Shown: positions 1 to 64,000 of the stretch, one piece after another | Numbering within the stretch: the stretch's first letter is position 1 | Layout of the letters: every line of letters starts with the position of its first letter | Source of the DNA: an uncultured Omnitrophica bacterium | GTDB lineage: Bacteria; Omnitrophota; Gorgyraeia; JACQQV01 | Length of the DNA stretch: 64,000 nucleotides | Assembly: GCA_947085655.1 (NCBI GenBank) | Contig: CAMTXH010000003.1 | Span: 29,850 to 93,849, forward strand | Direction: 5' to 3' | Position numbers and translations under genes: made by a program | Notes under the pieces: generated by a model | Databases searched by the model: none | Seen by the model: the letters and a program-made list of their open reading frames with translations, nothing else | Told to the model about the DNA's origin: nothing

Positions 1-1
1 T

Positions 2-382
2 TTTGGAACCGCGATCACGGTCGACCTTGTCTCAAAAAAAGGGGAGTATCTGGGCGGGGTCATTGCACCGGGAATGGGAATTTCTCTGGAGGCATTGAAG
101 GAGAAAACCGCCCTTCTTCCCAGGGTGAAGCTTCGCCCCCCCCGAACGCTTCTCGGGAGAGATACCAAAGGGAGCATGCTGAGCGGCGCTTTTTATGGCT
201 TTGCATCGCTCTGTGACGGGCTTGTCGTAAACTTGAGGAAAAAATATGGGGGAGGGATTCAGGCGGTTGCCACAGGCGGTCATTCCAATTTTATCTCATC
301 TTATTGTAAAAAAATAAATTATGTCAATCCGCATCTCACCCTTCAAGGGCTCCGGCTTATCTTTGAGGCGATTCGGAAATAA
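2..382 (+). CDS. coaX: type III pantothenate kinase, 5'-truncated at window edge
   Basis: The frame is open from nt 2 with no stop. The C-terminal translation FGTAITVDLVSKKGEYLGGVIAPGMGISLEAL...ATGGHS matches the CoaX/Bvg accessory factor family. Confidence 0.75.
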   Translation, partial: FGTAITVDLVSKKGEYLGGVIAPGMGISLEALKEKTALLPRVKLRPPRTLLGRDTKGSMLSGAFYGFASLCDGLVVNLRKKYGGGIQAVATGGHSNFISSYCKKINYVNPHLTLQGLRLIFEAIRK

Positions 383-573
383 GAGGGTTAGGATAAACTG
401 TGAGTCATGTGAGTATCTTCATAACCTGATACAAAATATAGAGTTAGAATGTGTATATTACAAATCATGTTTTACGAAAATAAGGTCCTATTGAAAAACA
501 TAGAAAAATTTAGAATTTATTTGAAAAATGAAGAAAAATATGTATAATCAGATGAGAACGGAGTTGAAAAGAC

Positions 574-638
574 TTGAATTTTGCCTGTTTTGGGCCTATT
601 ATAACCGCACGCTGGCAGTCATTTAAGATGAGTGCTAA
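574..638 (+). promoter_or_regulatory. sigma70-like promoter followed by CIRCE-like inverted repeat upstream of groES
   Basis: The promoter is TTGAAT (574-579), a 17-nt spacer, then TATTAT (597-602). The inverted repeat is CTGGCAGTC-N9-GAGTGCTAA (612-638). The right half-site matches the CIRCE consensus exactly and the left half matches 6 of 9. Confidence 0.5.
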
Positions 639-690
639 TCCTATAAGTTCCGTTCATTCGAATCGAAATCAATTAAAAAGGGAGGTAAAG

Positions 691-2623
<1,933 letters not shown>

Positions 2624-2631
2624 ATGAGACC

Positions 2632-2663
2632 CGAACTTATGGAACGTAAGTGACATAAGTTCG
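2632..2663. promoter_or_regulatory. perfect 10-bp inverted repeat CGAACTTATG-N12-CATAAGTTCG between groEL stop and second groES
   Basis: Read directly from the sequence. No T-run follows it, so it may be an operator or an RNA hairpin rather than a terminator. Confidence 0.4.
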
Positions 2664-2731
2664 TTGGCCGAATTTATCCTGAGGCCGTACAGGCCGAAGG
2701 ATCCAACACTGATATAGGATGGAGCATCGCA

Positions 2732-3019
2732 ATGAATCTGAAACCGATAGGCGATAAAATCATTGTCGAAGTCCTCGATGCGGAGGAAAGGACCAAAGGG
2801 GGCATCGTCCTTCCCGACACGGCTCAGGAGAAACCCCAGCAGGGGAAGGTGATTGCGGTCGGCTCCGGGAAAACCCTCTCCAACGGAAAGATTGTTCCTC
2901 CGAGCGTCAAACCGGGCGACCGGATCATCTTCGGAAAGTATTCCGGCAATGAGGTGAAACTCGATGAATCGGAATACCTCATTGTCAACGAAGAGGACAT
3001 TCTGGCGATTGTTAGCTGA
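2732..3019 (+). CDS. second GroES-family co-chaperonin
   Basis: The 95-aa product reads [44 protein letters not shown] and is clearly GroES-like. It sits immediately downstream of groEL. Confidence 0.85.
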   Translation: MNLKPIGDKIIVEVLDAEERTKGGIVLPDTAQEKPQQGKVIAVGSGKTLSNGKIVPPSVKPGDRIIFGKYSGNEVKLDESEYLIVNEEDILAIVS

Positions 3020-3039
3020 CCTTGCCTCGTTGCTCCAAA

Positions 3040-3071
3040 CCCCCTACCGGTTTGCCGGTAGGGGGTTTTTG
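3040..3071 (+). terminator. rho-independent terminator after second groES
   Basis: CCCCCTACCGG-tttg-CCGGTAGGGGG is followed by TTTTTGTTT. Confidence 0.85.
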
Positions 3072-3151
3072 TTTATCAACACAAGGTTGACATCCTGATG
3101 TAATTTTTATAACATAAGTAAATCCAACCAGTTTGAGGAGATGGCCAACCC

Positions 3152-4312
3152 ATGGGTGAGTTTGTTGGAAGAGGCCGGAAGGCCCGCCGCTGCTACGGAT
3201 TTGATGAAATTTCGCTTGTGCCGGGTCAGGTAACGGTGAACCCGGCCGAGGTAGACACCAGCTGGGAGGTGAACGGAAAGCGGTTCCGCGTCCCGATCAT
3301 TGCCGCTGCGATGGACGGGGTGGTGGATGTTTCCTTTGCCGTCAAAATGAGCCAGCTGGGAGGGCTGGCGGTGTTGAATCTGGAGGGAGTTCAGACCCGG
3401 TATGAAAACCCGAACGAGGTTCTGGACCGGATTGCCAGCGCCAGTGCCGAAGAAGCGACGAAGCTGGTTCAGGATGTTTACCTGGAGCCGATCAAGGAAA
3501 AGCTGATTTCGCAGAGGATCCAGGAAATCAAAAAGGGAAAGGGGATCGCCGCGGTCAGCACGATTCCCCAGAAGGCGGAGCATTACGGCCCGATTGCCCA
3601 GGAAGCAGGATGTGAGGTCTTCGTAGTCCAATCCACCGTCACCACCGTCAAGCATATCGCCACTGCCTACAAAATTCTCGACTTCCGTAAATTCTGCAAG
3701 ACGATGAAAATCCCGGTGATTATCGGGAATGCGGTGACCTATCAAGTGGTCCTGGATTTGTTGGATACCGGCGCAGCCGCACTCCTCATCGGAATCGGAC
3801 CGGGTGCCGCTTGTACCACGCGCGGTGTTTTGGGAATCGGCGTGCCGCAGGTGACGGCCACGATTGATGCGGCGGCCGCACGCGACTTTTATCATAAAAA
3901 GACCGGCCGATACGTCCCGATTGTGACCGACGGCGGGATGAACCGGGGAGGGGATGTCTGCAAGGCCTTTGCCTGCGGGGCGGATGCGGTGATGATCGGC
4001 TCCGCCTTTGCCCGCGCAAAAGAGGCACCGGGCCGGGGCTATCACTGGGGCATGGCGACGCCGCATGCCAATCTTCCGCGGGGAACGCGCATCCACGTCG
4101 GCGTGACTGGAACGTTGGAGGAAATTCTGTTCGGCCCGGCCCGGCTGGACGACGGATCCCAAAATTTGATGGGGGCGCTTCAGACCTGTATGGGCAACGT
4201 CGGCGCCCGGAATATCAAGGAACTGCAGCTTACCGAGCTCATCATTGCCCCGTCCATCCAGACCGAGGGAAAGATCTTTCAGAAGGCCCAACGGGTCGGA
4301 ATGGGGAAATGA
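3152..4312 (+). CDS. IMP dehydrogenase family protein lacking the CBS/Bateman insert (GuaB-like)
   Basis: The 386-aa product has the catalytic loop [20 protein letters not shown], which matches the IMPDH motif IGPGSICTTR. It is about 100 aa shorter than canonical IMPDH. It is followed by guaA with a 4-nt overlap. Confidence 0.8.
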
Positions 4313-5856
4313 CCTCCTGTCACGAAATGGTTCTGATTCTCGATTTTGGTTCTCAATACAACCAATTGATTGCGCGCCGAATCCGGGAGCAGAACGTCTT
4401 CTGCAAGATTGTCCCGCACTCCGTCTCTCTTGAAACCATCCGGAAAGAATCCCCGAAGGCGCTGATTTTTTCAGGCGGGCCCGCCAGCGTCTACGGTCCA
4501 GCCGCACCCGATTGCGACAGCCGGATTTACGAGACAAACCTGCCCATTCTCGGAATTTGCTACGGGATGCAGCTTTTGGGGAAGCACTTCGGCGGCAAAG
4601 TGGTTTCCTCCCGGAAGCGCGAATACGGTCATGCGGAACTTTTCATCGACGACCGGAAGGACCTTTTTGAAAATTTTCCCTCCCGGATCCGCGCCTGGAT
4701 GAGTCACGGCGATTCCCTCGAAAAACTCCCGGAGGGATTCGAGCCCCTCGGTCACACCGACAGCACTCCCTATGCGGCCATAGCGGACCGGAAGCGCCGG
4801 CTTTACGGCGTCCAATTTCACCCGGAAGTCCAGCATACCGAACGGGGATCTCAGATTCTCTCGAAGTTTCTTTTCAAGATTTCAGGCCTTCGCGGCGATT
4901 GGTCCGTCCAATCCTACGGGGAGGAAAAGATTCGGGAAATCCGGGAGACTCTCGGAAAGGAAAAAGTTCTTCTCGCCTTAAGCGGCGGCGTCGATTCCTC
5001 GGTCACGGCAGCCCTTCTTCATCGGGCGGTCGGAGGTCAGCTCACCTGCATCTTTGTCAATAACGGGCTTCTCCGGAAGGGGGAGGAGGAAAAGGTCCGG
5101 GAAGTCTTCGGAAAGCATTTCAAGATGGACCTCCGCGTTTCGGATGCGCGGGAACGGTTTCTCACAAAACTCAAGGGCGTTCAAGACCCGGAACAGAAAC
5201 GGAAGATCATCGGGAACGAATTTATCCGGGTCTTTGAGGAGGAGGCGAAGAAAATCCGGGATGTCCGGTTTCTGGCGCAGGGGACCCTCTATCCGGATGT
5301 GATCGAATCGGTATCGAGTTTCGGAGGGCCCTCCGCTACGATCAAGACCCATCACAATGTCGGAGGACTTCCAGAGAAGATGCATCTGAAACTGGTGGAA
5401 CCGCTTCGCGAGCTTTTCAAGGACGAAGTAAGGCGGCTCGGAAGAGAACTCGGTCTTCCGGATGAAATTCTGAACCGGCACCCCTTTCCGGGACCTGGAC
5501 TCGCCGTGCGGGTTCTGGGAGAGGTGACGCCGGAAAGGATCCGGATCCTCCAGGAGGCGGACGCGATTTATCTCGAAGAGATTCAGAAAAGCGGCCTTTA
5601 CAACGATATCTGGCAGGCCTTTGGTGTGCTGCTGCCGGTGAAAAGCGTCGGTGTCATGGGGGATGAGCGGACGTATGAGGATGTGGTTGCCCTCCGGGCG
5701 GTGACCAGTCAGGACGGGATGACCGCCGACTGGGCGCGGATCCCGCCGGAAGTTTTGGGCCGGATCTCAAACCGGATTATCAACGAGGTCAAAGGAGTGA
5801 ACCGGGTCGTCTATGACGTGAGTTCCAAACCCCCGGCCACCATCGAGTGGGAATGA
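4309..5856 (+). CDS. guaA: GMP synthase (glutamine-hydrolysing)
   Basis: The 515-aa product has a class I glutamine amidotransferase N-terminus and an ATP-pyrophosphatase SGGVDSS motif. Confidence 0.95.
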
Positions 5857-6164
5857 AAGAGACGACCGAAACGCAACTGGCAACTCTTTCAGCCCACTTC
5901 TCAAAACTGGAGCAATTTTGTGGCCGTCCGAAGGAAGGGCAAACGATCGGGGAGATTTTCCGGAAGCTTCAGGAGTCGATAGCATCTCTTGGGAAAGGAT
6001 CTCCTTCAGGACGTCGGGAATTGTTGGAGGATCTTCAGGTCCGTGTGTCTACCTGGCTGGAGGTATGGCCCCGTTTGGGGAAAGACATTGATTTCCGGAA
6101 TGCCGTGGCGCGGGAGGCAAGGATCTGGTCTAAGAAATTGGCGGAGGCGGCCAAACGGCCATGA
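5853..6164 (+). CDS. hypothetical protein
   Basis: The ATG overlaps the guaA stop (ATGA). The roughly 103-aa ORF has no recognisable family and is coupled in frame to flanking genes. Confidence 0.45.
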
Positions 6165-6937
6165 GACGGTTTGTCTTTTTCTTTTTGGCGGGATTCCTTT
6201 TTTTCAGTACCGGATGCGCCAGTGTTACTTACATTCCCCCCGCCAAGCCGGTCTCCCTTCCGACCGCCGATGGGATATTCCATATTGTCGGGCCCGGCGA
6301 GACCCTTTGGAACATTGCCCAGCGTTACGGCGTGGAGGTCCACGAGGTTCAACACCTCAACTATCTCCGGAATCCCAACGAGATCCAGGTGGGCCAGCGG
6401 CTGATTATCCCGACGCCCGACCTTCCGCCGCCGCTCATTACGCCGTTTGAGAGAATCTCGGCCGATCCTTCCATTGAGCGGAAGGTCGGTTACAAACGGA
6501 CTGACTCCAAGTGGGAATACATCACCCTTCACCACAGCGCGACGTCGCAGGGAAGCGCCGCCGCCTTCCACCGGGACCACAGCCGCCGGAAAATGGGGGG
6601 ACTTTTTTATCATTTTGTCATCGGAAACGGTCACGGTGCGAACGACGGGGAGGTGGAAGTCGGCTGGCGCTGGCACAAGCAGGTCCGGAGCAAGAAAGAC
6701 CGTCCGCGGGATATTCAGATCTGCCTCGTCGGGAATTTCAATGAGGAGGACGTTTCTTCGAATCAATTTCAGTCGCTCGTCAATCTGGTTCATGTCCTCC
6801 GCAAACAGTACGGCATTTCCCTCCGGAATGTCCGACGTCATCGCGACATCCATGGGACAACGACCGAATGCCCGGGAAGTCGGTTCCCGTTTTTCTGGGT
6901 TCTCTCAGAACTGAAAAGAATGGAAAGCGGCGGATAA
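6161..6937 (+). CDS. lipoprotein with LysM domain and N-acetylmuramoyl-L-alanine amidase (amidase_2/PGRP) domain
   Basis: A signal peptide carries the lipobox FSTGC. The LysM domain reads HIVGPGETLWNIAQRYGV...GQRLIIP. The amidase_2 Zn motifs are HHSAT ... RHRDI ... TECPG. Confidence 0.8.
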   Translation: MRRFVFFFLAGFLFFSTGCASVTYIPPAKPVSLPTADGIFHIVGPGETLWNIAQRYGVEVHEVQHLNYLRNPNEIQVGQRLIIPTPDLPPPLITPFERISADPSIERKVGYKRTDSKWEYITLHHSATSQGSAAAFHRDHSRRKMGGLFYHFVIGNGHGANDGEVEVGWRWHKQVRSKKDRPRDIQICLVGNFNEEDVSSNQFQSLVNLVHVLRKQYGISLRNVRRHRDIHGTTTECPGSRFPFFWVLSELKRMESGG

Positions 6938-9900
6938 TGCATCACGAAAATTTCGTCCACCTTCACCTCCACACCCAGTACAGTCTTCTCGACGGCGCCT
7001 GCTTCATCCCCCATCTCATGGAGATGGCCCGGAACTACAAGATGCCGGCGATCGCCATGACCGACCACGGGAATCTTTTCGGAACCATCGAGTTTTACGA
7101 CGAGGCGTTAAAGCACGGCATAAAGCCGATTATCGGGTGCGAGATGTACGTGGCGCCCACAGACCGCCGTGAGCGGGTGATGGACCCTCTGCACGGTGCC
7201 TCTTCGCATTTGATTCTTCTTGCGAAGAACGAAGCAGGGTATCGAAACCTGATGAAACTGGTGAGTGCCGGCTACTTCGAAGGGTTTTATTACAAGCCGA
7301 GGATTGATAAGACGCTCCTCAGAGAACATCGGGAAGGTCTGATCGGACTCTCGAGCTGCCTGAAGGGAGAGGTTCCCCGCTGTCTCACCGTCGGTCAATT
7401 AAACCAGGCAAAGGAAGCGGCCGCCTTCTTCAAAGAACTTTTTGAAGCGGGGGATTTCTATCTGGAACTTCAGGACCACCGTCTACCCGAACAGAAGAAG
7501 GTCAACGAGGGACTCATCCGGATCGGCCGGGAAGTCGGCATCCCCCTCTGTGCGACCAACGACGTTCATTACCTCCATCAAAAGGATGCAAAGGCGCACG
7601 ATGCCCTGATTTGCATCCAGACTCAGACCACCCTGGACGACCCCCACCGGATGCGTTACGTCACGCCTGAATTTTATTTCAAAAATCCGCAGGAGATGAC
7701 GGCCATTTTCAAAGACCTTTCCGAGGCGATCCGGAGCACCATTGAAATTGCCGAAAAATGCAACCTGGAACTCGACTTCAGCAAGACCCACCTCCCTTCC
7801 TATCCTCTGCCGGAAGGCAAGAGCGCGGAGGAGTACCTTCGCGATCTCTGTCACGAAGGTCTCCGGAGGCGCTACCCCAGGGTGGATGACCGGCTGACCG
7901 AGCGGCTGGAACAGGAACTGGCGGTGATTAAAAAGGCCGGTTTTGTCAGCTATTTCCTCATCACCTGGGATTTTGTCCATTACGCCAAGGCAAAGGGGAT
8001 ACCGGTCGGCCCCGGCCGGGGATCGGTTGCAGGGAGTCTCGTGAGTTACGTCCTCGGCATCACCGATATTGATCCATTGCGGTACGATTTAATTTTTGAA
8101 CGTTTCCTCAACCCGGACCGGGTCTCCCTCCCCGATATCGACATCGATTTTTGTTATGAACGGCGCGGGGAGGTGATTGATTATGTGACCCGCAAATACG
8201 GCGCGCAGAATGTGGCGCAAATCATCACTTTCGGAACGATGCAGGCACGGGCGGTGGTGCGGGATGTGGGACGCGTCATGAATATACCGTATCCCGAAGT
8301 GGACCGGATTGCGAAGCTGATTCCGTACGAACTGAACATGACGCTGAAGGATGCCGTTGAGCAGGAGCCGGAGCTGAAAAAACTGAAGGAGTCCAATCCC
8401 AAGGTTACGGAACTGTTGGAAACCTCTCTCTCACTCGAAGGATTGACCCGTCATGCCTCCACCCACGCCGCCGGCGTCGTCATCAGCGACCGGCCTCTCA
8501 CCGACTACATGCCCCTTTTCAAGTCGAACGAAGAACAGACCACGACCGGTTATGACATGAAGTCCCTCGAGAAAATCGGCCTTTTGAAAATCGATTTTTT
8601 GGGTCTCAGAACCCTGACGGTGATTGAGGAAACCCTCCAGCAGATCTGGGAGCAGAAAGTGGATTTGGATCTGAACCGCATCCCGCTCAATGATTCGAAA
8701 ACCTACCAGCTCCTTTCGAATGCGGAGACGTTCGGGGTCTTTCAGCTTGAGAGCTCCGGCATGCGGGACCTCCTGAAAAAGATGGGGCCGACCTGCTTTG
8801 AGGATATTGTCGCGCTCCTCGCCCTTTTCCGTCCCGGTCCGATCGGAAGCGGCATGGTGGATGATTTCATCTCCCGAAAACACAATCCCACCTTGATCCG
8901 TTACGATGACCCGCGTCTGGAACCGATTTTGAAGGAAACGTACGGCATCATCGTCTATCAGGAGCAGGTGATGCGGATTGCCAGCACGCTCGGCGGGCTG
9001 ACCTTAAGTCAGGCCGATTCCCTCCGGCGGGCGATGGCCAAGAAGGAACCGGAAATCATGGAACGGATGCGGCGGGACTTTATCGAAGGGGCGCTGGAGA
9101 GCGGAACCCCCAAGCGGGTCGCGGAGAAAGTCTTCAATTTAATCGAGTATTTTTCGGGGTACGGTTTTAATAAAAGCCATTCCGCCGCCTATGCGATGAT
9201 TTCCTACCGGACGGCGTATCTGAAGGGGCACTATCCGGTCGAATTCATGACCGCCCTTCTCACCAGTGAAAAGGACAACACGGATAAAATCGTTCAATAC
9301 ACGAACGAGGCGGCCCGGATGGGAATCCGGATTCTCCCTCCCTCGATCAATGAGAGTGAATCGAAATTCAAAAAGACCGGTGAGCGGGACATCCGCTTCG
9401 GTCTATCCGCCGTTAAAAATGTAGGACTGGGCGCAATTGAGTCCATTCTCCAGAGCCGGAAACAGGACGGCCCCTTCAAATCGCTCTTTAATTTGTGTGA
9501 GCGGGTAGAACTTCGCCTCGTGAACCGGAAGGTCCTGGAAAGTCTGATCAAATGCGGCGCGATGGATTCCTTCGGACTCTATCGATCACAACTTTTGGCG
9601 ATGCTGGACCAGGCCCTTGGCTCCGCCTCCAAACGGCAGCGGGATCGCCAGGGAGGTCAGCTCTCTTTCTTTGATGTCCTCGGAGAGGAGAAATTCGGGG
9701 AGGGAAGTTCTCTTCCGCCCCCTTTGAAAGAGTGGCCGGAACATCAACTTCTCGCTTATGAACGGGAACTTCTCGGATTTTATGTCACGGGTCACCCGCT
9801 TGCCCGGTTTGAGAAGCTCCTCCGGACTTACGGCACCTCCCTCGGTGCCCTGGGTCTTCATCCAGATGGTGAGTTCCTGTGTGTGGGCGGTATTTTGGGA

Positions 9901-10422
9901 AAAGTGCGGCTGACCACCACAAAGCGGCTTGGGGAGAAGATGGCCATCCTGACACTCGAAGATCTTGATGGGTCTGCAGAGGTGATCGTCTTCCCAAGCG
10001 TTTTTGCAAAGACCTATCATGCCATTCGGGAGAACGCCATCGTTTTTATCAAGGGGCGCGTCAGTCTCAAGGAGGAGTCCCCCAAGGTGATTGCGGAAGA
10101 TGTTGTCTTTGCGGAGGAAGCGAAAAAAAGATTGACCGGCAGTATCGTCGTTCATCTTCAGACCGCCGCTTTGGAGGAGAGCCGGGTGAAAGCCCTGCGT
10201 GAAATTCTGGCCCGTCATCCGGGAGAAATTCCGCTCTATCTGAACTTTAAGTCACCGAATCAACAAGAGTTAAGAGTTTTGGTCAATCGCTCCCTCTTTG
10301 TAGGGCCCACCGAGGCATTTGAGGCGGATGTGGAACGTCTTGTTGGAGAAGGAGTTATCGAATACCTCCCCCAAATCGTGCCACAAAAACATCTTGACAA
10401 CAAAAAGGCGGCTATGGTATAG
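6937..10422 (+). CDS. dnaE: DNA polymerase III subunit alpha
   Basis: The protein starts MHHENFVHLHLHTQYSLLDGA, a PHP domain N-terminus. The ATG overlaps the upstream stop (TAATG). The in-frame upstream extension to 6868 is unlikely to be real. Confidence 0.95.
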   Translation: MHHENFVHLHLHTQYSLLDGACFIPHLMEMARNYKMPAIAMTDHGNLFGTIEFYDEALKHGIKPIIGCEMYVAPTDRRERVMDPLHGASSHLILLAKNEAGYRNLMKLVSAGYFEGFYYKPRIDKTLLREHREGLIGLSSCLKGEVPRCLTVGQLNQAKEAAAFFKELFEAGDFYLELQDHRLPEQKKVNEGLIRIGREVGIPLCATNDVHYLHQKDAKAHDALICIQTQTTLDDPHRMRYVTPEFYFKNPQEMTAIFKDLSEAIRSTIEIAEKCNLELDFSKTHLPSYPLPEGKSAEEYLRDLCHEGLRRRYPRVDDRLTERLEQELAVIKKAGFVSYFLITWDFVHYAKAKGIPVGPGRGSVAGSLVSYVLGITDIDPLRYDLIFERFLNPDRVSLPDIDIDFCYERRGEVIDYVTRKYGAQNVAQIITFGTMQARAVVRDVGRVMNIPYPEVDRIAKLIPYELNMTLKDAVEQEPELKKLKESNPKVTELLETSLSLEGLTRHASTHAAGVVISDRPLTDYMPLFKSNEEQTTTGYDMKSLEKIGLLKIDFLGLRTLTVIEETLQQIWEQKVDLDLNRIPLNDSKTYQLLSNAETFGVFQLESSGMRDLLKKMGPTCFEDIVALLALFRPGPIGSGMVDDFISRKHNPTLIRYDDPRLEPILKETYGIIVYQEQVMRIASTLGGLTLSQADSLRRAMAKKEPEIMERMRRDFIEGALESGTPKRVAEKVFNLIEYFSGYGFNKSHSAAYAMISYRTAYLKGHYPVEFMTALLTSEKDNTDKIVQYTNEAARMGIRILPPSINESESKFKKTGERDIRFGLSAVKNVGLGAIESILQSRKQDGPFKSLFNLCERVELRLVNRKVLESLIKCGAMDSFGLYRSQLLAMLDQALGSASKRQRDRQGGQLSFFDVLGEEKFGEGSSLPPPLKEWPEHQLLAYERELLGFYVTGHPLARFEKLLRTYGTSLGALGLHPDGEFLCVGGILGKVRLTTTKRLGEKMAILTLEDLDGSAEVIVFPSVFAKTYHAIRENAIVFIKGRVSLKEESPKVIAEDVVFAEEAKKRLTGSIVVHLQTAALEESRVKALREILARHPGEIPLYLNFKSPNQQELRVLVNRSLFVGPTEAFEADVERLVGEGVIEYLPQIVPQKHLDNKKAAMV

Positions 10423-10452
10423 TAATCTAATAATGATAAGGGGTTAGGTAAA

Positions 10453-10498
10453 GACTCCTCCTTTTCGTATGCTCCCCGGAGGTCGATTTTTTTTCGTT
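10453..10498 (+). terminator. putative intrinsic terminator after dnaE
   Basis: An imperfect stem GACtcCTCC...GGAGGTC is followed by a T8 run. Confidence 0.4.
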
Positions 10499-10578
10499 CT
10501 CTATATTACCTATTTTATTTTAATGAAAGGGTTTGAGTAGATTGTCGGCATCCGGGTGCATATAAAGGAGGAATAAGG

Positions 10579-10851
10579 ATGACAAAGAAGGACATCGTCT
10601 TGAAGATTGCCGAAGAGACCGGGATCAAACAGGTCGATGTGAAACGCGTAGTTCAGCGGGCACTCGACCATATTGTCCAGAGTCTCCAGGCGGGTGAGAC
10701 CGTGGAACTGAGAAATTTCGGCATTTTTAAGGTCAAATCCAGAAGAGGTCGGACAGGACGGAATCCACGGACCGGCGAGAAAGTGCCCGTACCGCCCAAG
10801 AAGGTGGCGGTCTTTAAACCGGGTCTGATCATGAAAAAAGAGGTCCTCTAA
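10579..10851 (+). CDS. hup: HU family DNA-binding protein
   Basis: The 90-aa product reads MTKKDIV...RNPRTGE and has an AAGGAGG RBS. Confidence 0.9.
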   Translation: MTKKDIVLKIAEETGIKQVDVKRVVQRALDHIVQSLQAGETVELRNFGIFKVKSRRGRTGRNPRTGEKVPVPPKKVAVFKPGLIMKKEVL

Positions 10852-10927
10852 TCCAACTCTTGTCGTTGAACATCCTGCCGTTTTGACACACTTGTGGCCG
10901 CCGGCCACCCTCATTTGAAAGACATTC

Positions 10928-12202
10928 ATGCAGATTAAAGCCCTGCGGGGAACAGACGATCTCTTTTCGCCCGCTGTTGAAAAATGGCGGAACGTAGAGA
11001 CCGCTGCCCGAGCCGTTTTCAAAAGTTACGCCTTCAAAGAAATCCAGACCCCTTTGCTGGAAGAAACGCTCCTGTTTCAACGCGCCATCGGTGAGACGAC
11101 CGACATTGTTGAAAAACAGATGTACACCTTTCGGGACCGGGGGGAGCGGCTTTTGTCTCTCCGTCCGGAAGGGACTGCACCCGTGATTCGGGCCTACCTG
11201 GAGCGACACCTCGACCAAAATCCCGGTCTTTCGCGCCTTTTTTATATCGGACCGATGTTCCGGGCCGAGCGGCCGCAGGCGGGACGGCTCCGTCAATTTC
11301 ATCAGATCGGGGCGGAGGTGATCGGTTCCTATAGCCCCTATGTGGATGCGGAAGGACTTTCCCTCGTCACCCGTTTTTTTGAACGGTTGGGGCTTTCCGG
11401 AGGCCATCTCCATTTGAATTCCCTCGGATGCGAGAAGGACAAAAAGAAAGTTTCCGCCTTTTTAAAGGAAGCCCTTTCAAAAAAACGGTCCTCTCTATGC
11501 GCCGAATGCCGAAAACGGTTTGAGCGGAACGTCTTCCGGATCCTGGATTGTAAGGAAAAAGGATGCCGTGCGATTGTCCAGTCTCTTGCGCCGATTTTGG
11601 ATCAACTCTGTCAGGAATGTCTCACCCATTTTAAGGAACTCCAAAGCGCATTGAAACGGGCGGGAATCGGTTTCGTCCTTTCGCCGCACCTGGTGCGCGG
11701 GCTCGACTATTACACCCGGACCGCCTTTGAGATCACCCATCCCGCACTCGGGGCACAGGATGCCCTTTGTGCGGGGGGACGGTATGACGGACTGGTGGAA
11801 GCACTCGGCGGAAAACCGACCGGTGCTTTCGGTTTTTCCATCGGGTTCGAACGGCTCCTCATGACACTGGATGCCCAGAAAATTAATGCGGGCGTTCCGG
11901 AGTCCTTGGATGTCTTCATCGTCACGGTGGGGGAGGGAGGTTTTGAGACAGCGTTTGAGATTTCGGAACAACTCCGAAAAGAGGAAATTACCTCCCTTCT
12001 TGATTATGAAGGAAAATCGCTCAAAGCACAGATGCGGCTTGCCAATCATCTGAAAGCGGCGTGGGTGATCTTAGTCGGCGAAGAGGAGCTGAAGGAAAAA
12101 TCGGTCACCCTGAAGGAGATGGAGGGGGGTAAAGAGGAGCGGATTCCCCGTGAAAGAATCGTGAAGGAACTGCAGAACCGCCTGAAAAAGGTAAAGAGCT
12201 GA
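10928..12202 (+). CDS. hisS: histidine--tRNA ligase
   Basis: The 424-aa product has class II aaRS motifs typical of HisRS. Confidence 0.95.
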   Translation: MQIKALRGTDDLFSPAVEKWRNVETAARAVFKSYAFKEIQTPLLEETLLFQRAIGETTDIVEKQMYTFRDRGERLLSLRPEGTAPVIRAYLERHLDQNPGLSRLFYIGPMFRAERPQAGRLRQFHQIGAEVIGSYSPYVDAEGLSLVTRFFERLGLSGGHLHLNSLGCEKDKKKVSAFLKEALSKKRSSLCAECRKRFERNVFRILDCKEKGCRAIVQSLAPILDQLCQECLTHFKELQSALKRAGIGFVLSPHLVRGLDYYTRTAFEITHPALGAQDALCAGGRYDGLVEALGGKPTGAFGFSIGFERLLMTLDAQKINAGVPESLDVFIVTVGEGGFETAFEISEQLRKEEITSLLDYEGKSLKAQMRLANHLKAAWVILVGEEELKEKSVTLKEMEGGKEERIPRERIVKELQNRLKKVKS

Positions 12203-14010
12203 TGCGAAGCCACCGATGCGGCGAACTCCGGAGTGATGCGATCGGGAAGGAGGTCGCCCTCTGCGGTTGGGTTCACCGGCGCCGGGATCACGGGGGGCTG
12301 ATTTTCATTGATCTAAGGGACATCTCGGGACTGGCCCAGGTTGTCTTTCATCCCGACAACAAAAAAGTCTTTCAAGAGGCGAAGGGGCTCCGGGGAGAAT
12401 TTGTGCTTCGGGTCCGGGGAAAAGTTCAGAGACGCCCGAAAGGAACCGAGAATCCGAATCTTGCCACCGGAGAAGTGGAGATCGTCTGCGATTCCTTCGA
12501 AACATTCAATCCGTCTGAAACTCCTCCTTTTGAAGTGGAAGAACAGACCACCGCTTCGGAGGAGGTCCGGCTCGCTTATCGTTATATCGACCTTCGCCGA
12601 GAGAACATGAAGAAAAATTTGATTCTCCGGCACCGGGTGACCCAGCGGGTCCGGAATTTTCTCGACCGGGAGGGATTCATCGATGTGGAAACGCCGATCC
12701 TCACCAAAAGCACGCCGGAGGGGGCCCGGGATTTTCTGGTGCCGAGCCGGTTGAGCCCCGGCACATTTTATGCCCTTCCGCAGTCTCCCCAGCTTTTCAA
12801 ACAGCTCCTCATGGTCTCGGGACTCGACCGTTATTTTCAAATTTCTCGCTGTTTCCGGGATGAGGATCTCCGGGCGGACCGCCAGCTGGAATTCACCCAG
12901 ATCGATATCGAAATGTCATTTCCGGAAGAGAAGACCTTTTTTGAATTGATGGACCGGCTCCTGAAAGATGTTTTCGAGAATGCTTCCGATTTGATCGGGA
13001 AAAAACTGGATTGCACCTTTCAGAGGATGACGTACCAGGAGGCGATTGACCGTTTTGGCGCCGATTCACCGGACCTCCGGTTCGGAGTGGAATTGCAGGA
13101 CCTGACAGATCTTCTCCGGGATTGCGGTTTTAAGGCCTTTGAGTCTGTCGCGAGTAGCGGAGGACGGATCCTCGGGATCAATGCCCCGGGCGGAGTCAAA
13201 CTTTCGGGGAAGCAAATTGAGAAATTAAGAGAAGAGGTAAAGGAACGGGGCGCGCCCGATATCGCTTCTTTTAAATATGAAAAGGGGGAACTGGTCTCCC
13301 CCTTCTCGCATTTTTTCCGAAAGGAGTCTCTCGCCAAAGTCCAAAAAAAATTGGGGATCGGACAACATGACCTTGCCCTGATCGTTGCCGCCAAAGACCC
13401 GTTCAACTGGCAGGCGCTCGGAAGAGTCAGGGATTGCCTGAAGGAGAAAAACTACCTTGAAGACGTTCTTCTCAAGGGAAAGGAAAAGGAGTGCCGGTTT
13501 GTCTGGATTATCGATTTTCCCCTTTTTATCCGGGACGATGAGGGGAATATTGTGTCATCCCACCACCCCTTTACGGCACCCCACCCGGAAGACGTCCCCC
13601 GCCTCGAAAAAACCGGGGAGGAGTTGCTTGCCGTCCGTTCGCGTGCCTATGACCTTGTTCTGAACGGGATTGAACTCGGAAGCGGAAGTGTGAGGATTCA
13701 TGACCGCGGCGTCCAAGAAAAGATTTTTGAGAAACTGAAACTCTCCAAACAGGAACAAGAATCGCGCTTCGGATTTTTATTGAAGGCCTTTCAGTACGGA
13801 GCACCGCCGCATGGCGGCATCGCGTTCGGATTGGACCGTTTGGTCGCGATACTGGTGGATTTCCGGGAGGAGAAGTTTTCCGACACAGAACAAGCGACCA
13901 GCATCCGGGAAGTCATTGCATTTCCCAAAACACAGAAGGGGAGCTGTCCCTTGACCATTGCCCCTTCCGACGTCCCACGGGAGAAATTGAAGGAACTGGG
14001 GTTGAAATAG
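12202..14010 (+). CDS. aspS: aspartate--tRNA ligase
   Basis: The 602-aa product has an OB-fold N-terminus and a class II core. Its ATG overlaps the hisS stop. Confidence 0.95.
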   Translation: MRSHRCGELRSDAIGKEVALCGWVHRRRDHGGLIFIDLRDISGLAQVVFHPDNKKVFQEAKGLRGEFVLRVRGKVQRRPKGTENPNLATGEVEIVCDSFETFNPSETPPFEVEEQTTASEEVRLAYRYIDLRRENMKKNLILRHRVTQRVRNFLDREGFIDVETPILTKSTPEGARDFLVPSRLSPGTFYALPQSPQLFKQLLMVSGLDRYFQISRCFRDEDLRADRQLEFTQIDIEMSFPEEKTFFELMDRLLKDVFENASDLIGKKLDCTFQRMTYQEAIDRFGADSPDLRFGVELQDLTDLLRDCGFKAFESVASSGGRILGINAPGGVKLSGKQIEKLREEVKERGAPDIASFKYEKGELVSPFSHFFRKESLAKVQKKLGIGQHDLALIVAAKDPFNWQALGRVRDCLKEKNYLEDVLLKGKEKECRFVWIIDFPLFIRDDEGNIVSSHHPFTAPHPEDVPRLEKTGEELLAVRSRAYDLVLNGIELGSGSVRIHDRGVQEKIFEKLKLSKQEQESRFGFLLKAFQYGAPPHGGIAFGLDRLVAILVDFREEKFSDTEQATSIREVIAFPKTQKGSCPLTIAPSDVPREKLKELGLK

Positions 14011-14097
14011 GGACGTTTTCAGAAAGTGTCCTCCTGGCCTGCCGGCCAGGGCAGGCCAGCGTGAGGGAGATACAAGGGACACTTTCGAAAACGTCCC
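14009..14097 (+). other. long imperfect hairpin (20-bp stem, 1-nt bulge) carrying conserved motif ACTTTCGAAAACGTCCC; enclosed nested palindrome TGGCCTGCC-GGCCAGG-GCAGGCCA
   Basis: GGACGTTTTCAGAAAGTGTCC (14011-14031) pairs with GGACACTTTCGAAAACGTCC (14077-14096). It lies between the aspS stop and a lipoprotein gene. Confidence 0.5.
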
Positions 14098-14115
14098 AAG
14101 AAAAGGAGCACGACA

Positions 14116-14772
14116 ATGGGCCGTTTCGAAAAGAGCATGTTCAAAATTTTGATTTGGGTGGCGATTCTCTTTGTCTTTTCCGGATGTCTCCGGAAGGTGC
14201 AGGTGGTGAGGCGCGAACGGGTGGACCAAACGCTTGCAGGGAACCGGGGTGTCCTTCTGGGACCTGTTCCGACGACTCCCTCGACGGCGTCAAAGACCCG
14301 GGAGTATATTGAATGGGATTTTGAAGTCCCCACCTATGAAGTCCAGGTTCAGGTGCCTGAATGGCGCCGCGAGTCGGTTGATAAGGAAATCTGGGGAAAC
14401 CGAGGATATCTGTCCGGCAGTTCGGCAAGAAGCGCCCAGGCACCGCGGGTCAGTGTACCTCCTTCAACCCCCAGGCCTCTTCCTCCGAAAACCCCTGTCG
14501 TCTCCCCTGTTCCGGAGACGCCGCCGAAGCCGTTTTGGGAAAAACTTCCCTCAAGGCAGCCCAAACCAGCCGATTTTACCTCTTATACCGTCCAGCGCGG
14601 CGACACATTGGGCAAGATTTCAACCGACGTCTACGGAACCTCGAGAGGATGGCAGCAGATTTACGAGGCGAATCGCGATCTGTTGAGCGACCCGAACCGC
14701 CTGAAGCCGGGACAGACCCTCCGGATTCCGCCGTGGGAAAAGACAAGAAAACCCTCCTCCGGGATCAAATAA
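14116..14772 (+). CDS. proline-rich lipoprotein with C-terminal LysM domain
   Basis: It has a signal peptide and lipobox VFSGC. A Pro-rich linker precedes the LysM domain YTVQRGDTLGKIS...GQTLRIP. An AAGGAG RBS is present. Confidence 0.75.
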   Translation: MGRFEKSMFKILIWVAILFVFSGCLRKVQVVRRERVDQTLAGNRGVLLGPVPTTPSTASKTREYIEWDFEVPTYEVQVQVPEWRRESVDKEIWGNRGYLSGSSARSAQAPRVSVPPSTPRPLPPKTPVVSPVPETPPKPFWEKLPSRQPKPADFTSYTVQRGDTLGKISTDVYGTSRGWQQIYEANRDLLSDPNRLKPGQTLRIPPWEKTRKPSSGIK

Positions 14773-14775
14773 CCG

Positions 14776-15750
14776 ATGGCTGAGAAACAGATTCCCCTGA
14801 AAGATACGGAAGAAGCAAAGATCCTTTTTGGCAGGCATGACGACCATCTCAGACTGATTGAAAAGGAATTCGGCATCGAACTGTTCTCCCGCGGCGAGGA
14901 GTTGGTCCTGAAGGGAGACGAAAAGGGCGTTGAGAAGGTTGCCAAAATGATCGAGACGCTCCTGGCGGTCATCCGGAAGGGGGCGCAGATCCGGATGCAT
15001 GATTTGATTTATGCCATCCGAACCGCCAAGGAGGATCATCTGGACCGGCTTCCGGGAATCTACCTTGACCGGATTGAGGTCTCCTCAAAGCGACACTCTG
15101 TCACCCCCAAGACGGAAGGACAGAAACGGTACGTGGATGCCATCCGGAAGCACGACATCGTCTTCGGCATAGGCCCGGCCGGAACCGGAAAAACGTATTT
15201 GGCTATGGCGATGGCGGTCCAGGCGCTCCGACAAGAGGAAGTGAGCCGAATTATCCTCACACGGCCTGCGGTGGAGGCGGGGGAGAAACTCGGGTTTCTT
15301 CCGGGAGACATGCAGGAGAAGGTCACGCCGTATCTTCGCCCGCTTTATGATGCCCTTTATGACATGATGGAGGTGGACCAAATCGAGCGGTATGTGGAAC
15401 GGGGGATTATTGAGGTGGCGCCGTTGGCCTTCATGCGCGGGAGGACCCTCAACGATGCCTTCATCATCCTGGATGAGGCGCAGAATTCCACTCAGGAACA
15501 GATGAAGATGTTTCTGACACGGCTCGGCTTTGATTCCAAAACGGTCATTACGGGGGATATCACCCAGGTCGATCTTCCCGGTGACAAGACATCCGGTCTG
15601 GTCCATGTCCAGGGTCTTTTGAAGGAGATCGACGGTATTTCCTTTGTCTATTTCACCGGTCAGGATGTGGTCCGCCATGAACTGGTCCAGCAGATTGTGG
15701 AGGCGTATGAAAAGGCAGGGGGAAACAGCATCGCCCAGAACAAAAAATGA
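14776..15750 (+). CDS. phoH: PhoH family ATPase
   Basis: The product has a KH-like N-terminus and a Walker A motif GPAGTGKT. Confidence 0.9.
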   Translation: MAEKQIPLKDTEEAKILFGRHDDHLRLIEKEFGIELFSRGEELVLKGDEKGVEKVAKMIETLLAVIRKGAQIRMHDLIYAIRTAKEDHLDRLPGIYLDRIEVSSKRHSVTPKTEGQKRYVDAIRKHDIVFGIGPAGTGKTYLAMAMAVQALRQEEVSRIILTRPAVEAGEKLGFLPGDMQEKVTPYLRPLYDALYDMMEVDQIERYVERGIIEVAPLAFMRGRTLNDAFIILDEAQNSTQEQMKMFLTRLGFDSKTVITGDITQVDLPGDKTSGLVHVQGLLKEIDGISFVYFTGQDVVRHELVQQIVEAYEKAGGNSIAQNKK

Positions 15751-16187
15751 AGATTACCATCACGAATCGCCAGCGGCTCCTTCCCATTTCACCCGTTCAA
15801 GTCCGGCGGATAGCAAAAAATGTCTTGAAGCACTTCCAGTTGAAGGAGACTCGTTTGAACATTCTCTTCCTGGATGACAAGGCGATCGCTGAACTTCACA
15901 GGCGCTTTCTGGGCAAAGACGGTCCCACGGATGTTTTGGCGTTCGGGATGCAGGAGGGAAAATCTTTGAGAGGGGATCCGCATCTTTTGGGGGACATTGC
16001 CATCTCCGCGGAGAGGGCCCTGGACCAGTCCAAACGGCTCCGTGTCTCCGTCCAAAAGGAACTTGCCCTTTACGTCATCCACGGAATCCTCCACCTTTTG
16101 GGTTACGACGACCATGACCGGCGGGCCCACCTTTTGATGCGGCGCAAGGAAAAGGAACTTCTGAGACTGTGCCGAAACGGGGACTGA
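15747..16187 (+). CDS. ybeY: rRNA maturation RNase YbeY
   Basis: The 146-aa product carries the HGILHLLGYDH zinc motif. Confidence 0.9.
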   Translation: MKITITNRQRLLPISPVQVRRIAKNVLKHFQLKETRLNILFLDDKAIAELHRRFLGKDGPTDVLAFGMQEGKSLRGDPHLLGDIAISAERALDQSKRLRVSVQKELALYVIHGILHLLGYDDHDRRAHLLMRRKEKELLRLCRNGD

Positions 16188-16870
16188 CGGAAAGTTTCAA
16201 CAACGCCATCGAAGGAATTGTCCATGCGGTCAGGACGCAGCGGAATCTCTGGATTCATCTGACTGCGGGCGTCGGCGTTTTGGTGTTGGCGGTTCTTTTG
16301 GGGGTTAACCGTTTTGAGTTTGCGCTTTTGATTCTGACGATTGCATTCGTGATTGCAGCCGAGATGCTGAACACCGCCGTGGAACTTTTGATTGACCTGA
16401 CAAAAGACCATCTTCATCCGGTGGCCCGCGCCGCCAAAGATGTGGCGGCGGGAGGCGTCCTGGTGGCTGCGGTGAGCGCTTTCGGTATCGGCTGTTTGAT
16501 TTTTGCGGAGCGGTTCAAGCGGTTCCTCGAGGGAACGCTCGAGCAGGTGCGGCTTGTGCCTTGGCATGTGAGCGTCCTGGCGCTCACCGCTGTTCTTTTG
16601 GCCGTGATCTCCCTCAAGTTTTTTTTCCGGCGGGGCACACCGGTTTTGGGCGGAATGCCGAGCGGTCATGCCGCCTTTGCCTTTTCGCTCTGGACGCTAG
16701 TGGCCCTTTTCCAGCCGAACCTTTTGGTGACGGTTTTGGTCCTGGTTTTGGCGGTTCTGGTCGCCCGGCACCGGGTTCGGGCTGGTTTCCATACGTTTCT
16801 GGAATCGGCGGCAGGGGCTTTTCTCGGGATCCTGGTGACGTTTCTGGTCATGAGGGTTCTCGGCGTATGA
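16169..16870 (+). CDS. dgkA: diacylglycerol kinase (DgkA) fused to PAP2-type phosphatase domain
   Basis: The N-terminus ESFNNAIEGIVHAVRTQRNLWIHL...AAEMLNTAVE is DgkA-like. The C-terminus has the PAP2 motif GGMPSGHAAFAFSLWT. It has a GTG start. Confidence 0.8.
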   Translation: MPKRGLTESFNNAIEGIVHAVRTQRNLWIHLTAGVGVLVLAVLLGVNRFEFALLILTIAFVIAAEMLNTAVELLIDLTKDHLHPVARAAKDVAAGGVLVAAVSAFGIGCLIFAERFKRFLEGTLEQVRLVPWHVSVLALTAVLLAVISLKFFFRRGTPVLGGMPSGHAAFAFSLWTLVALFQPNLLVTVLVLVLAVLVARHRVRAGFHTFLESAAGAFLGILVTFLVMRVLGV

Positions 16871-17616
16871 TCCAAACCACCGACGGGGTCATTCTCCGTT
16901 CCGTCCTTTTCCGCGAAACGAGCCAGCTGGTTACCTTTTTGACCCCCGACTTCGGGAAGGTATTTGCCTTGGCCAAAGGGGTCCGGCGAAAGCCGCGGCG
17001 GTTCGGCTCCACCTTCGATCTTTTTACCTGTAACCGGATTGTTTTTTACGAAAGGGACCGGTCGAACCTTCAGCTGTTGACCCAGTGCGACTTGGTCGAT
17101 CCTTTTTCCGCCATCCGTTCCGATCTGAAAAAGATGGCGGTGGCGGTCTATTTCTCGGAACTCACCGACCGGGCTACCGAGCCGAAAGACCCGAGCGGTC
17201 GGATGTATGCCCTTCTTTTGGAAGGGCTCAAGGCCCTCGCCGAAAAAGATGCGCACGAAGAGACGATGCGGATTTTTGAGGTCAAACTCCTTTCCATTTC
17301 CGGCTGGATGCCGGAACTCTCCCGCTGTCAGCGTTGCCGCGGGGAATTGACGGAGCGGGTTATCTTGAGTCCATCGAGAGAGGGGGTCTGGTGCGGTCGC
17401 TGTTTCAAGGAGGGATCCGGAGCGGTCCCCCTTTCGAGAGGGTCGCTTGTCTGCCTACAACAGTTGGCCAGGACACCCTGGGAGCGGGTCTTCCGAATCC
17501 GAATGTCAAAGACTAGCCGCCAAGAACTGAAAACGGTTTTGGAGCAGTGCATCGATTTTCACCTCGATGTCAAAATTCAATCCCGCCGCTTTTTAAAGGA
17601 GCTTGAAGCGCTTTGA
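16867..17616 (+). CDS. recO: DNA repair protein RecO
   Basis: The 249-aa product starts MIQTTDGVILR and has a CxxC...CxxC zinc motif. Its ATG overlaps the dgkA stop. The longer ORF-track frame from 16561 overlaps dgkA and is rejected. Confidence 0.85.
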   Translation: MIQTTDGVILRSVLFRETSQLVTFLTPDFGKVFALAKGVRRKPRRFGSTFDLFTCNRIVFYERDRSNLQLLTQCDLVDPFSAIRSDLKKMAVAVYFSELTDRATEPKDPSGRMYALLLEGLKALAEKDAHEETMRIFEVKLLSISGWMPELSRCQRCRGELTERVILSPSREGVWCGRCFKEGSGAVPLSRGSLVCLQQLARTPWERVFRIRMSKTSRQELKTVLEQCIDFHLDVKIQSRRFLKELEAL

Positions 17617-18479
17617 ATTTTCAAGATCTGATCGCCGCGTTGAACGATTTTTGGAAGAAAGAGGACTGTATTCTCCTTCAGCCGCTCGATGTGGAAATGG
17701 GGGCCGGAACGTTCCATCCGGCAACCTTCTTCAAGGTCTTGGGAAAGGACCCCTGGCGGACGGCGTATGTTCAGCCCTGCCGGCGGCCGACCGACGGGCG
17801 GTACGGCGAAAACCCCTTCCGAACCCAGCATTATTTTCAATATCAGGTCATTCTCAAACCGTCGCCGGAAGACGTTCAGCGGCTTTACCTGGAAAGTCTC
17901 AAATCGGTCGGCGTCCGCCTGAAGGAGCATGACGTCCGTTTTGTGGAGGACGACTGGGAGTCGCCGACGCTGGGGGCACAGGGGCTCGGATGGGAGGTTT
18001 GGCTGGACAGTCTGGAAGTGACGCAGTTCACCTATTTCCAACGGATTGCAGGGATTGACCTTGAGGTCATTCCGTGCGAGCTGACTTACGGGCTTGAGCG
18101 GGTCTGTATGTTCCTTCAGGGAGAGTATGACCTTTTCAAACTCAAATGGTCCGAGGGTACGACCTACGGCGACCTTTACCGGAAGAACGAAGAAGAATGC
18201 TCCCGTTACAACTTCGAGAAAAGTGACCCGAAGCTTTTTTTGGAACTTTTCAACCGGTATGAATCGGAAATGAAGCGGATGATTGAAGAGGATCTTTTGC
18301 CGTCCGCTTATGATTTTGTGTTGAAGATGTCCCATGTCTTTAATCAGTTGGATGCGCGGGGGGCGGTGAGTCAGATGGAGCGCCCGACCTTCATCGGACG
18401 GGTCCGGAATGCGGCCAAAAAATGCGCGGAACTTTATCTGGAACGGCTGAATGAAACCGAAAAAACAAAAGCAAAATAA
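17613..18479 (+). CDS. glyQ: glycine--tRNA ligase alpha subunit
   Basis: The 288-aa product starts with TTG and reads MNFQDLIAALNDFW. Confidence 0.95.
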   Translation: MNFQDLIAALNDFWKKEDCILLQPLDVEMGAGTFHPATFFKVLGKDPWRTAYVQPCRRPTDGRYGENPFRTQHYFQYQVILKPSPEDVQRLYLESLKSVGVRLKEHDVRFVEDDWESPTLGAQGLGWEVWLDSLEVTQFTYFQRIAGIDLEVIPCELTYGLERVCMFLQGEYDLFKLKWSEGTTYGDLYRKNEEECSRYNFEKSDPKLFLELFNRYESEMKRMIEEDLLPSAYDFVLKMSHVFNQLDARGAVSQMERPTFIGRVRNAAKKCAELYLERLNETEKTKAK

Positions 18480-20565
18480 CTCGAGCGAACTTCTCCTTGA
18501 AATCGGCACGGAGGAAATTCCGTGGTCCTACCTTGAGGGCCTTGGGGATCCCGAGCGCGGTCTCAATGCCCTTGTGAAAACGCTCCTTCCTGAATCCTTC
18601 CGGGATGAAGCAGAAATCAGGAGTTTTCAGACGCCCTGCCGGATCGTCCTTTGGGTCCTGGGACTTCCTCCATTTGATGAAAGGAAAGAGGAGGTTGTGG
18701 GTCCCAGGAAAGAGGCCTGCTATGGCTCCGACGGGAAGCCGACGGCCGCGCTTCAGGGATTCTTGAAAAGTAAAAATGCGGCTGCTAGAGATTTGACTGA
18801 GGAAAAAGGACGGATGGTCATTCGGAGAAGCGTCCGGACTTCCACCGAAACTCTTTTAAAGATCCAAATCCAGCATCTTGTCCAGCTTTTGAGCTTTCCC
18901 AAAATGATGCGTTGGAATGAGAGGGATATCCGTTTCCCGAGACCGGTCCGATGGCTTCTCTGTCTTTACAACGGGAAGGTTCTTCCGCTTTCAGACCTCC
19001 CCTTCAAGGCGGATCGAAAAACGTTCGGCTTGGGGCCGTTCAAAAAACCGCGTAGTATCCAAAAGCCGCCGGAATACTTCTCCTTTTTAAAAAAGGAGGG
19101 GATTCTTCTGGAGGAATTTTCCACACCCGACGGAGAAGGGGAACGGAAACGGACCATCCGGAAGCAATGTGAGCAGCTGGTCAGGCGGCTTGGGGGAGAT
19201 CCGGCCCGGATCGACCCGGCGCTTCTGGCTGAGGTGACAAACCTTGTCGAAAAACCGTTCCTTTTCGCCGGCACGGTCAATAAAACCTATCTTGATCTTC
19301 CGAAAGAGGTGTTGATTGCGAGCATGGCGAAGTATCAGCGGCTTTTTGCGGTGGAAGACCGCCGCGGAAAACTCCTTCCTTCTTTCATCGCCTGCGCCAA
19401 CGGAAGACCGTCTTTGGTCAAAATCCGGAAAAACTACGAGCAGGTATTAAATGCGCGTCTTGAGGATGCCCACTTCTTTTTCACAGCGGACATGCGCGAA
19501 ACACTCTCCCGGAAACGGGACCGGCTGAAACAGCTTATCTATCATCGAAAACTCGGGACGATGTTCGATAAATCGGAACGGATGGCAGAGGTGGCTTCGG
19601 CCCTTGCCGGGAAGGTCGGAGTTCAGGAATTCGCATTGGCTCAGGCCGCACGGCTTGCCAAAAATGACCTTGTGACGGCAATGGTCAAAGAATTTCCGTC
19701 GCTTCAGGGGGTGATCGGGTACTATTACGCGCGGAGGGAAGGGGTTTCGGAGGAGATTTCCCGCGCCCTTTGGGAGCAGTATTTGCCGAAGGGAACCGAT
19801 GCGGAACTCCCCAAAACGGCGCTGGGGGCGGCCCTTTCGTTCCTTGAAAAACTCGACCATCTGACCGGCTTTTTCCATGCGGGTGAAGTGCCGACCGGAA
19901 GCATGGACCCCTACGGTCTCCGGAGGGCCGCCAACGCCCTTTTCAGGATTCTCCTCGAGAGAAAATGGCATCTTCCTTTTGCGGAACTGGTCGAGAAAAA
20001 CCTCGAGCGCTTTTCGGCTGCCCTCGAAACCCGGTTGAAACTCCATGAATTTCTTCTGGAGCGTTTGAAGAGCATTTGTCGGGAGAGGGGATACCGGAGC
20101 GACTTGGTTGAAGCGGTGTCGCGTGACCTCCGGGACCCGGTCGAAACGGAAAAGAAGCTGAGTTCCCTTAGTCAGATGATGTCCACGCAGAAGGAGACCT
20201 TTTTGGCCGCTTTCAAGGTGGTGGAGCGGACCCACAACATCCTGAAACCGGTACAACCCAAAGAACAGCAGGGACTTGGGAGCGTCCGGCCGGACCTTTT
20301 CCAGGATGAAATTGAAAAAAACCTCTGGAACTTATACAATACAGGGAAGCGTCCGATTGAGAAACTGATCGCCGAAAGCGCCTGGAGCCAGGCCACGGCC
20401 CGTTATGCCCAGACCTTTTCGGAAACGTTGCATCAGTTTTTTGATAAGGTTTTGGTTAATGTGGAAGATCCGGGCATCCGGCGTAACCGCCTGGCTCTGA
20501 TGAAAGAAATCAACGAACTCTATACCAAGCCGGTGGCGGATCTCTCCAAACTGATCATTGAATAA
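18451..20565 (+). CDS. glyS: glycine--tRNA ligase beta subunit
   Basis: The 704-aa product contains LLLEIGTEEIP. It overlaps glyQ by 29 nt because no alternative in-frame start exists. Confidence 0.9.
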   Translation: MKPKKQKQNNSSELLLEIGTEEIPWSYLEGLGDPERGLNALVKTLLPESFRDEAEIRSFQTPCRIVLWVLGLPPFDERKEEVVGPRKEACYGSDGKPTAALQGFLKSKNAAARDLTEEKGRMVIRRSVRTSTETLLKIQIQHLVQLLSFPKMMRWNERDIRFPRPVRWLLCLYNGKVLPLSDLPFKADRKTFGLGPFKKPRSIQKPPEYFSFLKKEGILLEEFSTPDGEGERKRTIRKQCEQLVRRLGGDPARIDPALLAEVTNLVEKPFLFAGTVNKTYLDLPKEVLIASMAKYQRLFAVEDRRGKLLPSFIACANGRPSLVKIRKNYEQVLNARLEDAHFFFTADMRETLSRKRDRLKQLIYHRKLGTMFDKSERMAEVASALAGKVGVQEFALAQAARLAKNDLVTAMVKEFPSLQGVIGYYYARREGVSEEISRALWEQYLPKGTDAELPKTALGAALSFLEKLDHLTGFFHAGEVPTGSMDPYGLRRAANALFRILLERKWHLPFAELVEKNLERFSAALETRLKLHEFLLERLKSICRERGYRSDLVEAVSRDLRDPVETEKKLSSLSQMMSTQKETFLAAFKVVERTHNILKPVQPKEQQGLGSVRPDLFQDEIEKNLWNLYNTGKRPIEKLIAESAWSQATARYAQTFSETLHQFFDKVLVNVEDPGIRRNRLALMKEINELYTKPVADLSKLIIE

Positions 20566-20591
20566 ATAGAGAGGGATGATTCAAGGGATAC

Positions 20592-20629
20592 CCGGCCTGT
20601 CGGCCAGGACAGACTTTCGAAAACGTCCC
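20592..20629 (+). other. second copy of intergenic motif GGCCTGYCGGCCAGGRCAG + ACTTTCGAAAACGTCCC
   Basis: It shares a 17-nt identity with 14081-14097. It lies between the glyS stop and the ppdK start. Confidence 0.45.
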
Positions 20630-20641
20630 CAGAAAGGATAC

Positions 20642-23353
20642 ATGCCAAAATACGTTTACTTTTTCGGCGGAGGGAAGGCGGACGGGAATGCCGCAATGAA
20701 GGAGCTTTTAGGCGGGAAGGGTGCGAATCTGGCCGAAATGACCAACGCGGGCGTTCCGGTTCCCCCCGGTTTTACCATCACCACCGAGGTCTGCAAACTC
20801 TTTTACCGGAATCAAAAGAGGGTTCCGTCCGCCATCGCCGATGAGATTGACAAGAATCTCCAGCGGTTGGAGAGGACGATGAAGGCGCGGCTGGGGGATC
20901 CGGTGAATCCTTTGCTCCTTTCCGTCCGCTCCGGCGCAAAATTTTCGATGCCGGGTATGATGGACACGATTCTGAATCTCGGGCTCAACGACAGGACGGT
21001 GGAGGGACTCATCCGGAAGACAAAAAATGAACGGTTTTCCCTCGATTGTTACCGACGCTTCATCCAGATGTTCGGGAACGTTGTCCTCGGAATAGAGAAA
21101 TATGTCTTTGAAGAGATTATTCTGGAGAGGAAAAAACTCCGCCGCATTACCCAGGACACCGAACTGGATACCACCGACCTGAAGGAACTGATCCGGCAAT
21201 TCAAGGAAACGGTCCGCTATGATACCCAGGAAGAGCTGCCGCAGGATGCCCGGCGACAGCTGGAGATGGCGCGGGATGCGGTCTTTCTTTCCTGGAACAA
21301 CGAGCGGGCCATTTTTTACCGGAAACAGTACCGCATTCCGGATGACTTGGGGACGGCGGTGAATGTCCAGACGATGGTCTTCGGAAACATGGGAAAGACC
21401 TCGGGGACCGGCGTCGGGTTTACCCGGAATCCCTCCACCGGTGAAAAGGAGTTCTTCGGAGAGTATCTCACTAATGCGCAGGGCGAGGATGTGGTGGCGG
21501 GGGTCCGGAATCCGAAGCCTATCGGTGAATTGAAGAAAGAGATGCCTTCCGTTTACAAGGAACTGGCGGGAATTACCCGGCGTCTTGAACGGAACTACCG
21601 GGACGTTCAGGATTTCGAGTTTACGATCCAGGAAGGGAAACTTTACATGCTTCAGACCCGGACCGGGAAGCGGACCGGCCCGGCCGCCGTCAAGATTGCG
21701 GTTGATATGGTTCAGGAAAAATTGATTGCCCCCAAGGAGGCGGTGTTGCGGGTGGAGCCGGACCAATTGGACCAGTTGCTTCATCCCCGGATTGACCCGA
21801 AAGTGGAGGTTAAGGTCATTGCCAGGGGTCTGAATGCCTCGCCCGGTGCTGCGGTCGGAAAGGCCTTTTTTGATGCGACGGAGGCGGCCGAGGCGGCCAA
21901 AAAGGGGGAGCGGGTGGTGTTGATCCGAAAGGAGACCTCGCCGGACGATATCCACGGCATTGCCGCGGCACAGGGGATATTGACCGCGACCGGCGGAGCC
22001 ACCTCGCATGCGGTGGTGGTCTCCCGGCAGATGGGCAAGCCCTGCGTGGCCGGATGTTCGGCCATTGCCATCGATGAAGAAAAAGGACTTTTCGAAGTCA
22101 ACGGTCTCCAGGTCAAAAAGGGGGAGATGATTGCGATTGACGGGACAACCGGCCGCGTGATGGTGGGGGATGTCCCGACCATCAAGCCGGATATGCGGGA
22201 TCTGGAAAAAGGCGATTACGGAAAACTCCTCCGCTGGGCAGACCAATACCGGATGCTCGGCGTCCGCGCCAATGCGGATACGCCCCAGGATGCGACCATC
22301 GCCCGGCAAAACGGCGCGGAGGGAATCGGCCTCTGCCGGACAGAGCATATGTTTTTTGCGACGGACCGGCTTCCGATCGTGCAGGAGATGATTCTCGCCT
22401 CCACCCTCGAAGACCGGAAGCGCGTCCTCGACAAACTCGCGCCGATGCAAAAACAGGATTTCAAGGAAATTTTCCGGGTCATGAAGGGACATCCGGTGAC
22501 CATCCGTCTTCTGGACCCTCCTCTTCATGAATTTCTCCCGAATCGGGACGAACTGGTCGAGGAAATTCAGGAACTGGAGCTTTCAAAGAAAGAGCCCGAG
22601 CTTCTCCAGCTAAAGAAAAATCTTTTGGCCCGGATCGCCCAGCTCCATGAGTTTAATCCGATGCTGGGTCTCCGGGGTTGCCGCCTCGGGATTACGATGC
22701 CGGAGATCACGCAGATGCAGGCAAGGGCGATTCTGGAGGCGGCCTGCGAACTGGTCCGGGAGAAGATTCGCGTCTATCCGGAGATCATGATTCCGCTGGT
22801 GGGGACGGTGGAGGAATTCCGTCATCAAAAACGGGTCATCCTGGAAACGGCTGCGGAGGTTTTCAAGGTGCAAGGTCATCCGGTCCGCTTTTTAATCGGA
22901 ACGATGATAGAAATTCCGCGTGCCGCCCTCACCGCCGGAGAAATTGCCAAAGAAGCGGACTTTTTCAGTTTCGGAACCAACGATCTCACCCAAATGACCT
23001 TCGGCTTTTCCCGGGATGATACCGGGAAGTTTCTCCCGAAGTATCTGGACGAAAAGATTCTTAATTTCGATCCCTTTGTCACCATTGACCAGGAGGGCCT
23101 CGGACAACTTATCCGGATGGGGACGGAGAACGGGCGGAAGAGCCGGCCGGAGCTGAAGGTCGGAATCTGCGGTGAGCATGGCGGAGAGCCCCAGAGCGTC
23201 ATCTTCTGTCATAAAGTGGGGCTCAACTATGTCAGTTGCTCCCCCTATCGGGTTCCCATTGCCCGTCTTGCTGCGGCAAGAGCCGCCTTGGAAGAAGAAT
23301 TTCCATCCCCGGGGCGCAAGACTCAGAAAAAAACGCGTTCAAAGCGGAAGTAA
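20642..23353 (+). CDS. ppdK: pyruvate, phosphate dikinase
   Basis: The product is about 903 aa and starts [11 protein letters not shown]. It has PEP-utilising and PPDK domains and a Lys-rich C-terminal tail. Confidence 0.95.
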
Positions 23354-23363
23354 CCGTTTCAAG

Positions 23364-24188
23364 ATGGAATCCATCCGACAATATCTAAAGGAAATCAAAG
23401 ATATTCCCCTTTTGACGCCGGAGGAGGAGATCCGTCTTGCGCGCCTGGTGAAAAAGGGGGATGAAAAGGCGCGCAAGAGGATGATTCAGTCGAATCTCCG
23501 CCTAGTCATCAATATCGCCAAACGGTATACCCACTTGGGCCTTCCGATCATGGATCTGATCGAAGAGGGAAATATGGGGCTCATGAAAGCGGTGGAGAAA
23601 TTCGATCCCAAAAAAGGATACCGTTTTTCGACGTACGGCGCTTGGTGGGTGAAGCAGTATATCACGCGGGCCATCGCGAATCAGGGGAAAACCATCCGTG
23701 TTCCGGTTTACATGGTCGAGACGATCAGCCGGCTTAAAAAGACCCAGGAGCATCTGACCCAGAAATTCGGACGGAAGCCCCGGATCAACGAACTGGCCAA
23801 GGCGATGAAGATGCCGATCAAGAAGGTCCGGCTCATCAGCGATCAGATTTCCCGGACAACCTCCTTGGATGCACCCGTCGGTGAAGATGAGTCCGGTCAG
23901 GTGATCGATTTGATCGAAGACGAGACAAGCAGTTCCCCCGTCGACGAATTCACCAAGGTGATGCGCCACGAGCGGATCAAGGACCTCCTGGAAAAAATGA
24001 ACAAGCGCGAACAGGAAATCCTTTCCCTCCGCTTCGGGCTTCAGGACGGCGCGACCCATACCCTTTCCGAAACAGCCAAGCGCTTCGGGATCACGCGCGA
24101 ACGGGTCCGGCAGATTGAGAATGCCGCCATGCGGAAACTTCGATCTTATCTGGCGGCCCAGGATATGATTCTGAAGGGTCTGGAATAG
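23364..24188 (+). CDS. RNA polymerase sigma factor, sigma-70 family (group-2/RpoS-like, 274 aa)
   Basis: Regions 1.2 to 4 are present, including [32 protein letters not shown] and the [14 protein letters not shown]. It starts 10 nt after the ppdK stop. Confidence 0.85.
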
Positions 24189-24203
24189 AAAGAGGGGTTT
24201 CCG

Positions 24204-25001
24204 ATGGCACCCAGGGGTCTTTTGCGGCGCGCCTTGGGAGAAAAATTCTACACCAATTTCCTCTGCGCGGAACTGACCCTCAAGACCATTTCCCGGAACC
24301 TCCTTTTCCGAAAACTGGAATCCGAAATTTTTATCCTTCACCGCCTTATCCGGCCGGGCGCGGTCTGTCTGGATATCGGGGCGGCCTATGGACGCTACAC
24401 CCTCTTTTTATCACGGCTCGCCGGCCCGGAAGGGAGGGTGTACAGTTTTGAGCCGGGCGCTTTGAGTTATCGGGTGTTGTCCAACGCGCTCCGCTTCCAC
24501 CGGCTCCAAAACGTGATTCCGGTCCAGAAAGCCCTTTCCAGTCGGCCGGGATGGGGGGAACTTGCGATTCCTGTGAAAAAGGGAGACCGGCTCGGCCTTT
24601 CCCTCGCTCATTTGGAGGTTTCGGGGGATGGGTGCCGACAAAAAACAGTAACGGAGAAAGTTCCGGTCACCACCGTCGACAGTTTTGTGGCCGACCACGG
24701 CCTCCAGCGGGTTGATTTCATCAAATGCGATGTGGAAGGAGGCGAACTTTCCGTTTTTCAGGGGGCCGAGAAGGTGCTGGAACGGGATAGACCCGCACTC
24801 TTGTGCGAGGTGGACCGATCGTTTCTTGCGGCACTCGAGATTTCACCCCGCCAACTCCATCAGTTTTTTTCCCAACTCGGTTACCGTGCTTCCCGCCTGA
24901 ACAATTCAGGCCATCTTGAGGAAGTGAAACATTTGGAAGAGCCGCATAATTATTTTTTTGTCCATCCGGAAGGAGTGTCATGGCGGAACGAAAAAAACTG
25001 A
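24204..25001 (+). CDS. FkbM family methyltransferase
   Basis: The 265-aa product contains LDIGAAYGRYT and FEP, which define the FkbM domain. Confidence 0.8.
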   Translation: MAPRGLLRRALGEKFYTNFLCAELTLKTISRNLLFRKLESEIFILHRLIRPGAVCLDIGAAYGRYTLFLSRLAGPEGRVYSFEPGALSYRVLSNALRFHRLQNVIPVQKALSSRPGWGELAIPVKKGDRLGLSLAHLEVSGDGCRQKTVTEKVPVTTVDSFVADHGLQRVDFIKCDVEGGELSVFQGAEKVLERDRPALLCEVDRSFLAALEISPRQLHQFFSQLGYRASRLNNSGHLEEVKHLEEPHNYFFVHPEGVSWRNEKN

Positions 25002-25825
25002 GTCTCATTGTGATCACCAAAAACGAAGAGGCGAATCTCCGCGAATGCCTGGAGAGCGCGGAGGGACTTCCGGATGAAATTGTCATCGTGGACGATGAGA
25101 GCACGGACCGGACCCGGGAGATTGCACGGGAGTTTACCGATAAAATTTACAGCCGGAAGATGGACCTGGAAGGACGCCACCGGAACTGGGCCGCCTCCCG
25201 TGCCACCCACGACTGGGTGCTCTGGATGGATGCGGATGAACGGATGACGCCGGAACTCAAAGAAGAAATCCGCCAAACCCTCTCGCAGAGCAATGCCAAC
25301 ATCGCCGCCTACTGGATTCCCCGGAAAAACTATCTCGGAAAGAGGTGGCTGAAACATGGCGGCTGGTACGCGGCGCACATCAAACTTTACGACCGGCGGC
25401 TGACCCGTTGGCGGGAAGTGGTGCATGATGTGGTGCACCCAGGAATTGACATCGCGGAGGGGTATAGCGGGAAGGAGTTGAAAAAGCCGCTCATTCATTA
25501 CAATTTCAAGAACATAGAGGATTTTATCCAGAAGGTAAACCGGCACTCTACCTTTGAGGCGGTGAAGTGGCATCTACAGGGGAAGAGGATCACCCTTTGG
25601 CACGGGCTTTGGAAGGCCTTTGACCGTTTTTGGAAGCGTTACGTTTATAAAATGGGTTTCCTGGACGGTCTTGAGGGATTCGTTGCCGCTTTCTTGAGCG
25701 GGTTTTATCAGTTCGCCGCCTATTGCAAGTTCCGGGAAATTCGGAAAGAGGGGATTTATCTGGACCGTGTGGCTCCATCTCCTGACACAAAAGAACAACC
25801 CATTCAGCCCTCCGTGCCCCTGTAG
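24980..25825 (+). CDS. glycosyltransferase family 2
   Basis: The product contains LSLIVITKNEE...IVIVDDESTD...DADE, a GT-A DxD fold. It overlaps the upstream gene by 22 nt. Confidence 0.85.
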   Translation: MAERKKLSLIVITKNEEANLRECLESAEGLPDEIVIVDDESTDRTREIAREFTDKIYSRKMDLEGRHRNWAASRATHDWVLWMDADERMTPELKEEIRQTLSQSNANIAAYWIPRKNYLGKRWLKHGGWYAAHIKLYDRRLTRWREVVHDVVHPGIDIAEGYSGKELKKPLIHYNFKNIEDFIQKVNRHSTFEAVKWHLQGKRITLWHGLWKAFDRFWKRYVYKMGFLDGLEGFVAAFLSGFYQFAAYCKFREIRKEGIYLDRVAPSPDTKEQPIQPSVPL

Positions 25826-25892
25826 CTCAGATGGATAGAGCAGAGGTTTCCTAAACCTCGTGTCGGGAGTTCGAATCTTCCCAGGGGCACCA
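25816..25892 (+). tRNA. tRNA-Arg (anticodon CCU)
   Basis: The cloverleaf is read by eye. The acceptor stem is GCCCCTG/CAGGGGC, followed by A and CCA. The anticodon loop TTCCTAA gives anticodon CCT. T-arm GTTCGAATC. The 5' end overlaps the GT2 stop codon. Confidence 0.88.
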
Positions 25893-25901
25893 CCTTTTAG
25901 G

Positions 25902-27602
25902 ATGCGTCGCAAAGGGATATTTGTCTTTCTAATCATTCTCCTCCTCGGTTTCGCCGTTTATTCGAACACCTTCTGGGCCTCCTTCCAGTTTGACGACGAA
26001 GTGGCCCTTGTCAAGAATCGCGCGATTTGGAGGTTGAATCTTCCTGCTCTCTGGGGGGCCTTCAATACGCGGTTTGTGACGGGGGTCACCTTTGCGCTGA
26101 ATTACGCACTCGGTGGTTTCAACGTCTTCGGTTATCACCTGTTCAATATCACCTGCCACATCCTTTCCTCATTTCTCGTATATGTTCTCGTCAGTTTAGT
26201 TTTTCAGGCGCCCGCAATGAAGGACCATCCACTGGAGTCCCATCGGGAGGGGGTGGCTTTTTGTTCCGGAGTTCTCTTTCTCGTTCACCCGGTTCAGACG
26301 ATGGCGGTGAATTATATTTGGCAGCGGGCTGCCTCCTTGGCGACCTTGTTTTATCTCATCTCGGTGACGTCGTATCTGAAAGCGCGCCTCACCTCGCGGA
26401 GGATCTATTTTGGCGCGAGTCTTTTTTCCACACTCCTCGGCATGTTTACCAAAGAAATCGCCTTTACGATTCCTTTCATGCTTTTCTTGATAGAAATCTT
26501 CTTTCTGGGATCCGAAAAGGATCTTTGGAGGCGGCTCCGCTTTCTTCTCCCGCAGTTTCTTACCCTCTGCGTCATTCCACTTACCCTTTCAAGAGCCAAT
26601 CGTGTGGTGATGCCGGTGATGTATCCCGAGTATCCGATGTCTTATCGGGAGTATCTGTTGACCCAACTGAACGCGTTTCGGACGTATTGGCGTCTTCTTT
26701 TCTTTCCGATTGCTCAGAACGTTGATTATGACTACCCGGTTGCCCGGGGTCTTCTTGAGCCGGGGACATTTTTCTCGTTTTTGTTTTTTCTGGCGATGGG
26801 AGGGGTGATGTTCAAAACGTTCCGGAAGAACCGTCTCCTTTCCTTCGGACTCGCCTGGTTTTTCCTGAGTCTTTCGGTGGAATCGGGCATCCGGCTCCTT
26901 GACCCCATTTTCGAGTACCGGCTTTACCTCCCGATGGTCGGTTTCTCCCTCTTTTTCACAGCCACCTCTTTTTATTTTTTGAAACAGACAAAAAGAATCG
27001 CGATTCTTTTTTCGGTCCTTTTCCTTGTCTTCTCCCTTGCCACGTTCCGACGGAATGCGGTTTGGAGAGATCCGGTGACCTTTTGGGAGGATACTGTCCG
27101 GAAGTCCCCCGGAAAACCGAGGCCTTATAGCAACTTAAGCGGCTCCTATTTGGAGGAGGGACGGATAGAGGAAGCGATTGAGGCCTCCCGAAAAGCCCTC
27201 AAACTCGATCCCTTCTTTGTAGATGCTTTCTATAACCTCGGTCTTGCGTATGCCAGGAAAGGGGAGTATGAAAAGGCCCTGCCGCCCTGGGAAAGGGTGC
27301 TGAAAGAGGAAAAAAACCCAAACCGTCTTGCCGAACTCAATCGGAACTTTGGTGTTATCTCAACCTGGAAAGGAGAGACGGATCAAGCCCTTAGGTATTT
27401 CGAGAAGGCCCTGGAACTGGATCCAGAAAGCCCCGAAATCTGCAACAATCTCGGATACGTTTACTTCACAAAGAGAAAGTATGAACAGGCGGTATCGTTT
27501 TACCAAAAAGCGCTCGAGCTGAGACCTGGCGATTTGGAGGCGGATCAGGGGCTCAAGATGGCCCAGGAACGGTTAAAATGGCAAAAAGGTACCCTGGAGT
27601 GA
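25902..27602 (+). CDS. multi-pass membrane protein with C-terminal TPR repeats (TMTC/DUF1736-like putative GT-C glycosyltransferase)
   Basis: The product is about 566 aa. The N-terminus has a FQFDDE motif and about 10 TM segments. The C-terminus has at least three TPR units. Confidence 0.75.
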   Translation: MRRKGIFVFLIILLLGFAVYSNTFWASFQFDDEVALVKNRAIWRLNLPALWGAFNTRFVTGVTFALNYALGGFNVFGYHLFNITCHILSSFLVYVLVSLVFQAPAMKDHPLESHREGVAFCSGVLFLVHPVQTMAVNYIWQRAASLATLFYLISVTSYLKARLTSRRIYFGASLFSTLLGMFTKEIAFTIPFMLFLIEIFFLGSEKDLWRRLRFLLPQFLTLCVIPLTLSRANRVVMPVMYPEYPMSYREYLLTQLNAFRTYWRLLFFPIAQNVDYDYPVARGLLEPGTFFSFLFFLAMGGVMFKTFRKNRLLSFGLAWFFLSLSVESGIRLLDPIFEYRLYLPMVGFSLFFTATSFYFLKQTKRIAILFSVLFLVFSLATFRRNAVWRDPVTFWEDTVRKSPGKPRPYSNLSGSYLEEGRIEEAIEASRKALKLDPFFVDAFYNLGLAYARKGEYEKALPPWERVLKEEKNPNRLAELNRNFGVISTWKGETDQALRYFEKALELDPESPEICNNLGYVYFTKRKYEQAVSFYQKALELRPGDLEADQGLKMAQERLKWQKGTLE

Positions 27603-27692
27603 GGGAGGAACAAAAATGTACATCCTTTTTCGATTTAACTATATATGAGTAAATGAGTTATATCACTCCCCTTACCCAATTTGAAAAAAAAC

Positions 27693-27721
27693 TTGACATG
27701 TGAAGACCCCTTTGCTAAAAT
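27693..27721 (+). promoter_or_regulatory. sigma70 promoter TTGACA-N17-TAAAAT with ~185-nt leader to OMP gene
   Basis: This is a consensus -35 and a good -10, set in an AT-rich intergenic region. Confidence 0.6.
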
Positions 27722-27910
27722 GCTTTCAACTTCCTCGAAAGGGGAAGGTTTTCTATATGTTAGGTAACTTCACTCAAGGCGAAGAAAGGGGGGATGCACT
27801 CAGAAGCCGAAGTTATCGGACGATGCAGCTAAACACTGCAGGGTCCTGAAAGAATAAGAAGTCAAAGTAGGCTGACCACCTGTAAAAGAAAAGGTTCTTA
27901 GGAGGTATTA

Positions 27911-29293
27911 ATGAAAAAAGTTTCACTGTTTGTGGCTTTGGCGCTTGTCGGGTTTTTAGCCATCCCGGCCTATGCCGAAGTCCAGAACATCAGAGTGAGC
28001 GGTGATGTCCACTCCTTGGGAGTGTACCGCGACAACTTTGATTTGCGGACAACCTCTGGGACATCCAACGACGATGATGAAGATTTCATCATCACGTACA
28101 CCCGCGTCAGAGTGGATGCGGACCTCACCGACAATGTTTCCGCCACTGTCCGTCTCTTGAACGAGCGGGAGTGGGGAGAAGAGGATGATGCGCAGAATGA
28201 AGATGGCGACAGCCGTGTGGCGGTCGACCTTTCGTATGTCACCCTGGGTGAATTCCTCTACTCGCCGTTGACGCTCATGATCGGGCGTCAGGAACTCGGT
28301 TACGGAAACAAGCTCGTGATCGGTGATGTGGACAGCAATGCCTCTTCCCGTCAGACGGGAATTGCGCAGGAATTCAGCAAGAGGAAGGCGTTCGATTCGG
28401 TCCGTGCGGTGCTGGACTTCGATCCGATCGTGATCGACACTTTCCATGCGATTCTCGCGGAAACCGGCACATCCAGCCAGGACTGGACGGTTTCAGGTGT
28501 CGATGCATCCTACGCATTGGGCGATTATGATGCGAACCTGGCCGGTTACTGGGTCTGGTCGAAGCATGCCGATAACAGCGGCACCCCCACCCCACCGCAA
28601 CTCGGTGGCATCTGGACAACATCGACCAACCTGGGTCGGTCGATCCACACCTTGGGGGGGAGGGGTGATATTACCCCGACACCGGCTTTGAATTTGGGGG
28701 GAGAACTTGCCTTCCAGACCGGTGAATATAGCGATGGCCGTGACCAAAACGCCATGGCTGCGCAACTGAACGGTTCCTACACGTTCGATGCGAAGATGCG
28801 TCCGGTTGTGAGGGCTGCTTTCGCCCATTTCTCGGGTGAAGAGGCGGCCGGTACCGGCGACCAGGATTCCTGGATTGCCGCCCATGAGGATCAAAGATGG
28901 GGCATCATTGCTGACCGGATGCAGCTCTCGACCATTAGTGGGAGCACCTGCTCTGGCAGCACCAACGACTGTCCTCAGAGTGCCAATACCAACATGAACA
29001 TCTTCAACCTCGGTGCGGATCTTGAGCCGCTTGAAGATGTCACGCTCAGCGTTGACTGGTATAACTACAGCTTGGATGAAGCGAACGTCAATGCGGCCGG
29101 AAGCGGAAACAATGAAGTCTTCACAACGAACGACGACTACGGTGATGAAGTCGATGTTGTCGTGGCGTACGACTACACCGAGGATGTGACCTTCAACGGA
29201 AGCTTCGCTTGGTTTGGCCCAGGCAATGCTTGGGATAGCGATGCGCAGGATGAAGCACTCCAGGTGACCGGAGGCGTGTTGGTTGCCTTCTAA
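27911..29293 (+). CDS. putative outer-membrane beta-barrel (porin-like) protein, acidic
   Basis: The signal peptide is cleaved at AYA/EV. The product is rich in alternating beta-strand-like segments and ends in Phe (VLVAF). Its GC content is lower than that of its neighbours. Confidence 0.65.
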   Translation: MKKVSLFVALALVGFLAIPAYAEVQNIRVSGDVHSLGVYRDNFDLRTTSGTSNDDDEDFIITYTRVRVDADLTDNVSATVRLLNEREWGEEDDAQNEDGDSRVAVDLSYVTLGEFLYSPLTLMIGRQELGYGNKLVIGDVDSNASSRQTGIAQEFSKRKAFDSVRAVLDFDPIVIDTFHAILAETGTSSQDWTVSGVDASYALGDYDANLAGYWVWSKHADNSGTPTPPQLGGIWTTSTNLGRSIHTLGGRGDITPTPALNLGGELAFQTGEYSDGRDQNAMAAQLNGSYTFDAKMRPVVRAAFAHFSGEEAAGTGDQDSWIAAHEDQRWGIIADRMQLSTISGSTCSGSTNDCPQSANTNMNIFNLGADLEPLEDVTLSVDWYNYSLDEANVNAAGSGNNEVFTTNDDYGDEVDVVVAYDYTEDVTFNGSFAWFGPGNAWDSDAQDEALQVTGGVLVAF

Positions 29294-29341
29294 GGCAAGT
29301 TCCTAACGGCCTGCTTCGGCAGGTCGCCTACAAAGGTTTAA

Positions 29342-29380
29342 CCCCCCTGGGTCTACAAGACCCAGGGGGGTATTGTTTTA
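29342..29380 (+). terminator. rho-independent terminator
   Basis: CCCCCCTGGGTCT-aca-AGACCCAGGGGGG is followed by TATTGTTTT. Confidence 0.85.
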
Positions 29381-29401
29381 GTCCCTCTTGAAAGTCCGGG
29401 A

Positions 29402-29518
29402 GTTGCCTCCGCTTGCCGCTCGCTTCGATGACGCATCTTTGCTCGCTGTGGAGCAAATCCGCCGCGACACTGGATCGCGGTTTGGGATGCGTCGGATTTT
29501 CTACAGTCGCTCCGGCAA
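29402..29518 (+). repeat. 117-nt conserved structured element, copy 1 (candidate ncRNA or MITE-like element) enclosed by 13-bp inverted flanks GAAAGTCCGGGAG / CTCCCGGACTTTC
   Basis: It is 115/117 identical to 62863-62979. It contains the internal hairpins TTTGCTC-gctgtg-GAGCAAA and CCGCGA-cactgga-TCGCGG. Confidence 0.7.
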
Positions 29519-29542
29519 ACTCCCGGACTTTCTTTGGTGAGA

Positions 29543-30160
29543 CTAAAGAAAAAACGTGAGGACTACCACGAGGAGGACATACAGCCGGTAGGGCCAGCTT
29601 TGGCGGGGGAAGTCCCAGAAGAGGATTTTTTCAAAAAGGGAGGGGGGAGGAGTGTTTTGAAGGAGGCGGCGGGTATGCCGGATCCGGTGAATCAAGGTTA
29701 ATGTCCCGCCAACGGCGAGAATCCAAAGGACAACAGGCAAACGGTTGGCCAAAAGTCCCAAAAGAAGAAGAATAAGCCGCTCCGGCCTTTCCCAGAATCC
29801 GACCCGGCAGTTTTCAATGAAGTTTTCCGCCCGGGCCCGGGTGTAACTGACGAGCATTGCGCTTCCGATGGCCCAGTAGGCCGCGCCGGCCAAAAGCAAG
29901 CGCCCTTCCTTCAGATAAAAAAAGAGAATTCCCGCATAAAAAATGAGTTCTGTCACACGATCCGTGGCGGAATCCAAAAAAGCGCCGAAAGGAGTGATCC
30001 TTCCCCGTTTTTTGGCGGTGTATCCGTCCAAAAAATCACAAAGAGAAACACCGACTCCGAGAAAAAAAGCGGCGAGGAATGCGCCGCGCAATAAAAACCA
30101 AAAGGCAAAAAGACTTAAGGGGAGTGCCGAGAGGGTAATCCCGTTCGGGGAAAGGCGCAA
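29543..30160 (-). CDS. CDP-alcohol phosphatidyltransferase (putative phosphatidylinositol-phosphate synthase)
   Basis: The motif DG..AR..G....G...D...D appears as CDFLDGYTAKKRGRITPFGAFLDSATDRVTE. It is a membrane protein encoded immediately downstream of MIPS. Confidence 0.8.
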   Translation of the reverse strand: MRLSPNGITLSALPLSLFAFWFLLRGAFLAAFFLGVGVSLCDFLDGYTAKKRGRITPFGAFLDSATDRVTELIFYAGILFFYLKEGRLLLAGAAYWAIGSAMLVSYTRARAENFIENCRVGFWERPERLILLLLGLLANRLPVVLWILAVGGTLTLIHRIRHTRRLLQNTPPPSLFEKILFWDFPRQSWPYRLYVLLVVVLTFFL

Positions 30161-30163
30161 GGC

Positions 30164-31273
30164 CTACCTTTCGAGTTTTCCCGAAACGAAATGCTTCACC
30201 ATCTCGCGCGCTTTTTCGTCGCAGATCTGTTTGGGGGGATGTTTCATGGTATAGGCGGAGATGGAGACAAGGGGGCCTCCGATCCCGCGATCCCGCGCAA
30301 TCCGGCAGCAGCGGATCGCGTCAATCGCAACGCCGGCCGAGTTGGGGGAGTCTTCGACGGAGAGTCGCAGCTCGAGTTCGAGGGGGATGCCGCCGAAGCC
30401 GCGTCCCTCGATCCGGATAAAGCAGACTTTGTTGTCCTTCTGCCAGGGGACGTAATCCGAAGGGCCGATATGGATATTTTCGGTCGAAAGAGGGGTCGAA
30501 AGCGCCGACTGCACCGCCTCGGTTTTTGAAATCTTCTTTGACTTAAGTCGCGATCTATCCATCATGTTCAGAAAATCGGTGTTCCCACCCGTATTCAGCT
30601 GGTAGGTCCGTTCAATCTTGATGCCCCGGTCGTTGAAGAGTTTCACCAGGGAGCGGTGGAGGATCGTTGCCCCGAGTTGCGATTTGATGTCGTCCCCCAC
30701 AATGGGAATGCCCTTTTCCCGAAAACGGTCTGCCCAACTTCGCTCGCTTGCGATGAAGACCGGGATGCAGTTGATGAAACTCACTCCCACTTCAAGGCAA
30801 CATTCGGCATAAAACTGGGTTGCTTTCTCCGAGCCGACCGGAAGATAATTGAGGAGGATTTCGACGCCGCTTTCCCGGAGGACCTTTTTCACATCCGCCG
30901 GCTTTTGCGAGGAGGCGACAAAGCGCTCCGATTCAGGGTAATTTTCCATATGGGGGGCGATACTGTCATGCATTTCGCCCATCTGAACGGTGATCTGGGA
31001 ATCGAGGAAATTCGTATAGATCGGTTTGGTGCAGTTCGGAAGGGAAAAGAGCGCCTCCTTTAAAGGCTTGCTCACTTTCCGGACGTCTACGTCGAATGCG
31101 CAGACCGGGGTGATGTCCTCCGGCGTGTAGCCGCCGACCTCGTAGTTCATGAGGCCGATCGATTCTTTTTTCCCGTTTTGAGAATGGGCGCGATAGTATT
31201 CGATTCCCTGGACCAGGGAGCTGGCGCAGTTTCCGACGCCGACAATTCCGATCCTTATCTTCCTATCTGACAT
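30164..31273 (-). CDS. ino1: myo-inositol-1-phosphate synthase
   Basis: The roughly 369-aa product starts MSDRKIRIGIVGVGNCASSL with a Rossmann NAD site. The ORF-track start at 31291 is a TTG that lies inside the promoter -10. Confidence 0.9.
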   Translation of the reverse strand: MSDRKIRIGIVGVGNCASSLVQGIEYYRAHSQNGKKESIGLMNYEVGGYTPEDITPVCAFDVDVRKVSKPLKEALFSLPNCTKPIYTNFLDSQITVQMGEMHDSIAPHMENYPESERFVASSQKPADVKKVLRESGVEILLNYLPVGSEKATQFYAECCLEVGVSFINCIPVFIASERSWADRFREKGIPIVGDDIKSQLGATILHRSLVKLFNDRGIKIERTYQLNTGGNTDFLNMMDRSRLKSKKISKTEAVQSALSTPLSTENIHIGPSDYVPWQKDNKVCFIRIEGRGFGGIPLELELRLSVEDSPNSAGVAIDAIRCCRIARDRGIGGPLVSISAYTMKHPPKQICDEKAREMVKHFVSGKLER

Positions 31274-31282
31274 GGTGAAAAT

Positions 31283-31310
31283 ATTATACAAAAAGCAAAC
31301 CCTTTGTCAA
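31283..31310 (-). promoter_or_regulatory. consensus sigma70 promoter TTGACA-N16-TATAAT on minus strand, 9 nt upstream of ino1 ATG (near-leaderless)
   Basis: Read on the reverse complement as cactcgTTGACAaagggtttgctttttgTATAATattttcaccATG. Confidence 0.6.
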
Positions 31311-31427
31311 CGAGTGATTTTTCTTTGCCCCGCTTTCCTTTTCTTGGTATACTCCTCCCAGACGAAAAAAGGGAGGGAATCGAAGATTTTTTCTATAACT
31401 ATTTTTGGTTAAAAGAGTTATAATGAT

Positions 31428-32177
31428 ATGGTGGAAGTGGTGGTGGTCGGTTCAGGAACAGGGGTTCCTTCCGTCAAGCGGGCCTCGCCGAGCTATCTTT
31501 TGAGACTTTCAAACCAGATGCTCTTGGTCGATCTGGGGCCGGGGACCTTGCGGCGACTTGCGGAACTGGAGGTCCGGATTCAGGAGATTGACGGGATCTG
31601 CTGCACCCATTTTCATCCGGACCATATCGCGGACCTTGTCCATTTTTTCTTCGCCTCCAAAAATCCGATGGACCCCCGGAAAAAGCCGCTCACCCTTTTT
31701 GCCGCCCCGAAAATCCGGTCGTTTTACGATGAACTCCTCTACGCTTATGAGGGGGTTTTTCGGCCTGATTTCCCCTTTTCCATTGTCACCCTGGAAGATT
31801 CCCAGCACGATGAGGCCCATTTCCGTTTGTTCACGCTCCCGATCCTCCACACCCCCCACAGCATCGGTTTCCGGTTCGAGTCGGAAGGGAAGGTGGTGGT
31901 CTTTTCCGGAGATACGGATGTCTGCGATAATCTGGTCACGCTTGCGCATGGAGCGGACCTTTTTGTCTTGGAATGTTCCTTCCCCGATTCGATGAAGGTG
32001 CAGGGGCATCTTGTTCCAAAGGAATGCGGTCAGCTGGCCCAGAAGGCGGAGGTGAAGCGGCTCCTCTTAAGCCACTTTTATCCTCCTTGTGAGGGGGCGG
32101 ATCTTGTGGGGGCCTGTAAAAAATTTTACACCGGAGAGATACTTTTGGCGTCGGATGGACTTCGAGTCAGGGTGTAG
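31428..32177 (+). CDS. MBL-fold metallo-hydrolase
   Basis: The product has the HxHxDH motif CTHFHPDH and downstream His/Asp ligands. Confidence 0.8.
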   Translation: MVEVVVVGSGTGVPSVKRASPSYLLRLSNQMLLVDLGPGTLRRLAELEVRIQEIDGICCTHFHPDHIADLVHFFFASKNPMDPRKKPLTLFAAPKIRSFYDELLYAYEGVFRPDFPFSIVTLEDSQHDEAHFRLFTLPILHTPHSIGFRFESEGKVVVFSGDTDVCDNLVTLAHGADLFVLECSFPDSMKVQGHLVPKECGQLAQKAEVKRLLLSHFYPPCEGADLVGACKKFYTGEILLASDGLRVRV

Positions 32178-32180
32178 GAA

Positions 32181-33383
32181 TCAGGCGGCGACTTCGTTCA
32201 AGAGGGTGAGAAACGCTTCCGAGACGCGGGGATCGAATTGACTGCCGATGTTCCGCTTGATTTCAAGGATGGCATCCGGCACACTCATCGCTTTCCGGTA
32301 GGCCCGGTCCGTGGTCATTGCATCAAAAGCATCCGCCAGTGAGACCACGCGGGCAATGGTCGGAATAGTCTCCCCAATGAGTCCATCCGGATAGCCGTTT
32401 CCATCATACCTTTCATGGTGGTTCCGCACGACGCTGATGCCATGATGGAGAAAGCGGAGCGGCTCCAGCATTTCAGCGCCGCGGCTCGGGTGGAGCTCGA
32501 TCTGCGCCCGCTCCGTCACCGTCAATTTTCCCGGTTTGTCCAGAATCTGGTCCGGAATCGCAATCTTTCCGATATCATGGAGTTTCCCGGTGGAGCGGAT
32601 GGCATCCAACTCCGTTTCGGCCAGTCCGATCCTCCGTCCCATCTCCAGGGCATAGCGGGTCACCCGTTCCGCATGGCCCCGCGTATACGAATGACGCGCC
32701 TCCATCGCCATCACAAGAGCGTTGATGGTGTCCAGGTATCCGACCTGTGTCTCTTCGTGCAGCTTGGCGTTTTTAATCGCAAGGGCCGTTTGAGAGGCGA
32801 AAGTGGAGAGGAGCCGTTTCTGTTTGGAGGTGAAGACGCCGGGTTGTCGCCCGTAGACGGTCAGCGTGCCGAGGACCTCGTCATAAAAAAGGATTGGGGA
32901 AGACATGATGGAGCGATACCCCTCCTCAACCACCAGTTGCGGATATCGGACCCTGTCGTCCTTCAAGACGTCATCGACCAAAATGATGATTCTTTCCTTA
33001 ATAGCCCGCCCCGGGATTCCTTCTCCCAGTTTCAGGGGGGTTTTAAGGAGGTAATCATTCGCAAGACCGTAAACCGATCCGGGGGGGAGGAGTTTTTTCT
33101 CTTCATTGTAGAGCCGGAGGGAACAAGCATCCGCCTTCATGATTTCGGCGACGAGACGGACCACCAAATCCGAAACATCCGAAAAGGTGGGAAAGCTGAC
33201 CAGCCCGTTTGAAACCTGAAAGACCGCTTCCAGTTCCCGGTTCAGATGCTGAAGATAGTCACTCCGGGCAAGCGCCTTTTTTTTGAAGCTTTGAGCGAGG
33301 GTTTGGTACTTCTGGAGGTTTTGTTGGAGGACGTCAACCTTTTTGGAGCGGGGACTCTTCCTTTTTTGAGATATTCCCATCAA
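32181..33383 (-). CDS. GAF sensor domain / HD-GYP domain protein (putative c-di-GMP phosphodiesterase)
   Basis: An N-terminal GAF domain is followed by an HD domain with HD...HHERYDGNGYP. Confidence 0.85.
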   Translation of the reverse strand: MMGISQKRKSPRSKKVDVLQQNLQKYQTLAQSFKKKALARSDYLQHLNRELEAVFQVSNGLVSFPTFSDVSDLVVRLVAEIMKADACSLRLYNEEKKLLPPGSVYGLANDYLLKTPLKLGEGIPGRAIKERIIILVDDVLKDDRVRYPQLVVEEGYRSIMSSPILFYDEVLGTLTVYGRQPGVFTSKQKRLLSTFASQTALAIKNAKLHEETQVGYLDTINALVMAMEARHSYTRGHAERVTRYALEMGRRIGLAETELDAIRSTGKLHDIGKIAIPDQILDKPGKLTVTERAQIELHPSRGAEMLEPLRFLHHGISVVRNHHERYDGNGYPDGLIGETIPTIARVVSLADAFDAMTTDRAYRKAMSVPDAILEIKRNIGSQFDPRVSEAFLTLLNEVAA

Positions 33384-33645
33384 CCGATTGTCTCCTTCCC
33401 TGGGAGACGGGATATGAAAATTGACAAAATGTGTAAACTATTAGATGTGAATCACCGTCTTTAATAAAGTATACACAAGAACTTCCATCTTGTCAAGGGA
33501 ACCGCCCCTTTTTGAAAAGAGGCCTTTGTTTCCCCTTTAAAGATAAGGGATAATGACTTTTATCATATTAAATAAATCATTTTTAAATGAACCTTGTTTT
33601 GTTATAATGAGCGCCGATTGACAGATTGTTTCGAAGCAGAAAAAA

Positions 33646-34191
33646 GTGAAAAGAATCCTTGTCGGAATATTCATAGCAGGGATCCTCGGACTCGGGGTCT
33701 ACGGCTACCTGGAGGGCTATTATTACCGGGATGATCCCTTGTGGATTTCTCCCCTTCCTCTGGAAGTGGGTTTCCAGATTCGGAGAGATAGTCTTGGACG
33801 GGGTGAATTCGGTGCGCGGCGAAGCGGCGGCAGGCGCCACAAAGGGGTCGACCTTCTGGCTCCCTCAGAGACACCTGTTTTTGCGACCCGCTCCGGCTGG
33901 GTTAAGATCGGAAACGTCCCGAAGGGAATGGGTAACTATGTTGCGATCATGCACCGGGACGGCTATCAGTCCATCTACGGGCATCTTTCGGAAGTTCGTG
34001 TAAAGGACAGAAGGCGGATCCGCCAGGGAACCGTTGTCGGTGCAGTCGGCAAAACAGGGAATGCCGATTCCGACCGGATCAAACCCCATCTCCATTTTGA
34101 AGTCCGGCATGAAGGTAGACCAGTCAACCCTTTGCTGCTTCTCACCGAAGCGTTTTCCAATTCCCCCCGCGCCGATAGGATGCCGAGATAG
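33646..34191 (+). CDS. M23 family metallopeptidase
   Basis: The product has a signal/TM and the motifs HKGVDL...HLHFE. It has a GTG start. Confidence 0.8.
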   Translation: MKRILVGIFIAGILGLGVYGYLEGYYYRDDPLWISPLPLEVGFQIRRDSLGRGEFGARRSGGRRHKGVDLLAPSETPVFATRSGWVKIGNVPKGMGNYVAIMHRDGYQSIYGHLSEVRVKDRRRIRQGTVVGAVGKTGNADSDRIKPHLHFEVRHEGRPVNPLLLLTEAFSNSPRADRMPR

Positions 34192-34213
34192 ACCTCGAGA
34201 CATAGTAGGGCGG

Positions 34214-34243
34214 TTGACAAAACGGCTTTTTAACCGTTATACT
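34214..34243 (+). promoter_or_regulatory. sigma70-like promoter TTGACA-N18-TATACT ending 7 nt before queD GTG
   Basis: Read from the sequence. The spacer contains the palindrome AACGG-cttttta-CCGTT. Confidence 0.45.
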
Positions 34244-34250
34244 ATCAACC

Positions 34251-34619
34251 GTGGTCTACCTTACCAAAAAAGTCCGTTTCAGCGCAAGCCACGTCTTGAA
34301 GCAGCCGAAAGGGAAGGATCTGCCTCACGGACACAACTACACCCTGGAAGTGACGGTCCGGGGCGAGCCGGATCCCAAAAGCGGCCTTTTGATTGATTTT
34401 GACCGTCTGGGTGATGCCATTGAAAAAAAGGTTTTGTCGAAGGTAAACTATAAACACCTTGACGAAACAACCCCTTTTCTGGAAGGAAAGGCCCCGACGG
34501 CGGAAAATCTTGTAAAGACATTCTGGAAGGGGCTGGAACATTCCTTTCCGGAGGGAACACTCGTGGAAATCCGGCTGCACCAGGGAGATGGGGAAACGGC
34601 CGCCTATCGGGGGGAGTGA
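34251..34619 (+). CDS. queD: 6-carboxytetrahydropterin synthase QueD / 6-pyruvoyl-tetrahydropterin synthase
   Basis: The 122-aa product starts [16 protein letters not shown]...HGHNY, which is the PTPS fold with its zinc-binding His residues. Confidence 0.85.
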
Positions 34620-35203
34620 TGGAACGAATGGACGTTAAAGAAGTTTCGATTTCGGAGTGGGTGCGGGAGTTCCTGCACCAGATCGGCGAGGATCCTTCAA
34701 GGGCCGGGCTTTTGAAAACACCCGAGCGGTTTGAGAAGAGCATCCGATATCTGACGAGCGGCTATGAAAAGGACATCCGGTCGGTCCTGAACGGCGCTCT
34801 GTTTGAAGAGCCCTACGATGAAATGGTGACGGTTCGGGATATCGAGCTTTTCAGTCTTTGCGAACACCATCTCCTTCCTTTTTACGGCAAGTGTCATGTG
34901 GCCTACATTCCGGACGGTCGCCTCATCGGTCTTTCCAAGATCCCGCGTCTGGTGGATGTTTTTGCGAGACGCCTCCAGGTCCAGGAGCGGCTCACCAACC
35001 AGATCGCCACCTCCCTCCAGGAGATTTTGAAACCGCAGGGGGTGGCGGTGGTGATTGAGGCGTTTCATCTCTGCATGGCGATGCGCGGGGTCGAAAAACA
35101 GAATGCCTTTGCCGTCACCAGTACCATGCTCGGGGTCTTTCGAAAGGATCCCCGTTCGCGGTCTGAGTTCATGACGCTGATTCAAAGCGAGCGGCGCAAG
35201 TGA
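34616..35203 (+). CDS. folE: GTP cyclohydrolase I
   Basis: The 195-aa product contains CEHHLLPF and the FolE signature. It overlaps queD by 4 nt. Confidence 0.95.
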
Positions 35204-35412
35204 ATTGTAAAATTTTTTTTGTCTTGGGCATCCTTTTATCAGGATGCGCGGCCTCTTCTGCCACGAACCGCCCCTACCGAGATCCCGTCACCTATTCCTT
35301 TGAGGCCTACACCCCCCATCAAAAAGAGGAAGGCCCGATGAACCAGTTTCTCACCCACATGAAGGAATCCGCCCGCACCATTCAGGATTGGGAAAAGAAA
35401 CACCTCTGGTAG
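35200..35412 (+). CDS. small hypothetical lipoprotein
   Basis: The 70-aa product has a lipobox LLSGC. Its GTG start overlaps the folE stop. Confidence 0.45.
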
Positions 35413-35467
35413 CCCTTTTTTATTGAAGCTTTGAATTTCCATTGCCATTTATTTAAAGGAGGGTTGC

Positions 35468-35881
35468 ATGAAATCCCACACCGAATATCTCTGGGTCAAT
35501 ACCAAAAAGCACCGGGAAATCGTCTATCTCACGGACCAAGTGGAGTCCATCGTCAAAAAGAGCAAGATTCAGGAGGGATTTGTCCTCGTCTCCGCCATGC
35601 ATATTACGGCCAGCGTCTATATCAACGACAATGAGGACGGTCTTTTCCGGGATATGGAAGAGTGGCTTCAGAAGCTTTGTCCGGAGGGGCCCGATTACCA
35701 CCATCACAAATCAGGGGAGACAAACGGGGACGCGCACCTGAAAAATCTCCTCATGGGGCATCAGGTCGTTGTCCCGATTACCAAAGGAAAGTTGGATCTT
35801 GGCCCGTGGCAATCGGTTTTTTACTACGAATTTGACGGCCAGCGGAAGAAGCGTGTTTTGGTCAAGGCGATTGGGGAGTAA
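35468..35881 (+). CDS. YjbQ/UPF0047 family protein (secondary thiamine-phosphate synthase-like)
   Basis: The 137-aa product contains ...[12 protein letters not shown]...GPDYHHH..., which is the YjbQ signature. Confidence 0.85.
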
Positions 35882-35964
35882 ACTCCGCCAGAAGCGGGGT
35901 AAACCTTTTTCAAGCCCCTCCGTCTAATACGACAGAAACCCGAAAAACGGAGGAGGAAAAAAAG

Positions 35965-36849
35965 ATGAGAAAGACACCATTAGCAGTTTTGATTTCGCTC
36001 TTATTCCTTGGTATACAAGGAGTTCCGGCGATTGCCGAGGAGGCCGAGAACGGTTTGGTTGAGGCCACCCGAGAAGAGGAGATCGCTCTTCGGGCCCTAA
36101 AACAAAAAGACCCCGAGGTGTATCGGAAGCATATTGCCGAAAAAAAGGAGAAACTTCGGGAGCGGCTGAAGCAACTAAGGGAAGAGGACATTGAGAAATT
36201 TCATGAGGTCATGAAGCAGCATCAAAACGCCCGGAGGCGGCACCTTTCCAATCTTAAGGAAAAAGATCCGGAGAAATTCCGGGAAATCATGCATCGGCGA
36301 AGAGAAGCACTAGAGCAGAGACTGCACGAACTGAGGGAGAATCATCCCGAGCGGTACGAAGAGATCATGAAGCGCCGGCAGGCACACCGTCATGAGGGAA
36401 AACATCACGACCGGCATGGGGAACATCACGACCGGCACGAAGATCGCCGGGATAGACGGGAAGATATTCGGGACCGGAGAGAAGATATCCGAGACACCCA
36501 GCATGACGGCGGTGTAAGGGATCGAATTGAGGATCGGCATGACCGGCGTGAGGATCGTTGGGATCGCCGGGAAGACCGGTTTGATCAGCGAGAGAACCGT
36601 TGGGACCGGCGTGAAGGCCGGTATGACCGGAGAGAGGATGTCCGGGACCGTTTTGAGGACCGATTCGACCGTCGGGACGACGCCCATGAGCGGGTCATTG
36701 AAAGAAGAGAAGGGGCAATGGACCGGCTCTCCGGAACACCTGCTAACCGGCGGGCGGTAGAACGTCACGGTCAAAATATCGAGCGTTATCGGGAAAAACA
36801 GGGAGGCGGCGGAGGACGTCATGGCGGCAGAGGAGATCGCGGCCGTTAA
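35965..36849 (+). CDS. secreted Spy/CpxP/ZraP-like periplasmic protein with His-rich segment and long Arg/Asp/Glu repeat tail
   Basis: A signal peptide is present. Three LxxxDPExYRxxI repeats in helical segments precede HHDRHGEHHDRH and about 20 copies of DRRED/DRFED-like motifs. Confidence 0.6.
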   Translation: MRKTPLAVLISLLFLGIQGVPAIAEEAENGLVEATREEEIALRALKQKDPEVYRKHIAEKKEKLRERLKQLREEDIEKFHEVMKQHQNARRRHLSNLKEKDPEKFREIMHRRREALEQRLHELRENHPERYEEIMKRRQAHRHEGKHHDRHGEHHDRHEDRRDRREDIRDRREDIRDTQHDGGVRDRIEDRHDRREDRWDRREDRFDQRENRWDRREGRYDRREDVRDRFEDRFDRRDDAHERVIERREGAMDRLSGTPANRRAVERHGQNIERYREKQGGGGGRHGGRGDRGR

Positions 36850-37435
36850 TGCCGCATCCGATCTCGACCTGGTTCACCGTGTTCAGGAACACGATGATCT
36901 CAGGGCATACGAAACCCTTGTCAGGCGCTATGAGAAAGAAGCATTCGGCCTTGCCTATACCCTTGTGGGAGACCGGGAAGAAGTGAAAGACCTGCTTCAA
37001 GAAAGTTTTTTCAGTCTCTACCGATCCATCAAAATGTACCGCGGCGAGGCAAGTTTCAGGACCTATTTTTTCAAAATCGTTGTGAACCGGTGCCGGGATG
37101 CCCAGCGAAGAAAGAGTTCCTGGGGAAAAATCTTCTGGTCCCCCTCAGCCGACATTGAGGGGGAATCCCTGGAGGGAATCACGGAGAAGACTCCCTCTGA
37201 TGCTTTGATCCGGACGGAACTCGGCCGGGAGATTCATTCGGCACTGAAACGACTCCCGTGGCGCCAGCGAACCGTTTTCTCCTTGAAATTCATGGAAGGG
37301 ATGAAGATCCGTGAAATTGCGGAGATGACCGGCTTGAGCGAAGGAACCGTGAAAGCCACCCTTTTCCATGCCGTCTTGAAAATGCGGCAGGCCCTTAAAA
37401 CCGCGCTCGGTTTGGAGTCGGAGGTACACTCATGA
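36821..37435 (+). CDS. ECF (sigma-24 family) RNA polymerase sigma factor
   Basis: The 204-aa product has sigma70 regions 2 and 4 (FMEGMKIREIAEMTGLSEGTVKA). It overlaps the upstream gene by 29 nt. Confidence 0.85.
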   Translation: MAAEEIAAVNAASDLDLVHRVQEHDDLRAYETLVRRYEKEAFGLAYTLVGDREEVKDLLQESFFSLYRSIKMYRGEASFRTYFFKIVVNRCRDAQRRKSSWGKIFWSPSADIEGESLEGITEKTPSDALIRTELGREIHSALKRLPWRQRTVFSLKFMEGMKIREIAEMTGLSEGTVKATLFHAVLKMRQALKTALGLESEVHS

Positions 37436-38052
37436 ACTGTCGCACATTGCAGGAAAGATTGATCGAATCTTTTGACCAGGAACGGTCACCGGAGGAGACT
37501 TCCCATCTTTCCGCCTGTTCCGCATGCCTGGGACTGTTCGAGGAACTCAAGCGATTCCGGTCCGAAATAAAGAAAGCTCAGGCCGCACCGGATACCGCCT
37601 TTTTCGATGAGATGCGCCGAGGGCTTTTTGCACAAATCCGGGAAAACCGTCCCTCGAAGGAGATCCGGGTCACTCCCATTTTCCGAAAAGAGCGGATTCC
37701 GGTTTGGGCACCGGTGCTGGCCGGCCTTTTAGTCCTCGCGCTCATCCCGGTCCTCCTCTCCCGTCAACAGCTCCCGACGATTCAGGGGGACCTTGCCTTT
37801 CTCGGCGCGCTGGAGACAGTCGAGGGGGAAGTTTCGATAGAAGTCTATCCGGAGGATCCGGTCCTCCTGGAAGAGGAGATTGCGATCACGGATGAACTGC
37901 TCCTTGCCCAGTCGGAGGAACCGGAAGGGGAGGTCTGGATTCAGGAAACCTTCCAGCTTTTGGAGACGCTGGAAGAGACGGAGGACCTTGAGTCTGACCC
38001 GGCCCTTCTGGAGGAAGAGTTCCTTTTTTTGGATGAGGTCCTTTCGGGATAA
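37432..38052 (+). CDS. anti-sigma factor (zinc-finger ZAS-like, single TM)
   Basis: HLSACSACLGLFEE is an H..C..C motif. A TM helix is followed by an acidic periplasmic tail. The ATGA overlap with the ECF sigma indicates translational coupling. Confidence 0.7.
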   Translation: MNCRTLQERLIESFDQERSPEETSHLSACSACLGLFEELKRFRSEIKKAQAAPDTAFFDEMRRGLFAQIRENRPSKEIRVTPIFRKERIPVWAPVLAGLLVLALIPVLLSRQQLPTIQGDLAFLGALETVEGEVSIEVYPEDPVLLEEEIAITDELLLAQSEEPEGEVWIQETFQLLETLEETEDLESDPALLEEEFLFLDEVLSG

Positions 38053-38055
38053 CGG

Positions 38056-38084
38056 TTGACATTTTCCCTTAAGCGTGTTAAATT
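38056..38084 (+). promoter_or_regulatory. candidate promoter TTGACA-N17-TAAATT upstream of gatC
   Basis: Sequence match only. The -10 abuts the RBS, so the position is uncertain. Confidence 0.35.
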
Positions 38085-38099
38085 AAGGAGAAAGGGAAA

Positions 38100-38387
38100 A
38101 TGATCAACCTGGAAACCGTCCATTATGTGGCTGCCCTGGCCCGAATCCGCTTGGAGGCGGAGGAATCCAAGGCCTTCACCGCGCAACTTTCCAAAATTCT
38201 CTCTTATTTCGAATCTCTGAAGCAAATTCCAACCGATAACATTGAACCGACCAGTCATGCCATTCCGATGCAGAATGTTTTCAGACCGGATGCTCCCAAA
38301 GGTTCTTTAAGTCAGGAAGAGGTGCTGGCACTGGCGCCAAAGCGTCGGGGAGGGTGGATCCAGGTGTTGCGGGTGATCGAAACATAG
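38100..38387 (+). CDS. gatC: Asp-tRNA(Asn)/Glu-tRNA(Gln) amidotransferase subunit C
   Basis: The 95-aa product belongs to the GatC family. Confidence 0.9.
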   Translation: MINLETVHYVAALARIRLEAEESKAFTAQLSKILSYFESLKQIPTDNIEPTSHAIPMQNVFRPDAPKGSLSQEEVLALAPKRRGGWIQVLRVIET

Positions 38388-38406
38388 GATTCAGCTAGGA
38401 TTCAGC

Positions 38407-39831
38407 GTGGATCTTTTTCGACAGACTGCCCATTCCCTCATCCGTTTGATTCAGGAAAAAAAGAGTTCTCCTTCCGAAATCATCGCCTCCCTCCGGCAGC
38501 GGATCAAAGCGGTTGACCCCTCCCTTCACGCCTATCTTTCGCTCGACGGGGAATTACAGGCGCCGGAATCCTTCCCCAAGGGCTCGTTTCAGGGTCTTCC
38601 CATCGGCATCAAAGACAATATCTGCGTGAAAGGGCGGCTCACGACCTGTTGTTCCAAAATTCTTGAAGGGTTCAGATCTCCTTATCATGCCACCGTGGTC
38701 AGGCGGCTTTTGGCTCAAGGTGTTTTTCCTTTCGGCCGGACAAACATGGATGAATTCGCCTTCGGGTCAAGCACGGAAACCTCCTGTTACGGCGTTACCT
38801 TCAATCCGTGGGATCGAAAGCGGATTCCGGGAGGGTCCAGCGGCGGCTCTGCCGCGGCCGTGGCTGCGGATGAGGCGATCTGGGCCCTTGGTTCGGATAC
38901 CGGCGGTTCCATCCGTCAGCCGGCTTCTCTTTGCAGCGTGGTTGGTCTCAAACCGACTTATGGGAGAGTTTCGCGGTACGGTCTGGTTGCGTTTGCCTCG
39001 AGCCTCGACCAGATTGGACCGATCACAAAGGACGTGGAGGATGCGGCTCTTCTTTTGGGGGTGATTGCCGGACGGGATGAGATGGATTCAACCTCAGCCG
39101 ATCTCCCGGTTCCCGATTACCGGAAAGCATTGAAAAAAGAGATCCGTGGGATTCGCCTCGGTGTTCCGAAAGAGCATTTTGAAAAAGGACTCGATCCGGA
39201 AGTGGAAGCGATCGTTCGTCGAGGCATCGACACCCTCAAACAACTAGGGGCTGAAATCAAGGAAGTGTCACTCCCGCATTCCCCTCAGGCGGTTGCGGTC
39301 TATTACATCGTCGCTCCGGCAGAAGCAAGTTCCAACCTTGCCCGTTTTGACGGCGTGCAGTACGGGTACCGAGAGGAAGGGGAGGACCTTCTTTCCACTT
39401 ACAGTCTCACCCGCAAGAGGGGTTTCGGGAAGGAAGCGAAACGGCGGATTATGCTCGGGACATACGCCCTTTCCAGCGGTTATTACGACGCCTATTACCT
39501 GAAGGCCCTCAAAGTTCGGACACTCATCAAACAGGATTTTGACCGGGCCTTCCGCAACTGCGATTGCCTTGCGGGGCCGGTGTCGCCGACCGCCGCGTTC
39601 CGACTCGGGGAAAAACTGGAAGATCCCCTGACGATGTATCTTTCGGATATTTATACGATCCCCGCGAACCTTGCCGGCATTCCGGCAATATCCATTCCGT
39701 GCGGCTTCACTCGAAGCGGCCTTCCGGTCGGGATTCAGTTTCTTGCGAGGCCCTTTGCGGAAGAGACCCTTTTTCAAGTGGCCTACGCCTTTGAGCAGAA
39801 CACCGATTTTCACGAGCGAAAGCCCCTTTGA
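38407..39831 (+). CDS. gatA: Glu-tRNA(Gln) amidotransferase subunit A
   Basis: The product has the amidase signature GGSSGGSAAAVA. It has a GTG start. Confidence 0.95.
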   Translation: MDLFRQTAHSLIRLIQEKKSSPSEIIASLRQRIKAVDPSLHAYLSLDGELQAPESFPKGSFQGLPIGIKDNICVKGRLTTCCSKILEGFRSPYHATVVRRLLAQGVFPFGRTNMDEFAFGSSTETSCYGVTFNPWDRKRIPGGSSGGSAAAVAADEAIWALGSDTGGSIRQPASLCSVVGLKPTYGRVSRYGLVAFASSLDQIGPITKDVEDAALLLGVIAGRDEMDSTSADLPVPDYRKALKKEIRGIRLGVPKEHFEKGLDPEVEAIVRRGIDTLKQLGAEIKEVSLPHSPQAVAVYYIVAPAEASSNLARFDGVQYGYREEGEDLLSTYSLTRKRGFGKEAKRRIMLGTYALSSGYYDAYYLKALKVRTLIKQDFDRAFRNCDCLAGPVSPTAAFRLGEKLEDPLTMYLSDIYTIPANLAGIPAISIPCGFTRSGLPVGIQFLARPFAEETLFQVAYAFEQNTDFHERKPL

Positions 39832-41270
39832 TGAGCGATTACGAACCGGTCATCGGTCTTGAGGTGCATGTGGAACTCTCCACCGAGACCAAGGTTTTCT
39901 GCGGCTGCCCGACCCGTTTCGGGGCGGAGCCAAATACGCAGACCTGTCCGGTTTGTCTGGGGTTTCCCGGGTCGCTGCCGGTCTTAAACCGGAAAGCACT
40001 TGAATACGGCATCAAAACGGCCCTCGCTCTTCATGGGACGATCTCCCCCCTCATCAAATTTGACCGGAAAAATTATTTTTACCCTGATCTTCCGAAAAAC
40101 TACCAGATCTCCCAATACGATCTTCCCCTTGGGAGAGGCGGGTACATCATGGTGGAAGGGGATACCGGAAAGAAAAAAATCCGGATTCACCGGGTTCATC
40201 TGGAGGAGGATACGGGGAAACTGATTCATCCGGAGGCAAGCCCCACGAGTCTTCTGGATTTCAACCGCTCGGGCATCCCTCTCCTTGAGATTGTGAGTGA
40301 GCCGGACATCCGGACGCCGGATGAGGCGCATGCGTATGCGACAGCCCTGAAAGCGAACCTTGAATATCTGGATGTGTCGGACTGCAACATGGAGCAGGGG
40401 AGTCTCCGGTGTGATACGAACGTCTCGGTCCGGAAGAAGGGACAAGAAACCTTCGGAACCAAAGTAGAGATCAAAAATCTCAACTCATTCCGCGCGGTCA
40501 AGTTGAGCGTGCAGTATGAAATCGACCGCCAGATCCGCCAACTGGAAGCGGGCGGGAAACTGGTTCAGGAAACAAGGCTCTGGGATCCGGCGAAAAACGC
40601 GACTTTTCCGATGCGCTCGAAGGAGTATGCGCATGACTACCGTTATTTCCCGGAGCCGGACCTTGTCCCGTTTGTTCTTTCCAAAGGGGAAATCGAAGCG
40701 CTCCGGGAAACGATTCCGGAACTTCCGGAGGAGCGGATGGAACGGTTTGTGAAGGGCTATCAACTCCCCCCTTATGACGCCAAGGTGTTGACGAGTGAGA
40801 AGGCCCTTTCCGACTACTTTGAGGCCTCTGTCCGGCTTTTTTCGAATCCCAAGCAAGTTGCCAACTGGGTGATCGGTCCCGTATTAGAGCATGCCAAGAC
40901 TCCGGAAGGGATCGCCTCTTTTGCCGTTCCTCCGGAACGTCTGGTGGAACTCCTCCGGTTTCTGGAGTCGGGGAAAATCACCCAACTGGCGGCCAAACAG
41001 GTTCTGGAGGAGATGGTGCGGACAAAAGAACCGGCCGCCGCCGTGATCCAGCGCGAGAATCTCTCTCAAATCCAGGATACGGGGACCCTGGAACACCTCA
41101 TTCAGGAGGCGATTCGGGAAAATCCGAAGACGGTCGCAGACTACCATCAGGGGAAAGAAAATGCTATGATGTATCTGATAGGCCAGGTGATGAAAAAGAC
41201 AAAAGGAAGCGCCAATCCCAAAAAAGTGAATGTACTTCTCAAGGAAAAATTGGAGGAGGCAAAACCATGA
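39828..41270 (+). CDS. gatB: Glu-tRNA(Gln) amidotransferase subunit B
   Basis: The 480-aa product belongs to the GatB/YqeY family. Confidence 0.95.
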   Translation: MMSDYEPVIGLEVHVELSTETKVFCGCPTRFGAEPNTQTCPVCLGFPGSLPVLNRKALEYGIKTALALHGTISPLIKFDRKNYFYPDLPKNYQISQYDLPLGRGGYIMVEGDTGKKKIRIHRVHLEEDTGKLIHPEASPTSLLDFNRSGIPLLEIVSEPDIRTPDEAHAYATALKANLEYLDVSDCNMEQGSLRCDTNVSVRKKGQETFGTKVEIKNLNSFRAVKLSVQYEIDRQIRQLEAGGKLVQETRLWDPAKNATFPMRSKEYAHDYRYFPEPDLVPFVLSKGEIEALRETIPELPEERMERFVKGYQLPPYDAKVLTSEKALSDYFEASVRLFSNPKQVANWVIGPVLEHAKTPEGIASFAVPPERLVELLRFLESGKITQLAAKQVLEEMVRTKEPAAAVIQRENLSQIQDTGTLEHLIQEAIRENPKTVADYHQGKENAMMYLIGQVMKKTKGSANPKKVNVLLKEKLEEAKP

Positions 41271-42553
41271 AGAAGCGTCTTTTGGGGGTCCTGCTGCTTT
41301 TGTTTCTCTTCGGTGCCGGTTCGTTTTCCCTGAATGCCGCCGAGAAGCCCGCGAAGGAAGAAAGCAATTTCTATGAGGACCTGGAGCTCTTCACGGACGC
41401 CCTTTCCATCATTCAGCTCGATTATGTGGAGGAAAAGACCTCCAAGGATCTGATTTACGGGGCGCTCAAGGGGATGCTGAAGAGTCTGGATCCCCACAGT
41501 CAGTTCATGACGCCGGACATCTATCAGGAGGTCAAGATCGAAACCGAGGGGGAATTCGGGGGACTCGGTATCGAAATCACCATTCAGGATGAACTCCTCA
41601 CGATTATTTCCCCCATTGATGACACCCCCGCCCACCGGGCCGGACTGAGGGCGGGGGACCGGATCGTCAAAATCGACGGAGAACTCACCCGCGACATCAC
41701 CCTTCTGGATGCGGTCAAGAAACTCCGCGGAAAACCGGGGACCGAGGTCACGTTGAGCATCTTGCGGGAAAAGGAGGAAAAGCTCATGGACCTGAAGGTT
41801 GTCCGGGACGTGATCAAAATTAAAAGCATCAAGGAAGCGGAGATCCTGGGGGACGATATCGGTTATATCCGGCTCTCCGAGTTTCAGGAAAATACCCCCC
41901 GTGACCTTAACCGCGCATTGAAGCAACTGGAGGATAAAAAGATCAAGGGTTTGGTGCTGGATCTCCGGAATAACCCCGGAGGACTTTTGAATACCGCAGT
42001 GTCCGTTGCGGAACATTTTGTTCCGAAAGGGGAATTGATCGTTTACACGAAAGGGAGGAGGGAAAACCAGGATATCGAATTCCGCTCGCGGGGCAGATAT
42101 GCCCCGCCCTCTTATCCGGTTGTGGTTTTGATTAACGGGGGATCCGCCAGCGGTTCGGAAATTCTGGCGGGGGCGATTCAAGATCATCGGCAGGGGATCC
42201 TTCTCGGGACAAAGACGTTCGGAAAGGGATCCGTCCAGACGGTCGTGCCGCTCAAAGACGGTTCGGCGGTCCGGTTGACAACGAGCAAATACTACACTCC
42301 CAAGGGCCGGATGATTCACGAAAAGGGGATTGAGCCGGATGTGGAGGTCCCTTTTGTGGAGCGGAAGGTCCCCGAGAAGGAAAAGAGCGAAGAAGTCTTC
42401 GAAAAAATTGAAGAAGAAAAAGAGACCGAAGAGACCAAAGAAGAAAAGGAAAGAAAGCGAAAGTTGCAGGAAAAAGTCTTTCTGGATAATCAACTGGAAC
42501 GGGCCATCGACCTGATCAAAGGGATTGATGTCTATCGGACCATCGGCGGATGA
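41267..42553 (+). CDS. ctpA: carboxyl-terminal processing protease (S41)
   Basis: The product has a signal peptide, a PDZ domain and an S41 catalytic domain. It has a Lys/Glu-rich C-terminus. Confidence 0.9.
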   Translation: MKKRLLGVLLLLFLFGAGSFSLNAAEKPAKEESNFYEDLELFTDALSIIQLDYVEEKTSKDLIYGALKGMLKSLDPHSQFMTPDIYQEVKIETEGEFGGLGIEITIQDELLTIISPIDDTPAHRAGLRAGDRIVKIDGELTRDITLLDAVKKLRGKPGTEVTLSILREKEEKLMDLKVVRDVIKIKSIKEAEILGDDIGYIRLSEFQENTPRDLNRALKQLEDKKIKGLVLDLRNNPGGLLNTAVSVAEHFVPKGELIVYTKGRRENQDIEFRSRGRYAPPSYPVVVLINGGSASGSEILAGAIQDHRQGILLGTKTFGKGSVQTVVPLKDGSAVRLTTSKYYTPKGRMIHEKGIEPDVEVPFVERKVPEKEKSEEVFEKIEEEKETEETKEEKERKRKLQEKVFLDNQLERAIDLIKGIDVYRTIGG

Positions 42554-42567
42554 AAGGAAAGGATCCG

Positions 42568-43569
42568 ATGCATGTCTTGGGAATTGAAAGTTCCTGTGAC
42601 GAGACCGCCTGTTCCGTGGTGAGGGACGGGATGGAGATTCTCTCGAATGTCGTTGCTACCAGTCTCGAGGAGCACCGCCGTTACGGGGGCGTGATTCCCG
42701 AAATTGCCTCCCGCTCTCATGTGGAATGGCTCATCCCGGTCCTGGAAGAAGCCCTTTCAAAAGCAGAGCTTTCCTACCGGGAGATCGATTTGATTGCGGC
42801 CACGCAAGGTCCAGGTCTGCCCGGGTCTCTTTTGGTCGGGCTTTCAGCGGCAAAAGCGCTCAGTTTCGCGCGGGAGATTCCCTTCATCGGTGTGGACCAT
42901 CTTCACGCCCATCTCTACGCCTGCTTGATGCAGCCGGGTCCCCCCTCTTTTCCTTTTGTCGGGATGGTTGTCTCCGGGGGGCACACCGCCCTTTTCTGGA
43001 TAGAGGATGTCCACCGGATCCGTCGGATCGCCGAAACCCAGGATGATGCTTGCGGGGAAGCGTTTGACAAAGTTGCAAAGATTCTCGGGCTCGGATATCC
43101 GGGGGGACCAGAAGTCGAAAAGCGGGCGCGGGCGGGAAATCCGTCTCGATTCCGCTTTCCGCCACCGAGGGTTCAGGAAGGGTCCCTGGACTTCAGTTTC
43201 AGCGGCATCAAAACAGCGGTCTTGTATCAGGTGAAAGATCTTCCAAAACCCCTGACGGAAAAAGTCGTTCAAGATCTTTGCGCCGGTTTCCAGGAGACAG
43301 TCATTCAGACGCTGAGTAACCATGCCCTTGAGGCCTGTCGGCGTTTTAAAGCGGAGGCGCTTCTGGTCGGAGGAGGGGTCATTGCCAATCAGGCGCTCCG
43401 GGAGGCCCTGGAAAAACGCTTTGTGAAAGAGAACCGCCAAGTCCTTTTCCCGCCGAAGGGGCTTTCCCTTGATAATGCGGCGATGGTGGCGGGTCTGGGC
43501 TACCATCTTTATCGGAAGGGACTCCACTCCCAACTCGATCTTGGAGTTGAACCGCTTGGGGTGAATTGA
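42568..43569 (+). CDS. tsaD: tRNA N6-adenosine threonylcarbamoyltransferase
   Basis: The product starts MHVLGIESSCDETA. An RBS AAAGGAAAGGA is present. The ORF-track start at 42550 overlaps ctpA. Confidence 0.9.
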   Translation: MHVLGIESSCDETACSVVRDGMEILSNVVATSLEEHRRYGGVIPEIASRSHVEWLIPVLEEALSKAELSYREIDLIAATQGPGLPGSLLVGLSAAKALSFAREIPFIGVDHLHAHLYACLMQPGPPSFPFVGMVVSGGHTALFWIEDVHRIRRIAETQDDACGEAFDKVAKILGLGYPGGPEVEKRARAGNPSRFRFPPPRVQEGSLDFSFSGIKTAVLYQVKDLPKPLTEKVVQDLCAGFQETVIQTLSNHALEACRRFKAEALLVGGGVIANQALREALEKRFVKENRQVLFPPKGLSLDNAAMVAGLGYHLYRKGLHSQLDLGVEPLGVN

Positions 43570-43571
43570 AC

Positions 43572-44225
43572 ATGAACGGAATGGACATTCTTTTTCGGTT
43601 GCTTCTGGCTCTTTTGTTCGGAGGGGTGATTGGGTTTGAACGGGAGCGCCAGGGGCGGGCGGCCGGGTTCAGGACCCATATTTTGGTTTGCGTCGGGGCC
43701 TGTCTTGTGATGTGCCTTGGACTCTATTTGGCCGAACAGTATCCGAATTCTGACCCTTCCCGGATTGCGGCGCATGTCATCAGCGGCATCGGTTTTCTGG
43801 GAGCAGGGACGATTCTCCGGTTTCGTGTTTCTGTCCGGGGGCTGACCACCGCAGCGAGTCTCTGGACCGTTTCTGTCATCGGCCTTGCGGTCGGCGCCGG
43901 TTTCTATTTGGCCGCCCTCCTTGCCACCGGTGCGGTTTTGGTCACCCTTTACTGGCTCAATTTTCTGGTGGACAGAGTGATGACCCGGCGGGACTGGTAC
44001 CGGATGCTCCTTCTTGAAATGACCGGCAGTTTTGAAGGACTCCAGAATATCCGGGAAATCCTCGCCGCCTACCATGCGGAGATCAAGGATTTCAACATCG
44101 AAAAAAAAGAGGGCGGAACGGTTTCTTTAAGTTTGGACCTGCGACTTCTTTCTCCCCGGGATGAGGAGCCGATTGCCAAGGAGCTGTCAGGGTTGGAAGA
44201 CGTCAAACGGGCGGTTTGGAAGTAA
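43572..44225 (+). CDS. mgtC: MgtC/SapB family membrane protein
   Basis: The product has the MgtC N-terminal domain (GFERE..). The ATG follows a GGGGTGA RBS. Confidence 0.8.
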   Translation: MNGMDILFRLLLALLFGGVIGFERERQGRAAGFRTHILVCVGACLVMCLGLYLAEQYPNSDPSRIAAHVISGIGFLGAGTILRFRVSVRGLTTAASLWTVSVIGLAVGAGFYLAALLATGAVLVTLYWLNFLVDRVMTRRDWYRMLLLEMTGSFEGLQNIREILAAYHAEIKDFNIEKKEGGTVSLSLDLRLLSPRDEEPIAKELSGLEDVKRAVWK

Positions 44226-44242
44226 AACGAAGGAGGGATCAC

Positions 44243-44782
44243 ATGGCGATATTACGCGGCAAGGGAAAGGTTGAGGAAAAAGTGCTGGATGTGGATGCCA
44301 GTATGCAGGGGACGCTTTCCTTCCGGGATCCGGTGAATCTGAAAATTAACGGCAAGTTTGAAGGGACACTGGATACGCGGGGATCCTTGACGGTCGGGGA
44401 CAATGCGGTGGTTCAGGCAAACATCAAGGGAGAGACCATTATCATTTCAGGGAAGGTAAGCGGGAACATTACGGCACAGGAGATTATCCGGATCCTCCCA
44501 CCGGGCGAGGTGATCGGCGATATCCAGACACCCCTTCTCGAAGTCCAGGAGGGGGCCATCTTTCACGGAAATTGTCAGATGGGCAAGACAAAATCCATTT
44601 CTTCAGGCGCAAGAAGAGAACTTCTCACCGCAGAGGAACTGGCGCGCTATCTGGAAGTGGAAACCTCCTCCATCTTGGAATGGGCCGAACGGGGAAAGAT
44701 CCCGGGGGTTCGGGAGGGGAATTTCTGGAAATTTGACCGCGCCAAGATTGACGAGTGGGTCACGAACGAAAAGCTGAAATAA
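44243..44782 (+). CDS. bactofilin domain protein fused to C-terminal HTH (excisionase/MerR-type) DNA-binding domain
   Basis: The bactofilin beta-helix repeats read KINGKFEGTLDTRGSLTVGDNAVVQANIKGETIIISGKVSGNITA. The C-terminal HTH region reads LLTAEELARYLEVETSSILEWAERGKIPGV...WKFDRAKIDEWV. An AAGGAGG RBS is present. Confidence 0.7.
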   Translation: MAILRGKGKVEEKVLDVDASMQGTLSFRDPVNLKINGKFEGTLDTRGSLTVGDNAVVQANIKGETIIISGKVSGNITAQEIIRILPPGEVIGDIQTPLLEVQEGAIFHGNCQMGKTKSISSGARRELLTAEELARYLEVETSSILEWAERGKIPGVREGNFWKFDRAKIDEWVTNEKLK

Positions 44783-44788
44783 GGGATT

Positions 44789-45091
44789 GTGGAGGAAAAA
44801 CTTTTAAACATCAACGAGGCGGCGGCGGTCCTTTCGCTATCGATTCAGGATGTGGAGTTCCTGGTCAACGAAGGGAAAATCCCGGCCTTTCATCTGGACG
44901 GCAAGTATCTCCGCTTCCGGCGTGAAGATCTGGTTGCTTACCGGAGGACGGTTTTCTACCAGTCGGAGGAAGGAGGGGTAGTCCGATATACGTTAGGGGA
45001 CGGCCTTCACGACTTCTTTTATTTTAACGACTTCTACCTTTTTTCCCTCCTTTTCATTTTCCTCATCCTCTTTAGCATCCTGAAGATCTGA
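44789..45091 (+). CDS. small HTH (excisionase-family) domain protein with hydrophobic C-terminal tail
   Basis: The N-terminus reads LLNINEAAAVLSLSIQDVEFLVNEGKIPAFHLDGKYLRFRREDL. The C-terminus FYLFSLLFIFLILFSIL looks like a membrane anchor. It has a GTG start. Confidence 0.55.
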   Translation: MEEKLLNINEAAAVLSLSIQDVEFLVNEGKIPAFHLDGKYLRFRREDLVAYRRTVFYQSEEGGVVRYTLGDGLHDFFYFNDFYLFSLLFIFLILFSILKI

Positions 45092-45156
45092 ATTTCCCTT
45101 CCGACCGCATGTTACATTGATAAAATTGTAAATGTAACCTGTTGTGTCACAAGGAC

Positions 45157-45185
45157 TTGACACTTTACCCGAGGTGTGGTATACT
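45157..45185 (+). promoter_or_regulatory. sigma70 promoter TTGACA-N17-TATACT about 200 nt upstream of pilin gene; inverted repeat GTTACATT-N12-AATGTAAC (45111-45138) just upstream
   Basis: Read from the sequence. Confidence 0.6.
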
Positions 45186-45199
45186 TTTTCCCGCATACC

Positions 45200-45370
45200 G
45201 ATAAGGGCAAACCGCGGGAGACCGCGGGACATCCGCGAGTGAGGCATTCATCCTCCGGATTCCCCGCCAGAGCGGCGGGGAGCAAAGCCATGGGTCCTTA
45301 AAACGGTGAAGGGTGTCAGAACACCTAACACCACACGCCGTTTTACAGGATCGCCAGGCTGCCGAAGTAA
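45200..45370 (+). promoter_or_regulatory. structured 5' leader with c-di-GMP-I (GEMM)-like motifs
   Basis: GGGCAAACC-CCGCGG-GAGA-CCGCGG-GAC (45205-45230) mirrors the Vc2 riboswitch P2 arm GGGCAAACC-stem-GNRA-stem-GGGAC. GCAAAGCC lies at 45282-45289. Further hairpins are CCCCGCC-agag-GGCGGGG and UAAAACGG...CCGUUUUA. The spacing between the two motif blocks is longer than in the canonical aptamer. Confidence 0.3.
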
Positions 45371-45386
45371 CGAAGGAGAATGCCTC

Positions 45387-45842
45387 ATGAGAAAACGGGA
45401 AAAGGGATTTACCCTTGTCGAAGTCTTAACTACCTCTTGCATTGTCTCCCTGATTGCCCTCCTGGCGATACCCAATTTTGTCAGGGTTTGGCAGGATGTG
45501 AATGAAAGGACCGCCCAGGAAACACTCCGGACCATTCACCAGGCGATGATTTCCTACCGGGGATTCAATTTAAGTTATCCATCCGATCTTACGGAATTGG
45601 CCGATTCCCAAGGGGGCCCTTACTATCTGAATCAGAGTGTGGCAAGCGGGAAAAAATCGGGCTACCTTTATCGTCTGGATTCGAGCGACAAATATACGTT
45701 CCGCGTTACCGCGATTCCAGAAAATCCCGGTGTGAGCGGAAAACGGTCCTTTGTCGTGACGGAAGCAGGCCTTATCGAGACAAACTCCAGTACTGTCACC
45801 ATTGTTCCGAACGCCACAGAACCTGGCCTGGACGGCAGGTAA
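45387..45842 (+). CDS. type IV pilin / pseudopilin (prepilin-type N-terminal cleavage/methylation domain)
   Basis: MRKREKGFTLVEVLTTSCIVSLIALLAIP carries the class III signal G/FTLVE. A GAAGGAG RBS is present. Confidence 0.8.
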   Translation: MRKREKGFTLVEVLTTSCIVSLIALLAIPNFVRVWQDVNERTAQETLRTIHQAMISYRGFNLSYPSDLTELADSQGGPYYLNQSVASGKKSGYLYRLDSSDKYTFRVTAIPENPGVSGKRSFVVTEAGLIETNSSTVTIVPNATEPGLDGR

Positions 45843-45873
45843 TAATAGCCCTCTTCAAACCCCCAGAATTCTC

Positions 45874-45902
45874 TTGATTTTTCGTACATAATATAGTATA
45901 AT
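45874..45902 (+). promoter_or_regulatory. sigma70 promoter TTGATT-N17-TATAAT upstream of TPR protein gene
   Basis: Read from the sequence. Confidence 0.55.
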
Positions 45903-45929
45903 ATAACGAGTTATAACTTTGGAGGATTC

Positions 45930-48797
45930 GTGTCCAGACGGAAAATAATTTTTCTTTTTATCCCAATTTTTCTTTTATCGACTCCTTTAGAAGGGGCGGT
46001 GAATGAAGATGCAATCCGCTACCGGATCCGGGGCTACCAACTCCAGCACCAGGGCTATGTGGAGGAAGCGATCGAACTCTACCGGAAGGCGATCGAGGCG
46101 GACCCGAACTATGCTGCTCCCCACAATGACCTGGGCGTCATTTACGAAGAACGGGGGGATCTGAAACTGGCGGAAGGGGAGTACCTGGAAACACTCCGGA
46201 TCGACCCCCAATACGTCGATGCCTATTCCAATCTTGCCATTCTCTACGGCAAACAGAATCAAAGAGAAAAGATGCTTGAAATGCTGAAAAAGCGGGTTGA
46301 CTTGGGGGAGCCGGAGGATATCGGAACCCGCGAGGCGCAGGCGAAACTGGATTCTTTGGGTGTGGTGACGGAAATTCCCGAGAAACCCCGGCCCGCTGTT
46401 CCTCCTTTTGAGAAAAGACCTTCTGCCGAAATCAGGCCCCTGAAGGAGATTCCGGAAGCCCCTCCGGTTGTAGAGGCAAAGGAGGAGCAAAAGGCGCTCC
46501 GGGAGGAAATGAAGGCGGTTAAAAAGGAAATTTTAGAGAAAGAAACGGCTGCGCGAAAACTGGAGGATCGGGAGAAAGCGGTTCAGGTTGTTGAAGAGCC
46601 TGCTGCTGAAAAAGCGGCGGCACTCCGGAATGAAGGGTTGAAACACCACCAAAAGGGCGAGCTGGATGAGGCGATCCGGAATTACCGGGAGGCGATCCGC
46701 ATGAACCCCGATTTTGCAACCGCCTACAACGACCTGGGAATTGCCCTGGAGGAAAAAGGGTTTCTGGAAAACGCCGAGACCCAATACCTGAATGCACTGG
46801 CACTCGATCCTTCCTACACCCATGCCCTCTATAACCTCGCTCTTCTCTACGCCAAAATGGAACGGCGGAAAGAGGCGATTCAAACCCTTGAAGAATTTCT
46901 GAAAAAGAAAGTGGACAGCAAGCGGAGCGGCGTCGCCCGGGCCAAACTCGAAGTCCTTTTGAATGAGGAAAAAGAAGAGGCCGAGCGGCTTGCCCGGGAA
47001 CAAGAGGCCAAACGGCTCGAAGCAGAGGCGAAACGCCGCCAGGAGGAGGAAGCAAGGAAGCGGGAAGAGGCTTTGGCGTCTCTCCGGGGGGAAGTCGAGA
47101 AAGAGGTCAAAGCCGAATATGAAGAGAAATTCAAACTGACCCAATTTTTTGAGCAGGGCAAGGTCGCTTTTCAAAACGGGGATTACCCGACGGCAAAAGA
47201 CCTCTTTGAAAAACTCCTCGTGATCGACCCGGAAAACGAAATGGGAAAAACCTATCTCGCCAAGGTTGAGGAAGCCGTTCAGGAAGCGGAACGGAAAAAA
47301 GAGATAGAAGCCGAAAGACAACGACAAGAGGCGGAAGAGGCGCGCCGGATGGAAGAGGAGAAAAGAGTGAAAGAGGAAGAGAAACAAAAGCGTACGACAG
47401 CCCTTTATGATGAAGCGAAAGAGATGTACCGTTCCGGCAATCTGGATAATGCCCTTCTCCGCTTTCAGGAGATTCTGATCCTCGAACCGGAACATCCCTA
47501 TGCAGGACGGTATGTGGATCGGATTCGGGAACGAAAAGAGGAACTTGAGGCGGAGAGGATCGCCCGTGAGAAGGCGGCCCGTGAGGAAGACCAGGCGCGC
47601 CGGCGCCAAATCGCCGAGTATTTTGAGGAAGCGGAAAAACAGGTTCGGGAGCGTTCCTACGACGAAGCAATCAAGACGTATCGAGAACTTCTTTTACTCG
47701 ACCCGGAGCATAAAGAGGCGAATCGACGGCTTGAGGAGATCCGGGAGACCCTCCGGAAAAAGAAAGAGGAAAAACATCTCGCCAAAATCCGCAAAAAAGA
47801 GACACGTCTTGAAGGTGCCGAGAAGCGGATGAAAGAATCGGCTCAGACGTATTACCAAGCAGGGCTCAAAGCGTTCCGGGAGGAAAAACTGGATCAGGCC
47901 GAATATGCGTTCCGAAAGGTCCTTTCATACGACAAAAGTCACAAAGAGGCGAATAAGCAGCTTGTCCTCTTGATGGAAAAACAGGCGGAGCTGGAGGCAA
48001 GGGTCTGGCGGGAGGAACAGGAGGCCATTTTCCGAAAGGAATACACCCCCGCCGAAGAAAAACGGCTTTACGAACGGGCAAAGGCGGCTTATGACGCGGG
48101 GGATTATCGGATGGCGCAGAAAACGCTCGAGTATCTCCTTTTTCTTGACCCGAATCATCCGTTTGCGCCGAGGGATCTGGATGAAGTGGAGGCCAAAATC
48201 CGGGTAGCGCATCAAAAGGAGGCGGTGGCCGAGGCGGCCCTCAAAAAGGAAGCTCGGAAAACCCTTTCCCGTCCTCCCTCTGTCAGTGTGACTGAACCTT
48301 TTCTCCGGGCTCAAACCAAGCCCCAGGAAATCCCCTATTTCCGGCCGTCCCCTTCCGATCGGCTGGATGCTTTCGTGGAGGATGAACCGGTTTGGACAGA
48401 CGCGCACCAGGCGATGGAAAGGGTCGCCCTTGCCTACCATCAGCAGGCGTATGACCTTCAACGTCAGAACGACGTTGAAGGGGCCATTGCCCAATACCGG
48501 AAGGCGATGGCGATCCGCTCGACACCGGGGGCGGCGAACAGTTTGGGTGTCTTGTATGAAAAGAAGGGATGGTACACCCAAGCGGAACAGTATTACAAAA
48601 AAGCGCTGAGACTTGATCCGGCGTATCTGGCGGCCCATACGAATCTGGCCCTTCTCTATGAGGATTTGGAGCGCAAGGAGGAGGCCCTGGCCCACTGGCG
48701 GATCCGGGCCGAGCAAGGGAAAAAGGGAGAGGCGTGGACTGAGCACGCCCGGCGCCGCCTTGAGGCGGTTCAGGCGGTTCCTGAAAAGAACCCTTGA
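45930..48797 (+). CDS. large secreted TPR-repeat protein with interspersed Lys/Glu/Arg-rich coiled-coil segments
   Basis: The 955-aa product has a signal peptide and a GTG start after a GGAGGA RBS. Pairs of TPR motifs (AxxYxNLGxxY) recur about 8 times and are separated by EEAERLAREQEAKRLE-type charged helices. Confidence 0.75.
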   Translation: MSRRKIIFLFIPIFLLSTPLEGAVNEDAIRYRIRGYQLQHQGYVEEAIELYRKAIEADPNYAAPHNDLGVIYEERGDLKLAEGEYLETLRIDPQYVDAYSNLAILYGKQNQREKMLEMLKKRVDLGEPEDIGTREAQAKLDSLGVVTEIPEKPRPAVPPFEKRPSAEIRPLKEIPEAPPVVEAKEEQKALREEMKAVKKEILEKETAARKLEDREKAVQVVEEPAAEKAAALRNEGLKHHQKGELDEAIRNYREAIRMNPDFATAYNDLGIALEEKGFLENAETQYLNALALDPSYTHALYNLALLYAKMERRKEAIQTLEEFLKKKVDSKRSGVARAKLEVLLNEEKEEAERLAREQEAKRLEAEAKRRQEEEARKREEALASLRGEVEKEVKAEYEEKFKLTQFFEQGKVAFQNGDYPTAKDLFEKLLVIDPENEMGKTYLAKVEEAVQEAERKKEIEAERQRQEAEEARRMEEEKRVKEEEKQKRTTALYDEAKEMYRSGNLDNALLRFQEILILEPEHPYAGRYVDRIRERKEELEAERIAREKAAREEDQARRRQIAEYFEEAEKQVRERSYDEAIKTYRELLLLDPEHKEANRRLEEIRETLRKKKEEKHLAKIRKKETRLEGAEKRMKESAQTYYQAGLKAFREEKLDQAEYAFRKVLSYDKSHKEANKQLVLLMEKQAELEARVWREEQEAIFRKEYTPAEEKRLYERAKAAYDAGDYRMAQKTLEYLLFLDPNHPFAPRDLDEVEAKIRVAHQKEAVAEAALKKEARKTLSRPPSVSVTEPFLRAQTKPQEIPYFRPSPSDRLDAFVEDEPVWTDAHQAMERVALAYHQQAYDLQRQNDVEGAIAQYRKAMAIRSTPGAANSLGVLYEKKGWYTQAEQYYKKALRLDPAYLAAHTNLALLYEDLERKEEALAHWRIRAEQGKKGEAWTEHARRRLEAVQAVPEKNP

Positions 48798-48822
48798 CAA
48801 CCCTCTAGGCGCAGGATATACT
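48794..48822 (+). promoter_or_regulatory. consensus sigma70 promoter TTGACA-N17-TATACT upstream of polA, immediately followed by GAAAACGTCCC motif
   Basis: Read from the sequence. Confidence 0.55.
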
Positions 48823-48907
48823 GAAAACGTCCCACATTTTTTCGTAAAATACCCACAAAATCTCATGTCGAGCCCGCGTCCCGTGTTTTCCCTTATGTGA
48901 TTCCCGA

Positions 48908-51562
48908 ATGAAAAAGGAAAGGGCTTTTTTGATCGACGGTAACGCCATGTGTTACCGTGCCTACTACGCCATCCGTTCGTTGAGTACGCGGGACGGAAGA
49001 CCGACCAACGCCGTCTACGGCTTTATGGCGATGCTCAAAAAACTCCTCGCGGAGGAAAAGCCGGACTATCTGGCGGTTTCTTTCGATTTGAAAGGGGAGA
49101 CCTTCCGAAAAAAGGCCTTCGAATCCTACAAAATTCACCGTAAACCGATGCCCGATGATTTGGCGGAGCAGATGCCCGTGGTTAAGGAGATGCTCGGGTA
49201 TTACCGAATTCCCATTTTTGAGAAAGAAGGGTACGAGGCGGATGATCTCCTCGCCACCCTTTCCCGCCGCCTCTCCGGCAAAGGCATTTCAGTTTATATC
49301 GTGACGGGGGACAAAGATATGCTGCAACTGGTCTCCGACAACATTTTCGTCTATAACGCCCACAAGGAGGGATTGATTTACGGACGAAAAGAGGTCCAGG
49401 AGCGTTTCGGAGTCGGTCCGGAAAAGATTGTGGAACTGATCGGCCTTTGCGGGGATTCCAGTGACAATATCCCGGGCGTACCGGGGATCGGTGAAAAAAC
49501 AGCAATGGGTCTCATTCAAAAATTTGGGACGGTCGAAAAAGTCCTCTCCAACGTGGATAGAGTGGAAGGAGAATCGAGGCGGCGCGCCTTAAAGCAACAT
49601 GCCGGGCAGGCGCGGCTTTCGAGGGAACTGGCCCTTTTGGTCCAGGACGCCCCTTTGGAGGTCTCGCTGGAGGCGCTCCGGCCAAAAACACCCGACGGGG
49701 AAAAACTTTTCCAGTTTTTCAAGTCGCTTGAGTTTAAAACATTCCTGCCGGAGTTTGTCCCGGAACATCCCGAAGGGGGCGATTATTGCCTGATCCAAAC
49801 CCAAAAGGAGCTTGAAGATTTTTTCAAAAAGCTCCGTTCTGTCAAAAAATTCGCCTTTGATTTTGAAACGACGTCAGAGGACGCAATGAAGGCGGAGATC
49901 GTCGGGATCTCCTTTTCCTGGGAGGAGGGGGAGGCCTTTTACGTCCCATTCGGGGATAAGGGGTTCCCGGAATCCGAAGTTTTGGAGGGACTCCGGAACA
50001 TTCTGGAAGACCCCGACGTTTTAAAAATCGGGCAGAACATCAAGTACGAAATGATGATTCTCGCCCAGAGGGGCATTTCACTCCGGGGAATCTCTTTTGA
50101 TACGATGATCGCCTCCTATCTTCTGAACCCCTCCAGACCCAACCATAACCTCGGTGAGATTGCGCTCGAGTATCTGTCCAGGCGAAAGACGCCGATTACA
50201 GAACTCATCGGGAAAGGAAGGTCCCAGAAATCAATGGCGGAGGTGCCGGTTGAGAGGGTCACGGCCTACGCCTGCGAGGACAGCGACCTCACCTTCCGCC
50301 TGGGAAACGTTCTCTCCAAAGAACTCCGGAAGGAAAATCTGGAGGAACTTTTTGAGACGATGGAGCGGCCTCTGATCGGGGTTTTGGCCTCCATGGAACA
50401 GGCGGGGGTTGCGATTGACGCCCCTCTCCTAAAGGAGCTGACGGGAGAGATGGACCGGAAACTGAAGAAACTGACCCAGGACATTTTTGAAATGGCCGGT
50501 TCCGAATTCAACATCAACAGTCCCAAGCAGCTGCAGGAGATTCTCTTCCGGAAACTGAGACTCCCGATTCTCAAACGTACCAAAACCGGCGCCTCAACCG
50601 ACGCCTGGGTTCTGGAGCAATTGGCTGTGATCCATCCCCTCCCTAAAACCATCGTTCAGTACCGGGAAATTGCCAAACTCAAATCAACGTATGTGGACAC
50701 CCTCCCGAATCTGGTTCATCCGAAGACCGGACGGATCCACGCCTCTTTCAACCAAACCGTCACCGCCACCGGACGGCTCTCCTCCTCCGATCCCAACCTC
50801 CAGAATATTCCTGTCCGGACTGAAGAGGGGCGCAAAATCCGGAAGGCCTTTATCCCGCGCGAAAAGGGATGGTGTCTTGTCTCCTTCGATTACTCGCAGA
50901 TTGAACTCCGGATTCTGGCCCATCTTTCGAAAGACGACGCCTTGAAGGAGGCCTTTCGAAAGGGACAGGATGTTCATCGTCTCACGGCGAGTCTCATCTA
51001 CGATGTTCCGGAGGAAGAGGTGGAGGACCCGATGCGGGAGACGGCAAAGACCGTGAACTTCGGGATCCTTTACGGAATGAGCCCCTTCGGGCTTTCCCGG
51101 GACCTTGGGATTGATGTGGGGCAGGCGAGGATGTTCATTGACGCTTACTTTGAACGATACCCGAAAGTGAAAACATACATTGAGAGGCAGATTGAGGAGG
51201 CGAGGGAGGAAGGGATGGTCACCACCCTTTTTAATCGCCGACGGGTTCTTCCGGAAATCCGGAGCCAGAACATGAGCGAACGTCAATGGGGGGAGCGGAT
51301 TGCCATCAATGCGCCGATTCAGGGAACCGCCAGCGACCTCATTAAAATGGCAATGATTGAGATTCACAGGGAACTGGAGAAGCGGAAGAGCCGAGGTGGG
51401 ATGGTGATCCAGGTGCACGATGAACTCGTCTTTGATATGCCGGAGGAGGAAGAAAGGATTCTCTCTCCCCTCATTCAGGAAAAAATGGAGAAGGGGACGA
51501 AGCTTTCGGTTCCGATTCAAGTGACGGTGAAGCGGGGAAAAAACTGGATGGAAATGGAATGA
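48908..51562 (+). CDS. polA: DNA polymerase I
   Basis: The 884-aa product has a 5'-3' exonuclease domain, a 3'-5' exo-like domain and a polymerase domain. Confidence 0.95.
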   Translation: MKKERAFLIDGNAMCYRAYYAIRSLSTRDGRPTNAVYGFMAMLKKLLAEEKPDYLAVSFDLKGETFRKKAFESYKIHRKPMPDDLAEQMPVVKEMLGYYRIPIFEKEGYEADDLLATLSRRLSGKGISVYIVTGDKDMLQLVSDNIFVYNAHKEGLIYGRKEVQERFGVGPEKIVELIGLCGDSSDNIPGVPGIGEKTAMGLIQKFGTVEKVLSNVDRVEGESRRRALKQHAGQARLSRELALLVQDAPLEVSLEALRPKTPDGEKLFQFFKSLEFKTFLPEFVPEHPEGGDYCLIQTQKELEDFFKKLRSVKKFAFDFETTSEDAMKAEIVGISFSWEEGEAFYVPFGDKGFPESEVLEGLRNILEDPDVLKIGQNIKYEMMILAQRGISLRGISFDTMIASYLLNPSRPNHNLGEIALEYLSRRKTPITELIGKGRSQKSMAEVPVERVTAYACEDSDLTFRLGNVLSKELRKENLEELFETMERPLIGVLASMEQAGVAIDAPLLKELTGEMDRKLKKLTQDIFEMAGSEFNINSPKQLQEILFRKLRLPILKRTKTGASTDAWVLEQLAVIHPLPKTIVQYREIAKLKSTYVDTLPNLVHPKTGRIHASFNQTVTATGRLSSSDPNLQNIPVRTEEGRKIRKAFIPREKGWCLVSFDYSQIELRILAHLSKDDALKEAFRKGQDVHRLTASLIYDVPEEEVEDPMRETAKTVNFGILYGMSPFGLSRDLGIDVGQARMFIDAYFERYPKVKTYIERQIEEAREEGMVTTLFNRRRVLPEIRSQNMSERQWGERIAINAPIQGTASDLIKMAMIEIHRELEKRKSRGGMVIQVHDELVFDMPEEEERILSPLIQEKMEKGTKLSVPIQVTVKRGKNWMEME

Positions 51563-52164
51563 TCCTCGGCGTCACCGGCTCCGTCGGGACAGGGAAAACG
51601 ACCGTCTCCAGGATGTTTGCCCGGAAGGGTGGCTTTCGGATCGATGCAGACCGACTTGCCCGCGAGGCGCTTCGGAAGGGAGCCCCTCCGTACCGGGCGG
51701 TTGTCCGGGCATTCGGAAGGGGAATCCTCCGCTTCGACCGAAGCGTGGACCGGAAGAAACTGGCGGAAATCGTTTTCCGGAATGAGCGGAAGAGAAAACT
51801 TCTTAACCGGCTGATTCATCCCTATGTGATCCGGAGAATCCGTGAAGCAATCCGGAGGAAAAAGGGGAAATGGATCGTCGTGGAAGTTCCCCTGTTGCAC
51901 GAAGCAGGGCTTGTCCGGCTCTTCGATCGGGTCATGACCGTCTCGACGAGTCGAAACGTTCAGGAAACAAGGTGGCGTAAACGGGGACTTCCCCTCGGGG
52001 CTCTCCGGGAGCGTCGCTCATCGCAGTGGCCCCTTTCATACAAAAGGCGGCACTCGGACTTCATTATCGATAATAGCGGAAGTAAGACCAAAACGGAGGA
52101 ACAAGTCCACCGGATTTGGAAAAAGTTGCACCTTGAAAGGAGAGGAAAAACAAAAAATGGCTGA
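51559..52164 (+). CDS. coaE: dephospho-CoA kinase
   Basis: The product has a P-loop [11 protein letters not shown]. Confidence 0.9.
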
Positions 52165-53473
52165 ACCCAAAGATGTCACAGAAACCAAGGAGATGCCGGA
52201 GAGCAGGGGGAAGGAAGCGAAGCTGAATCTGGAAAAACTGCAGGATCTCCGGATCGCCGAGCTCAACAAAATCGCCAAGGAGATGAAGCTGAACGGTGTT
52301 GCAGGACTGAAAAAGCAGGACCTGATTTTCAAGATTCTGCAGGCGCAAACCGAAAGAGAGGGGCTTATCTTCGGGGAGGGGGTGCTTGAGATTCTCGAAG
52401 ATGGTTTCGGATTCCTCCGGAGCCCCAAGTACAACTATCTTCCGGGACCGGATGATATCTATATTTCGCCTTCCCAGATCCGGAAATTCGACCTCCGGAC
52501 CGGCGACACTGTCAGCGGTCAGATCCGCCCGCCAAAGGAGGGGGAACGGTATTTTGCCCTTCTCAAGGTGGAGGCGGTCAATTTCGAAGACCCGGAAAAG
52601 GCAAAGGATAAAATCCTCTTCGACAACCTCACCCCCACCTATCCGCATGAGCGGATCGTATTGGAGTGCCGGCCGGATGAAGTCTCGACCCGGGTGATGG
52701 ATCTTCTCACGCCGATCGGAAAGGGCCAGCGGGGACTGATTGTCGCCCCCCCTTACAGCGGGAAGACCATTCTGCTTCAGAAGGTGGCAAACGCCATCAC
52801 GACCAACCATCCGGAGATGGTTCTCATCGTCCTTTTAATCGATGAGCGGCCGGAGGAGGTCACCGATATGCAGCGGTCCGTGAAGGGGGAGGTGGTCAGT
52901 TCCACCTTTGACGAACCGGCCGAACGGCATATCCAGGTGGCCGAGGTGGTTTTGGAAAAGGCGAAGCGGCTGGTGGAGCACCGGAAGGATGTGGTCATTC
53001 TCCTCGACTCCATTACGCGGCTTGCCAGGGCCTACAATACCGCCGTTCCGCACAGCGGAAAGATTCTTTCCGGCGGTGTGGATGCGAACGCCCTTCACAA
53101 ACCGAAACGTTTTTTCGGCGCGGCGCGGAACATCGAGGAGGGGGGAAGTCTCACGATTTTGGCGACGGCCCTCATCGACACCGGCTCGCGGATGGACGAA
53201 GTAATTTTTGAAGAGTTCAAAGGGACCGGCAATATGGAGATTCAGCTTGACCGGAACCTTTTCCAAAGGCGGATCTACCCGGCGATTGACATCAAACGTT
53301 CCAATACGCGGAAAGAGGAGCTCCTCGTGAAGGATGACGAACTCCAGCGCATTTGGGCCATCCGGAAGGTGCTGAACGAACTCAACTCCATCGAGGCGAT
53401 GGAACTTTTGATCGAGAAGCTTTCCAAAAGCAAATCCAATTCGGAATTTTTGAAGACACTGAATAAACAATAA
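52157..53473 (+). CDS. rho: transcription termination factor Rho
   Basis: The product has an N-terminal RNA-binding domain and a RecA-like ATPase. ATG 52157 follows an AAAGGAGAGG RBS. The TTG at 52133 is an alternative start. Confidence 0.9.
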
Positions 53474-53489
53474 TCAGAAGGAGGCAACG

Positions 53490-53696
53490 TTGAAAGAGAA
53501 GATTCATCCCTCGTATGTGGACTCGACCATTACCTGCGCCTGCGGGGAAGTGATTCATACCCGTTCCACCAAGCAGAATATCCGCGTCGAAATCTGCAGC
53601 CGGTGCCACCCGTTCTTCACCGGAAAGCAGAAATTCGTAGATACGGCCGGCCGGGTGGAAAAGTTCATGAGAAAATACAAAAAAGAGAAGAAGTAA
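53490..53696 (+). CDS. rpmE: 50S ribosomal protein L31
   Basis: The 68-aa product has a CxC...CxxC zinc ribbon. It has a TTG start after GAAGGAGG. Confidence 0.85.
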
Positions 53697-53699
53697 CCG

Positions 53700-54788
53700 G
53701 TGTTTGACTTTGGGGCGCTTGAAAAAAAACTGCGGGAGTATGAGGACCTTGAAAAAAAACTTTCCGACCCCGAGGTCCTGAAGGAGCCCGCTGTCTACCA
53801 GAGGCATGCGCGCTCACTTTCGGCGCTTTCCCCATTGGTGAAAAAAGTAAGGGCGTACCAGGAAGTGTTAAAGCAGATTGCGGATGCCGAGAAACTTCTA
53901 TCGAGGAAGGACGATGAGGAAATAAAAGGTCTTGCGGCGGAGGAGTTGAAAACACTCGGCGAAAAAAAACAAGAGCTCGAGAGAGGCCTGGAAGAGTCCC
54001 TTTTGGGTCAGAATCCCGAAGCCCATCGGAATGTCATCATGGAAATCCGGGCCGGAACAGGCGGAGCGGAGGCATCTCTTTTTTCATCGGATATTTTCAG
54101 GATGTATGCCAAATATGCGGCGGGCCGGAACTGGAAACTGGAGATCATGGATAGCCATCCGACCGAAGCAGGCGGATTTAAGGAAATTATTTTTTCGGTG
54201 GAGGGGGAGGGCGTTTACGATCGGCTCAAATTCGAAAGCGGGGTTCACCGGGTGCAGCGGGTTCCGGAAACGGAGGCCTCCGGACGAATCCACACCTCTG
54301 CCGTGACGGTGGCGGTGCTTCCGCAGGCGGAAGAGGTGGAGCTTGAGATAAAACCCCAGGACATCCGGGTGGATGTTTTTCGTGCCTCAAGCAAAGGAGG
54401 CCAGGGCGTGAATACCACCGATTCCGCGGTCCGAATTACCCATCTGCAGACGGATTTGGTGGTGACCTGTCAGGATGAACGGTCCCAACTGAAGAACAAA
54501 CAAAAAGCTTTGAAGGTGCTCCGGGCACGGCTGCTTCAGAAGATGCGGGACGAGTCGCAGGCAAAGACGACCTCCCAGCGCCGCGCCATGGTCGGCACAG
54601 GCGACCGGAGCGAGAAAATCAGAACCTATAATTTTCCGGATCGCCGGGTCACAGACCATCGGATTGGGCTTACCCTTCACCGGTTAGAAGAGATTCTTGA
54701 GGGGGATCTGGACTGTTTGATTGAACCGCTCCTCAAGGAGGAGCGGAAAGCACTTTTGTCTCAATTGAGGGGGAAATCCGGAACATGA
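53700..54788 (+). CDS. prfA: peptide chain release factor 1
   Basis: The product has the GGQ motif and the RF1-type region [25 protein letters not shown]. Confidence 0.95.
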
Positions 54789-55663
54789 GAAACGGCAGAA
54801 CAGCCCGGCGACTGATCCGGGAAGGGGTTCCCCGGTTGGAGGAACTGTCATCCCCAAAGCGGCTCTGTGAGACTATCCTTTCAGAACTTCTGGAGCGCCC
54901 CCGGACCGCTCTTTATTTGGAGGAGGAAGAACTTTCGGAGGGACAGGCCAGTCGTTATTTTGAACTCCTGGAGGGATTGAAGCGGCATGAACCCCTTCAG
55001 TACCTCCTGGGAAAGGCCTATTTTTTGGGGGAGCCCTACCGGGTGGACCGTTCCTGCTTCATTCCAAGGCCCGATACGGAGCTTTTGGTGGAGGCCTGCC
55101 TTGACTATTTCCCCCATCCCCCATCCCCCATCCCCCATCCCCCACCTCTCCTATTTATAGATGTGGGAACAGGTTCCGGCTGTATTGCAATTTCTTTGAC
55201 AAAGCGGATTAAGTCGTGTAAAATGCTCGCCATTGATGTCCGGGAGGATACCCTCCGGCTTGCCCGGGAAAACGGGAAACATCACGGCGTCTCATCCCGG
55301 ATTTCCTGGATCTGCGGAGACCTTTTCGGGTCTTTGAAGCCTGGGACGCAGGCGGATGCCATTCTTTCCAATCCGCCCTATATTCCTACGGAGGAGATCC
55401 CCCTCCTCCCGCCCGAAGTCCGGCGCGAACCGCGGATCAGTCTGGAGGGGGGAGAAGCAGGCCTTTCTTATTACAAGCGCCTAGCCGGAGAAAGCCATTC
55501 TTGGCTGCGGAAGGGCGGAACCCTTTTTCTGGAAATAGGGGACGGACAGAGCGAGCCGGTGGCAGCAATTTTCCGGGAAAAAAGTCCGCTTTTTCTCTCG
55601 GAAATCCGGAGAGGAATTCTCGGGACACCGAGGGTCATGATCTTTCGGAAAGACCATGGATAA
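54785..55663 (+). CDS. prmC: release factor glutamine methyltransferase
   Basis: The product has the NPPY motif and an SAM-binding region DVGTGSG. It sits in the classical prfA-prmC arrangement. Confidence 0.9.
55111..55145 (+). repeat. heptanucleotide tandem repeat (CCCCCAT)x4 + CCCCCAC inside prmC coding sequence
   Basis: Read directly from the sequence. It encodes [12 protein letters not shown] in the linker before the MTase domain. Confidence 0.9.
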
Positions 55664-56921
55664 ACTGGTGATCCTGGGTGGAAACCGGCTGACGGGAACC
55701 GTCACGGTCGGAGGGGCGAAAAATTCTGCCCTCCCCATTTTGGCGGCGACCCTCCTTTCGGACGAGCCGTCCACCCTCTCGAACGTTCCGACGACCCTTC
55801 GGGATGTTGCGACGATGGTGCGGGTTTTGCGCGCCTTGGGGGTCGGCGTAGAGGTGGGTGAGGGGACGATCCATGTTGATCCGAAAGGATACAAAGGATG
55901 GGAGGCCCCTTATAAGTATGTGAGCACGATGCGCGCCTCTGTTTGCGTGCTTGGGCCGCTTTTGGCAAAGCAAAAAAAAGCAAGGGTCTCTCTCCCGGGA
56001 GGGTGTGTGATCGGCCCCCGTCCGATCGATCTTCACCTGAAGGGACTTAGGGCGATCGGAGGAGAGCTCATCCTTGAACACGGCTATGTGGTTGGCAGCA
56101 CCAAGGGACTTCGAGGGGCTTCTGTCTATCTTGGGGGCGCCTACGGTTCGAGTGTCCTGGCGACGGCGAATCTGTTGATGGCCGCCACCCTTGCAAAGGG
56201 GACCACCCTTATTGAAAATGCCGCCTGTGAGCCGGAGGTTGTCGATCTTTCCCAGTTCCTGGTCAAAATGGGCGCTAAGATCCGTGGGATCGGTTCCAAA
56301 GCGCTCGAGGTGGAGGGGGTGAAATCGCTTCACGGAGCGACCCACCGGCTGATTCCGGACCGGATCGAGGCGGGAACGTATCTATTTGCCGGGGCGATTA
56401 CCCGCGGAGACATTACCATCCGCGAGGCCCGTGCCGACCATCTCGGCGCGGTGATCGATAAACTGACCGAAGTTGGAGTTCAGATTGCCGCTGTGGAGAA
56501 TGGACTCCGGGTCCGGAGCCCGCGGGTCAACCGGGCGATGGACGTGACCACACATTCGTACCCCGGTTTTCCGACCGATCTCCAGGCGCAGATGATGGCG
56601 CTCATGACGGTTACGGATGGGATCAGCATCATCACCGAAAAGATTTATCCGGACCGGTTCATGCATGTCAGTGAAATGGCGCGGATGGGAGCGGATATTA
56701 TCCTGGAGGGTCCCTCCGCCATTGTAAAAGGGAAGAAATCTTTAAGCGGCGCACCGGTCATGGCGTCGGATCTCCGGGCCTCGGCGGCGTTGGTTCTGGC
56801 AGGACTCGTGGCCAAGGGAAAAACGGAGATTGCGAGGGTTTATCATTTGGACCGGGGGTACGAACAGATGGAAATGAAACTTTCGTCCCTCGGAGCATCC
56901 ATTCGCAGAGAAAAAGAATAG
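55656..56921 (+). CDS. murA: UDP-N-acetylglucosamine 1-carboxyvinyltransferase
   Basis: The 421-aa product belongs to the EPT family. Confidence 0.95.
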   Translation: MDKLVILGGNRLTGTVTVGGAKNSALPILAATLLSDEPSTLSNVPTTLRDVATMVRVLRALGVGVEVGEGTIHVDPKGYKGWEAPYKYVSTMRASVCVLGPLLAKQKKARVSLPGGCVIGPRPIDLHLKGLRAIGGELILEHGYVVGSTKGLRGASVYLGGAYGSSVLATANLLMAATLAKGTTLIENAACEPEVVDLSQFLVKMGAKIRGIGSKALEVEGVKSLHGATHRLIPDRIEAGTYLFAGAITRGDITIREARADHLGAVIDKLTEVGVQIAAVENGLRVRSPRVNRAMDVTTHSYPGFPTDLQAQMMALMTVTDGISIITEKIYPDRFMHVSEMARMGADIILEGPSAIVKGKKSLSGAPVMASDLRASAALVLAGLVAKGKTEIARVYHLDRGYEQMEMKLSSLGASIRREKE

Positions 56922-56933
56922 GAGGAACTTCAC

Positions 56934-57170
56934 TTGCCATCAGTCATACGTCTCAAACGGGTCGGCACGAAAAAAAAGCCGCATATGCGAATTGTGGTCT
57001 GTGATTCGCGCAGTCCCCGGGACGGCCGTTTCATCGAGGAGTTGGGGACCTACAATCCGGTCGGCCCCACGCCGACGATTACCCTGAAGAAGGATCGGCT
57101 CCTTCACTGGTTGAAAGTCGGGGCGCGGCCTTCACCGACGGTGAAGAAACTGATCAAGCATGGAGATTGA
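56934..57170 (+). CDS. rpsP: 30S ribosomal protein S16
   Basis: The product reads [32 protein letters not shown]. It has a TTG start. Confidence 0.9.
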
Positions 57171-57840
57171 TGTCCTGACCCTTTTTCCGAAGATGTTTCG
57201 AGGCCCGTTCAGCGAATCGATCGTTCAGCGGGCCGTGAAGAAGGGGCTCGTCACCCTCCGGATTGTCGATATCCGGCGTTTTTCGACTGACAAACACAAA
57301 AAAGCGGATGACCGTCCCTACGGCGGCGGCCCGGGGATGATCCTCCTCGTCGATCCGATTGTGAGGGCCTTGTCCGCTCTGAAAAAGGGGCGCTCTCCGT
57401 ATGTGGTACTCCTTTCGGCCGGCGGGAAGCGTTTGACGCAGCGGACGGCCCGTAAGTTTTCACGGAAAGAGCGGCTTGTCCTTATCTGCGGGCATTACGA
57501 GGGTGTGGATGAACGGATTAAACGGTGGGTGCATGAGGAGTGTTCCATCGGGGATTACGTATTGACGGGAGGAGAGATACCAGCGATGGTGGTGATCGAC
57601 AGTGTCATCCGGTTTCTCCCGGGGGTTTTGGGGGATGAGCGTTCTTCAGACTCTGATTCGTTCGAAGAGGGGCTCCTGGAGTACCCGCAGTATACCCGGC
57701 CGAGGGTTTACCGGGGGCTTAAGGTTCCCGAGGTTCTCCTTTCCGGAAACCATCAACAAATTGCCGCCTGGCGGAAAAGGCAGGCGTTGGCCAAAACGGC
57801 CCGGAATCGCCCGGAGCTTTTAAAGGAAGTGTCCCAATGA
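57160..57840 (+). CDS. trmD: tRNA (guanine37-N1)-methyltransferase
   Basis: The product has a SPOUT fold. No rimM lies between rpsP and trmD. Confidence 0.95.
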
Positions 57841-58247
57841 ATAAAATTCAACTCGCTGAATCCAAATTTCTGAAGAAGGAGGTTCCCCCCTTTTCGGTGG
57901 GGGACACCCTGAAGGTGTATGTCCGCGTCGAAGAGGGAGATAAAAGCCGTCTTCAAGCGTTTGAGGGAACGGTGATTTCCCGACGGGGCGCCGGAACCCG
58001 CGAAACGTTTACGCTCCGCCGAATCTCCTATGGGGAAGGGGTGGAGCGGACCTTCCCGCTCCATTCGCCGTTTCTTGGAAAGATCGAGGTCATCCGACAG
58101 GGAAAGGTCAGACGCGCGAAACTCTACTATCTCCGTAAAAAGATCGGGAAGCAAACCAAGGTAGAGGAAAAGGGAGAAAGCCCTGAACAGCTCTCTGCGG
58201 AAGAGCCAACCGAGGAGACGGTTAAGGCAGACAACCCCTCTCCGTGA
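57837..58247 (+). CDS. rplS: 50S ribosomal protein L19 with ~20-aa acidic C-terminal extension
   Basis: The product has an L19 core and an extra tail [29 protein letters not shown]. Confidence 0.9.
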
Positions 58248-58338
58248 GGTTTTTGTTTTCGAAAGAAGAGCAAGGGCGAGGGGATACCGGTTCATCTGCG
58301 GTCTTGATGAGGCAGGCAGGGGACCGCTTGCGGGGCCG

Positions 58339-58866
58339 GTGGTTGCCTGTGCCATCATCCTTCGGGACCCGCATTTCCGGGTTCGGATTGACGATTCAAA
58401 ACGGCTGACCGAATCCCAGCGATGCCGGGCATTTGAAGTCATCGTTCAAAAGGCCTGGGTCGGGATCGGCAAGGTCGGGCCGGGTCTGATCGACCGCATC
58501 AACATCCTGAGGGCGAGCGCCCTTGCCATGGCGCAGGCCATCCGGAATATCGGTTTTGATCCGGATTTTCTTTTGATTGACGGAAATGTGCCGGTGCCGA
58601 CTTTGCATGCGCGCGAATGTCTGGTGCACGGGGAAAGCCGTTCCCTTTCCATTGCGTGCGCCTCGATCGTCGCAAAGGTGACGCGGGACCGGCTGATGTC
58701 CGAGTATGACAGGACATTTCCGGAATACGGTTTTTGCCGGCACAAAGGATACCCCACGCCGGAGCACCTGGCGGCCCTGGAAAAATACGGTCCTTCGCCC
58801 ATTCACCGGAAGAGTTTCAGACCGGTTTCACAGTTGCATCCCGGGTTCTATGCAGACATCGATTGA
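58339..58866 (+). CDS. rnhB: ribonuclease HII (canonical-start ORF; true N-terminus probably upstream)
   Basis: The RNase HII body starts from a GTG at 58339. The conserved catalytic GLDEAGRGPLAGPVV is encoded in frame at 58301-58338, but no ATG/GTG/TTG lies between the in-frame stop at 58162-58164 and 58339. Confidence 0.75.
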   Translation: MVACAIILRDPHFRVRIDDSKRLTESQRCRAFEVIVQKAWVGIGKVGPGLIDRINILRASALAMAQAIRNIGFDPDFLLIDGNVPVPTLHARECLVHGESRSLSIACASIVAKVTRDRLMSEYDRTFPEYGFCRHKGYPTPEHLAALEKYGPSPIHRKSFRPVSQLHPGFYADID

Positions 58867-60505
58867 AATTGCCCAAAAAAGCCATCCCCTTCAAATTACG
58901 GAGATTGCCAAATCCCTCAGTCTCAGACTGGAAGAAATTTCCACCCAAGGCCCCCACAAGGCCAAGGTCTCCCTGGATGTCCTGACCCGCCTTAAAAGCC
59001 GTCCGAACGGAAAATTGATTGTGGTCACCGCCATCACCCCAACACCGCAGGGCGAGGGAAAGACCTGCACCTCCATTGCCCTGACCCAGGCCCTCGGCAA
59101 ACTCGGGAAGCGGGCGATGGTCTGCATCCGTCAGCCGTCCCTTGGACCGACCTTCGGGATCAAGGGGGGAGGGACCGGCGGCGGGTATGCGCAGCTTGTT
59201 CCGATGGAAGAGATCAACCTCCATTTTACCGGCGATAACCACGCCGTGGAGTACGCCCACAACCTCCTGGCCAGCGTCATCGGAAATCATATGTTCCGGG
59301 GGAACGCTCTGAATCTTGACCCGGAGCGGGTTCTCTGGCGCCGGGTGATTGATGTGCCGGACCGGGAACTCCGGAATTTTTTCGTCGAGGTCAAAGAAAA
59401 AGGGAAGAAGGTCAAACGTCCCACCGGATTCGACATCACCGCCTCGAGTGAGGTGATGGCGATTCTGGCTTTGGCGAGTGATTTAAAGGATTTGTCGGAG
59501 CGGCTGGCGCGGATTGTCATCGGCTTCACCGATGACGGAAAGCCGGTCACCGTTTCTGACCTCAAACTGGAGGGGGCGCTCACGCTCATCCTGCGCGATG
59601 CGGCAAGACCGAATCTCGTTCAAACACTCGAGGGACAGGGGGCGTTTGTTCATGCGGGGCCCTACGCGAACGTTGCCCACGGGAATTCGAGCGTCATCGC
59701 CACCCAGATGGCGCTCAAACTGGCGAATTATGTGGTAACCGAAAGCGGTTTCGGCTCGGACTTGGGTCTTGAGAAGTTCCTGAACATCGTCTGCCGGCAG
59801 GCCTCCTTCAAGCCGGATTGCATCATTTTGGTCTGCTCGGTCAAAGCCCTCCGGATTCAGGGGGGCGAGGAAAAGGGTTCCACCGATTCTTTGAAGGGGG
59901 GACTCCTCAACCTCAAGCGGCACATCGATAACATCCAGAAATTCGGTTTCAAACCGATTGTCTGCATCAACCGGTTTCAGGAGGACAAAGAGTGGGAGAT
60001 TCAGGAGGTCGTGACGTACAGCCGTTATCTGGGAATGCCGGTTGCTGTCAGCGAGGGATATGCCAAGGGGTCGAAGGGGGCGATGGAGTTGGCGGAACGG
60101 GTGCTTGCGGCGATTCAGGAAAACGGAAGCCGTTTCCAGTTTTTGTATCCATCGGAACTTCCCCTTAACCAAAAAATAGAACGGCTTGCCAAGGAACTTT
60201 ACGGAGCCAAGTCGGTCCGGTATTCCCCCAAGGCGGAGCAGGCCCTTTCGGAACTGACAAAACTTGGATTCGGGCATCTTCCGGTGAATATGGCGAAGAC
60301 GCATCTTTCTTTTACGGATGACCCGAAGGTGAAGGGGGTACCCACCGGCTGGTCGCTCCGGGTACAGGAGCTCCGGGTCGCTGCGGGAGCCGGTTTCATC
60401 AATTGCATTGTCGGCAACATGCTCCTTCTGCCCGGGCTTCCCGAACATCCGATTGCCCAGCAAATCACGGTTGACGGCTCCGGAAAAATCAAAGGGCTCT
60501 TCTGA
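58850..60505 (+). CDS. fhs: formate--tetrahydrofolate ligase
   Basis: The product starts MQTSIEIAQ...PI.EIA. It is about 551 aa and belongs to the FTHFS family. The ORF-track start at 58706 overlaps rnhB and is rejected. Confidence 0.95.
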   Translation: MQTSIEIAQKSHPLQITEIAKSLSLRLEEISTQGPHKAKVSLDVLTRLKSRPNGKLIVVTAITPTPQGEGKTCTSIALTQALGKLGKRAMVCIRQPSLGPTFGIKGGGTGGGYAQLVPMEEINLHFTGDNHAVEYAHNLLASVIGNHMFRGNALNLDPERVLWRRVIDVPDRELRNFFVEVKEKGKKVKRPTGFDITASSEVMAILALASDLKDLSERLARIVIGFTDDGKPVTVSDLKLEGALTLILRDAARPNLVQTLEGQGAFVHAGPYANVAHGNSSVIATQMALKLANYVVTESGFGSDLGLEKFLNIVCRQASFKPDCIILVCSVKALRIQGGEEKGSTDSLKGGLLNLKRHIDNIQKFGFKPIVCINRFQEDKEWEIQEVVTYSRYLGMPVAVSEGYAKGSKGAMELAERVLAAIQENGSRFQFLYPSELPLNQKIERLAKELYGAKSVRYSPKAEQALSELTKLGFGHLPVNMAKTHLSFTDDPKVKGVPTGWSLRVQELRVAAGAGFINCIVGNMLLLPGLPEHPIAQQITVDGSGKIKGLF

Positions 60506-61110
60506 TGAAACGCTACGCCGAAAAACGGATCTCCGATTTTCTGGAAGATTTGAGTTCCCATGCCTCGGTCCCGGGCGGCGGAAGTGCGGCGGCTTTTTCC
60601 GGGGCGCTGGGTGCTTCTCTCCTCAGCATGGTCGCCCATTTTTCCGGGGCAAAGGGTTCCAGCCGGCGGCGGAAAGAGATCAAGGAGCTCCTTTTGGAAA
60701 CATACCGGATCCGCGATGAACTGGTGAAATTAGTGGATGAGGATGCGGAAAGTTACAAAGAGGTCACCCGGGCCCAGCGCTCGGCCAAACTTTTGGCGCA
60801 TCAGAAATCACGCGTGAAAATATTAAGGGAAGCCCACCGGAAGGCCACCGCAAGCAGCTTTAGTATCTGCCAGGCCTCCCACCGGGGCCTTCGGATCGGA
60901 AGACGACTCCTTCGAATCGGAAATGAGCGGCTTGAAAGCGATACCCGGGGAGCCATTTTTTTTCTCTCGGCCGGTTTCAAGGCGGCCTATTTGATGACAG
61001 AGGAGAATCTTCGCTGGATGAAGGACCCCCCGGCGGCAAAAAAGACGAAACGGATGCTTTCCTCCATCCGTTCGGAAGTTTCAAGAATTCTTAAGGCGGC
61101 TGACAAATAA
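60505..61110 (+). CDS. cyclodeaminase/cyclohydrolase family protein (FTCD_C-like; putative methenyl-THF cyclohydrolase)
   Basis: The hallmark SHASVPGGGSAAAFSGALGASLL is present. It is flanked by fhs and folD. Confidence 0.75.
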   Translation: MKRYAEKRISDFLEDLSSHASVPGGGSAAAFSGALGASLLSMVAHFSGAKGSSRRRKEIKELLLETYRIRDELVKLVDEDAESYKEVTRAQRSAKLLAHQKSRVKILREAHRKATASSFSICQASHRGLRIGRRLLRIGNERLESDTRGAIFFLSAGFKAAYLMTEENLRWMKDPPAAKKTKRMLSSIRSEVSRILKAADK

Positions 61111-61111
61111 A

Positions 61112-61981
61112 ATGAAAAAAACAGTTCTGCTAAAAGGCGGAAAGATAGCCGACCGTATCTTCGAATCGCTGAGGGAGGAGGTAGCGGTCCTGCGTCGAAA
61201 GACTGGGAAGGTTCCGACACTCGCCAATATCCGGATCGGGGAAAATTACTCCGTCGCTCTTTACGAAAAGGCCCAAAAAAGGCGTGCGGAAGCGATCGGG
61301 ATCGGTTACAGGGGGTATCATCTCGGAGCCGGAACGACCCAGACGGGGATTGAACGGCTGATTCACCGTCTCAACCGGGAGTCTGCGGTCAACGGCATTG
61401 TTTTGCAGGTGCCGCTTCCGAAACAACTGGACCCGAGAAAAACGATTTATGCGATAGACCCAAGAAAAGATATCGAAGGGATCCATCCGGTCAATCTGGG
61501 CAAGGCGATTCTCGGAAGGGAGGAATACGGCTCCTGCACCGCCATTGCCATTATGGAACTTCTCAAGTCCTATCATGTGAAACTGTACGGAAAAGAAGCG
61601 GTGATCATCGGATCGAGCGATGTGGTGGGGAAGCCGACGAGTCTGATGCTGGCCGACGCTTTCGCCACAACCACCATCTGCCATATTGCGACCACGGAAC
61701 GGGGAAATTTGAAATCCCACGTCCAGAATGCCGAAATCCTCGTGGCCGCGGCGGGAAAGCCGTATCTGGTCAAAGGGAGCTGGATCCGGAAGGGGGCAGT
61801 GGTGATTGATGTCGGGATCAATCATTATCAGGGTCGGCTCGTAGGGGATGTCGAATTTGAGACGGCCCAAAAGAGGGCCTCCTACATTACCCCGGTTCCG
61901 GGCGGCGTCGGCCCTGTCGTTCCCGCCATCCTCATGCGCAAACTCGTTGCCGTCTTCAAGGCACAACTTTCAAGGACGTAG
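61112..61981 (+). CDS. folD: bifunctional methylene-THF dehydrogenase / methenyl-THF cyclohydrolase
   Basis: The 289-aa product belongs to the FolD family. Confidence 0.95.
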   Translation: MKKTVLLKGGKIADRIFESLREEVAVLRRKTGKVPTLANIRIGENYSVALYEKAQKRRAEAIGIGYRGYHLGAGTTQTGIERLIHRLNRESAVNGIVLQVPLPKQLDPRKTIYAIDPRKDIEGIHPVNLGKAILGREEYGSCTAIAIMELLKSYHVKLYGKEAVIIGSSDVVGKPTSLMLADAFATTTICHIATTERGNLKSHVQNAEILVAAAGKPYLVKGSWIRKGAVVIDVGINHYQGRLVGDVEFETAQKRASYITPVPGGVGPVVPAILMRKLVAVFKAQLSRT

Positions 61982-61984
61982 ATA

Positions 61985-62848
61985 TTGAAGATCAGCGAAA
62001 TTCTGAAAAAGCGGAATGAAGGCGTTTCGTTTGAATATTTCCCGCCGAGGACAGAGCAAGGCAAAAAATCATTCCTTGAAACGATCGAAGCCCTGAAGGT
62101 TTACAATCCCCTTTATGTCTCTATGACCTGCGGCGCAGGGGGGTCCGGGGCCTGGGACAGAACCGAAGGCGCCGTGGACCTTCTCTTGGAAAAAACAAAA
62201 TGGGTCGTGATGCCGCATGTGACCTGCATGGGGATCCGAAGGGAAGAGGTAAAGGGTCTTTTGGACCGGTACCAAGAAAAGGGGATTGAGAATTTAATGG
62301 TTTTGCGGGGGGACCCCCCGCGGGACGGAACGCCGTTTGATCCCTCCATCCGGGAATTCCGTTATGCGGTTGACCTTGTCTCCTTTGTCAAAGAGTACGG
62401 ACATTTTTGCATGGGAGTTGCGGTCTATCCGGAAGGCCACCTGGAGACCGGCTCCCTCAAGGAGGATCTGGAACATGCGAAGGCCAAGATCGACAGGGGG
62501 GCCGACTTTGCCATCACCCAGATGTTCTTTGACAATACCTATTATTACCGGATGCTCGACCGGATGAAGAAGGAGGGGATTACGATTCCGGTTTTGCCCG
62601 GGATTTTACCTTTGGCGGATGTGGCGAAGGTGAAACAATTTGCCTCCATCTGCCGGGCCACGATTCCCAAGGAAATCGAGGAAAAGATGGAGCGGCTGAA
62701 GGCGAATCCGGCCGAAATGGAAAAAGCGGGGCTTGATTTTACCATACGGCAGTGCCGCGATCTTCTCAAAAACGGGATCCGGAGGGTGCATTTCTATACG
62801 TTGAACAAATTTCAGGTGACAAAAACGGTCCTGGATGCAATCCTTTAG
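61985..62848 (+). CDS. metF: methylenetetrahydrofolate reductase
   Basis: The 287-aa product is a MetF-family TIM barrel. It has a TTG start. Confidence 0.9.
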   Translation: MKISEILKKRNEGVSFEYFPPRTEQGKKSFLETIEALKVYNPLYVSMTCGAGGSGAWDRTEGAVDLLLEKTKWVVMPHVTCMGIRREEVKGLLDRYQEKGIENLMVLRGDPPRDGTPFDPSIREFRYAVDLVSFVKEYGHFCMGVAVYPEGHLETGSLKEDLEHAKAKIDRGADFAITQMFFDNTYYYRMLDRMKKEGITIPVLPGILPLADVAKVKQFASICRATIPKEIEEKMERLKANPAEMEKAGLDFTIRQCRDLLKNGIRRVHFYTLNKFQVTKTVLDAIL

Positions 62849-62862
62849 TGGAGGCCATCAGG

Positions 62863-62979
62863 GTTGCCTCCGCTTGCCGCTCGCTTCGATGACGCATCTT
62901 TGCTCGCTGTGGAGAAAATCCGCCGCGACACTGGATCGCGGTTTGGGATGCGTCGGATTTTCTACAGTCGCGCCGGCAA
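62863..62979 (+). repeat. 117-nt conserved structured element, copy 2, enclosed by different inverted flanks CCATCAGGG / CCCTGATGG
   Basis: It is 115/117 identical to copy 1. It lies between metF and gcvT. Confidence 0.7.
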
Positions 62980-63008
62980 TCCCTGATGACCTCCTTAAAG
63001 GACAAGCG

Positions 63009-64000
63009 ATGCAGATGAGGGAACAGCTGAAAAAAACCTCCCTTTATGAACGGCACCTCCGGCTCGGGGCAAAGATGATGCCGTTCGGCGGTTTTTCGAT
63101 GCCGATTCAGTACACCAGCATCACCGAAGAACACCTCGCGACCCGGAAAAAAGCGGGCCTTTTTGACCTCTCCCACATGGGGGAGTTCGTTTTGATGTCA
63201 ACCGGTGCTTCCGAATTTTTGTCACGGATCACCACCGGGGACCCTGAAAAAATGCCGGAGGGGACGACGTTATATACCCTCTTTTGTAACCCGCAGGGCG
63301 GGGTGGTGGATGATCTGATTGTTTACCGGCTGGAAAAGGAGCGTTTTATGCTGGTGGTCAATGCCGCAAACATCCAGAAGGATTTTAAATGGGTCGAGGA
63401 GAATCTCGGGCGGGATGGGGTCCGTTTTGAAAATATCAGCGACACCATTGCCCTGATCGCCCTTCAGGGGCCGATGGCCGAGACGATTTTCCGGGACAGT
63501 CCTTACCATGATGGAGCGAACCTGAAACGGAACCAGTTTCTCGAGTTTGAGACGGAAGATGCAAAAGTGCTTGTTTCACGGACCGGATACACTGGAGAGG
63601 ACGGCTTCGAACTTTATACCTCTTCGCGATTTGCCCCGAAGGTCTGGGATGCGCTTATGGAAAAGGGTAAACGCTTTGGTCTCCTGCCGGTTGGTTTGGG
63701 AGCAAGGGATACCCTCCGGCTTGAGGCGCGTCTTCCTTTGTACGGTCATGAATTGGATGAGGACATAACCCCTTTCGAAGCAGGAATCGGTTGGACAGTC
63801 GCCCTTGATAAGGAAGATTTTATCGGAAAAAAAGCACTCCTCCAGCAGAAGGAAAGGGGAGTTCGAAGGGTCCTGGCCGGTTTTGAAATGCTGGAACAGG
63901 GGATTCCGCGGCAGGGATGTGCCATTTGGAAGGAAAAAATCATCGGCGCGGTCACCAGCGGGACTTTTTCCCCTTTTTTTAAGAAAAATATCGGACTCGG
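63009..64000 (+). CDS. gcvT: glycine cleavage system aminomethyltransferase T, 3'-truncated at window edge
   Basis: The product starts MQMREQLKKTSLYERHLRLGAKMMPFGGFSMPIQY and belongs to the GcvT family. The frame is open to the end of the window and is not listed in the ORF track. Confidence 0.9.
   Translation, partial: MQMREQLKKTSLYERHLRLGAKMMPFGGFSMPIQYTSITEEHLATRKKAGLFDLSHMGEFVLMSTGASEFLSRITTGDPEKMPEGTTLYTLFCNPQGGVVDDLIVYRLEKERFMLVVNAANIQKDFKWVEENLGRDGVRFENISDTIALIALQGPMAETIFRDSPYHDGANLKRNQFLEFETEDAKVLVSRTGYTGEDGFELYTSSRFAPKVWDALMEKGKRFGLLPVGLGARDTLRLEARLPLYGHELDEDITPFEAGIGWTVALDKEDFIGKKALLQQKERGVRRVLAGFEMLEQGIPRQGCAIWKEKIIGAVTSGTFSPFFKKNIGL

Follow-up and report, generated by a model that had tools for sequence, protein, structure and literature searches.

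A composite REPIN-like repeat between aspS and lysM in an uncultured Omnitrophota-related bacterium

A very stable hairpin lies directly after the stop codon of aspS, within an operon, and parts of it recur elsewhere in the same DNA. Is it a regulatory site shared by several genes, a signal in the mRNA, or a member of a repeat family? An earlier note on the window (the whole 64,000-nucleotide stretch analyzed here) had offered a transcription-factor operator, a 5'-leader motif and a small repeat family as options. Only the repeat family held up: the element is absent at the corresponding junctions of relatives, its copies differ in structure, and one of its parts is dispersed in unrelated genomes. 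In our judgment, the hairpin is probably a composite, non-autonomous mobile palindromic repeat that inserted in this lineage and has at most incidental effects on mRNA.

Anatomy of the element after aspS

The element spans 14010-14097 (88 nt). Two inverted 22-nt copies of a unit, A, enclose a 44-nt interior and form near-perfect 21/22-nt terminal inverted repeats; a 25-nt palindrome, unit B (CCCTGGCCTGTCGGCCAGGACAGGC), is nested in this backbone (Table 1). The stem-loop described previously is real in letters and coordinates, with a stem of 21 bp rather than about 20 bp. The arms, compared between 14010-14031 and 14076-14097, are complementary save for one bulged A as had been stated, and the nested palindrome is present in the interior at 14032-14057. 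Folding the region as RNA, a check that the earlier note had suggested, gave a minimum free energy of -57.4 kcal/mol (z -7.85), and none of 200 shuffled sequences was equally stable. As single-stranded DNA, the element folds at -35 kcal/mol (z -9.5). The aspS stop codon TAG occupies 14008-14010 and directly adjoins the element, of which its final G may be the first base. The gene downstream (14116-14772) encodes a LysM domain. The element after aspS was found in five independent assemblies and is therefore no assembly artefact.

Table 1. Coordinates of the repeat units and neighboring features in the window.
Feature	Position	Strand	Basis
aspS (602 aa)	12202-14010	+	ORF list; Pfam tRNA-synt_2/GAD; 100% match to P0001
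Site 1, arm unit A, forward copy, GGGACGTTTTCAGAAAGTGTCC; 5' arm of long hairpin	14010-14031	+	Sequence, folding
Site 1, unit B, nested 25-nt palindrome, CG variant, TCCTGGCCTGCCGGCCAGGGCAGGCC	14032-14057	+	Widespread family, consensus tCCCTGGCCTGTCGGCCAGGACAGGC
Site 1, doublet spacer, AGCGTGAGGGAGATACAA; unpaired in fold	14058-14075	+	Homologous to 20570-20584 of site 2
Site 1, arm unit A, inverted copy, GGGACACTTTCGAAAACGTCCC; 3' arm, holds 17-mer	14076-14097	+	Sequence, folding
Ancestral aspS-lysM spacer with RBS, AAGAAAAGGAGCACGACA; outside repeat	14098-14115	+	Relatives' spacers
Site 2, left part: spacer homologue and start of inverted A unit (..GAGGGATGATTCAAGGGATAC)	20566-20591	+	Alignment
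Site 2, unit B, TA variant, shortened, CCGGCCTGTCGGCCAGGACAG; inside A unit, AC on either side	20592-20612	+	Sequence, alignment
Site 2, rest of inverted A unit, exact 17-mer ACTTTCGAAAACGTCCC	20613-20629	+	Exact match
Ancestral glyS-ppdK spacer with RBS, CAGAAAGGATAC; ppdK ATG at 20642	20630-20641	+	Relatives' spacers; PPDK domains
Site 3, relic of inverted A unit, GGATATACTGAAAACGTCCC	48814-48833	+	13-mer identity to reverse complement of 14010-14022			

The position and stability of this hairpin raise the question of whether it is an RNA structure under selection, serving to terminate or attenuate transcription between cistrons or to stabilize or process the mRNA, that is repeated by chance. 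Site 1 resembles an intrinsic (Rho-independent) terminator in being a GC-containing hairpin that immediately follows a stop codon, the stems of unit B differ by a compensatory change between copies, and REPs have been reported as mRNA stabilizers or terminators (PMC3733652). It is unlike such a terminator in its 21-bp stem and 44-nt interior, and in its place inside an operon, with the next start codon 18 nt further on. No U-run or U-rich tract follows the stem (CGTCCCAAGAAAAGG, AAGAAAAGGAG), and the terminator scan found no plus-strand site there and only a weak one on the minus strand. Moreover, the second copy of the element folds no better than its shuffles (z -1.2), and relatives manage without the element. 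Unit B lies both ways relative to coding strands (16 copies same, 16 opposite, in stop-free frames of at least 250 aa that are not all verified genes), which favors an element that acts at the DNA level. We thus consider a selected RNA hairpin improbable. No Rfam family was found in the region at the gathering threshold. Under a permissive threshold, the best sub-threshold matches were to HIV_FE (22.9 bits, threshold 45) and mir-763 (19.3 bits, threshold 100), and the likeness to the HIV frameshift hairpin was judged a coincidence.

About equally doubtful is a classical MITE, that is, an insertion sequence reduced by deletion, with 21-bp terminal inverted repeats that the DDE transposase of the parent element recognizes. 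The size of the element, its intergenic position and its near-perfect termini (GGGACGTTTTC...) all suit this description. However, when the junctions of site 1 (TAG, element, AAGAAA) are set against the empty junctions of relatives, no target-site duplication emerges, and the approximately 84 kb of the source genome that were read (the window plus L119 and L120) contain no insertion sequence with such termini. The doublet-of-units anatomy, together with the half and relic copies described below, fits decay of a REP/REPIN better.

Other copies and their insertion sites

Five A units are present at four loci in the 84 kb, every one of them at a gene boundary. The 17-mer ACTTTCGAAAACGTCCC does reappear upstream of ppdK, with exact matches at 14081 and 20613. 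The 11-mer GAAAACGTCCC is as rare by simple expectation as had been proposed (about 0.03 occurrences), but it occurs four times rather than three, at 14010 (minus strand), 14087, 20619 and 48823. When one mismatch is allowed, the window holds eight matches against a mean of 3.0 in shuffled sequences, none of which reached eight in 100 trials; GGCCTGYCGGCCAGGRCAG is found twice against 0.06 expected. The copy near polA is likewise real, and its match extends over 13 nt (48821-48833), not 11; it is the reverse complement of the start of the 5' arm at site 1 (14010-14022, CTGAAAACGTCCC).

The motif had been described as always intergenic and always in the same orientation. The former holds for the copies in the window, where those at sites 1 and 2 adjoin the stop codons of aspS and glyS. 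A fourth copy just outside (L120, 16129) lies between an lplA-like gene and panB and overlaps only the 3' tail of a predicted ORF. The orientation claim has little meaning: site 1 carries the motif both ways, and the L120 copy, which lacks the 17-mer, is in the opposite orientation.

The copies also differ in structure, from a full doublet at site 1 to a half element at site 2 and a 20-nt relic at site 3. With 20591-20613 set aside, site 2 aligns to the spacer and 3' arm of site 1 with few mismatches. An alternative view of it, as a complete element whose 5' arm has decayed, was dropped, given that a spacer and 3' arm with B inserted aligns far better. The decayed part of site 3 now supplies TATACT, the -10-like hexamer in a promoter-like site (TTGACA-17-TATACT, 48794-48822, 11/12 matches) upstream of a gene with PolA domains (48908-51562). 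A scan of 596 Gb of contigs with CTTTCN{0,1}GAAAACGTCCC was not informative about dispersal, as it returned at least 113 single chance matches in unrelated phyla with a pattern that is too short. Some contig ends fall inside elements. Taking them as proof of multi-copy status was considered but downgraded, as those contigs are broken at window 17987 too, within unrelated coding sequence; such breaks are a weak sign of repeat status, and a repeat would in turn account for them.

Comparison with relatives clarifies how the elements came to lie where they do. Two syntenic relatives (L243 and L245) retain the operon hisS-aspS-lysM-phoH-ybeY-dgkA-recO-glyQ-glyS-ppdK. The aspS-lysM and glyS-ppdK spacers measure 105 and 76 nt in the window, versus 14/17 nt and 11/18 nt in the relatives. 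After the aspS stop codon, the relatives' spacers read taaAAGAAAGGAGCAGCGACatg (L245) and tagAAAGGAGTGGCACGatg (L243), and between glyS and ppdK they read tagTTCAGAAAGAGGAGAAAAatg (L245) and tagAAAGGAAGAAAatg (L243). The RBS stretch of these spacers stands in the window directly after each element. Element-free junctions with the same RBS stretch argue that the elements at sites 1 and 2 are lineage-specific insertions between a stop codon and the ancestral RBS. The relatives are distant (66-70% AspS identity), and insertion here is preferred over loss there on grounds of parsimony and of the intact ancestral RBS. No empty-site allele of either the aspS or the ppdK insertion was seen in this species. 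It follows that the AGAAARGA/RBS-like stretch assigned to the motif does not belong to it, since it is the ancestral spacer and is present in relatives that lack the element. The location of the motif 30-75 nt upstream of start codons stands as a description; as a sign of function it does not, because it results from insertion into very short operon spacers.

These results leave very little room for a cis-regulatory element shared by lysM, ppdK and polA, whether an operator with the core TTTCGAAA or a 5'-leader motif: the motif does lie upstream of three start codons, its core is palindromic, and a near-consensus promoter-like site immediately precedes it at polA, but sites 1 and 2 yielded no such site, no pathway is common to the three genes, the copies vary in completeness (doublet, half element, relic) and in where B lies, the lplA-like/panB copy is inverted and without the 17-mer, and the motif is absent at the orthologous junctions of two syntenic relatives whose genes are 11-18 nt apart, so that it is no conserved regulatory site of aspS/lysM or ppdK.

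Dispersal of unit B

No two of the three copies found in this genome have unit B at the same position. Between sites 1 and 2, it differs by a C/G versus T/A pair, a compensatory change in the stem GCCTGYC/GRCAGGC. A metagenome scan recovered at least 80 family-type copies, 73 of them unique among the matches listed. At the covarying pair, the 80 matches listed comprise 70 TA, 7 CG and 3 mixed forms. The flanks of the 68 unique listed copies with full 24-nt flanks fall into 56 unrelated groups. With a core of 25 nt, many unrelated contexts and nesting in A at three places, B is SDR-like. Its hosts are Chloroflexota/Anaerolineae, with copies in many Chloroflexota genomes, and the nearest named relatives of the window genome are Candidatus Omnitrophota.

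B is also found more often than expected by chance at the tip of hairpins that are specific to their locus. At least six consecutive base pairs flank the core in 13 of the 68 unique listed copies; permuted flanks gave a mean of 0.86 and a maximum of 5 in 500 permutations. Among malQ orthologues from Anaerolineales (L145, L210 and L231), B sites are occupied in some and vacant in others; the inserts measure 48 and 75 nt, and in one case the core fills the loop of a palindrome whose counterpart in an orthologue is empty. In these other organisms, B shows presence/absence polymorphism between orthologous sites. The encoded MalQ proteins range from a 494-aa baseline up to 562 aa, and the longer ones hold B-encoded peptides in three reading frames. 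B has no stop codons in any of its six frames and lies in frame within coding genes such as malQ.

Several candidate vehicles were considered. The B consensus found only two weak Streptomyces matches among PLSDB plasmids, and viral contigs yielded a single family-type copy and no sign of a phage vehicle; one match to the A 17-mer in viral contigs was judged to be chance. No recurrent transposase was found beside B when stop-free frames of at least 100 aa within about 2.5 kb were clustered and the two-copy loci L204 and L180 were inspected. An IS110-like gene present in three loci was rejected as the mobilizer, being non-adjacent to B. A full-text literature search for the B sequence string found no paper.

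A more tentative proposal is that B is independently mobile, one of the smallest such units known, aimed at hairpin loops and common nearly base for base to Chloroflexota and an Omnitrophota-like lineage. We rate this as possible rather than likely. If correct, it would imply horizontal spread and a conserved trans-acting enzyme other than a flanking RAYT, and a mobile unit free of stop codons in six frames could persist inside genes. The wide distribution of B and its filled and empty sites would then offer a practical route to an enzyme that moves very small repeats.

Proposed origin and comparison with known systems

We read the backbone as a REPIN-like doublet, in which two inverted 22-nt A units and a spacer form one long hairpin as single-stranded DNA or RNA. 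On this reading, the doublet inserted between the aspS stop codon and the RBS of its downstream neighbor within a long operon. Site 2, between glyS and ppdK, is a half element of the same A family, and site 3 near polA a decayed relic. B may move or recombine independently of A and favor hairpin-forming DNA. Spread would depend on an enzyme supplied in trans and acting on hairpin DNA, a role that RAYT-type HUH/Y1 transposases have for REPs. Any influence on expression would be incidental, for instance through a barrier to 3' exonucleases or an RNase III target in the polycistronic mRNA, or through the chance promoter element that the relic may have supplied at polA. A secondary, lineage-specific effect of the element on mRNA may exist.

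For annotation, recognition of the element keeps a repeat insertion from being mistaken for the signal of a regulon or for a terminator. For an uncultured lineage related to Omnitrophota, the analysis adds REPIN-like elements to the record, and it brings to light a 25-nt palindrome family, chiefly of Anaerolineae, that nests in palindromes and lies in frame in housekeeping genes (malQ). No enzyme is known to move SDRs or CGTC-type repeats.

REPINs are hairpin-forming inverted doublets of REPs with a spacer, and singlets are their decayed remnants (Bertels & Rainey 2011, PMC3116915). REP dimers have spacers of 20-100 bp, some with a small stem-loop, and REPs are tagged by a conserved unpaired terminal tetranucleotide, GTAG, or CGTC in a second super-family (Di Nocera et al. 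2013, PMC3733652). The element matches this anatomy in several respects. Its inverted units and spacer form one hairpin of about 90 nt (REPIN range about 70-110 nt), the spacer contains a small stem-loop, and decayed copies are found as singlets and relics. The window copies are extragenic, just 3' of ORFs, and one repeat end overlaps a TAG stop codon. The reported host range of REPs takes in Chloroflexi and the PVC group. Unlike REPs, unit A does not end in a GTAG tag (ATAG, TTAG and CTTG flank it instead), and its CGTC is base-paired within the stem. A REP is itself an imperfect palindrome of 20-40 nt; a single unit A (GGGACGTTTTCGAAAGTGTCCC) is a possible but not convincing palindrome alone: GGGAC can pair with GTCCC along with G-T pairs, but its fold as single-stranded DNA (z -0.64) is no better than that of shuffled sequences. 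REPs are dispersed over their genomes in many copies, and their cognate RAYT gene is flanked by the repeats. Neither a RAYT nor any other transposase turned up in the window at 1-14 kb and 51-64 kb, in both 10-kb flanks, or among 10 mid-window proteins (23-45 kb being only partly annotated).

The closest counterparts of B are the small dispersed repeats (SDR, 21-27 nt) of Nostoc and its relatives. B resembles them in its length of about 25 nt, its many unrelated contexts, its lack of coding capacity, its nesting in other repeats, and a predicted hairpin backed by compensatory changes. It differs in sequence and hosts (Chloroflexota and an Omnitrophota-like genome versus cyanobacteria) and in often lying inside ORFs and at the tips of palindromes that are particular to a locus. 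Nesting within host palindromes has been reported for REPs, namely GTAG-23 of T. roseum and CGTC-1 of H. neapolitanus (PMC3733652). B further resembles the RPEs of Rickettsia and the intragenic REPs of Opitutus terrae, palindromes that lie in frame in housekeeping genes and add short peptides (PMC3733652). Compared with these, B is smaller, with its 25-nt core, and untagged, and its likeness to RPEs is drawn here from form and placement.

Insertion of a hairpin element into tight operon junctions

The hairpin after aspS was confirmed as the earlier note had described it, together with its coordinates, its arms and the recurring 17-mer and 11-mer. The arms are complementary save for one bulged A, and the interior palindrome reads TGGCCTGCC-GGCCAG-GGCAGGCCA. 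This site between aspS and lysM (site 1) consists of a 22-nt arm unit (A) in forward orientation, a 25-nt nested palindrome (B), an 18-nt spacer and A inverted. It folds as one long hairpin in RNA (-57.4 kcal/mol, z -7.85, 0 of 200 shuffles equally stable), on the minus strand (z -7.6) and as single-stranded DNA (-35 kcal/mol, z -9.5). The fold of A by itself is not significant (z -0.64); the structure arises from the A doublet, not from a single A. The exact AspS protein is present in MAG GCA_964374045.1 and four Logan assemblies, and because the aspS element is found in these five independent assemblies, it is real sequence. One sample differs where the arm meets the inner palindrome, with GTGTTCCCCTGG in place of GTGTCCTCCTGG.

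The closest named AspS relatives are Candidatus Omnitrophota MAGs (66% identity). Two distant syntenic relatives served for comparison: L243, whose AspS is 70% identical, and the 'Omnitrophica' MAG L245, at 66%. In each, the order hisS-aspS-lysM-phoH-ybeY-dgkA-recO-glyQ-glyS-ppdK is preserved, and their junctions, summarized in the table, indicate that the elements at site 1 and at site 2 (between glyS and ppdK) are extra DNA. Judged from sequence, these elements are placed exactly between the stop codon and the inferred ancestral RBS spacer of a tight operon. The stretch AGAAARGA, earlier assigned to the motif, is in fact this ancestral spacer, which both relatives have; the case for a conserved operator or leader thereby loses its chief argument. 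The insertion into intercistronic spacers is lineage-specific; no empty-site allele was seen within the source species, in which the five assemblies carry the aspS element. Inteins occur in dnaE and phoH of L243 and are absent from the window genome. The 10 kb upstream of the window (L119) contain a groES-groEL-groES arrangement and a uvrB with an intein.

Repeat copies, neighbouring features and compared junctions (window positions unless a contig is named)
Feature	Position	Sequence	Remark
aspS ORF	12202-14010		stop TAG at 14008-14010
Site 1, 5' arm	14010-14031	GGGACGTTTTCAGAAAGTGTCC	
Site 1, 3' arm	14076-14097	GGGACACTTTCGAAAACGTCCC	
LysM-domain gene (lysM)	14116-14772		downstream of site 1, with phoH; hisS and aspS upstream
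glyS	18451-20565		upstream of site 2
Second exact 17-mer	20613-20629		
ppdK	20642-23353		downstream of site 2
117-nt repeat	29402-29518; 62863-62979		two copies, 98% identity
c-di-GMP-I riboswitch aptamer	45196-45366 (+)		38.4 bits, threshold 35
TPR gene	45930-48797		upstream of site 3
Promoter-like site	48794-48822 (+)	TTGACA-17-TATACT	11 of 12 consensus matches
Site 3	48814-48833	GGATATACTGAAAACGTCCC	decayed A unit
polA	48908-51562		downstream of site 3
lplA-like ORF	L120 15559-16227		
Copy beyond window end	L120 16129-16195		4 kb past the end, between lplA-like ORF and panB
Two B cores in tandem	L171 3257-3311		31 nt apart
B core with internal duplication	L208 33-80		
aspS to lysM, L245		taaAAGAAAGGAGCAGCGACatg	17 nt
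aspS to lysM, L243		tagAAAGGAGTGGCACGatg	14 nt
aspS to lysM, window		tag + 87-88-nt element + AAGAAAAGGAGCACGACAatg	105 nt
glyS to ppdK, L245		tagTTCAGAAAGAGGAGAAAAatg	18 nt
glyS to ppdK, L243		tagAAAGGAAGAAAatg	11 nt
glyS to ppdK, window		taa + ~64 nt + CAGAAAGGATACatg	76 nt

A local repeat family

The element is a member of a local repeat family. There are four exact copies of the 11-mer in 64 kb versus about 0.03 expected, and 8 matches versus a mean of 3.0 at up to one mismatch; the 19-nt palindrome pattern occurs twice (0.06 expected). Once 23 nt (20591-20613) are removed, site 2 aligns near-perfectly to the site-1 spacer and 3' arm, GAGGGA(T)GATWCAAGGGAYACTTTCGAAAACGTCCC, and is thus a half element; here B lies within the A unit, with AC on either side. 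The copy in L120, the sequence beyond the window end, is laid out as GGGACGTTT, B, 16 nt and GTGTCCCC. At site 3, upstream of polA, 13 nt (CTGAAAACGTCCC, 48821-48833) are the reverse complement of part of the site-1 5' arm. B takes three different positions relative to A in three copies, and all three B copies known in the source genome touch A sequence.

The lplA-like ORF runs through the A/B copy in L120, with about 33 additional C-terminal codons; probably the repeat replaced the gene's original 3' end, or the called gene extends too far. Upstream of polA, the -35 hexamer of a site that is promoter-like by consensus match only overlaps the TPR-gene stop codon, and its -10 hexamer derives from the decayed A unit. 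The c-di-GMP-I aptamer precedes the gene for this 955-aa TPR protein, itself located before polA.

Dispersal of the nested palindrome

Metagenomes were scanned for B with GGCCTGYCGGCCAGGRCAG, which fixes all positions except one variable pair, so that covariation is visible at that pair only. At least 120 loci were found. Among the matches listed, the consensus is tCCCTGGCCTGTCGGCCAGGACAGGC, locus GC ranges from 42 to 71%, and 80 copies (73 unique) have the extended context CC[C/T]...GG[C/T]. The variable pair of these 80 is T/A in 70, C/G in 7 and mixed in 3, a change that is compensatory for the stem GCCTGYC/GRCAGGC. Flanks are unrelated, forming 56 groups among the 68 listed unique loci with full 24-nt flanks. 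At least six consecutive complementary flanking bases surround the core in 13 of these 68 loci (longest 17), versus a mean of 0.86 and a maximum of 5 in 500 trials with permuted flanks; B therefore often caps a hairpin specific to its locus. It has no stop codon in any of its six reading frames. Of the listed copies inside stop-free frames 250 aa or longer, some of which are not verified genes, 16 run in the same and 16 in the opposite orientation.

B is independently placed and widely dispersed, with filled and empty orthologous sites. Clean insertion differences separate malQ (4-alpha-glucanotransferase) orthologues on three contigs (L145, L231, L210). At the point where L145 joins GACTG to CGCTGCAAAA, L231 has 48 extra nt. 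This insert is made up of the B core and a further 16 nt, and the 7-bp direct repeat CTGCGCT borders it. Elsewhere, the core-free palindrome CCGCAGTC-TCT-GACTGCGG of L231 corresponds to GCGCAGTC-A-core-A-GACTGCGC in L145, which locates the core in the palindrome's loop. The insert in L210 is 75 nt long, and its core has diverged. MalQ database orthologues extend from a 494-aa baseline up to 562 aa, and the longer ones include PGLSARTG, ACPGRQARE or LPVLADRPG, the products of three reading frames of B. The insert lengths that persist are divisible by three, which selective filtering would predict. An IS3-like transposase has a 27-nt in-frame core (YVI-PWPVGQDRL-DIYSRYVVGW); its empty form is presumed from the motif.

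Anaerolineales malQ (the same contigs; proteins P0121-P0140) has two hot spots with several short in-frame palindromic insertions, including non-B palindromes such as ATGCAATGTC-GGA-GACATTGCAC. In a lineage of about 48% GC (L127, L158, L169, L207, L211), B forms part of a longer conserved repeat, ..CTGCGGCATTTTCRAGCATTTTT-B-GCTGGCTTCRRGTTTTTCCTGC.., located between unrelated genes and apparently a composite comparable to A plus B. The 117-nt repeat shares the pattern of a conserved core inside a locus-specific stem: each copy sits within its own inverted repeat, roughly 14-16 bp long, and folds very stably, the plus strand with z -5.6 and -3.7 and the minus strand with z -6.9. It has no match in Rfam, and Logan contigs terminate at its second copy.

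B is a previously unreported family, mainly Chloroflexota-borne, and we rate it the more interesting part of the element. Its malQ carriers have relatives named Anaerolineales or Chloroflexota, L169 matches Candidatus Desulfolinea, and L202 and L174 are Chloroflexota. One copy turned up in 2.9 million viral contigs and none in PLSDB plasmids; Rfam holds no such family, a full-text literature search for the sequence string returned no paper, and no gene consistently accompanies B among the frames near its copies.

Origin and relation to known repeats

A classical MITE would be expected to leave a target duplication, which is absent, and the sequence read contains no parent insertion sequence. 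Selection for an RNA structure is disfavoured by the site-2 fold, no better than shuffles (z -1.2), and by the lack of strand bias in B. An intrinsic terminator is opposed by the lack of a U-tract at site 1. An operator or leader motif shared by lysM, ppdK and polA is not supported, as the relatives' junctions lack the motif, its copies differ from one another, the three genes have unrelated functions and no promoter-like site lies at site 1 or 2; of the earlier proposals, it is the small repeat family that holds.

REP/REPIN-like elements (short palindromic repeats and their inverted doublets) spread as single-stranded hairpins via a trans-acting HUH/Y1 transposase, with no target duplication (PMC3116915, PMC3733652). 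By this precedent, the family described here may have spread through such an enzyme acting on the single-stranded hairpin, in agreement with the clean junction of TAG before and AAGAAA after the insert; singlets and relics would be decay products (PMC3116915, PMC3733652). Consequences are likely to be incidental. The 21-bp stem could stop 3' exonucleases or draw RNase III in a polycistronic mRNA, and at polA the decayed A unit supplies the TATACT of a site that may act as a promoter. The lysM RBS begins 4 nt past the stem and is unpaired in the fold. The element belongs to the REP/REPIN-like class, as a new member.

Follow-up and report, generated by a model that had tools for sequence, protein, structure and literature searches.

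What is the short sequence that separates glyS from ppdK, and does it serve ppdK? The initial annotation of the 64,000-nt stretch of DNA analysed here (the window) had described it as a two-part module, a compact copy, lacking the upstream partner arm, of the one at the aspS locus, and had suggested that it may mark a processing site, or a site for an alternative sigma factor or a regulator, for ppdK. Its placement is correct: the module occupies 20592–20630, starting at the 27th nucleotide past the glyS stop and ending 12 nt before the ppdK ATG. The genes flanking the two loci are identified by Pfam as GlyS beta, PpdK, AspS and a LysM protein. The glyS/ppdK junction, with the sequence that we call copy B, is laid out as follows:

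20563–20565: glyS stop TAA, separated from segment S of copy B by ATAGA
20571–20630: copy B as a whole (spacer, core, right arm)
20571–20591, plus strand: segment S, GAGGGATGATTCAAGGGATAC, homologous to the spacer of the aspS element at 14063–14082 and containing an in-frame ATG at 20576
20591–20612, plus strand: GC-rich hairpin core H, CCCGGCCTGTCGGCCAGGACAG, matching the hairpin core of copy A at the aspS locus
20592–20612: CCGGCCTGTCGGCCAGGACAG, first part of the module
20613–20630, plus strand: right arm R, ACTTTCGAAAACGTCCC plus C at 20630 (= ACTTTCGAAAACGTCCCC), matching the distal 17 nt of arm 2 in copy A without mismatch
20631–20644, plus strand: ancestral junction kept 3' of the insertion, AGAAAGGA (RBS) followed by TAC and ATG
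20633–20638: RBS AAAGGA

The core H of copy B can form two short stems, which are mutually exclusive, and the right arm stops 1–2 nt short of the ppdK RBS. Public gene calls take the in-frame ATG at 20576, inside the module, as the start of ppdK, which gives a product of 925 aa. The PpdK proteins of the ten closest relatives are 894–916 aa long, and the three that we fetched (901, 903 and 906 aa) start with MAKFVY or MPKYVY, at the equivalent of ATG 20642. This ATG, directly preceded by AGAAAGGATAC, is the true start, and the 22-residue extension MIQGIPGLSARTDFRKRPQKGY is very likely an annotation artefact.

The aspS/LysM junction holds the full form of the element, copy A:

14010–14097, plus strand: copy A, the complete element of 88 nt, located between the stop of aspS and the LysM-gene RBS
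14010–14031: arm 1, GGGACGTTTTCAGAAAGTGTCC
14033–14058: core H
14063–14082: purine-rich spacer S
14076–14097: arm 2, GGGACACTTTCGAAAACGTCCC

Copy A begins with the G that closes the aspS stop codon TAG and ends 18 nt before the LysM-gene ATG. The two arms, 22 nt each, are inverted copies of one another save for one extra A, and their outermost 11 nt form perfect terminal inverted repeats, GGGACGTTTTC ... GAAAACGTCCC. Between them lie a GC-rich hairpin, GGCCTGCC-GGCCAG-GGCAGGCC, and the purine-rich spacer.

Exact copies of the 17-mer ACTTTCGAAAACGTCCC are found at two places in the window, 14081 and 20613. If up to three mismatches are allowed, the number of matches rises to three, against 0.49 expected, and none of 100 shuffles reached three, so the repeat is real and not the product of chance. 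The 19-nt GC-rich pattern GGCCTGYCGGCCAGGRCAG also occurs twice (14036 and 20594; 0.06 expected). The 17-mer and this near match bear out the relationship to the aspS locus that the initial annotation had claimed, as well as the missing upstream arm: the left part of copy B does not resemble arm 1 (p = 0.27). On the same figure we rejected a degenerate left arm at 20573–20583, a stretch that fits the copy A spacer instead. Across 20571–20591, 18 of 21 columns agree with the spacer at 14063–14082 (local alignment, shuffle p = 0.0002; blastn, 85.7% over 21). Pairwise searches thus recover three common segments in a changed order. Because its left part matches the spacer rather than arm 1, copy B is a mosaic of spacer, core and right arm rather than a mere truncation of the element.

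Beyond the window, we read about 17 kb from the MAG GCA_964374045.1 and from several Logan assemblies that hold the exact PpdK, AspS, GroEL, FolD-like and GlyS proteins. A further copy lies there, in the same species:

L066, 17003–17060, about 4 kb past the window end: copy D, TAGGGACGTTTCC-CTGGCCTGTCGGCCAGGACAGGC-...-GTGTCCCC

The core of copy D is 92% identical to that of copy B over 25 nt, and its short left arm TAGGGACGTTT matches copy A at 11 of 11 positions (p = 0.001); its right end is not arm-like (p = 0.58). It starts right after F190, the last conserved residue of an lplA-like protein, and is translated within the non-conserved C-terminal tail of this lipoate ligase gene, about 50 nt upstream of panB. 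Most relatives have a tail shorter by about 18 aa. Four segments make up the family: a left arm beginning TAGGGACGTTTTC, the GC-rich hairpin core CCTGGCCTGYCGGCCAGGRCAGGC, the purine-rich spacer GAGGGAGATACAAGGGAC and a right arm ending in ACTTTCGAAAACGTCCC. They are arranged as arm, core, spacer and arm in copy A, as spacer, core and right arm in copy B, and as short left arm, core and decayed right end in copy D. Inverted arms that form a hairpin are found in copy A only, B and D having one recognisable arm each. The roughly 81 kb read of this species contains three core-bearing copies, each at the 3' end of a housekeeping gene and in that gene's orientation.

The nearest named homologues of both PpdK and PolA come from Candidatus Omnitrophica/Omnitrophota MAGs. 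For comparison we used six loci (L038–L043) from three related lineages with 77–81% PpdK identity, in which the gene order hisS-aspS-LysM-phoH-ybeY-dagK-recO-glyQ-glyS-ppdK-sigma70 is kept. Their glyS/ppdK junctions are 11–18 nt long, made up of stop, RBS and ATG, against 76 nt here, and read TAG-AAAGGAAGAAA-ATG, TAA-CGAAAGGGAAGGAA-ATG and TAG-TTCAGAAAGAGGAGAAAA-ATG. The aspS/LysM junction measures 14–17 nt in two lineages (L038, L043) against 105 nt here. In the third (L040/L042) it measures 74 nt and holds an unrelated hairpin with a 10-bp stem, GAGGTCTCC...GGAGACCTC (L040:3386–3459 and L042:138–211), that stops just before the RBS; junctions of this type therefore seem to take up palindromic inserts repeatedly. 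The PhoH of one relative contains a LAGLIDADG intein (755 aa, L038:2905–5172), and another is present in UvrB just upstream of the window in the species studied here (1224 aa, L065:1–3515).

None of the six loci contains a copy of the element. The initial annotation had tied its functional reading to conservation of the motif in relatives, and these loci have neither a copy of the motif nor the room for one. Given the short junctions and the lack of copies, both modules are insertions younger than the split from these relatives. Compared in this way, copies A and B are lineage-specific insertions into tight, presumably co-transcribed junctions, with filled and empty sites between related genomes in both cases. 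Since stop, RBS and ATG fall within 11–18 nt in the relatives, glyS and ppdK are probably co-transcribed in the group, which would be the default expectation at this junction. An empty-site allele at glyS/ppdK would join the glyS stop directly to AGAAAGGATACATG.

We extended the search to other genomes and metagenomes. The 17-mer had no further copy in 185,579 species genomes, a set that does not include the source genome; its 36 singleton matches lie in unrelated taxa, mostly within genes, and are consistent with chance. The arm palindrome GGGACRYTTTC(N)GAAARYGTCCC matched 16 loci in JGI metagenomes, none of which is the element: six are simple perfect palindromes and ten are AT-rich iteron arrays, one of them next to an eEF1A-type gene. 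These arrays, in microbial-mat metagenome contigs (L049, L054–L056, L058–L062 and L064), are made up of direct iterons, AAAGCGTCCCTAATT, about 11 per array, and an inverted pair at the centre. They have the half-site AAARYGTCCC in common with the studied element, in an unrelated context, and the eEF1A-type gene adjoining the array in L058 indicates that this DNA is eukaryotic or archaeal. A scan of IMG/VR with the hairpin core gave one match, in a ParB-like ORF of a GC-rich phage, which we treated as a coincidence. The matching stretch, the 27 nt TTCCCTGGCCTGTCGGCCAGGACAGGC at L071:9489–9515, is identical to the core of copy D and longer than chance predicts. A full-text literature search for the 11-mer GAAAACGTCCC returned primer sequences only.

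Taken together, these data suggest, with a probability of about two in three, that 20571–20630 represents one copy, rearranged and weak in folding, of a mosaic palindromic repeat that is lineage-specific, low in copy number and of the REP/BIME/MITE kind. The repeat is not demonstrably a member of these classes: it lacks the REP tetranucleotide GT(A/G)G, its flanks show no target-site duplication, and the sequence read contains no transposase gene. Such an element would have spread by transposition or recombination, in the manner of REP/BIME or MITE sequences, and, as no further copy turned up in the genome and metagenome scans, we only infer that it is mobile. Its landing sites would be the few that a compact genome can tolerate, in the gap from a stop codon to the following RBS, where it would be transcribed within the operon mRNA. 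The strong stem-loop of copy A would bring stop codon and RBS together and could protect or mark the mRNA; any effect of the element is likely limited to mRNA structure. Copy B, having lost most of its structure, is probably near-neutral, with the ancestral ppdK RBS and ATG intact. The uniform gene orientation of the copies and the occurrence of the 11-mer at the polA promoter, described below, would fit a selected function as well.

The copies differ in how they are predicted to fold as RNA. Copy A reaches a minimum free energy of −57.4 kcal/mol (z −9.54; 0/200 shuffles as good), copy B −22 kcal/mol (z −1.6; 15/200 shuffles, about 7%, fold equally well), and copy D folds weakly (z −1.0). The long hairpin of copy A, with its 22-bp arms, is the kind of structure expected if the module were a selected RNA element in the glyS-ppdK transcript, that is, an RNase III or RNase E site or a 3'-end stabiliser that would let the mRNAs for the synthetase and PpdK differ in level. 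Three further points would agree with such a role: every copy is on the sense strand of its operon, the aspS/LysM junction of one relative holds an unrelated hairpin, and RNase III binds and cleaves Correia elements (PMC2649163). One C-G to T-A double change in stem 2 of the inner hairpin, between copies A and B, could be compensatory, but with three sequences it is not significant (180/500 shuffles reach it). The poor folding of copies B and D also argues against a selected RNA element, as does the absence of any element at these junctions in most relatives, and we consider this reading unlikely.

Copy A is not an intrinsic terminator, since its hairpin has no T run on its 3' side. No plus-strand match to an intrinsic terminator was found at copy A or B, and the sequences 3' of the hairpins (AGCGTG, ACTTTCG and AAGAAAAGG) contain no terminator T run. 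Rfam models gave nothing at A or B at the gathering threshold, and nothing overlapping either copy at E values up to 5. Elsewhere in the window, a c-di-GMP-I riboswitch was detected at 45196–45366 (38.4 bits, gathering score 35) ahead of a prepilin-type (N_methyl) gene; the annotated ORF start, 45306, falls within the aptamer, which probably places the true start further downstream.

A module-like stretch of uncertain family membership is found at polA:

48801–48833, plus strand: site C, CCTCTAGGCGCAGGATATACTGAAAACGTCCC, overlapping the conserved polA promoter

The promoter (TTGACA at 48794, a 17-nt spacer and TATACT at 48817–48822) matches the consensus at 11 of 12 positions, and an exact GAAAACGTCCC follows directly after its −10 box, at 48823–48833. 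Site C and copy B agree in 27 of 35 columns, with p = 0.006 for the upstream part alone. The relatives keep the promoter, but with GAACACACTTC in place of the 11-mer, which only this lineage has there. Because the promoter is ancestral and its spacer no longer than in the relatives, with no net insertion, we rejected site C as a decayed insertion. Its resemblance to the family may stem from conversion, a common binding protein or luck.

A common binding protein would make the arms operators, with the half-site GGGACGTTTTC recognised by a lineage-specific dimeric DNA-binding protein that would jointly control ppdK, the LysM-phoH-ybeY cluster and polA. This hypothesis is kept alive mainly by the 11-mer at the polA promoter, which, as that site shows no insertion, must have arisen within an existing promoter. 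The window contains four exact copies of GAAAACGTCCC, all intergenic and either 1–20 nt ahead of an RBS or immediately following a −10 box, and arm 2 of copy A is near-palindromic around TTTCGAAA, with 18 of 22 positions self-complementary. However, copies A, B and D have the GC-rich core and the spacer in common, which points to duplication of a unit rather than independent evolution of sites, and A and B have no promoter to act on. Only one good half-site is present in B and likewise in C, GGGAC-N8-16-GTCCC is found a single time in the window, a frequency that chance alone would give, the motif is missing from the relatives, and the three downstream functions have no obvious common theme. 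Joint control through such operators is thus quite improbable.

A long shot is that this is a mobile palindromic repeat family, the first described in Omnitrophota, that targets the bases between stop codon and RBS and whose 11-bp terminus GGGACGTTTTC is read by a host or domesticated-transposase protein also acting at the polA promoter. If true, in this streamlined genome the repeat would also act as a regulatory or mRNA-insulating device specific to the lineage.

That the module is itself a ppdK promoter, for sigma70 or an alternative sigma factor, is hardly credible: a site just upstream of the RBS would suit one, and the related stretch overlaps the real polA promoter, where GACAGACT reads TATACT, but the scan for sigma70 −35/−10 pairs 16–18 nt apart that detects the polA promoter found none in 20566–20641, as the initial annotation had said of this gap, or in 14011–14115, the would-be boxes at 17-nt spacing are GATACC (−35, 2/6) and CAGACT (−10, 3/6), no sigma54 GG-N10-GC or ECF AAC-N16-CGT was found by eye at the glyS-ppdK copy, an end 12 nt before the ATG leaves almost no leader for the RBS, and the motif is missing in the relatives, whose junctions are too short to hold a promoter.

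Readings of the sequence as a cre site, a T-box or a DNA uptake sequence, checked by eye, gave no match. The homology between the two loci therefore stands, whereas the proposed processing, alternative-sigma or regulator site for ppdK found no positive support, with conservation absent and no fit to sigma70, sigma54 or ECF patterns; a dedicated ppdK control site is not supported.

The palindromic repeat is also a hot spot of micro-heterogeneity and assembly breaks. Five independent assemblies of the species end inside or just past the aspS copy, and one has two SNPs in arm 1. At copy B, one Logan contig ends just before the core, while another contig and the MAG cross it unchanged. We do not take the breaks as proof of high copy number, since the two SNPs explain breaks at k = 31 equally well; they fit either micro-heterogeneity or further copies elsewhere. 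A second assembly break point in the window is found at a tRNA-Arg(CCT) gene (25816–25892), where contigs 28 (end near 25937) and 11 (start near 25841) of GCA_964374045.1 overlap.

The window contains other repeats. A 117-nt unit is present at 29402–29518 and 62863–62979 (98% identical), nested between inverted flanks that differ by locus: AAAGTCCGGGAG/CTCCCGGACTTT at about 29391–29402/29520–29531, and GGAGGCCATCAGGG/CCCTGATGACCTCC at 62850–62863/62980–62994. As a result, each copy is closed into a long hairpin (z −4.5 and −3.7). Logan contigs end about 30 nt into the second, and Rfam has no match for the unit. It looks like an element that has settled in the loops of hairpins already present, or a structured RNA with a free closing stem. 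Two Cpn10 (groES) genes flanking Cpn60 (groEL) form a 71%-identical direct repeat (window 701–830 and 2742–2871; L065:9694–12022).

Small palindromic repeats have been studied in detail in proteobacteria and in a few pathogens, but descriptions from uncultivated, compact-genome phyla such as Omnitrophota are scarce. The present case shows that such repeats exist in this phylum, placed in operon junctions. They break metagenome assemblies, as at the aspS copy, and they mislead gene callers, which made ppdK 22 codons too long and extended the lplA-like tail through copy D. For the biology of ppdK the outcome is negative, with no evidence for a dedicated control site. The element is of an ordinary kind, and its host is unusual.

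Among known systems, the REP, REPIN and BIME sequences of proteobacteria (PMC3116915, PMC3337134) are comparable in several respects. They too are short imperfect palindromes without coding capacity, located at gene 3' ends and within operons. As in a REPIN, copy A is an inverted doublet that forms a long hairpin, the other copies being partial or "singlet", and, as in mosaic BIMEs, segments have been recombined in different orders. REP sequences are defined by a 5' GT(A/G)G tetranucleotide followed by a palindrome (PMC3686654), whereas the four bases 5' of the arms here are ATAG (left arm of A), TTAG (left arm of D), CTTG (right arm of A, minus strand) and CTGG (right arm of B, minus strand). 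Unlike the GC-rich REP palindromes, the arms are A/T-rich in their centre (TTTCGAAA). The roughly 75 annotated genes of the window and its surroundings include no transposase, Y1 or RAYT gene, three copies in about 81 kb compare with tens to hundreds per REP genome, and the host belongs to Omnitrophota.

Enterobacterial ERIC elements are about 127 bp long, conserved across genera and present in many copies. Like ERIC/IRU sequences, which are reviewed in PMC2229807, the element is an imperfect palindrome in transcribed intergenic regions of operons, with size variants arising from internal deletions or insertions. It is shorter than ERIC and, in the sequences covered here, limited to a single species-level lineage.

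Bacterial MITEs, and the Correia repeat enclosed elements of Neisseria in particular (PMC2649163; reviewed in PMC2229807 and PMC10969869), offer a further comparison. Correia elements duplicate a TA target, whereas no common direct repeat is found here, the flanks being ..AAATA/AAGAA.. for copy A, ..TAGAGA/CAGAAA.. for copy B and ..ACGTTTA/GGTATT.. for copy D. Unlike a typical MITE, the element has no known parent insertion sequence and no transposase in the sequence read, and copies B and D lack one terminal repeat. The likenesses are a size of about 60–90 nt, the terminal inverted repeats of copy A (perfect over 11 nt, and over 22 nt with one indel), variants with internal deletions, a possible overlap with a −10 box at one locus, insertion near gene starts, presumed co-transcription with neighbouring genes, and presence or absence between related genomes.

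Follow-up and report, generated by a model that had tools for sequence, protein, structure and literature searches.

A multi-copy non-coding repeat closed by copy-specific arms at gene ends in Candidatus Omnitrophota, probably a MITE-like mobile element

Introduction

The described systems nearest to the repeat examined here are the Correia (CREE)-type MITEs; insertion sequences that target REP palindromes, and the small modules that go with them, are also close. CREE and bacterial MITEs are non-coding, multi-copy sequences of about 100–160 bp (PMC2649163; reviewed in PMC2229807 and PMC10969869) that insert at TA, at sites that vary between strains and often lie at gene ends or inside operons (PMC2649163, PMC2229807, PMC10969869). 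When co-transcribed, the inverted-repeat ends of the neisserial CREE/nemis elements form a hairpin that is a substrate of RNase III (PMC2649163). IS1397, ISKpn1, elements of the IS110 family and small modules insert into REP palindromes (PMC1525189, PMC12288879), and one such module, ssr9, is a short non-coding sequence moved in trans by an IS transposase (PMC1525189; PMC12288879).

The element described here resembles CREE and other MITEs in its size, its non-coding and multi-copy nature, its hairpin-forming ends and its location at gene ends and in operons, and presumably also in being cut by RNase III. However, the CREE inverted repeat is a conserved 26-bp sequence in every copy, whereas the element is constant only in the inner 5 bp (TTGCC/GGCAA), its outer 13–16 bp vary from copy to copy while staying complementary, and a TA duplication is seen in two of the four copies. 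With the REP-targeting systems (IS1397, ISKpn1, IS621 and ISPpu9/ssr9) it shares a mobile sequence that lies between palindrome halves, its position and orientation both being fixed. Those systems use a conserved and abundant REP with many empty copies and a sequence-defined insertion point, whereas for the element neither a REP family nor an unoccupied target came to light, and its arms seem to move together with the inserted sequence. REPs and REPINs are likewise intergenic hairpin-forming repeats just after stop codons within operons, but a REPIN consists of two conserved inverted REPs around a short variable spacer and the element of a conserved interior with variable arms. The conserved 20–40-nt imperfect palindrome in many copies that marks REP/REPIN families is absent: the arms differ, and ~330 kb of Omnitrophota DNA yielded no additional hairpin of the type. 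The combination of a conserved interior with copy-specific paired flanks sets the element apart from CREE, REP-targeting IS elements and REPINs alike.

The mycobacterial MIRUs and the Chunjie MITE of Geobacter are, like the element, small repeats that sit where one gene of an operon stops and the next starts; they follow the orientation of the genes and leave the operon unbroken. MIRUs occur in tandem with coupled mini-ORFs and Chunjie has fixed terminal inverted repeats and a target-site duplication; to our knowledge, neither has copy-specific closing stems. The phylum Omnitrophota is known mainly from MAGs, and we know of almost no description of small mobile repeats in it.

Results

Copies and anatomy

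The window, i.e., the whole stretch of 64,000 nt analysed here, contains two copies of a core (29402–29518 and 62863–62979) that agree at 115 of 117 positions; 29454 (C versus A) and 29512 (T versus G) account for the two differences. One 27-mer of the core is present exactly twice in the window and absent from all of 100 shuffles. An earlier note on this DNA had reported the same identity and had held that the repeat is not noise, and both statements are borne out. The same is true of its description of copy-specific, self-complementary inverted repeats around the core, the arms of which pair in both copies of the window, and of a single bulged nucleotide at the same position (A29519 in copy 1, T62980 in copy 2). 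The coordinates also agree with its placement of copy 1 beside a terminator and between the convergent OMP and CDP-alcohol phosphatidyltransferase genes: the copy lies between the OMP terminator (29341–29371) and the phosphatidyltransferase stop codon (29543–45, minus strand). The closing stem of copy 2 is present as the note had it, but is longer than the 9 bp quoted. In copy 1 the inner closing pairs join TTGCC (29403–07) with GGCAA (29514–18).

Table 1. Features of the two window copies and of the neighbouring terminator (window coordinates).
Feature	Position	Strand	Description
OMP gene native intrinsic terminator	29341–29371	+	Outside the element; 14-bp stem, 3-nt loop, T run
Copy 1, putative whole inserted unit (reconstructed)	29381–29543	+	Outer GTC/GAC pairs, asymmetric internal loop, 13-bp arms, core
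Copy 1, left arm GAAAGTCCGGGAG	29390–29402	+	Copy-specific; perfect complement of 29520–29532
Copy 1, conserved core TTGCC...GGCAA	29403–29518	+	115/117 versus copy 2; 71% versus the relative in L087
Copy 1, core blocks	within 29403–29518	+	5' TTGCCTCCGCTTGCCGCTCGCT, central CTCGCTGTGG, 3' ACAGTCGCTCCGGCAA
Copy 1, bulged A	29519	+	Between GGCAA and right arm; equivalent position bulged in 4/4 copies (A, T, T, T)
Copy 1, right arm CTCCCGGACTTTC	29520–29532	+	Pairs with left arm
Copy 2, whole inserted unit (reconstructed)	62848–62995	+	Excision with one TA gives a natural junction
Copy 2, left arm GGAGGCCATCAGGG	62850–62863	+	Pairs with 62981–62994, one C.A mismatch
Copy 2, conserved core	62864–62979	+	Identity to copy 1
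Copy 2, right arm CCCTGATGACCTCC	62981–62994	+	Bulged T at 62980

The note had also proposed a search for further copies and for complementary stems beyond the window. Such a search recovered a third copy in the same genome and a 71%-identical relative in another Omnitrophota MAG, and the flanking stems are complementary in all four copies, these two included. Copy 3 (L006 9975–10093) lies in MAG GCA_964374045.1, the same genome as the window, between trpB (stop at 9961) and trpA (true ATG at 10121). Exact matches of window proteins assign the window to this MAG and to the Logan assemblies of ERR4904390-92. Copy 3 was found by six-frame translation of the core as a protein query, the single match being a TrpA call extended by 40 residues at its N-terminus. 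The arms of this copy are GCCGTCTGCCGGGG and CCCCGGCATCCGGC, one T is bulged at the position known from the other copies, and the outermost core pair is C-G in place of T-A. The cores of the three same-genome copies (29402–29520, 62863–62981 and L006 9975–10093) are 97–99% identical. The relative, r1, was found by nhmmer searches of the core against loci of related genomes; it is full-length, belongs to MAG GCA_016206785.1 (L087 7258–7373, equal to L088 6538–6653), lies 7 nt 3' of the trpC stop and has 13-bp closing arms that pair perfectly (AAGCCTTTCAGGG/CCCTGAAAGGCTT), again with a T bulged. The whole unit measures about 145–163 bp and the core 113–116 nt; the outer arms, of 13–16 bp, differ in sequence by copy, are always mutually paired and leave one base bulged.

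The TrpA and MetF homologues with 60–71% identity bear the name Candidatus Omnitrophota, with none closer in the collections searched. GTDB genomes scanned with TrpA reached 50% at best and included no close relative, and on those loci nhmmer found nothing. Within ~94 kb of the source genome the core had no other match, and plasmid and phage collections held no match to the element. The core 20-mer GACGCATCTTTGCTCGCTGT had no exact match in genome, metagenome and viral collections; a second 20-mer, GGTTTGGGATGCGTCGGATT, had six chance matches in metagenomes and none in viral contigs, and the gapped pattern TTGCCTCCGCTTG-N(75-105)-GTCGCTCCGGCA was likewise without a match in viral contigs. A covariance model built from the four copies (closing stem plus sequence) detected no further member in 1.48 Mb of collected loci.

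Public assemblies bear the marks of the repeat. Logan short-read contigs of three samples (ERR4904390-92) all end exactly 30 nt into the core, which is k-1 for a 31-mer graph, and inside the repeat the window differs from MAG GCA_964374045.1 only at two copy-specific SNPs (29454, 62972), at both of which the short-read MAG has the consensus base. Both observations point to a collapse of the repeat in short-read assembly, and the repeat breaks such assemblies at fixed points. The public MAG also miscalls genes through the repeat: TrpA (L006 10001–10918) is called with 305 aa, 40 too many, and GcvT (L095 10851–12140) with 429 aa, ~58 too many, the true starts being L006 10121 and window 63009. 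A single frame of the element, open and running in phase, accounts for both overextensions. Two unrelated irregularities of the gene calls and assemblies were noticed. A tRNA gene occupies window positions 25816–25889, and MAG contig CAYJWX010000011.1 begins inside it, at 25883, so the short-read assembly also breaks there. A 226-nt gap between ORF calls (window 53474–53699) reads as a small conserved-looking ORF that starts TTGAAAGAGAAGATTCATCCC and probably encodes ribosomal protein L31; it was missed in the ORF calls because of their 80-aa cut-off.

Insertion sites, occupied and empty

The his-trp gene order is common to the source genome and its relatives. In the relatives (L087, L088, L089, L090 and L109) trpB and trpA overlap by ATGA, which represents the site without the element; in the source genome TrpB ends at the homologous residue, yet 159 nt separate trpB from trpA. 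After trpC, the source genome is empty, its TGA leading straight into the conserved leader (CGGAGCCACTC...GGAGGT...GTG) that precedes the next gene, and at the same place L087 has r1 plus a tail and L091 an unrelated long hairpin. Compared locus by locus, the sequences place the element at different sites in related genomes; the relatives that serve as empty sites are distant (TrpA 65–71% identical), so a hairpin could have arisen at these junctions before the core arrived. The metF-gcvT synteny, on which an empty-site comparison for copy 2 would depend, is absent in the relatives. MetF itself ends ...AIL as it does in them, so CCTTTAG is native coding sequence.

For the two window copies the empty site was reconstructed (^ marks the junction or insertion point). 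Excision of copy 1 (29381–29543 plus one TA) yields GTATTGTTTTA^AAGAAAAAACG, in which 12 nt separate the bidirectional terminator shared by the two genes from the TAA of the CDP-alcohol phosphatidyltransferase gene. Excision of copy 2 (62848–62995 plus one TA) yields ATCCTTTA^AAGGACAAGCGATG, in which metF ends AIL-TAA and an AAGGA Shine-Dalgarno site stands at an 11-nt spacer from the gcvT ATG at 63009. The two reconstructed targets are identical, TTTA^AAG inside the TAA stop, which in both copies has become TAG through the initial G of the unit. The reconstructed copies 1 and 2 are flanked by TA (or TTA); copy 3 and r1 come after TGA, with no clean duplication. All four copies match the orientation of the flanking genes and the positive GC skew, a constancy expected one time in eight by chance and only suggestive. 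Pfam lists for the window and the copy flanks examined (~94 kb of genome) contain no transposase, recombinase, integrase or reverse transcriptase.

Conservation of the core and of the closing helix

The closing helix comprises 17 pairs in the four-copy alignment, of which 11 are changed on both sides, and 98.5% of the cells are paired. Within one genome, however, the cores differ by 1–3 bases while the arms are largely different, at many positions, all of them compensated. Near-identical cores with largely different arms in a single genome are, as aligned here, not a pattern of gradual covariation.

The earlier note had seen in this anatomy the signature of a structured RNA family. Its description of the closing helix is right, but the interior behaves otherwise. 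Rfam 15 gave no match to the element over the window at gathering thresholds, and at E values up to 10 on 29330–29590 nothing except a chance match to the neighbouring terminator, so that the scan suggested by the note ended without any family. The whole element gave folding z-scores of -5.1, -6.9 and -4.3, values that are due to the closing stem, whereas the 105-nt interior alone folded like shuffles (-0.5, +0.7 and +0.1 on the plus strand; -1.3, -0.8 and -0.75 on the minus strand), as did that of r1 (+1.8 and +0.3). The hairpin TTTGCTC/GAGCAAA named in the note is intact in copy 1 but broken in copy 2, copy 3 and the MAG consensus (GAGAAAA). Nor are the inner hairpins conserved as structure in r1, where three inner helices lose 4/8, 3/7 and 3/6 pairs and none has more than one compensatory change. 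The interior of both families has, at the same place, a small hairpin with an A run on one side and a T run on the other, which is weakly terminator-like on the minus strand. With no curated family and no stable, compensated inner structure (core z between -1.3 and +1.8), a structured-RNA interpretation of the element is not supported.

Identity between copy 1 and r1 is ~90% over the last 20 nt at either end, 100% over a central block of 10 nt (CTCGCTGTGG) and ~55% elsewhere. Conserved ends around a free interior are, at the level of these alignments, the pattern of a transposable element. Substitutions between the core and r1 are spread over codon positions as 12/9/13, and 1- and 2-nt frameshifting indels are present; a coding mini-ORF or in-frame module was rejected, the frame that is open into gcvT and trpA being interrupted by a stop in r1. 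A riboswitch or ribozyme was set aside for want of any Rfam signal, and an intrinsic terminator because no U tract comes after the closing stem. Neither in the copies nor beside them was a sigma-70-like promoter found.

A separate Rfam match in the window, to the c-di-GMP-I riboswitch (45196–45366; 38.4 bits against a threshold of 35), contains two hairpin insertions of 53 and 46 nt and lies upstream of an ORF without a Pfam match (45306–45842).

Discussion

The element is real, multi-copy, near-identical between copies and conserved at its ends, and it has neither a coding signal nor a conserved inner structure. On balance, it is probably a lineage-specific, non-coding, non-autonomous MITE-like mobile DNA of Candidatus Omnitrophota whose mobile unit is the whole hairpin, a reading based on four copies and ~94 kb of the source genome. 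As in MITEs, the unit is small (below ~300 bp) and non-coding, and its near-identical copies stand at unrelated sites that differ between related genomes; of the terminal inverted repeats, TTGCC/GGCAA is constant and the flanking arms always pair, with a copy-specific sequence. That the arms belong to the unit, that the reconstructed target is the true one and that transposition occurs in trans are what we infer from the junctions and flanks.

If the whole hairpin is the mobile unit, it would move in trans by means of an unseen enzyme and land in the few permissive bases at gene ends of tightly packed operons. Two copies would have entered TTTA^AAG within a TAA stop, the first G of the unit restoring TAG, and two would have been placed directly after TGA. 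The unit would then be co-transcribed with the operon, as the lack of a promoter-like site and of a U tract after the closing stem suggests for copies 2 and 3, and the 18–21-bp closing duplex would form a stable hairpin in the mRNA. By analogy with CREE this duplex is a likely RNase III site; with no U tract behind the stem, it would not be a terminator. Downstream genes keep their Shine-Dalgarno site, and the element separates genes that are translationally coupled in relatives.

The arms are the part of the element that fits least easily. A near-identical interior between perfectly paired, copy-specific flanks is not produced by standard cut-and-paste or copy-and-paste models, and arms that are far more diverged than the cores and yet compensated are not predicted by the simple copy-and-drift of a young MITE. 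They could point to an unusual insertion mechanism, or to strong selection for the hairpin combined with concerted evolution of the core. A search of ~94 kb of the genome for a source of the arm sequences found nothing. Possibly the arms represent older subfamilies whose cores have been homogenised by gene conversion; one arm may also have been re-templated from the other in a folded single-stranded intermediate.

An alternative that we hold to be possible, if unlikely, is that the core alone is mobile and chooses as its target the apical loop of intergenic hairpins, terminator- or REP-like, that were there before, entering after the first loop base. In a two-step version, which is a further possible origin of the arms, a short hairpin element came first and was later colonised by the core. 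All four copies do have the same geometry, with the core between the Y and the R of the would-be loop and a G-C pair closing, but a search of ~330 kb of Omnitrophota DNA for an unoccupied hairpin of this apex (YCRGGG-loop-CCCYGR) found none, against four occupied ones. Arm length varies from 13 to 21 bp, as it does in natural hairpins, and core-less long hairpins exist at operon junctions in the clade (window 14016–14109; L091 after trpC); at the trpB/trpA junction, however, the overlap of the genes in relatives implies that neither arm of copy 3 is ancestral local sequence, and copies 1 and 2 give clean junctions only if their arms are removed too. REP targeting is documented for several IS families, including the movement of the ssr9 module by the ISPpu9 transposase (PMC1525189, PMC12288879), but these elements use a conserved REP. 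Here the arm bases adjoining the core are alike, as a target preference would make them (copy 2 and r1 share TCAGGG, while copies 1 and 3 have CCGGG(A)G), whereas the distal arms have no clear consensus. Taken together, the trpB/trpA overlap, the clean junctions obtained without arms and the lack of empty hairpins argue against entry of the core into pre-existing palindromes. The earlier note had proposed just such entry by a miniature mobile element as its second choice; the mobile element fits much better, and the pre-existing palindromes are not favoured. The arms are, as the sequences stand, more likely part of the inserted unit than a pre-existing target.

We regard as quite improbable a mechanism in which the element is transposed or repaired as a folded single strand, its arms re-templated and its insertion homing to stop codons (TA^AAG in TAA, or after TGA), with the hairpin unit at window 14016–14109 as another cargo of the same machinery.

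More doubtful still is a functional RNA module that would be an sRNA or would act in cis on the operon, with a selected P1 helix, conserved single-stranded blocks, gene-converted cores and arms that drift with compensation. All copies do retain the closing helix, and 11 of its 17 pairs are changed on both sides, but there are only four sequences, two of them nearly identical in the core, so covariation statistics mean little. On the minus strand the few imperfections of the helix are mild (copy 2 has a G.U and copy 3 a tandem G.A), and the arms of copy 2, copy 3 and r1 have in common a loose backbone, GCC-n-TC-n-GGG, about as diverged as the cores are between genomes. The constant orientation and the hairpin between A run and T run shared by both families would suit an RNA as well; however, no Rfam family matches, the core is without excess folding energy, the inner helices are broken in r1 and no promoter-like site is present. 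The insertion sites differ between related genomes, and the operons concerned (OMP/lipid, C1/glycine cleavage and trp) are unrelated and without a common regulatory logic.

A recombination site or retroelement RNA is hardly credible: the folded palindrome with its extrahelical base and variable arms resembles an integron attC site, and its flanking inverted repeats, in which a G is conserved where the stem ends, recall the a1/a2 repeats of a retron msr-msd, but no integrase or reverse transcriptase lies beside any copy, the attC reading is largely excluded by R boxes (RYYYAAC / GTTRRRY) that GGCAAWC / GTTGCCT does not match, by outermost bases that are variable here and conserved in attC, and by housekeeping neighbours (metF/gcvT, trpB/trpA, OMP) in place of cassettes, and the retron was rejected on its downstream genes, which are gcvT, trpA and a convergent lipid gene, with flank Pfam lists free of reverse transcriptase.

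Other hairpins in the window and in related genomes

A second hairpin-closed unit is found in the window at 14016–14109, right inside the stop codon of aspS (AAATA^G...). A 21-bp stem (GGGACGTTTTCAGAAAGTGTCC/GGACACTTTCGAAAACGTCCC) encloses its 45-nt interior, which forms a 10-bp hairpin of its own (14034–14059), and the homology of this unit to the element is not above that of shuffles. Its excision gives TTGAAATA^AAGAAAAGGAG, with a TAA stop and a Shine-Dalgarno site, the same kind of site as in copies 1 and 2. Elsewhere in the window, groEL (998–2623) is flanked by two Cpn10/groES genes (574–981 and 2732–3019; whole cluster 574–3019), and a hairpin-rich spacer of 108 nt lies 5' of the second.

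Other hairpin-rich insertions occur in related Omnitrophota where the source genome has tight junctions. These include a 183-nt spacer with direct repeats (CGACGTTGCTCA twice) between an NTP-transferase gene and ruvX (L109 5741–5923), and, in L091, the long hairpin after trpC (1447–1548) and an AT-rich 139-nt spacer between trpB and trpA (3175–3313). In the source genome, ORF6N and Rv0078B-like genes interrupt the trp operon between trpC and trpB; inside or beside them are three perfect palindromes with the common centre ...CRCAA-A/T-TTGYG... (L006 7493–7519, 7828–7846 and 7883–7907), which may be operator sites of an inserted module.

Follow-up and report, generated by a model that had tools for sequence, protein, structure and literature searches.

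The window (the whole stretch of 64,000 nucleotides analyzed here) contains a three-gene unit, A-B-C, which, judging from its sequence, is probably an autoregulated ECF sigma factor operon whose sigma factor would recognize the operon's own promoter. Gene A codes for a secreted all-helical protein, gene B for the sigma factor, and gene C for a single-pass anti-sigma factor with an acidic extracytoplasmic tail. Protein A may well act on this tail in the periplasm, as a partner or a feedback modulator, a role to which we give about an even chance. An ECF sigma/anti-sigma pair supplemented with a third periplasmic component is a known design; what sets this one apart is its partner family, the polyacidic ectodomain of its anti-sigma factor, and the strong conservation of its promoter. 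To our knowledge, no signaling system has been studied in the Omnitrophota or in the PVC-labelled MAG lineages, and a literature search found no paper on the three-gene module, on acidic-tail anti-sigma factors, or on the function of DUF3106 proteins, with which protein A is compared below. With one promoter and three genes, the operon represents a clean, portable test system.

Organization of the operon and its promoter

The genes and sequence elements of the unit, including its two borders, are all on the plus strand. Gene A (positions 35965 to 36849, 294 aa) overlaps gene B (36821 to 37435, 204 aa) by 29 nt, and genes B and C (37432 to 38052, 206 aa) are joined by an ATGA junction, both as the first-pass annotation of this DNA had stated and as the ORF coordinates and sequence confirm. 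The ribosome-binding site of the sigma gene is located inside the coding sequence for the Gly/Arg-rich C-terminal tail of protein A (36715 to 36846), a region whose structure is predicted with low confidence. The sequence also reveals a Shine-Dalgarno motif for gene A (GGAGGAGG, 35949 to 35956). On the left, the unit is bordered by a terminator-like hairpin followed by a T-run (35882 to 35900), which ends the upstream yjbQ gene, and on the right by a sigma-70-like promoter for gatCAB (TTGACA-17-TAAATT, 38056 to 38084). A link to the nearby CtpB-like S41/PDZ protease (41267 to 42553) was rejected, as the protease is absent from all related loci.

An ECF-type promoter, GTAAACCTTTTTCAAGCCCCTCCGTCTAAT (-35 TAAACC, -10 CGTCTAAT; 35899 to 35928), lies 37 nt 5' of the gene A start codon. 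AAC...GTCTAA-type promoters such as this one are similar to sigma-E-type promoters. The corresponding motif, [GT]TAAACCTTTT-N11-13-CGTCTAAT or, in a slightly wider form, [GT]TAAAC[CT]T-N12-16-CGTC[TC]A, was found in 32 loci, whereas about 0.4 occurrences would be expected by chance in 1.37 Mb. It occurs only just upstream of gene A homologues and always on the strand of the gene. The presence of a conserved ECF-type promoter solely at this place argues that the operon is probably autoregulated. A scan of the 64-kb window for further regulon members returned the operon's own site and no other.

The first-pass annotation had proposed an envelope or metal stress module, and its envelope-signaling part gains support from the conserved promoter and from a recurring gene order. 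The order A, sigma, anti-sigma was found in more than 30 independent loci from Omnitrophota, Planctomycetia-labelled and Eisenbacteria MAGs and from metagenome contigs. The sigma gene was directly 3' of the gene A homologue in 21 or more loci from GTDB and in 13 from metagenomes.

The sigma factor and the anti-sigma factor

That gene B codes for an ECF sigma factor, as first annotated, was borne out by matches to Sigma70_r2 (PF04542, E=3e-15) and Sigma70_r4_2 (PF08281, E=3e-17), with no match to a sigma region 3 domain in Pfam. It scored 113 bits against TIGR02937 (cut-off, 42.9), and no specific NCBIfam equivalog reached its own cut-off. Its closest relatives of solved structure in the PDB are AlgU (E=3e-23) and RpoE (E=3e-16); CnrH is distant (E=3e-7).

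The identity of gene C as an anti-sigma factor is deduced from its position and its coupling to the sigma gene. Its product has a single transmembrane segment by hydropathy (aa ~91 to 109; 37702 to 37758), in agreement with the initial description. This segment is followed by an acidic extracytoplasmic tail of 97 aa with a net charge of -28 (37759 to 38049). The assignment to the zinc-binding (ZAS) type is supported by the motif C3...H25LSAC29SAC32 in the cytoplasmic domain, compared with the class I pattern H/C-x(22-26)-H-x3-C-x2-C and including the HxxxCxxC signature HLSACSAC (aa 25 to 32; 37504 to 37527), but not by family models. No zf-HC2 match was obtained with Pfam at E<=0.1, the scores against NCBIfam anti-sigma models were far under the cut-offs (NF052375, 17.5 bits of 100 required; RsrA, 15.1 of 62.5), and no relative was found in the PDB. 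Anti-sigma factors from six related loci (L008, L011, L013, L030, L038, and L076) have the same ZAS motif as gene C, with a Cys 26 residues upstream. The gene C architecture occurs directly downstream of the sigma gene in approximately 40 loci; irrespective of the presence of a zinc motif, the next gene after sigma always codes for a protein with one transmembrane segment and an acidic tail (net charge, -6 to -31).

The N-terminal domain of protein A

Protein A was initially described as secreted, and its sequence indeed starts with MRKTPLAVLISLLFLGIQGVPAIA|EE, in which aa 1 to 25 (35965 to 36039) read as a signal peptide of the Sec type that would be cleaved after AIA, an AxA site. A signal peptide is present in nearly all homologues. 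The domain that follows (N-domain; aa 28 to 147, 36046 to 36405) is made of repeats of the motif L..LK..DPE.[FY]...M. There are four of these, each of 26 residues, rather than the three first noted, one of them being degenerate (EDIEKF replacing DPEKF). AlphaFold2 modeled the repeats as five Pro-punctuated helices with pLDDT values above 90; the mean pLDDT was 75 for the full-length protein and 93 for the N-domain modeled alone. The N-domain family comprises 365 representative clusters at E<=1e-3, and homologues of protein A are 30 to 46% identical to it over 60 to 80% of its length. No Pfam or NCBIfam model covers the domain. The mature proteins of the family are basic, with a median net charge of +16 and 94% of them positive. 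The amphipathic helices of the domain also bear a weak resemblance to those of apolipoproteins and S15. Sub-threshold matches of family members to DUF3135, XPC-binding, and Ribosomal_S15 were not taken as homology because each of them comes down to the short 'L..DPE.F' helix-cap motif.

The first-pass annotation had likened the repeats to the periplasmic stress proteins Spy, CpxP, and ZraP. Protein A shares the periplasmic location of CpxP-type proteins, as read from its signal peptide, and like them it consists of helices in which helix-cap motifs recur, and its gene accompanies an envelope-signaling system. An otherwise unrelated protein, P0105, moreover joins a sub-threshold LTXXQ/Spy-like N-terminus to the same type of C-terminal tail as that of protein A. 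However, the sequence of protein A contains no LTXXQ motif, the recurring motif being L..LK..DPE.[FY] instead. L[TS]xxQ was found in none of the sigma-linked homologues and only once (L049) among the 81 homologues scanned. Protein A yielded no match to LTXXQ (PF07813) or Metal_resist (PF13801) at E<=0.1, and neither family is among the 25 most often matched by 143 family members at E<=0.01. PDB profile searches returned no chain of CpxP, Spy, ZraP, or CnrX even at E<=10, and Foldseek searches of the PDB, based on the full model as well as on the N-domain model of pLDDT 93, detected none of their bent alpha-helical hairpin (cradle) folds at E<=10, the best matches being RbcX and S15 (E of 2 to 4). 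As the searches with Pfam, NCBIfam, PDB profiles, and Foldseek were all negative, kinship with CpxP, Spy, ZraP, or CnrX was rejected, and the idea that protein A is a divergent LTXXQ chaperone or modulator, largely refuted, retains very little credibility.

The RD/HDGG module

The N-domain is followed by an RD/HDGG module (aa 149 to 243, 36409 to 36693) composed of D-R-R-E-D-x-R heptads that are interrupted by an invariant break in the helix, HDGG (aa 180 to 183, 36502 to 36513). We counted approximately 13 heptads, four before the HDGG-containing one and eight to nine after it, and not about 20 as first reported. In the AlphaFold2 model the module consists of two long helices (residues 151 to 179 and 184 to 251). 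Among 107 unique homologous RD segments, heptad position a is D (~96 to 100%), d is E (99 to 100%), and e is D (86 to 100%), and D and E are never exchanged for each other. The arginines are less constant (65 to 85%) than the acidic positions (~96 to 100%), and the center of the module is fixed as D-A-x-H-D-G-G-x-x-D-[RK]-[LI]-E-D. The near-absolute invariance of the acidic positions demands a structural explanation. The heptads would place an invariant D/E/D ridge on one face and an Arg ridge on the other, and the module as a whole is charge-neutral (34 K+R versus 38 D+E).

Tandem repeats in the DNA around 36400 to 36700, noted in the initial annotation, are present but weak. TRF reported a single array (36535 to 36636) with a period of 42, 2.4 copies, and 75% matches, and the 21-nt copies in the RD region are 67 to 88% alike. 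The heptads are kept position by position in 107 segments while their DNA copies are only that similar, which points to selection at the protein level. Judged by its amino acid pattern, the RD tail is not plain low complexity. That the region might be a low-complexity or assembly artifact, non-coding or misframed, is hardly credible: the RD frame is continuous with the conserved N-domain, the positional conservation extends to many phyla, and in another assembly, GCA_964374045.1, the gene differs only by two added 21-nt units, with zero mismatches elsewhere. These observations outweigh the absence of the exact 294-aa product from the protein collection searched, a short-read contig that ends within the His repeat, and a long antisense ORF that the ORF list places over the RD region.

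The His-rich patch reported earlier is present at aa 147 to 158 (HHDRHGEHHDRH). It is encoded by a perfect 21-nt tandem repeat coding for His heptads (HGEHHDR; 36396 to 36443), and it is to this unit that variation in repeat number between assemblies was traced, with two copies in the window and four in GCA_964374045.1 (a 42-nt insertion). The His heptads are a recent lineage-specific expansion. Being variable in copy number and absent from homologues, the patch falls outside the conserved design.

The tail had been said to have no obvious precedent, which holds for curated libraries but not for uncultured bacteria, in which the module is widespread. A GTDB scan gave at least 600 pattern matches, with 111 confirmed relatives among the first 600. 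The module is found in secreted proteins of Bacteroidota, Gemmatimonadota, Alphaproteobacteria, Bdellovibrio-like bacteria, Planctomycetota, and Omnitrophota, mostly as small stand-alone proteins, the majority of them with no sigma gene nearby. The stand-alone genes had no consistent neighbors among 98 neighbor proteins (RpiB six times, M28 peptidase four times). Fusions to EF-hands (L047, L051, L066, and L077) and to RcnB (P0027, P0047, and others) also occur; in two of the former loci (L047 and L077), the gene for the EF-hand-RD protein is followed by a sigma gene and then by that of an acidic-tail anti-sigma factor. Conversely, most sigma-linked members of the N-domain family lack the RD tail, including the sigma-adjacent homologues of L094, L095, L098, and L100 to L102. 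As most N-domain proteins have no tail, and as the RD/HDGG tail is also found alone or in other fusions, the two are independent modules, the tail being an optional addition to the N-domain family. Both modules, the 26-residue DPE-capped repeat domain and the RD/HDGG heptad module, are without a curated family.

These features bear on whether the tail, with or without the His heptads, binds divalent cations or metals and makes the three genes a metal or cation stress sensor of non-CpxP ancestry. The virtually invariant carboxylates at positions a, d, and e of every heptad, where D and E are not interchangeable, are consistent with this idea, as are the fusions of the module to EF-hands, RcnB, or an LTXXQ-like domain in other proteins and the additional His-rich heptads of protein A. 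We nevertheless find it doubtful. Unlike known high-capacity cation binders, the module is charge-neutral. Stand-alone RD/HDGG proteins gave no EF-hand match at E<=1, and position 3 of the HDGG loop is variable (R, K, or Q), unlike that of the canonical DxDxDG...E loop. Metal binding by a His/RD tail, as first suggested, would not extend to the family, the His patch being restricted to one lineage with a changing number of copies and the RD tail being missing from most sigma-linked members.

A possible role for protein A in signaling

We propose that the promoter at 35899 to 35928 drives the three translationally coupled genes and would be read by sigma factor B itself. The cytoplasmic Cys...HxxxCxxC domain of protein C would hold the sigma factor, and exported protein A would bind the acidic periplasmic ectodomain of C. 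Such binding might tune the stability or the proteolysis of C, making A both a co-sensor and a feedback element. Its role would thus be functionally like that of RseB on RseA, CnrX on CnrY, or CpxP on CpxA, with kinship to none of them. The pairing of a basic A family with acidic anti-sigma tails, and their covariation, suggest a contact. Across 33 pairs, the anti-sigma tails tend to be more negatively charged where A contains more RED/RDD motifs (Spearman 0.45, p=0.008), a modest relationship that is uncorrected for phylogeny and confounded by common ancestry. The proposal is also favored by the two other gene arrangements in which RD proteins accompany acidic-tail anti-sigma factors, that of L047 and L077 and that of L043 and L068. 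That the acidic RD positions are more invariant than the arginines would be unexpected if the arginines contacted an acidic partner.

Protein A could instead be the output of the system, i.e., a stress-induced periplasmic protective protein of a hydrophilin-like, chaperone-like, or ion-buffering type, with the anti-sigma factor sensing the signal alone, possibly by binding a cation or polycation to its acidic tail. This is the less probable of the two readings, though a good deal more probable than metal sensing. It accords with A leading an autoregulated operon and presumably being its most highly expressed gene, with the single copy of the promoter in the window, with the abundance of RD/HDGG proteins encoded away from sigma genes, and with the apolipoprotein- and S15-like helices of the N-domain. 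It is also consistent with a close homologue of gene A (L004/P0002), which is an orphan and has a sigma-70-like promoter. On the other hand, gene A has long stayed strictly linked to the sigma gene, and overlapping with it, under several phylum-level labels, which is typical of regulatory partners, and the covariation of basic A proteins with acidic anti-sigma tails suggests contact. The two roles are not exclusive, since CpxP fulfills both. Standing first in an autoregulated operon would suit either an effector or a regulator.

A more specific version of the partner hypothesis concerns the tail. The RD/HDGG module might represent a new phylum-spanning, secreted, charge-segregated helical hairpin, a rigid pair of helices with the D/E/D and Arg ridges described above, that acts as a periplasmic electrostatic sensor and gates the anti-sigma factor via its polyacidic tail, which we regard as a long shot. 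If this were true, RD/HDGG proteins may report divalent-cation or polycation status or envelope spacing, and together with the Pro-capped repeat domain the hairpin would define an unrecognized three-component ECF signaling mechanism in Omnitrophota and related uncultured bacteria.

Comparison with known systems

Among the closest parallels to the operon are the RpoE-RseA-RseB and AlgU-MucA-MucB envelope stress systems, which likewise combine a single-pass anti-sigma factor and a soluble periplasmic protein in one autoregulated operon, and whose sigma factors are the solved ones most similar to protein B. In contrast to those systems, no RseA_N, RseA_C, or MucB_RseB domain was found here with Pfam, the gene for the periplasmic protein comes first rather than third, that protein is all-helical, basic, and built from repeats, and the ectodomain of the anti-sigma factor consists of a short acidic tail.

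CpxP, Spy, and ZraP resemble protein A as small, basic, all-helical periplasmic proteins that are induced by the pathway on which they feed back. A contact between the basic surface of CpxP and the acidic CpxA sensor domain has been proposed. They differ from protein A in that their partner is a histidine kinase and not an anti-sigma factor, and no similarity in sequence, motif, or fold was detected.

CnrYXH of Cupriavidus is also a three-component ECF unit in which a helical periplasmic sensor acts on a small anti-sigma factor and in which regulator genes can stand before the sigma gene. ECF281 and ECF290 operons hold a conserved periplasmic helical protein (PF13801, 'heavy-metal resistance') at position +2, downstream of the sigma gene (PMC7826278). 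Gene A, however, is at position -1 relative to sigma, and according to Pfam, PDB profile, and Foldseek searches its product is similar to neither CnrX nor PF13801 proteins.

With regard to the tail, ER/K-type single alpha-helices and 'charge zipper' helices offer an analogy from sequence logic only. The RD region is predicted to be helical, and the D-R-R-E-D-x-R pattern would permit continuous i/i+3 and i/i+4 salt bridges, possibly E(d)-R(g) and R(b)-D(e). Unlike those helices, the RD module is periplasmic, with strict placement of D versus E, a fixed HDGG break, and acidic and basic ridges that are kept apart.

The DUF3106 proteins (PF11304) are, like protein A, secreted and built from helical repeats in which a helix-cap motif, 'L.PE.R', recurs, but their repeat period is approximately 22 to 23 residues instead of 26. 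Homology of the N-domain to DUF3106 was not retained, as hhalign gave weak probabilities of 51% and 11% with two DUF3106 proteins. Neither protein A nor, in the Pfam search, the members of its family matched PF11304. In two Omnitrophota loci (L043 and L068), the gene order is sigma, acidic-tail ZAS anti-sigma, DUF3106, and RD protein.

Organization and recurrence of the three-gene unit

The unit at 35965-38052 comprises three plus-strand ORFs, located exactly where the first-pass annotation had placed them: gene A (35965-36849; 294 aa), coding for the secreted protein, gene B (36821-37435; 204 aa), coding for the ECF sigma factor, and gene C (37432-38052; 206 aa), coding for the anti-sigma factor. 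Both couplings described in that annotation are present, i.e., a 29-nt overlap between the end of A and the start of B, and an ATGA shared by B and C. A strong Shine-Dalgarno sequence, GGAGGAGG, precedes gene A, and the ribosome-binding site of B sits within the Gly-rich end of the A coding sequence. The unit is bordered upstream by a terminator-like hairpin that closes yjbQ (35882-35900) and downstream by a sigma-70-like promoter 5′ of gatC (38056-38084). Its flanks are housekeeping genes, with an M23 peptidase gene, a queD-like PTPS gene, folE and yjbQ on one side and gatCAB on the other. An antisense ORF of 170 aa across the RD-coding region of A (36310-36822, minus strand) is a by-product of repetitive GA-rich codons, without support as a gene. 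Between folE and yjbQ lies a 70-aa ORF (35200-35412, plus strand) with a lipoprotein-like N terminus (LLSGC); in the identical region NCBI annotates a 69-aa ORF on the minus strand instead (35239-35448, corresponding to 2377-2586 of the related locus L107).

Protein searches retrieved homologues of A with 30-46% identity across 60-80% of its length, almost all from metagenomes and one from an Omnitrophica MAG. Related loci were collected by scanning GTDB species representatives (at least 80 loci) and, using only the N-domain of A as a seed, metagenomes (21 more), and ECF sigma genes were detected in them by tblastn and with an HMM made from these sigmas. In at least 21 loci from GTDB, labeled Omnitrophota, Planctomycetia/Planctomycetales, Eisenbacteria and, in one case, Gammaproteobacteria, and in at least 13 from metagenomes, the A homologue is followed directly by an ECF sigma gene. 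The gene 3′ of the sigma gene always codes for a single-TM protein with an acidic extracytoplasmic tail of 40-107 aa and a net charge of -6 to -31, and the proposed three-gene module is thus a recurrent arrangement. Motifs that recur in the tails include EEIAALRELGxWTEEDE or, at the C terminus, LL.EL..LD..ELAS, and only a subset of these proteins has the zinc motif in the cytoplasmic part.

A conserved private promoter

Analyses of the upstream regions revealed an ECF-type promoter, GTAAACCTTTTTCAAGCCCCTCCGTCTAAT, at 35899-35928 upstream of gene A. Of 17 GTDB loci inspected, 15 have the shared element, [GT]TAAAC[CT]TTTT-N11-13-CGTCTAAT, 34-96 nt 5′ of the start codon, as do most of the metagenome loci; the 64-kb window contains a single copy. 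The AAC/CGT arrangement of the element is the one known from ECF promoters. When all 105 loci were scanned (1.37 Mb with both strands counted), the element was present in 32 loci, on the gene strand every time, for a chance expectation of approximately 0.4 matches calculated from its information content. All sites but one precede an A homologue or fall inside an over-long ORF call for that homologue (31/32); the last, 5′ of a stand-alone RD gene in locus L074, looks like a chance match. Sigma B probably drives its own operon, in which A would be made first.

Protein A combines two independent modules

A is composed of a Sec-type signal peptide, the N-domain repeats, a His patch, the RD heptads and a Gly/Arg tail, in that order. 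The first-pass annotation had recognized helical LxxxDPExYRxxI repeats and counted three; there are four of 26 residues each (consensus L..LK..DPE.[FY]...M), the second being degenerate, which accounts for the lower count. The His-rich patch that it reported after the N-terminal half is present, and its approximately 20 DRREDxRDR repeats amount to some 13 copies of D-R-R-E-D-x-R interrupted by HDGG. In an AlphaFold2 model of A built on a 15-sequence alignment (mean pLDDT, 75), the N-domain is predicted, at pLDDT above 90, as five helices punctuated by Pro, and the RD region as helices 151-179 and 184-251 with a break at HDGG (block-mean pLDDT, 67-91). Modeled by itself, the N-domain reached a pLDDT of 93 and a pTM of 0.61.

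The resemblance of A to Spy/CpxP/ZraP that had been suggested was not borne out. A matched nothing in Pfam or NCBIfam at E≤0.1. When 143 family members were compared with Pfam (E≤0.01), the most frequent matches, DUF3135, XPC-binding and Ribosomal_S15, were all sub-threshold and all came from the "L..DPE.F" helix-cap motif, and LTXXQ and Metal_resist were absent from the 25 families listed. Profile searches of the PDB to E≤10 with full and N-domain alignments returned none of CpxP, Spy, ZraP and CnrX, the best match being the C-terminal hairpin of ribosomal protein S15 (E=0.01), and Foldseek searches of the PDB with both models gave at best E=2-4, for RbcX and S15. A single LTxxQ motif was found among 81 homologues scanned; none was seen in A itself or in sigma-linked homologues. 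A functional analogy to CpxP/Spy/ZraP may be tenable; membership of the family is not.

The N-domain and RD/HDGG are two independent modules. An N-domain profile matched 365 representative clusters at E≤1e-3 out of 1.84 billion representatives; the RD tail is missing in 140 of the best 143, and such RD-less members are also sigma-linked. The family is basic, with a median net charge of the mature proteins of +16 and positive values in 94%. RD/HDGG alone forms secreted proteins of 96-150 aa in Chitinophagaceae, Saprospiraceae, Gemmatimonadaceae, Hyphomonadaceae, Micavibrio and Bdellovibrio-like bacteria, with no consistent neighbors of the stand-alone genes. It is also fused with EF-hands, RcnB or glycine-zipper domains, in P0105 with a sub-threshold LTXXQ/Spy-like domain, and in six cases (L020, L023, L072, P0006, P0025 and P0037) with a second helical N-terminal domain. 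The latter has the pattern "QWQ..A..EE..L..QI..A..SGD...AK.L..QL...HQEN" and is unrelated to the N-domain of A; none of the three loci scanned (L020, L023 and L072) has a sigma gene nearby. The lack of an obvious precedent for the repeat tail therefore holds for Pfam and NCBIfam, no model of which covers the module, but not for the many secreted proteins that contain it.

Across 107 unique RD segments, the heptad has D at position a (96-100%), E at d (99-100%), D at e (86-100%) and R at b, c and g (65-85%), with V, I or R at f, and the core D-A-x-H-D-G-G-x-x-D-[RK]-[LI]-E-D is fixed. Judging from this pattern, an acidic ridge (d, a, e) would face away from a basic ridge (b, c, g), and continuous i/i+3 and i/i+4 salt bridges would be permitted. 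The invariant carboxylates, and EF-hand and RcnB as fusion partners, would fit a cation or metal role for RD/HDGG, but we consider this improbable, as the module is net neutral and missing from most sigma-linked members. Many proteins of the N-domain and RD families alike (e.g., P0010, P0011, P0144, L020, L023, L043 and L072) terminate in a Gly/Arg tail, "GVRD[HY]G.G.G.G.GQGG..RR", which is degenerate in the window (36715-36846) and might serve in sorting, in anchoring or at the RNA level.

An RpoE-like sigma factor and a polyacidic anti-sigma factor

B is, as annotated, a genuine ECF sigma factor, with r2 and r4_2 domains and a TIGR02937 score well above the cut-off. Its nearest solved relatives are AlgU (E=3e-23), RpoE (3e-16) and SigW (8e-16), with CnrH much more distant. 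C harbors a cytoplasmic motif (Cys3, then H25-x3-C-x2-C), a single hydrophobic segment (approximately residues 91-109) that corresponds to the proposed TM helix, and a C-terminal tail of 97 residues with a net charge of -28. No curated anti-sigma model matched C at threshold and no relative was found in the PDB, so the designation "ZAS-type" applies at the motif level only. Directly after gatB (41267-42553, plus strand) lies a gene for a C-terminal processing protease of the S41 type that is CtpB-like and has a PDZ domain. It was an attractive candidate for a site-1 protease acting on the anti-sigma, the relatives of which end in a conserved ...LD..ELAS; we rejected it, as no such gene is near any related locus.

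Acidic-tail anti-sigmas also accompany RD proteins elsewhere. Two Omnitrophota MAGs have an operon of ECF sigma, acidic-tail ZAS anti-sigma, DUF3106 protein and large secreted RD/HDGG protein (L043, 1576-4696; L068, 1092-4723), and in two gammaproteobacterial loci (L047 and L077) the genes for sigma and acidic-tail anti-sigma come after that for an EF-hand+RD protein. The RD/HDGG protein of L068 also carries "HP[GE]VAK..Y..R.WL" repeats. Over 33 loci, the more RED/RDD motifs A contains, the more negative the net charge of its partner tail tends to be (Spearman 0.45, p=0.008, without phylogeny correction), which is only suggestive of a link between RD proteins and acidic tails.

What the sequences show is an operon whose conserved promoter is private to it and whose products are a secreted basic protein, a sigma factor of the RpoE-like kind and an anti-sigma with a polyacidic ectodomain. 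To an action of A on C we give an even chance: A would bind the acidic tail of C and tune the stability of the anti-sigma, a feedback loop because sigma B would also induce A. The main rival, that A is simply a protective output of the sigma system, we hold to be possible yet doubtful. The likeness of A/C to RseB/RseA, CnrX/CnrY and CpxP/CpxA is functional only. The general design, in which an ECF sigma is accompanied by an anti-sigma and an accessory protein of the periplasm, is already known, and in ECF281 and ECF290 there is even a PF13801 protein at +2 (PMC7826278). For what is specific to this system, namely the domain of DPE-capped 26-residue repeats, the polyacidic tail of the anti-sigma, RD/HDGG and the promoter, we found neither a curated family nor literature.

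Repeat stability

The sigma and anti-sigma genes are 100% identical to those on CAYJWX010000011.1 (GCA_964374045.1), where gene A codes for 308 aa: all 885 nt of the window's gene are identical apart from a 42-nt insertion. The repeat number, which the first-pass annotation had proposed to compare, differs in the 21-nt unit coding for HGEHHDR: the insertion consists of two further units, giving four copies there versus two in the window (window 36396-36443; L107 3103-4029; L108 1-420). A short-read Logan contig from this locus starts exactly within this repeat, and the His patch is not present in A homologues. The patch is therefore either a recent and unstable expansion or collapsed by assemblers, and the copy numbers reflect real heterogeneity or assembly collapse. 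The RD heptads themselves are old: phyla far apart keep the same pattern at the protein level, with DNA copies that resemble one another by no more than 67-88%, which argues that the RD region is not the artefact that had been envisaged.

Other features of the window

A c-di-GMP-I riboswitch aptamer (RF01051; 45196-45366, plus strand) scored 38.4 bits (gathering score, 35), with ORFs at 45306-45842 and 45930-48797 (955 aa) 3′ of it. Near this riboswitch-bearing region, a protein with GAF and HD(-GYP-like) domains is encoded at 32181-33383 (minus strand). The window has a single tRNA gene (25816-25889, plus strand; RF00005, 63 bits).
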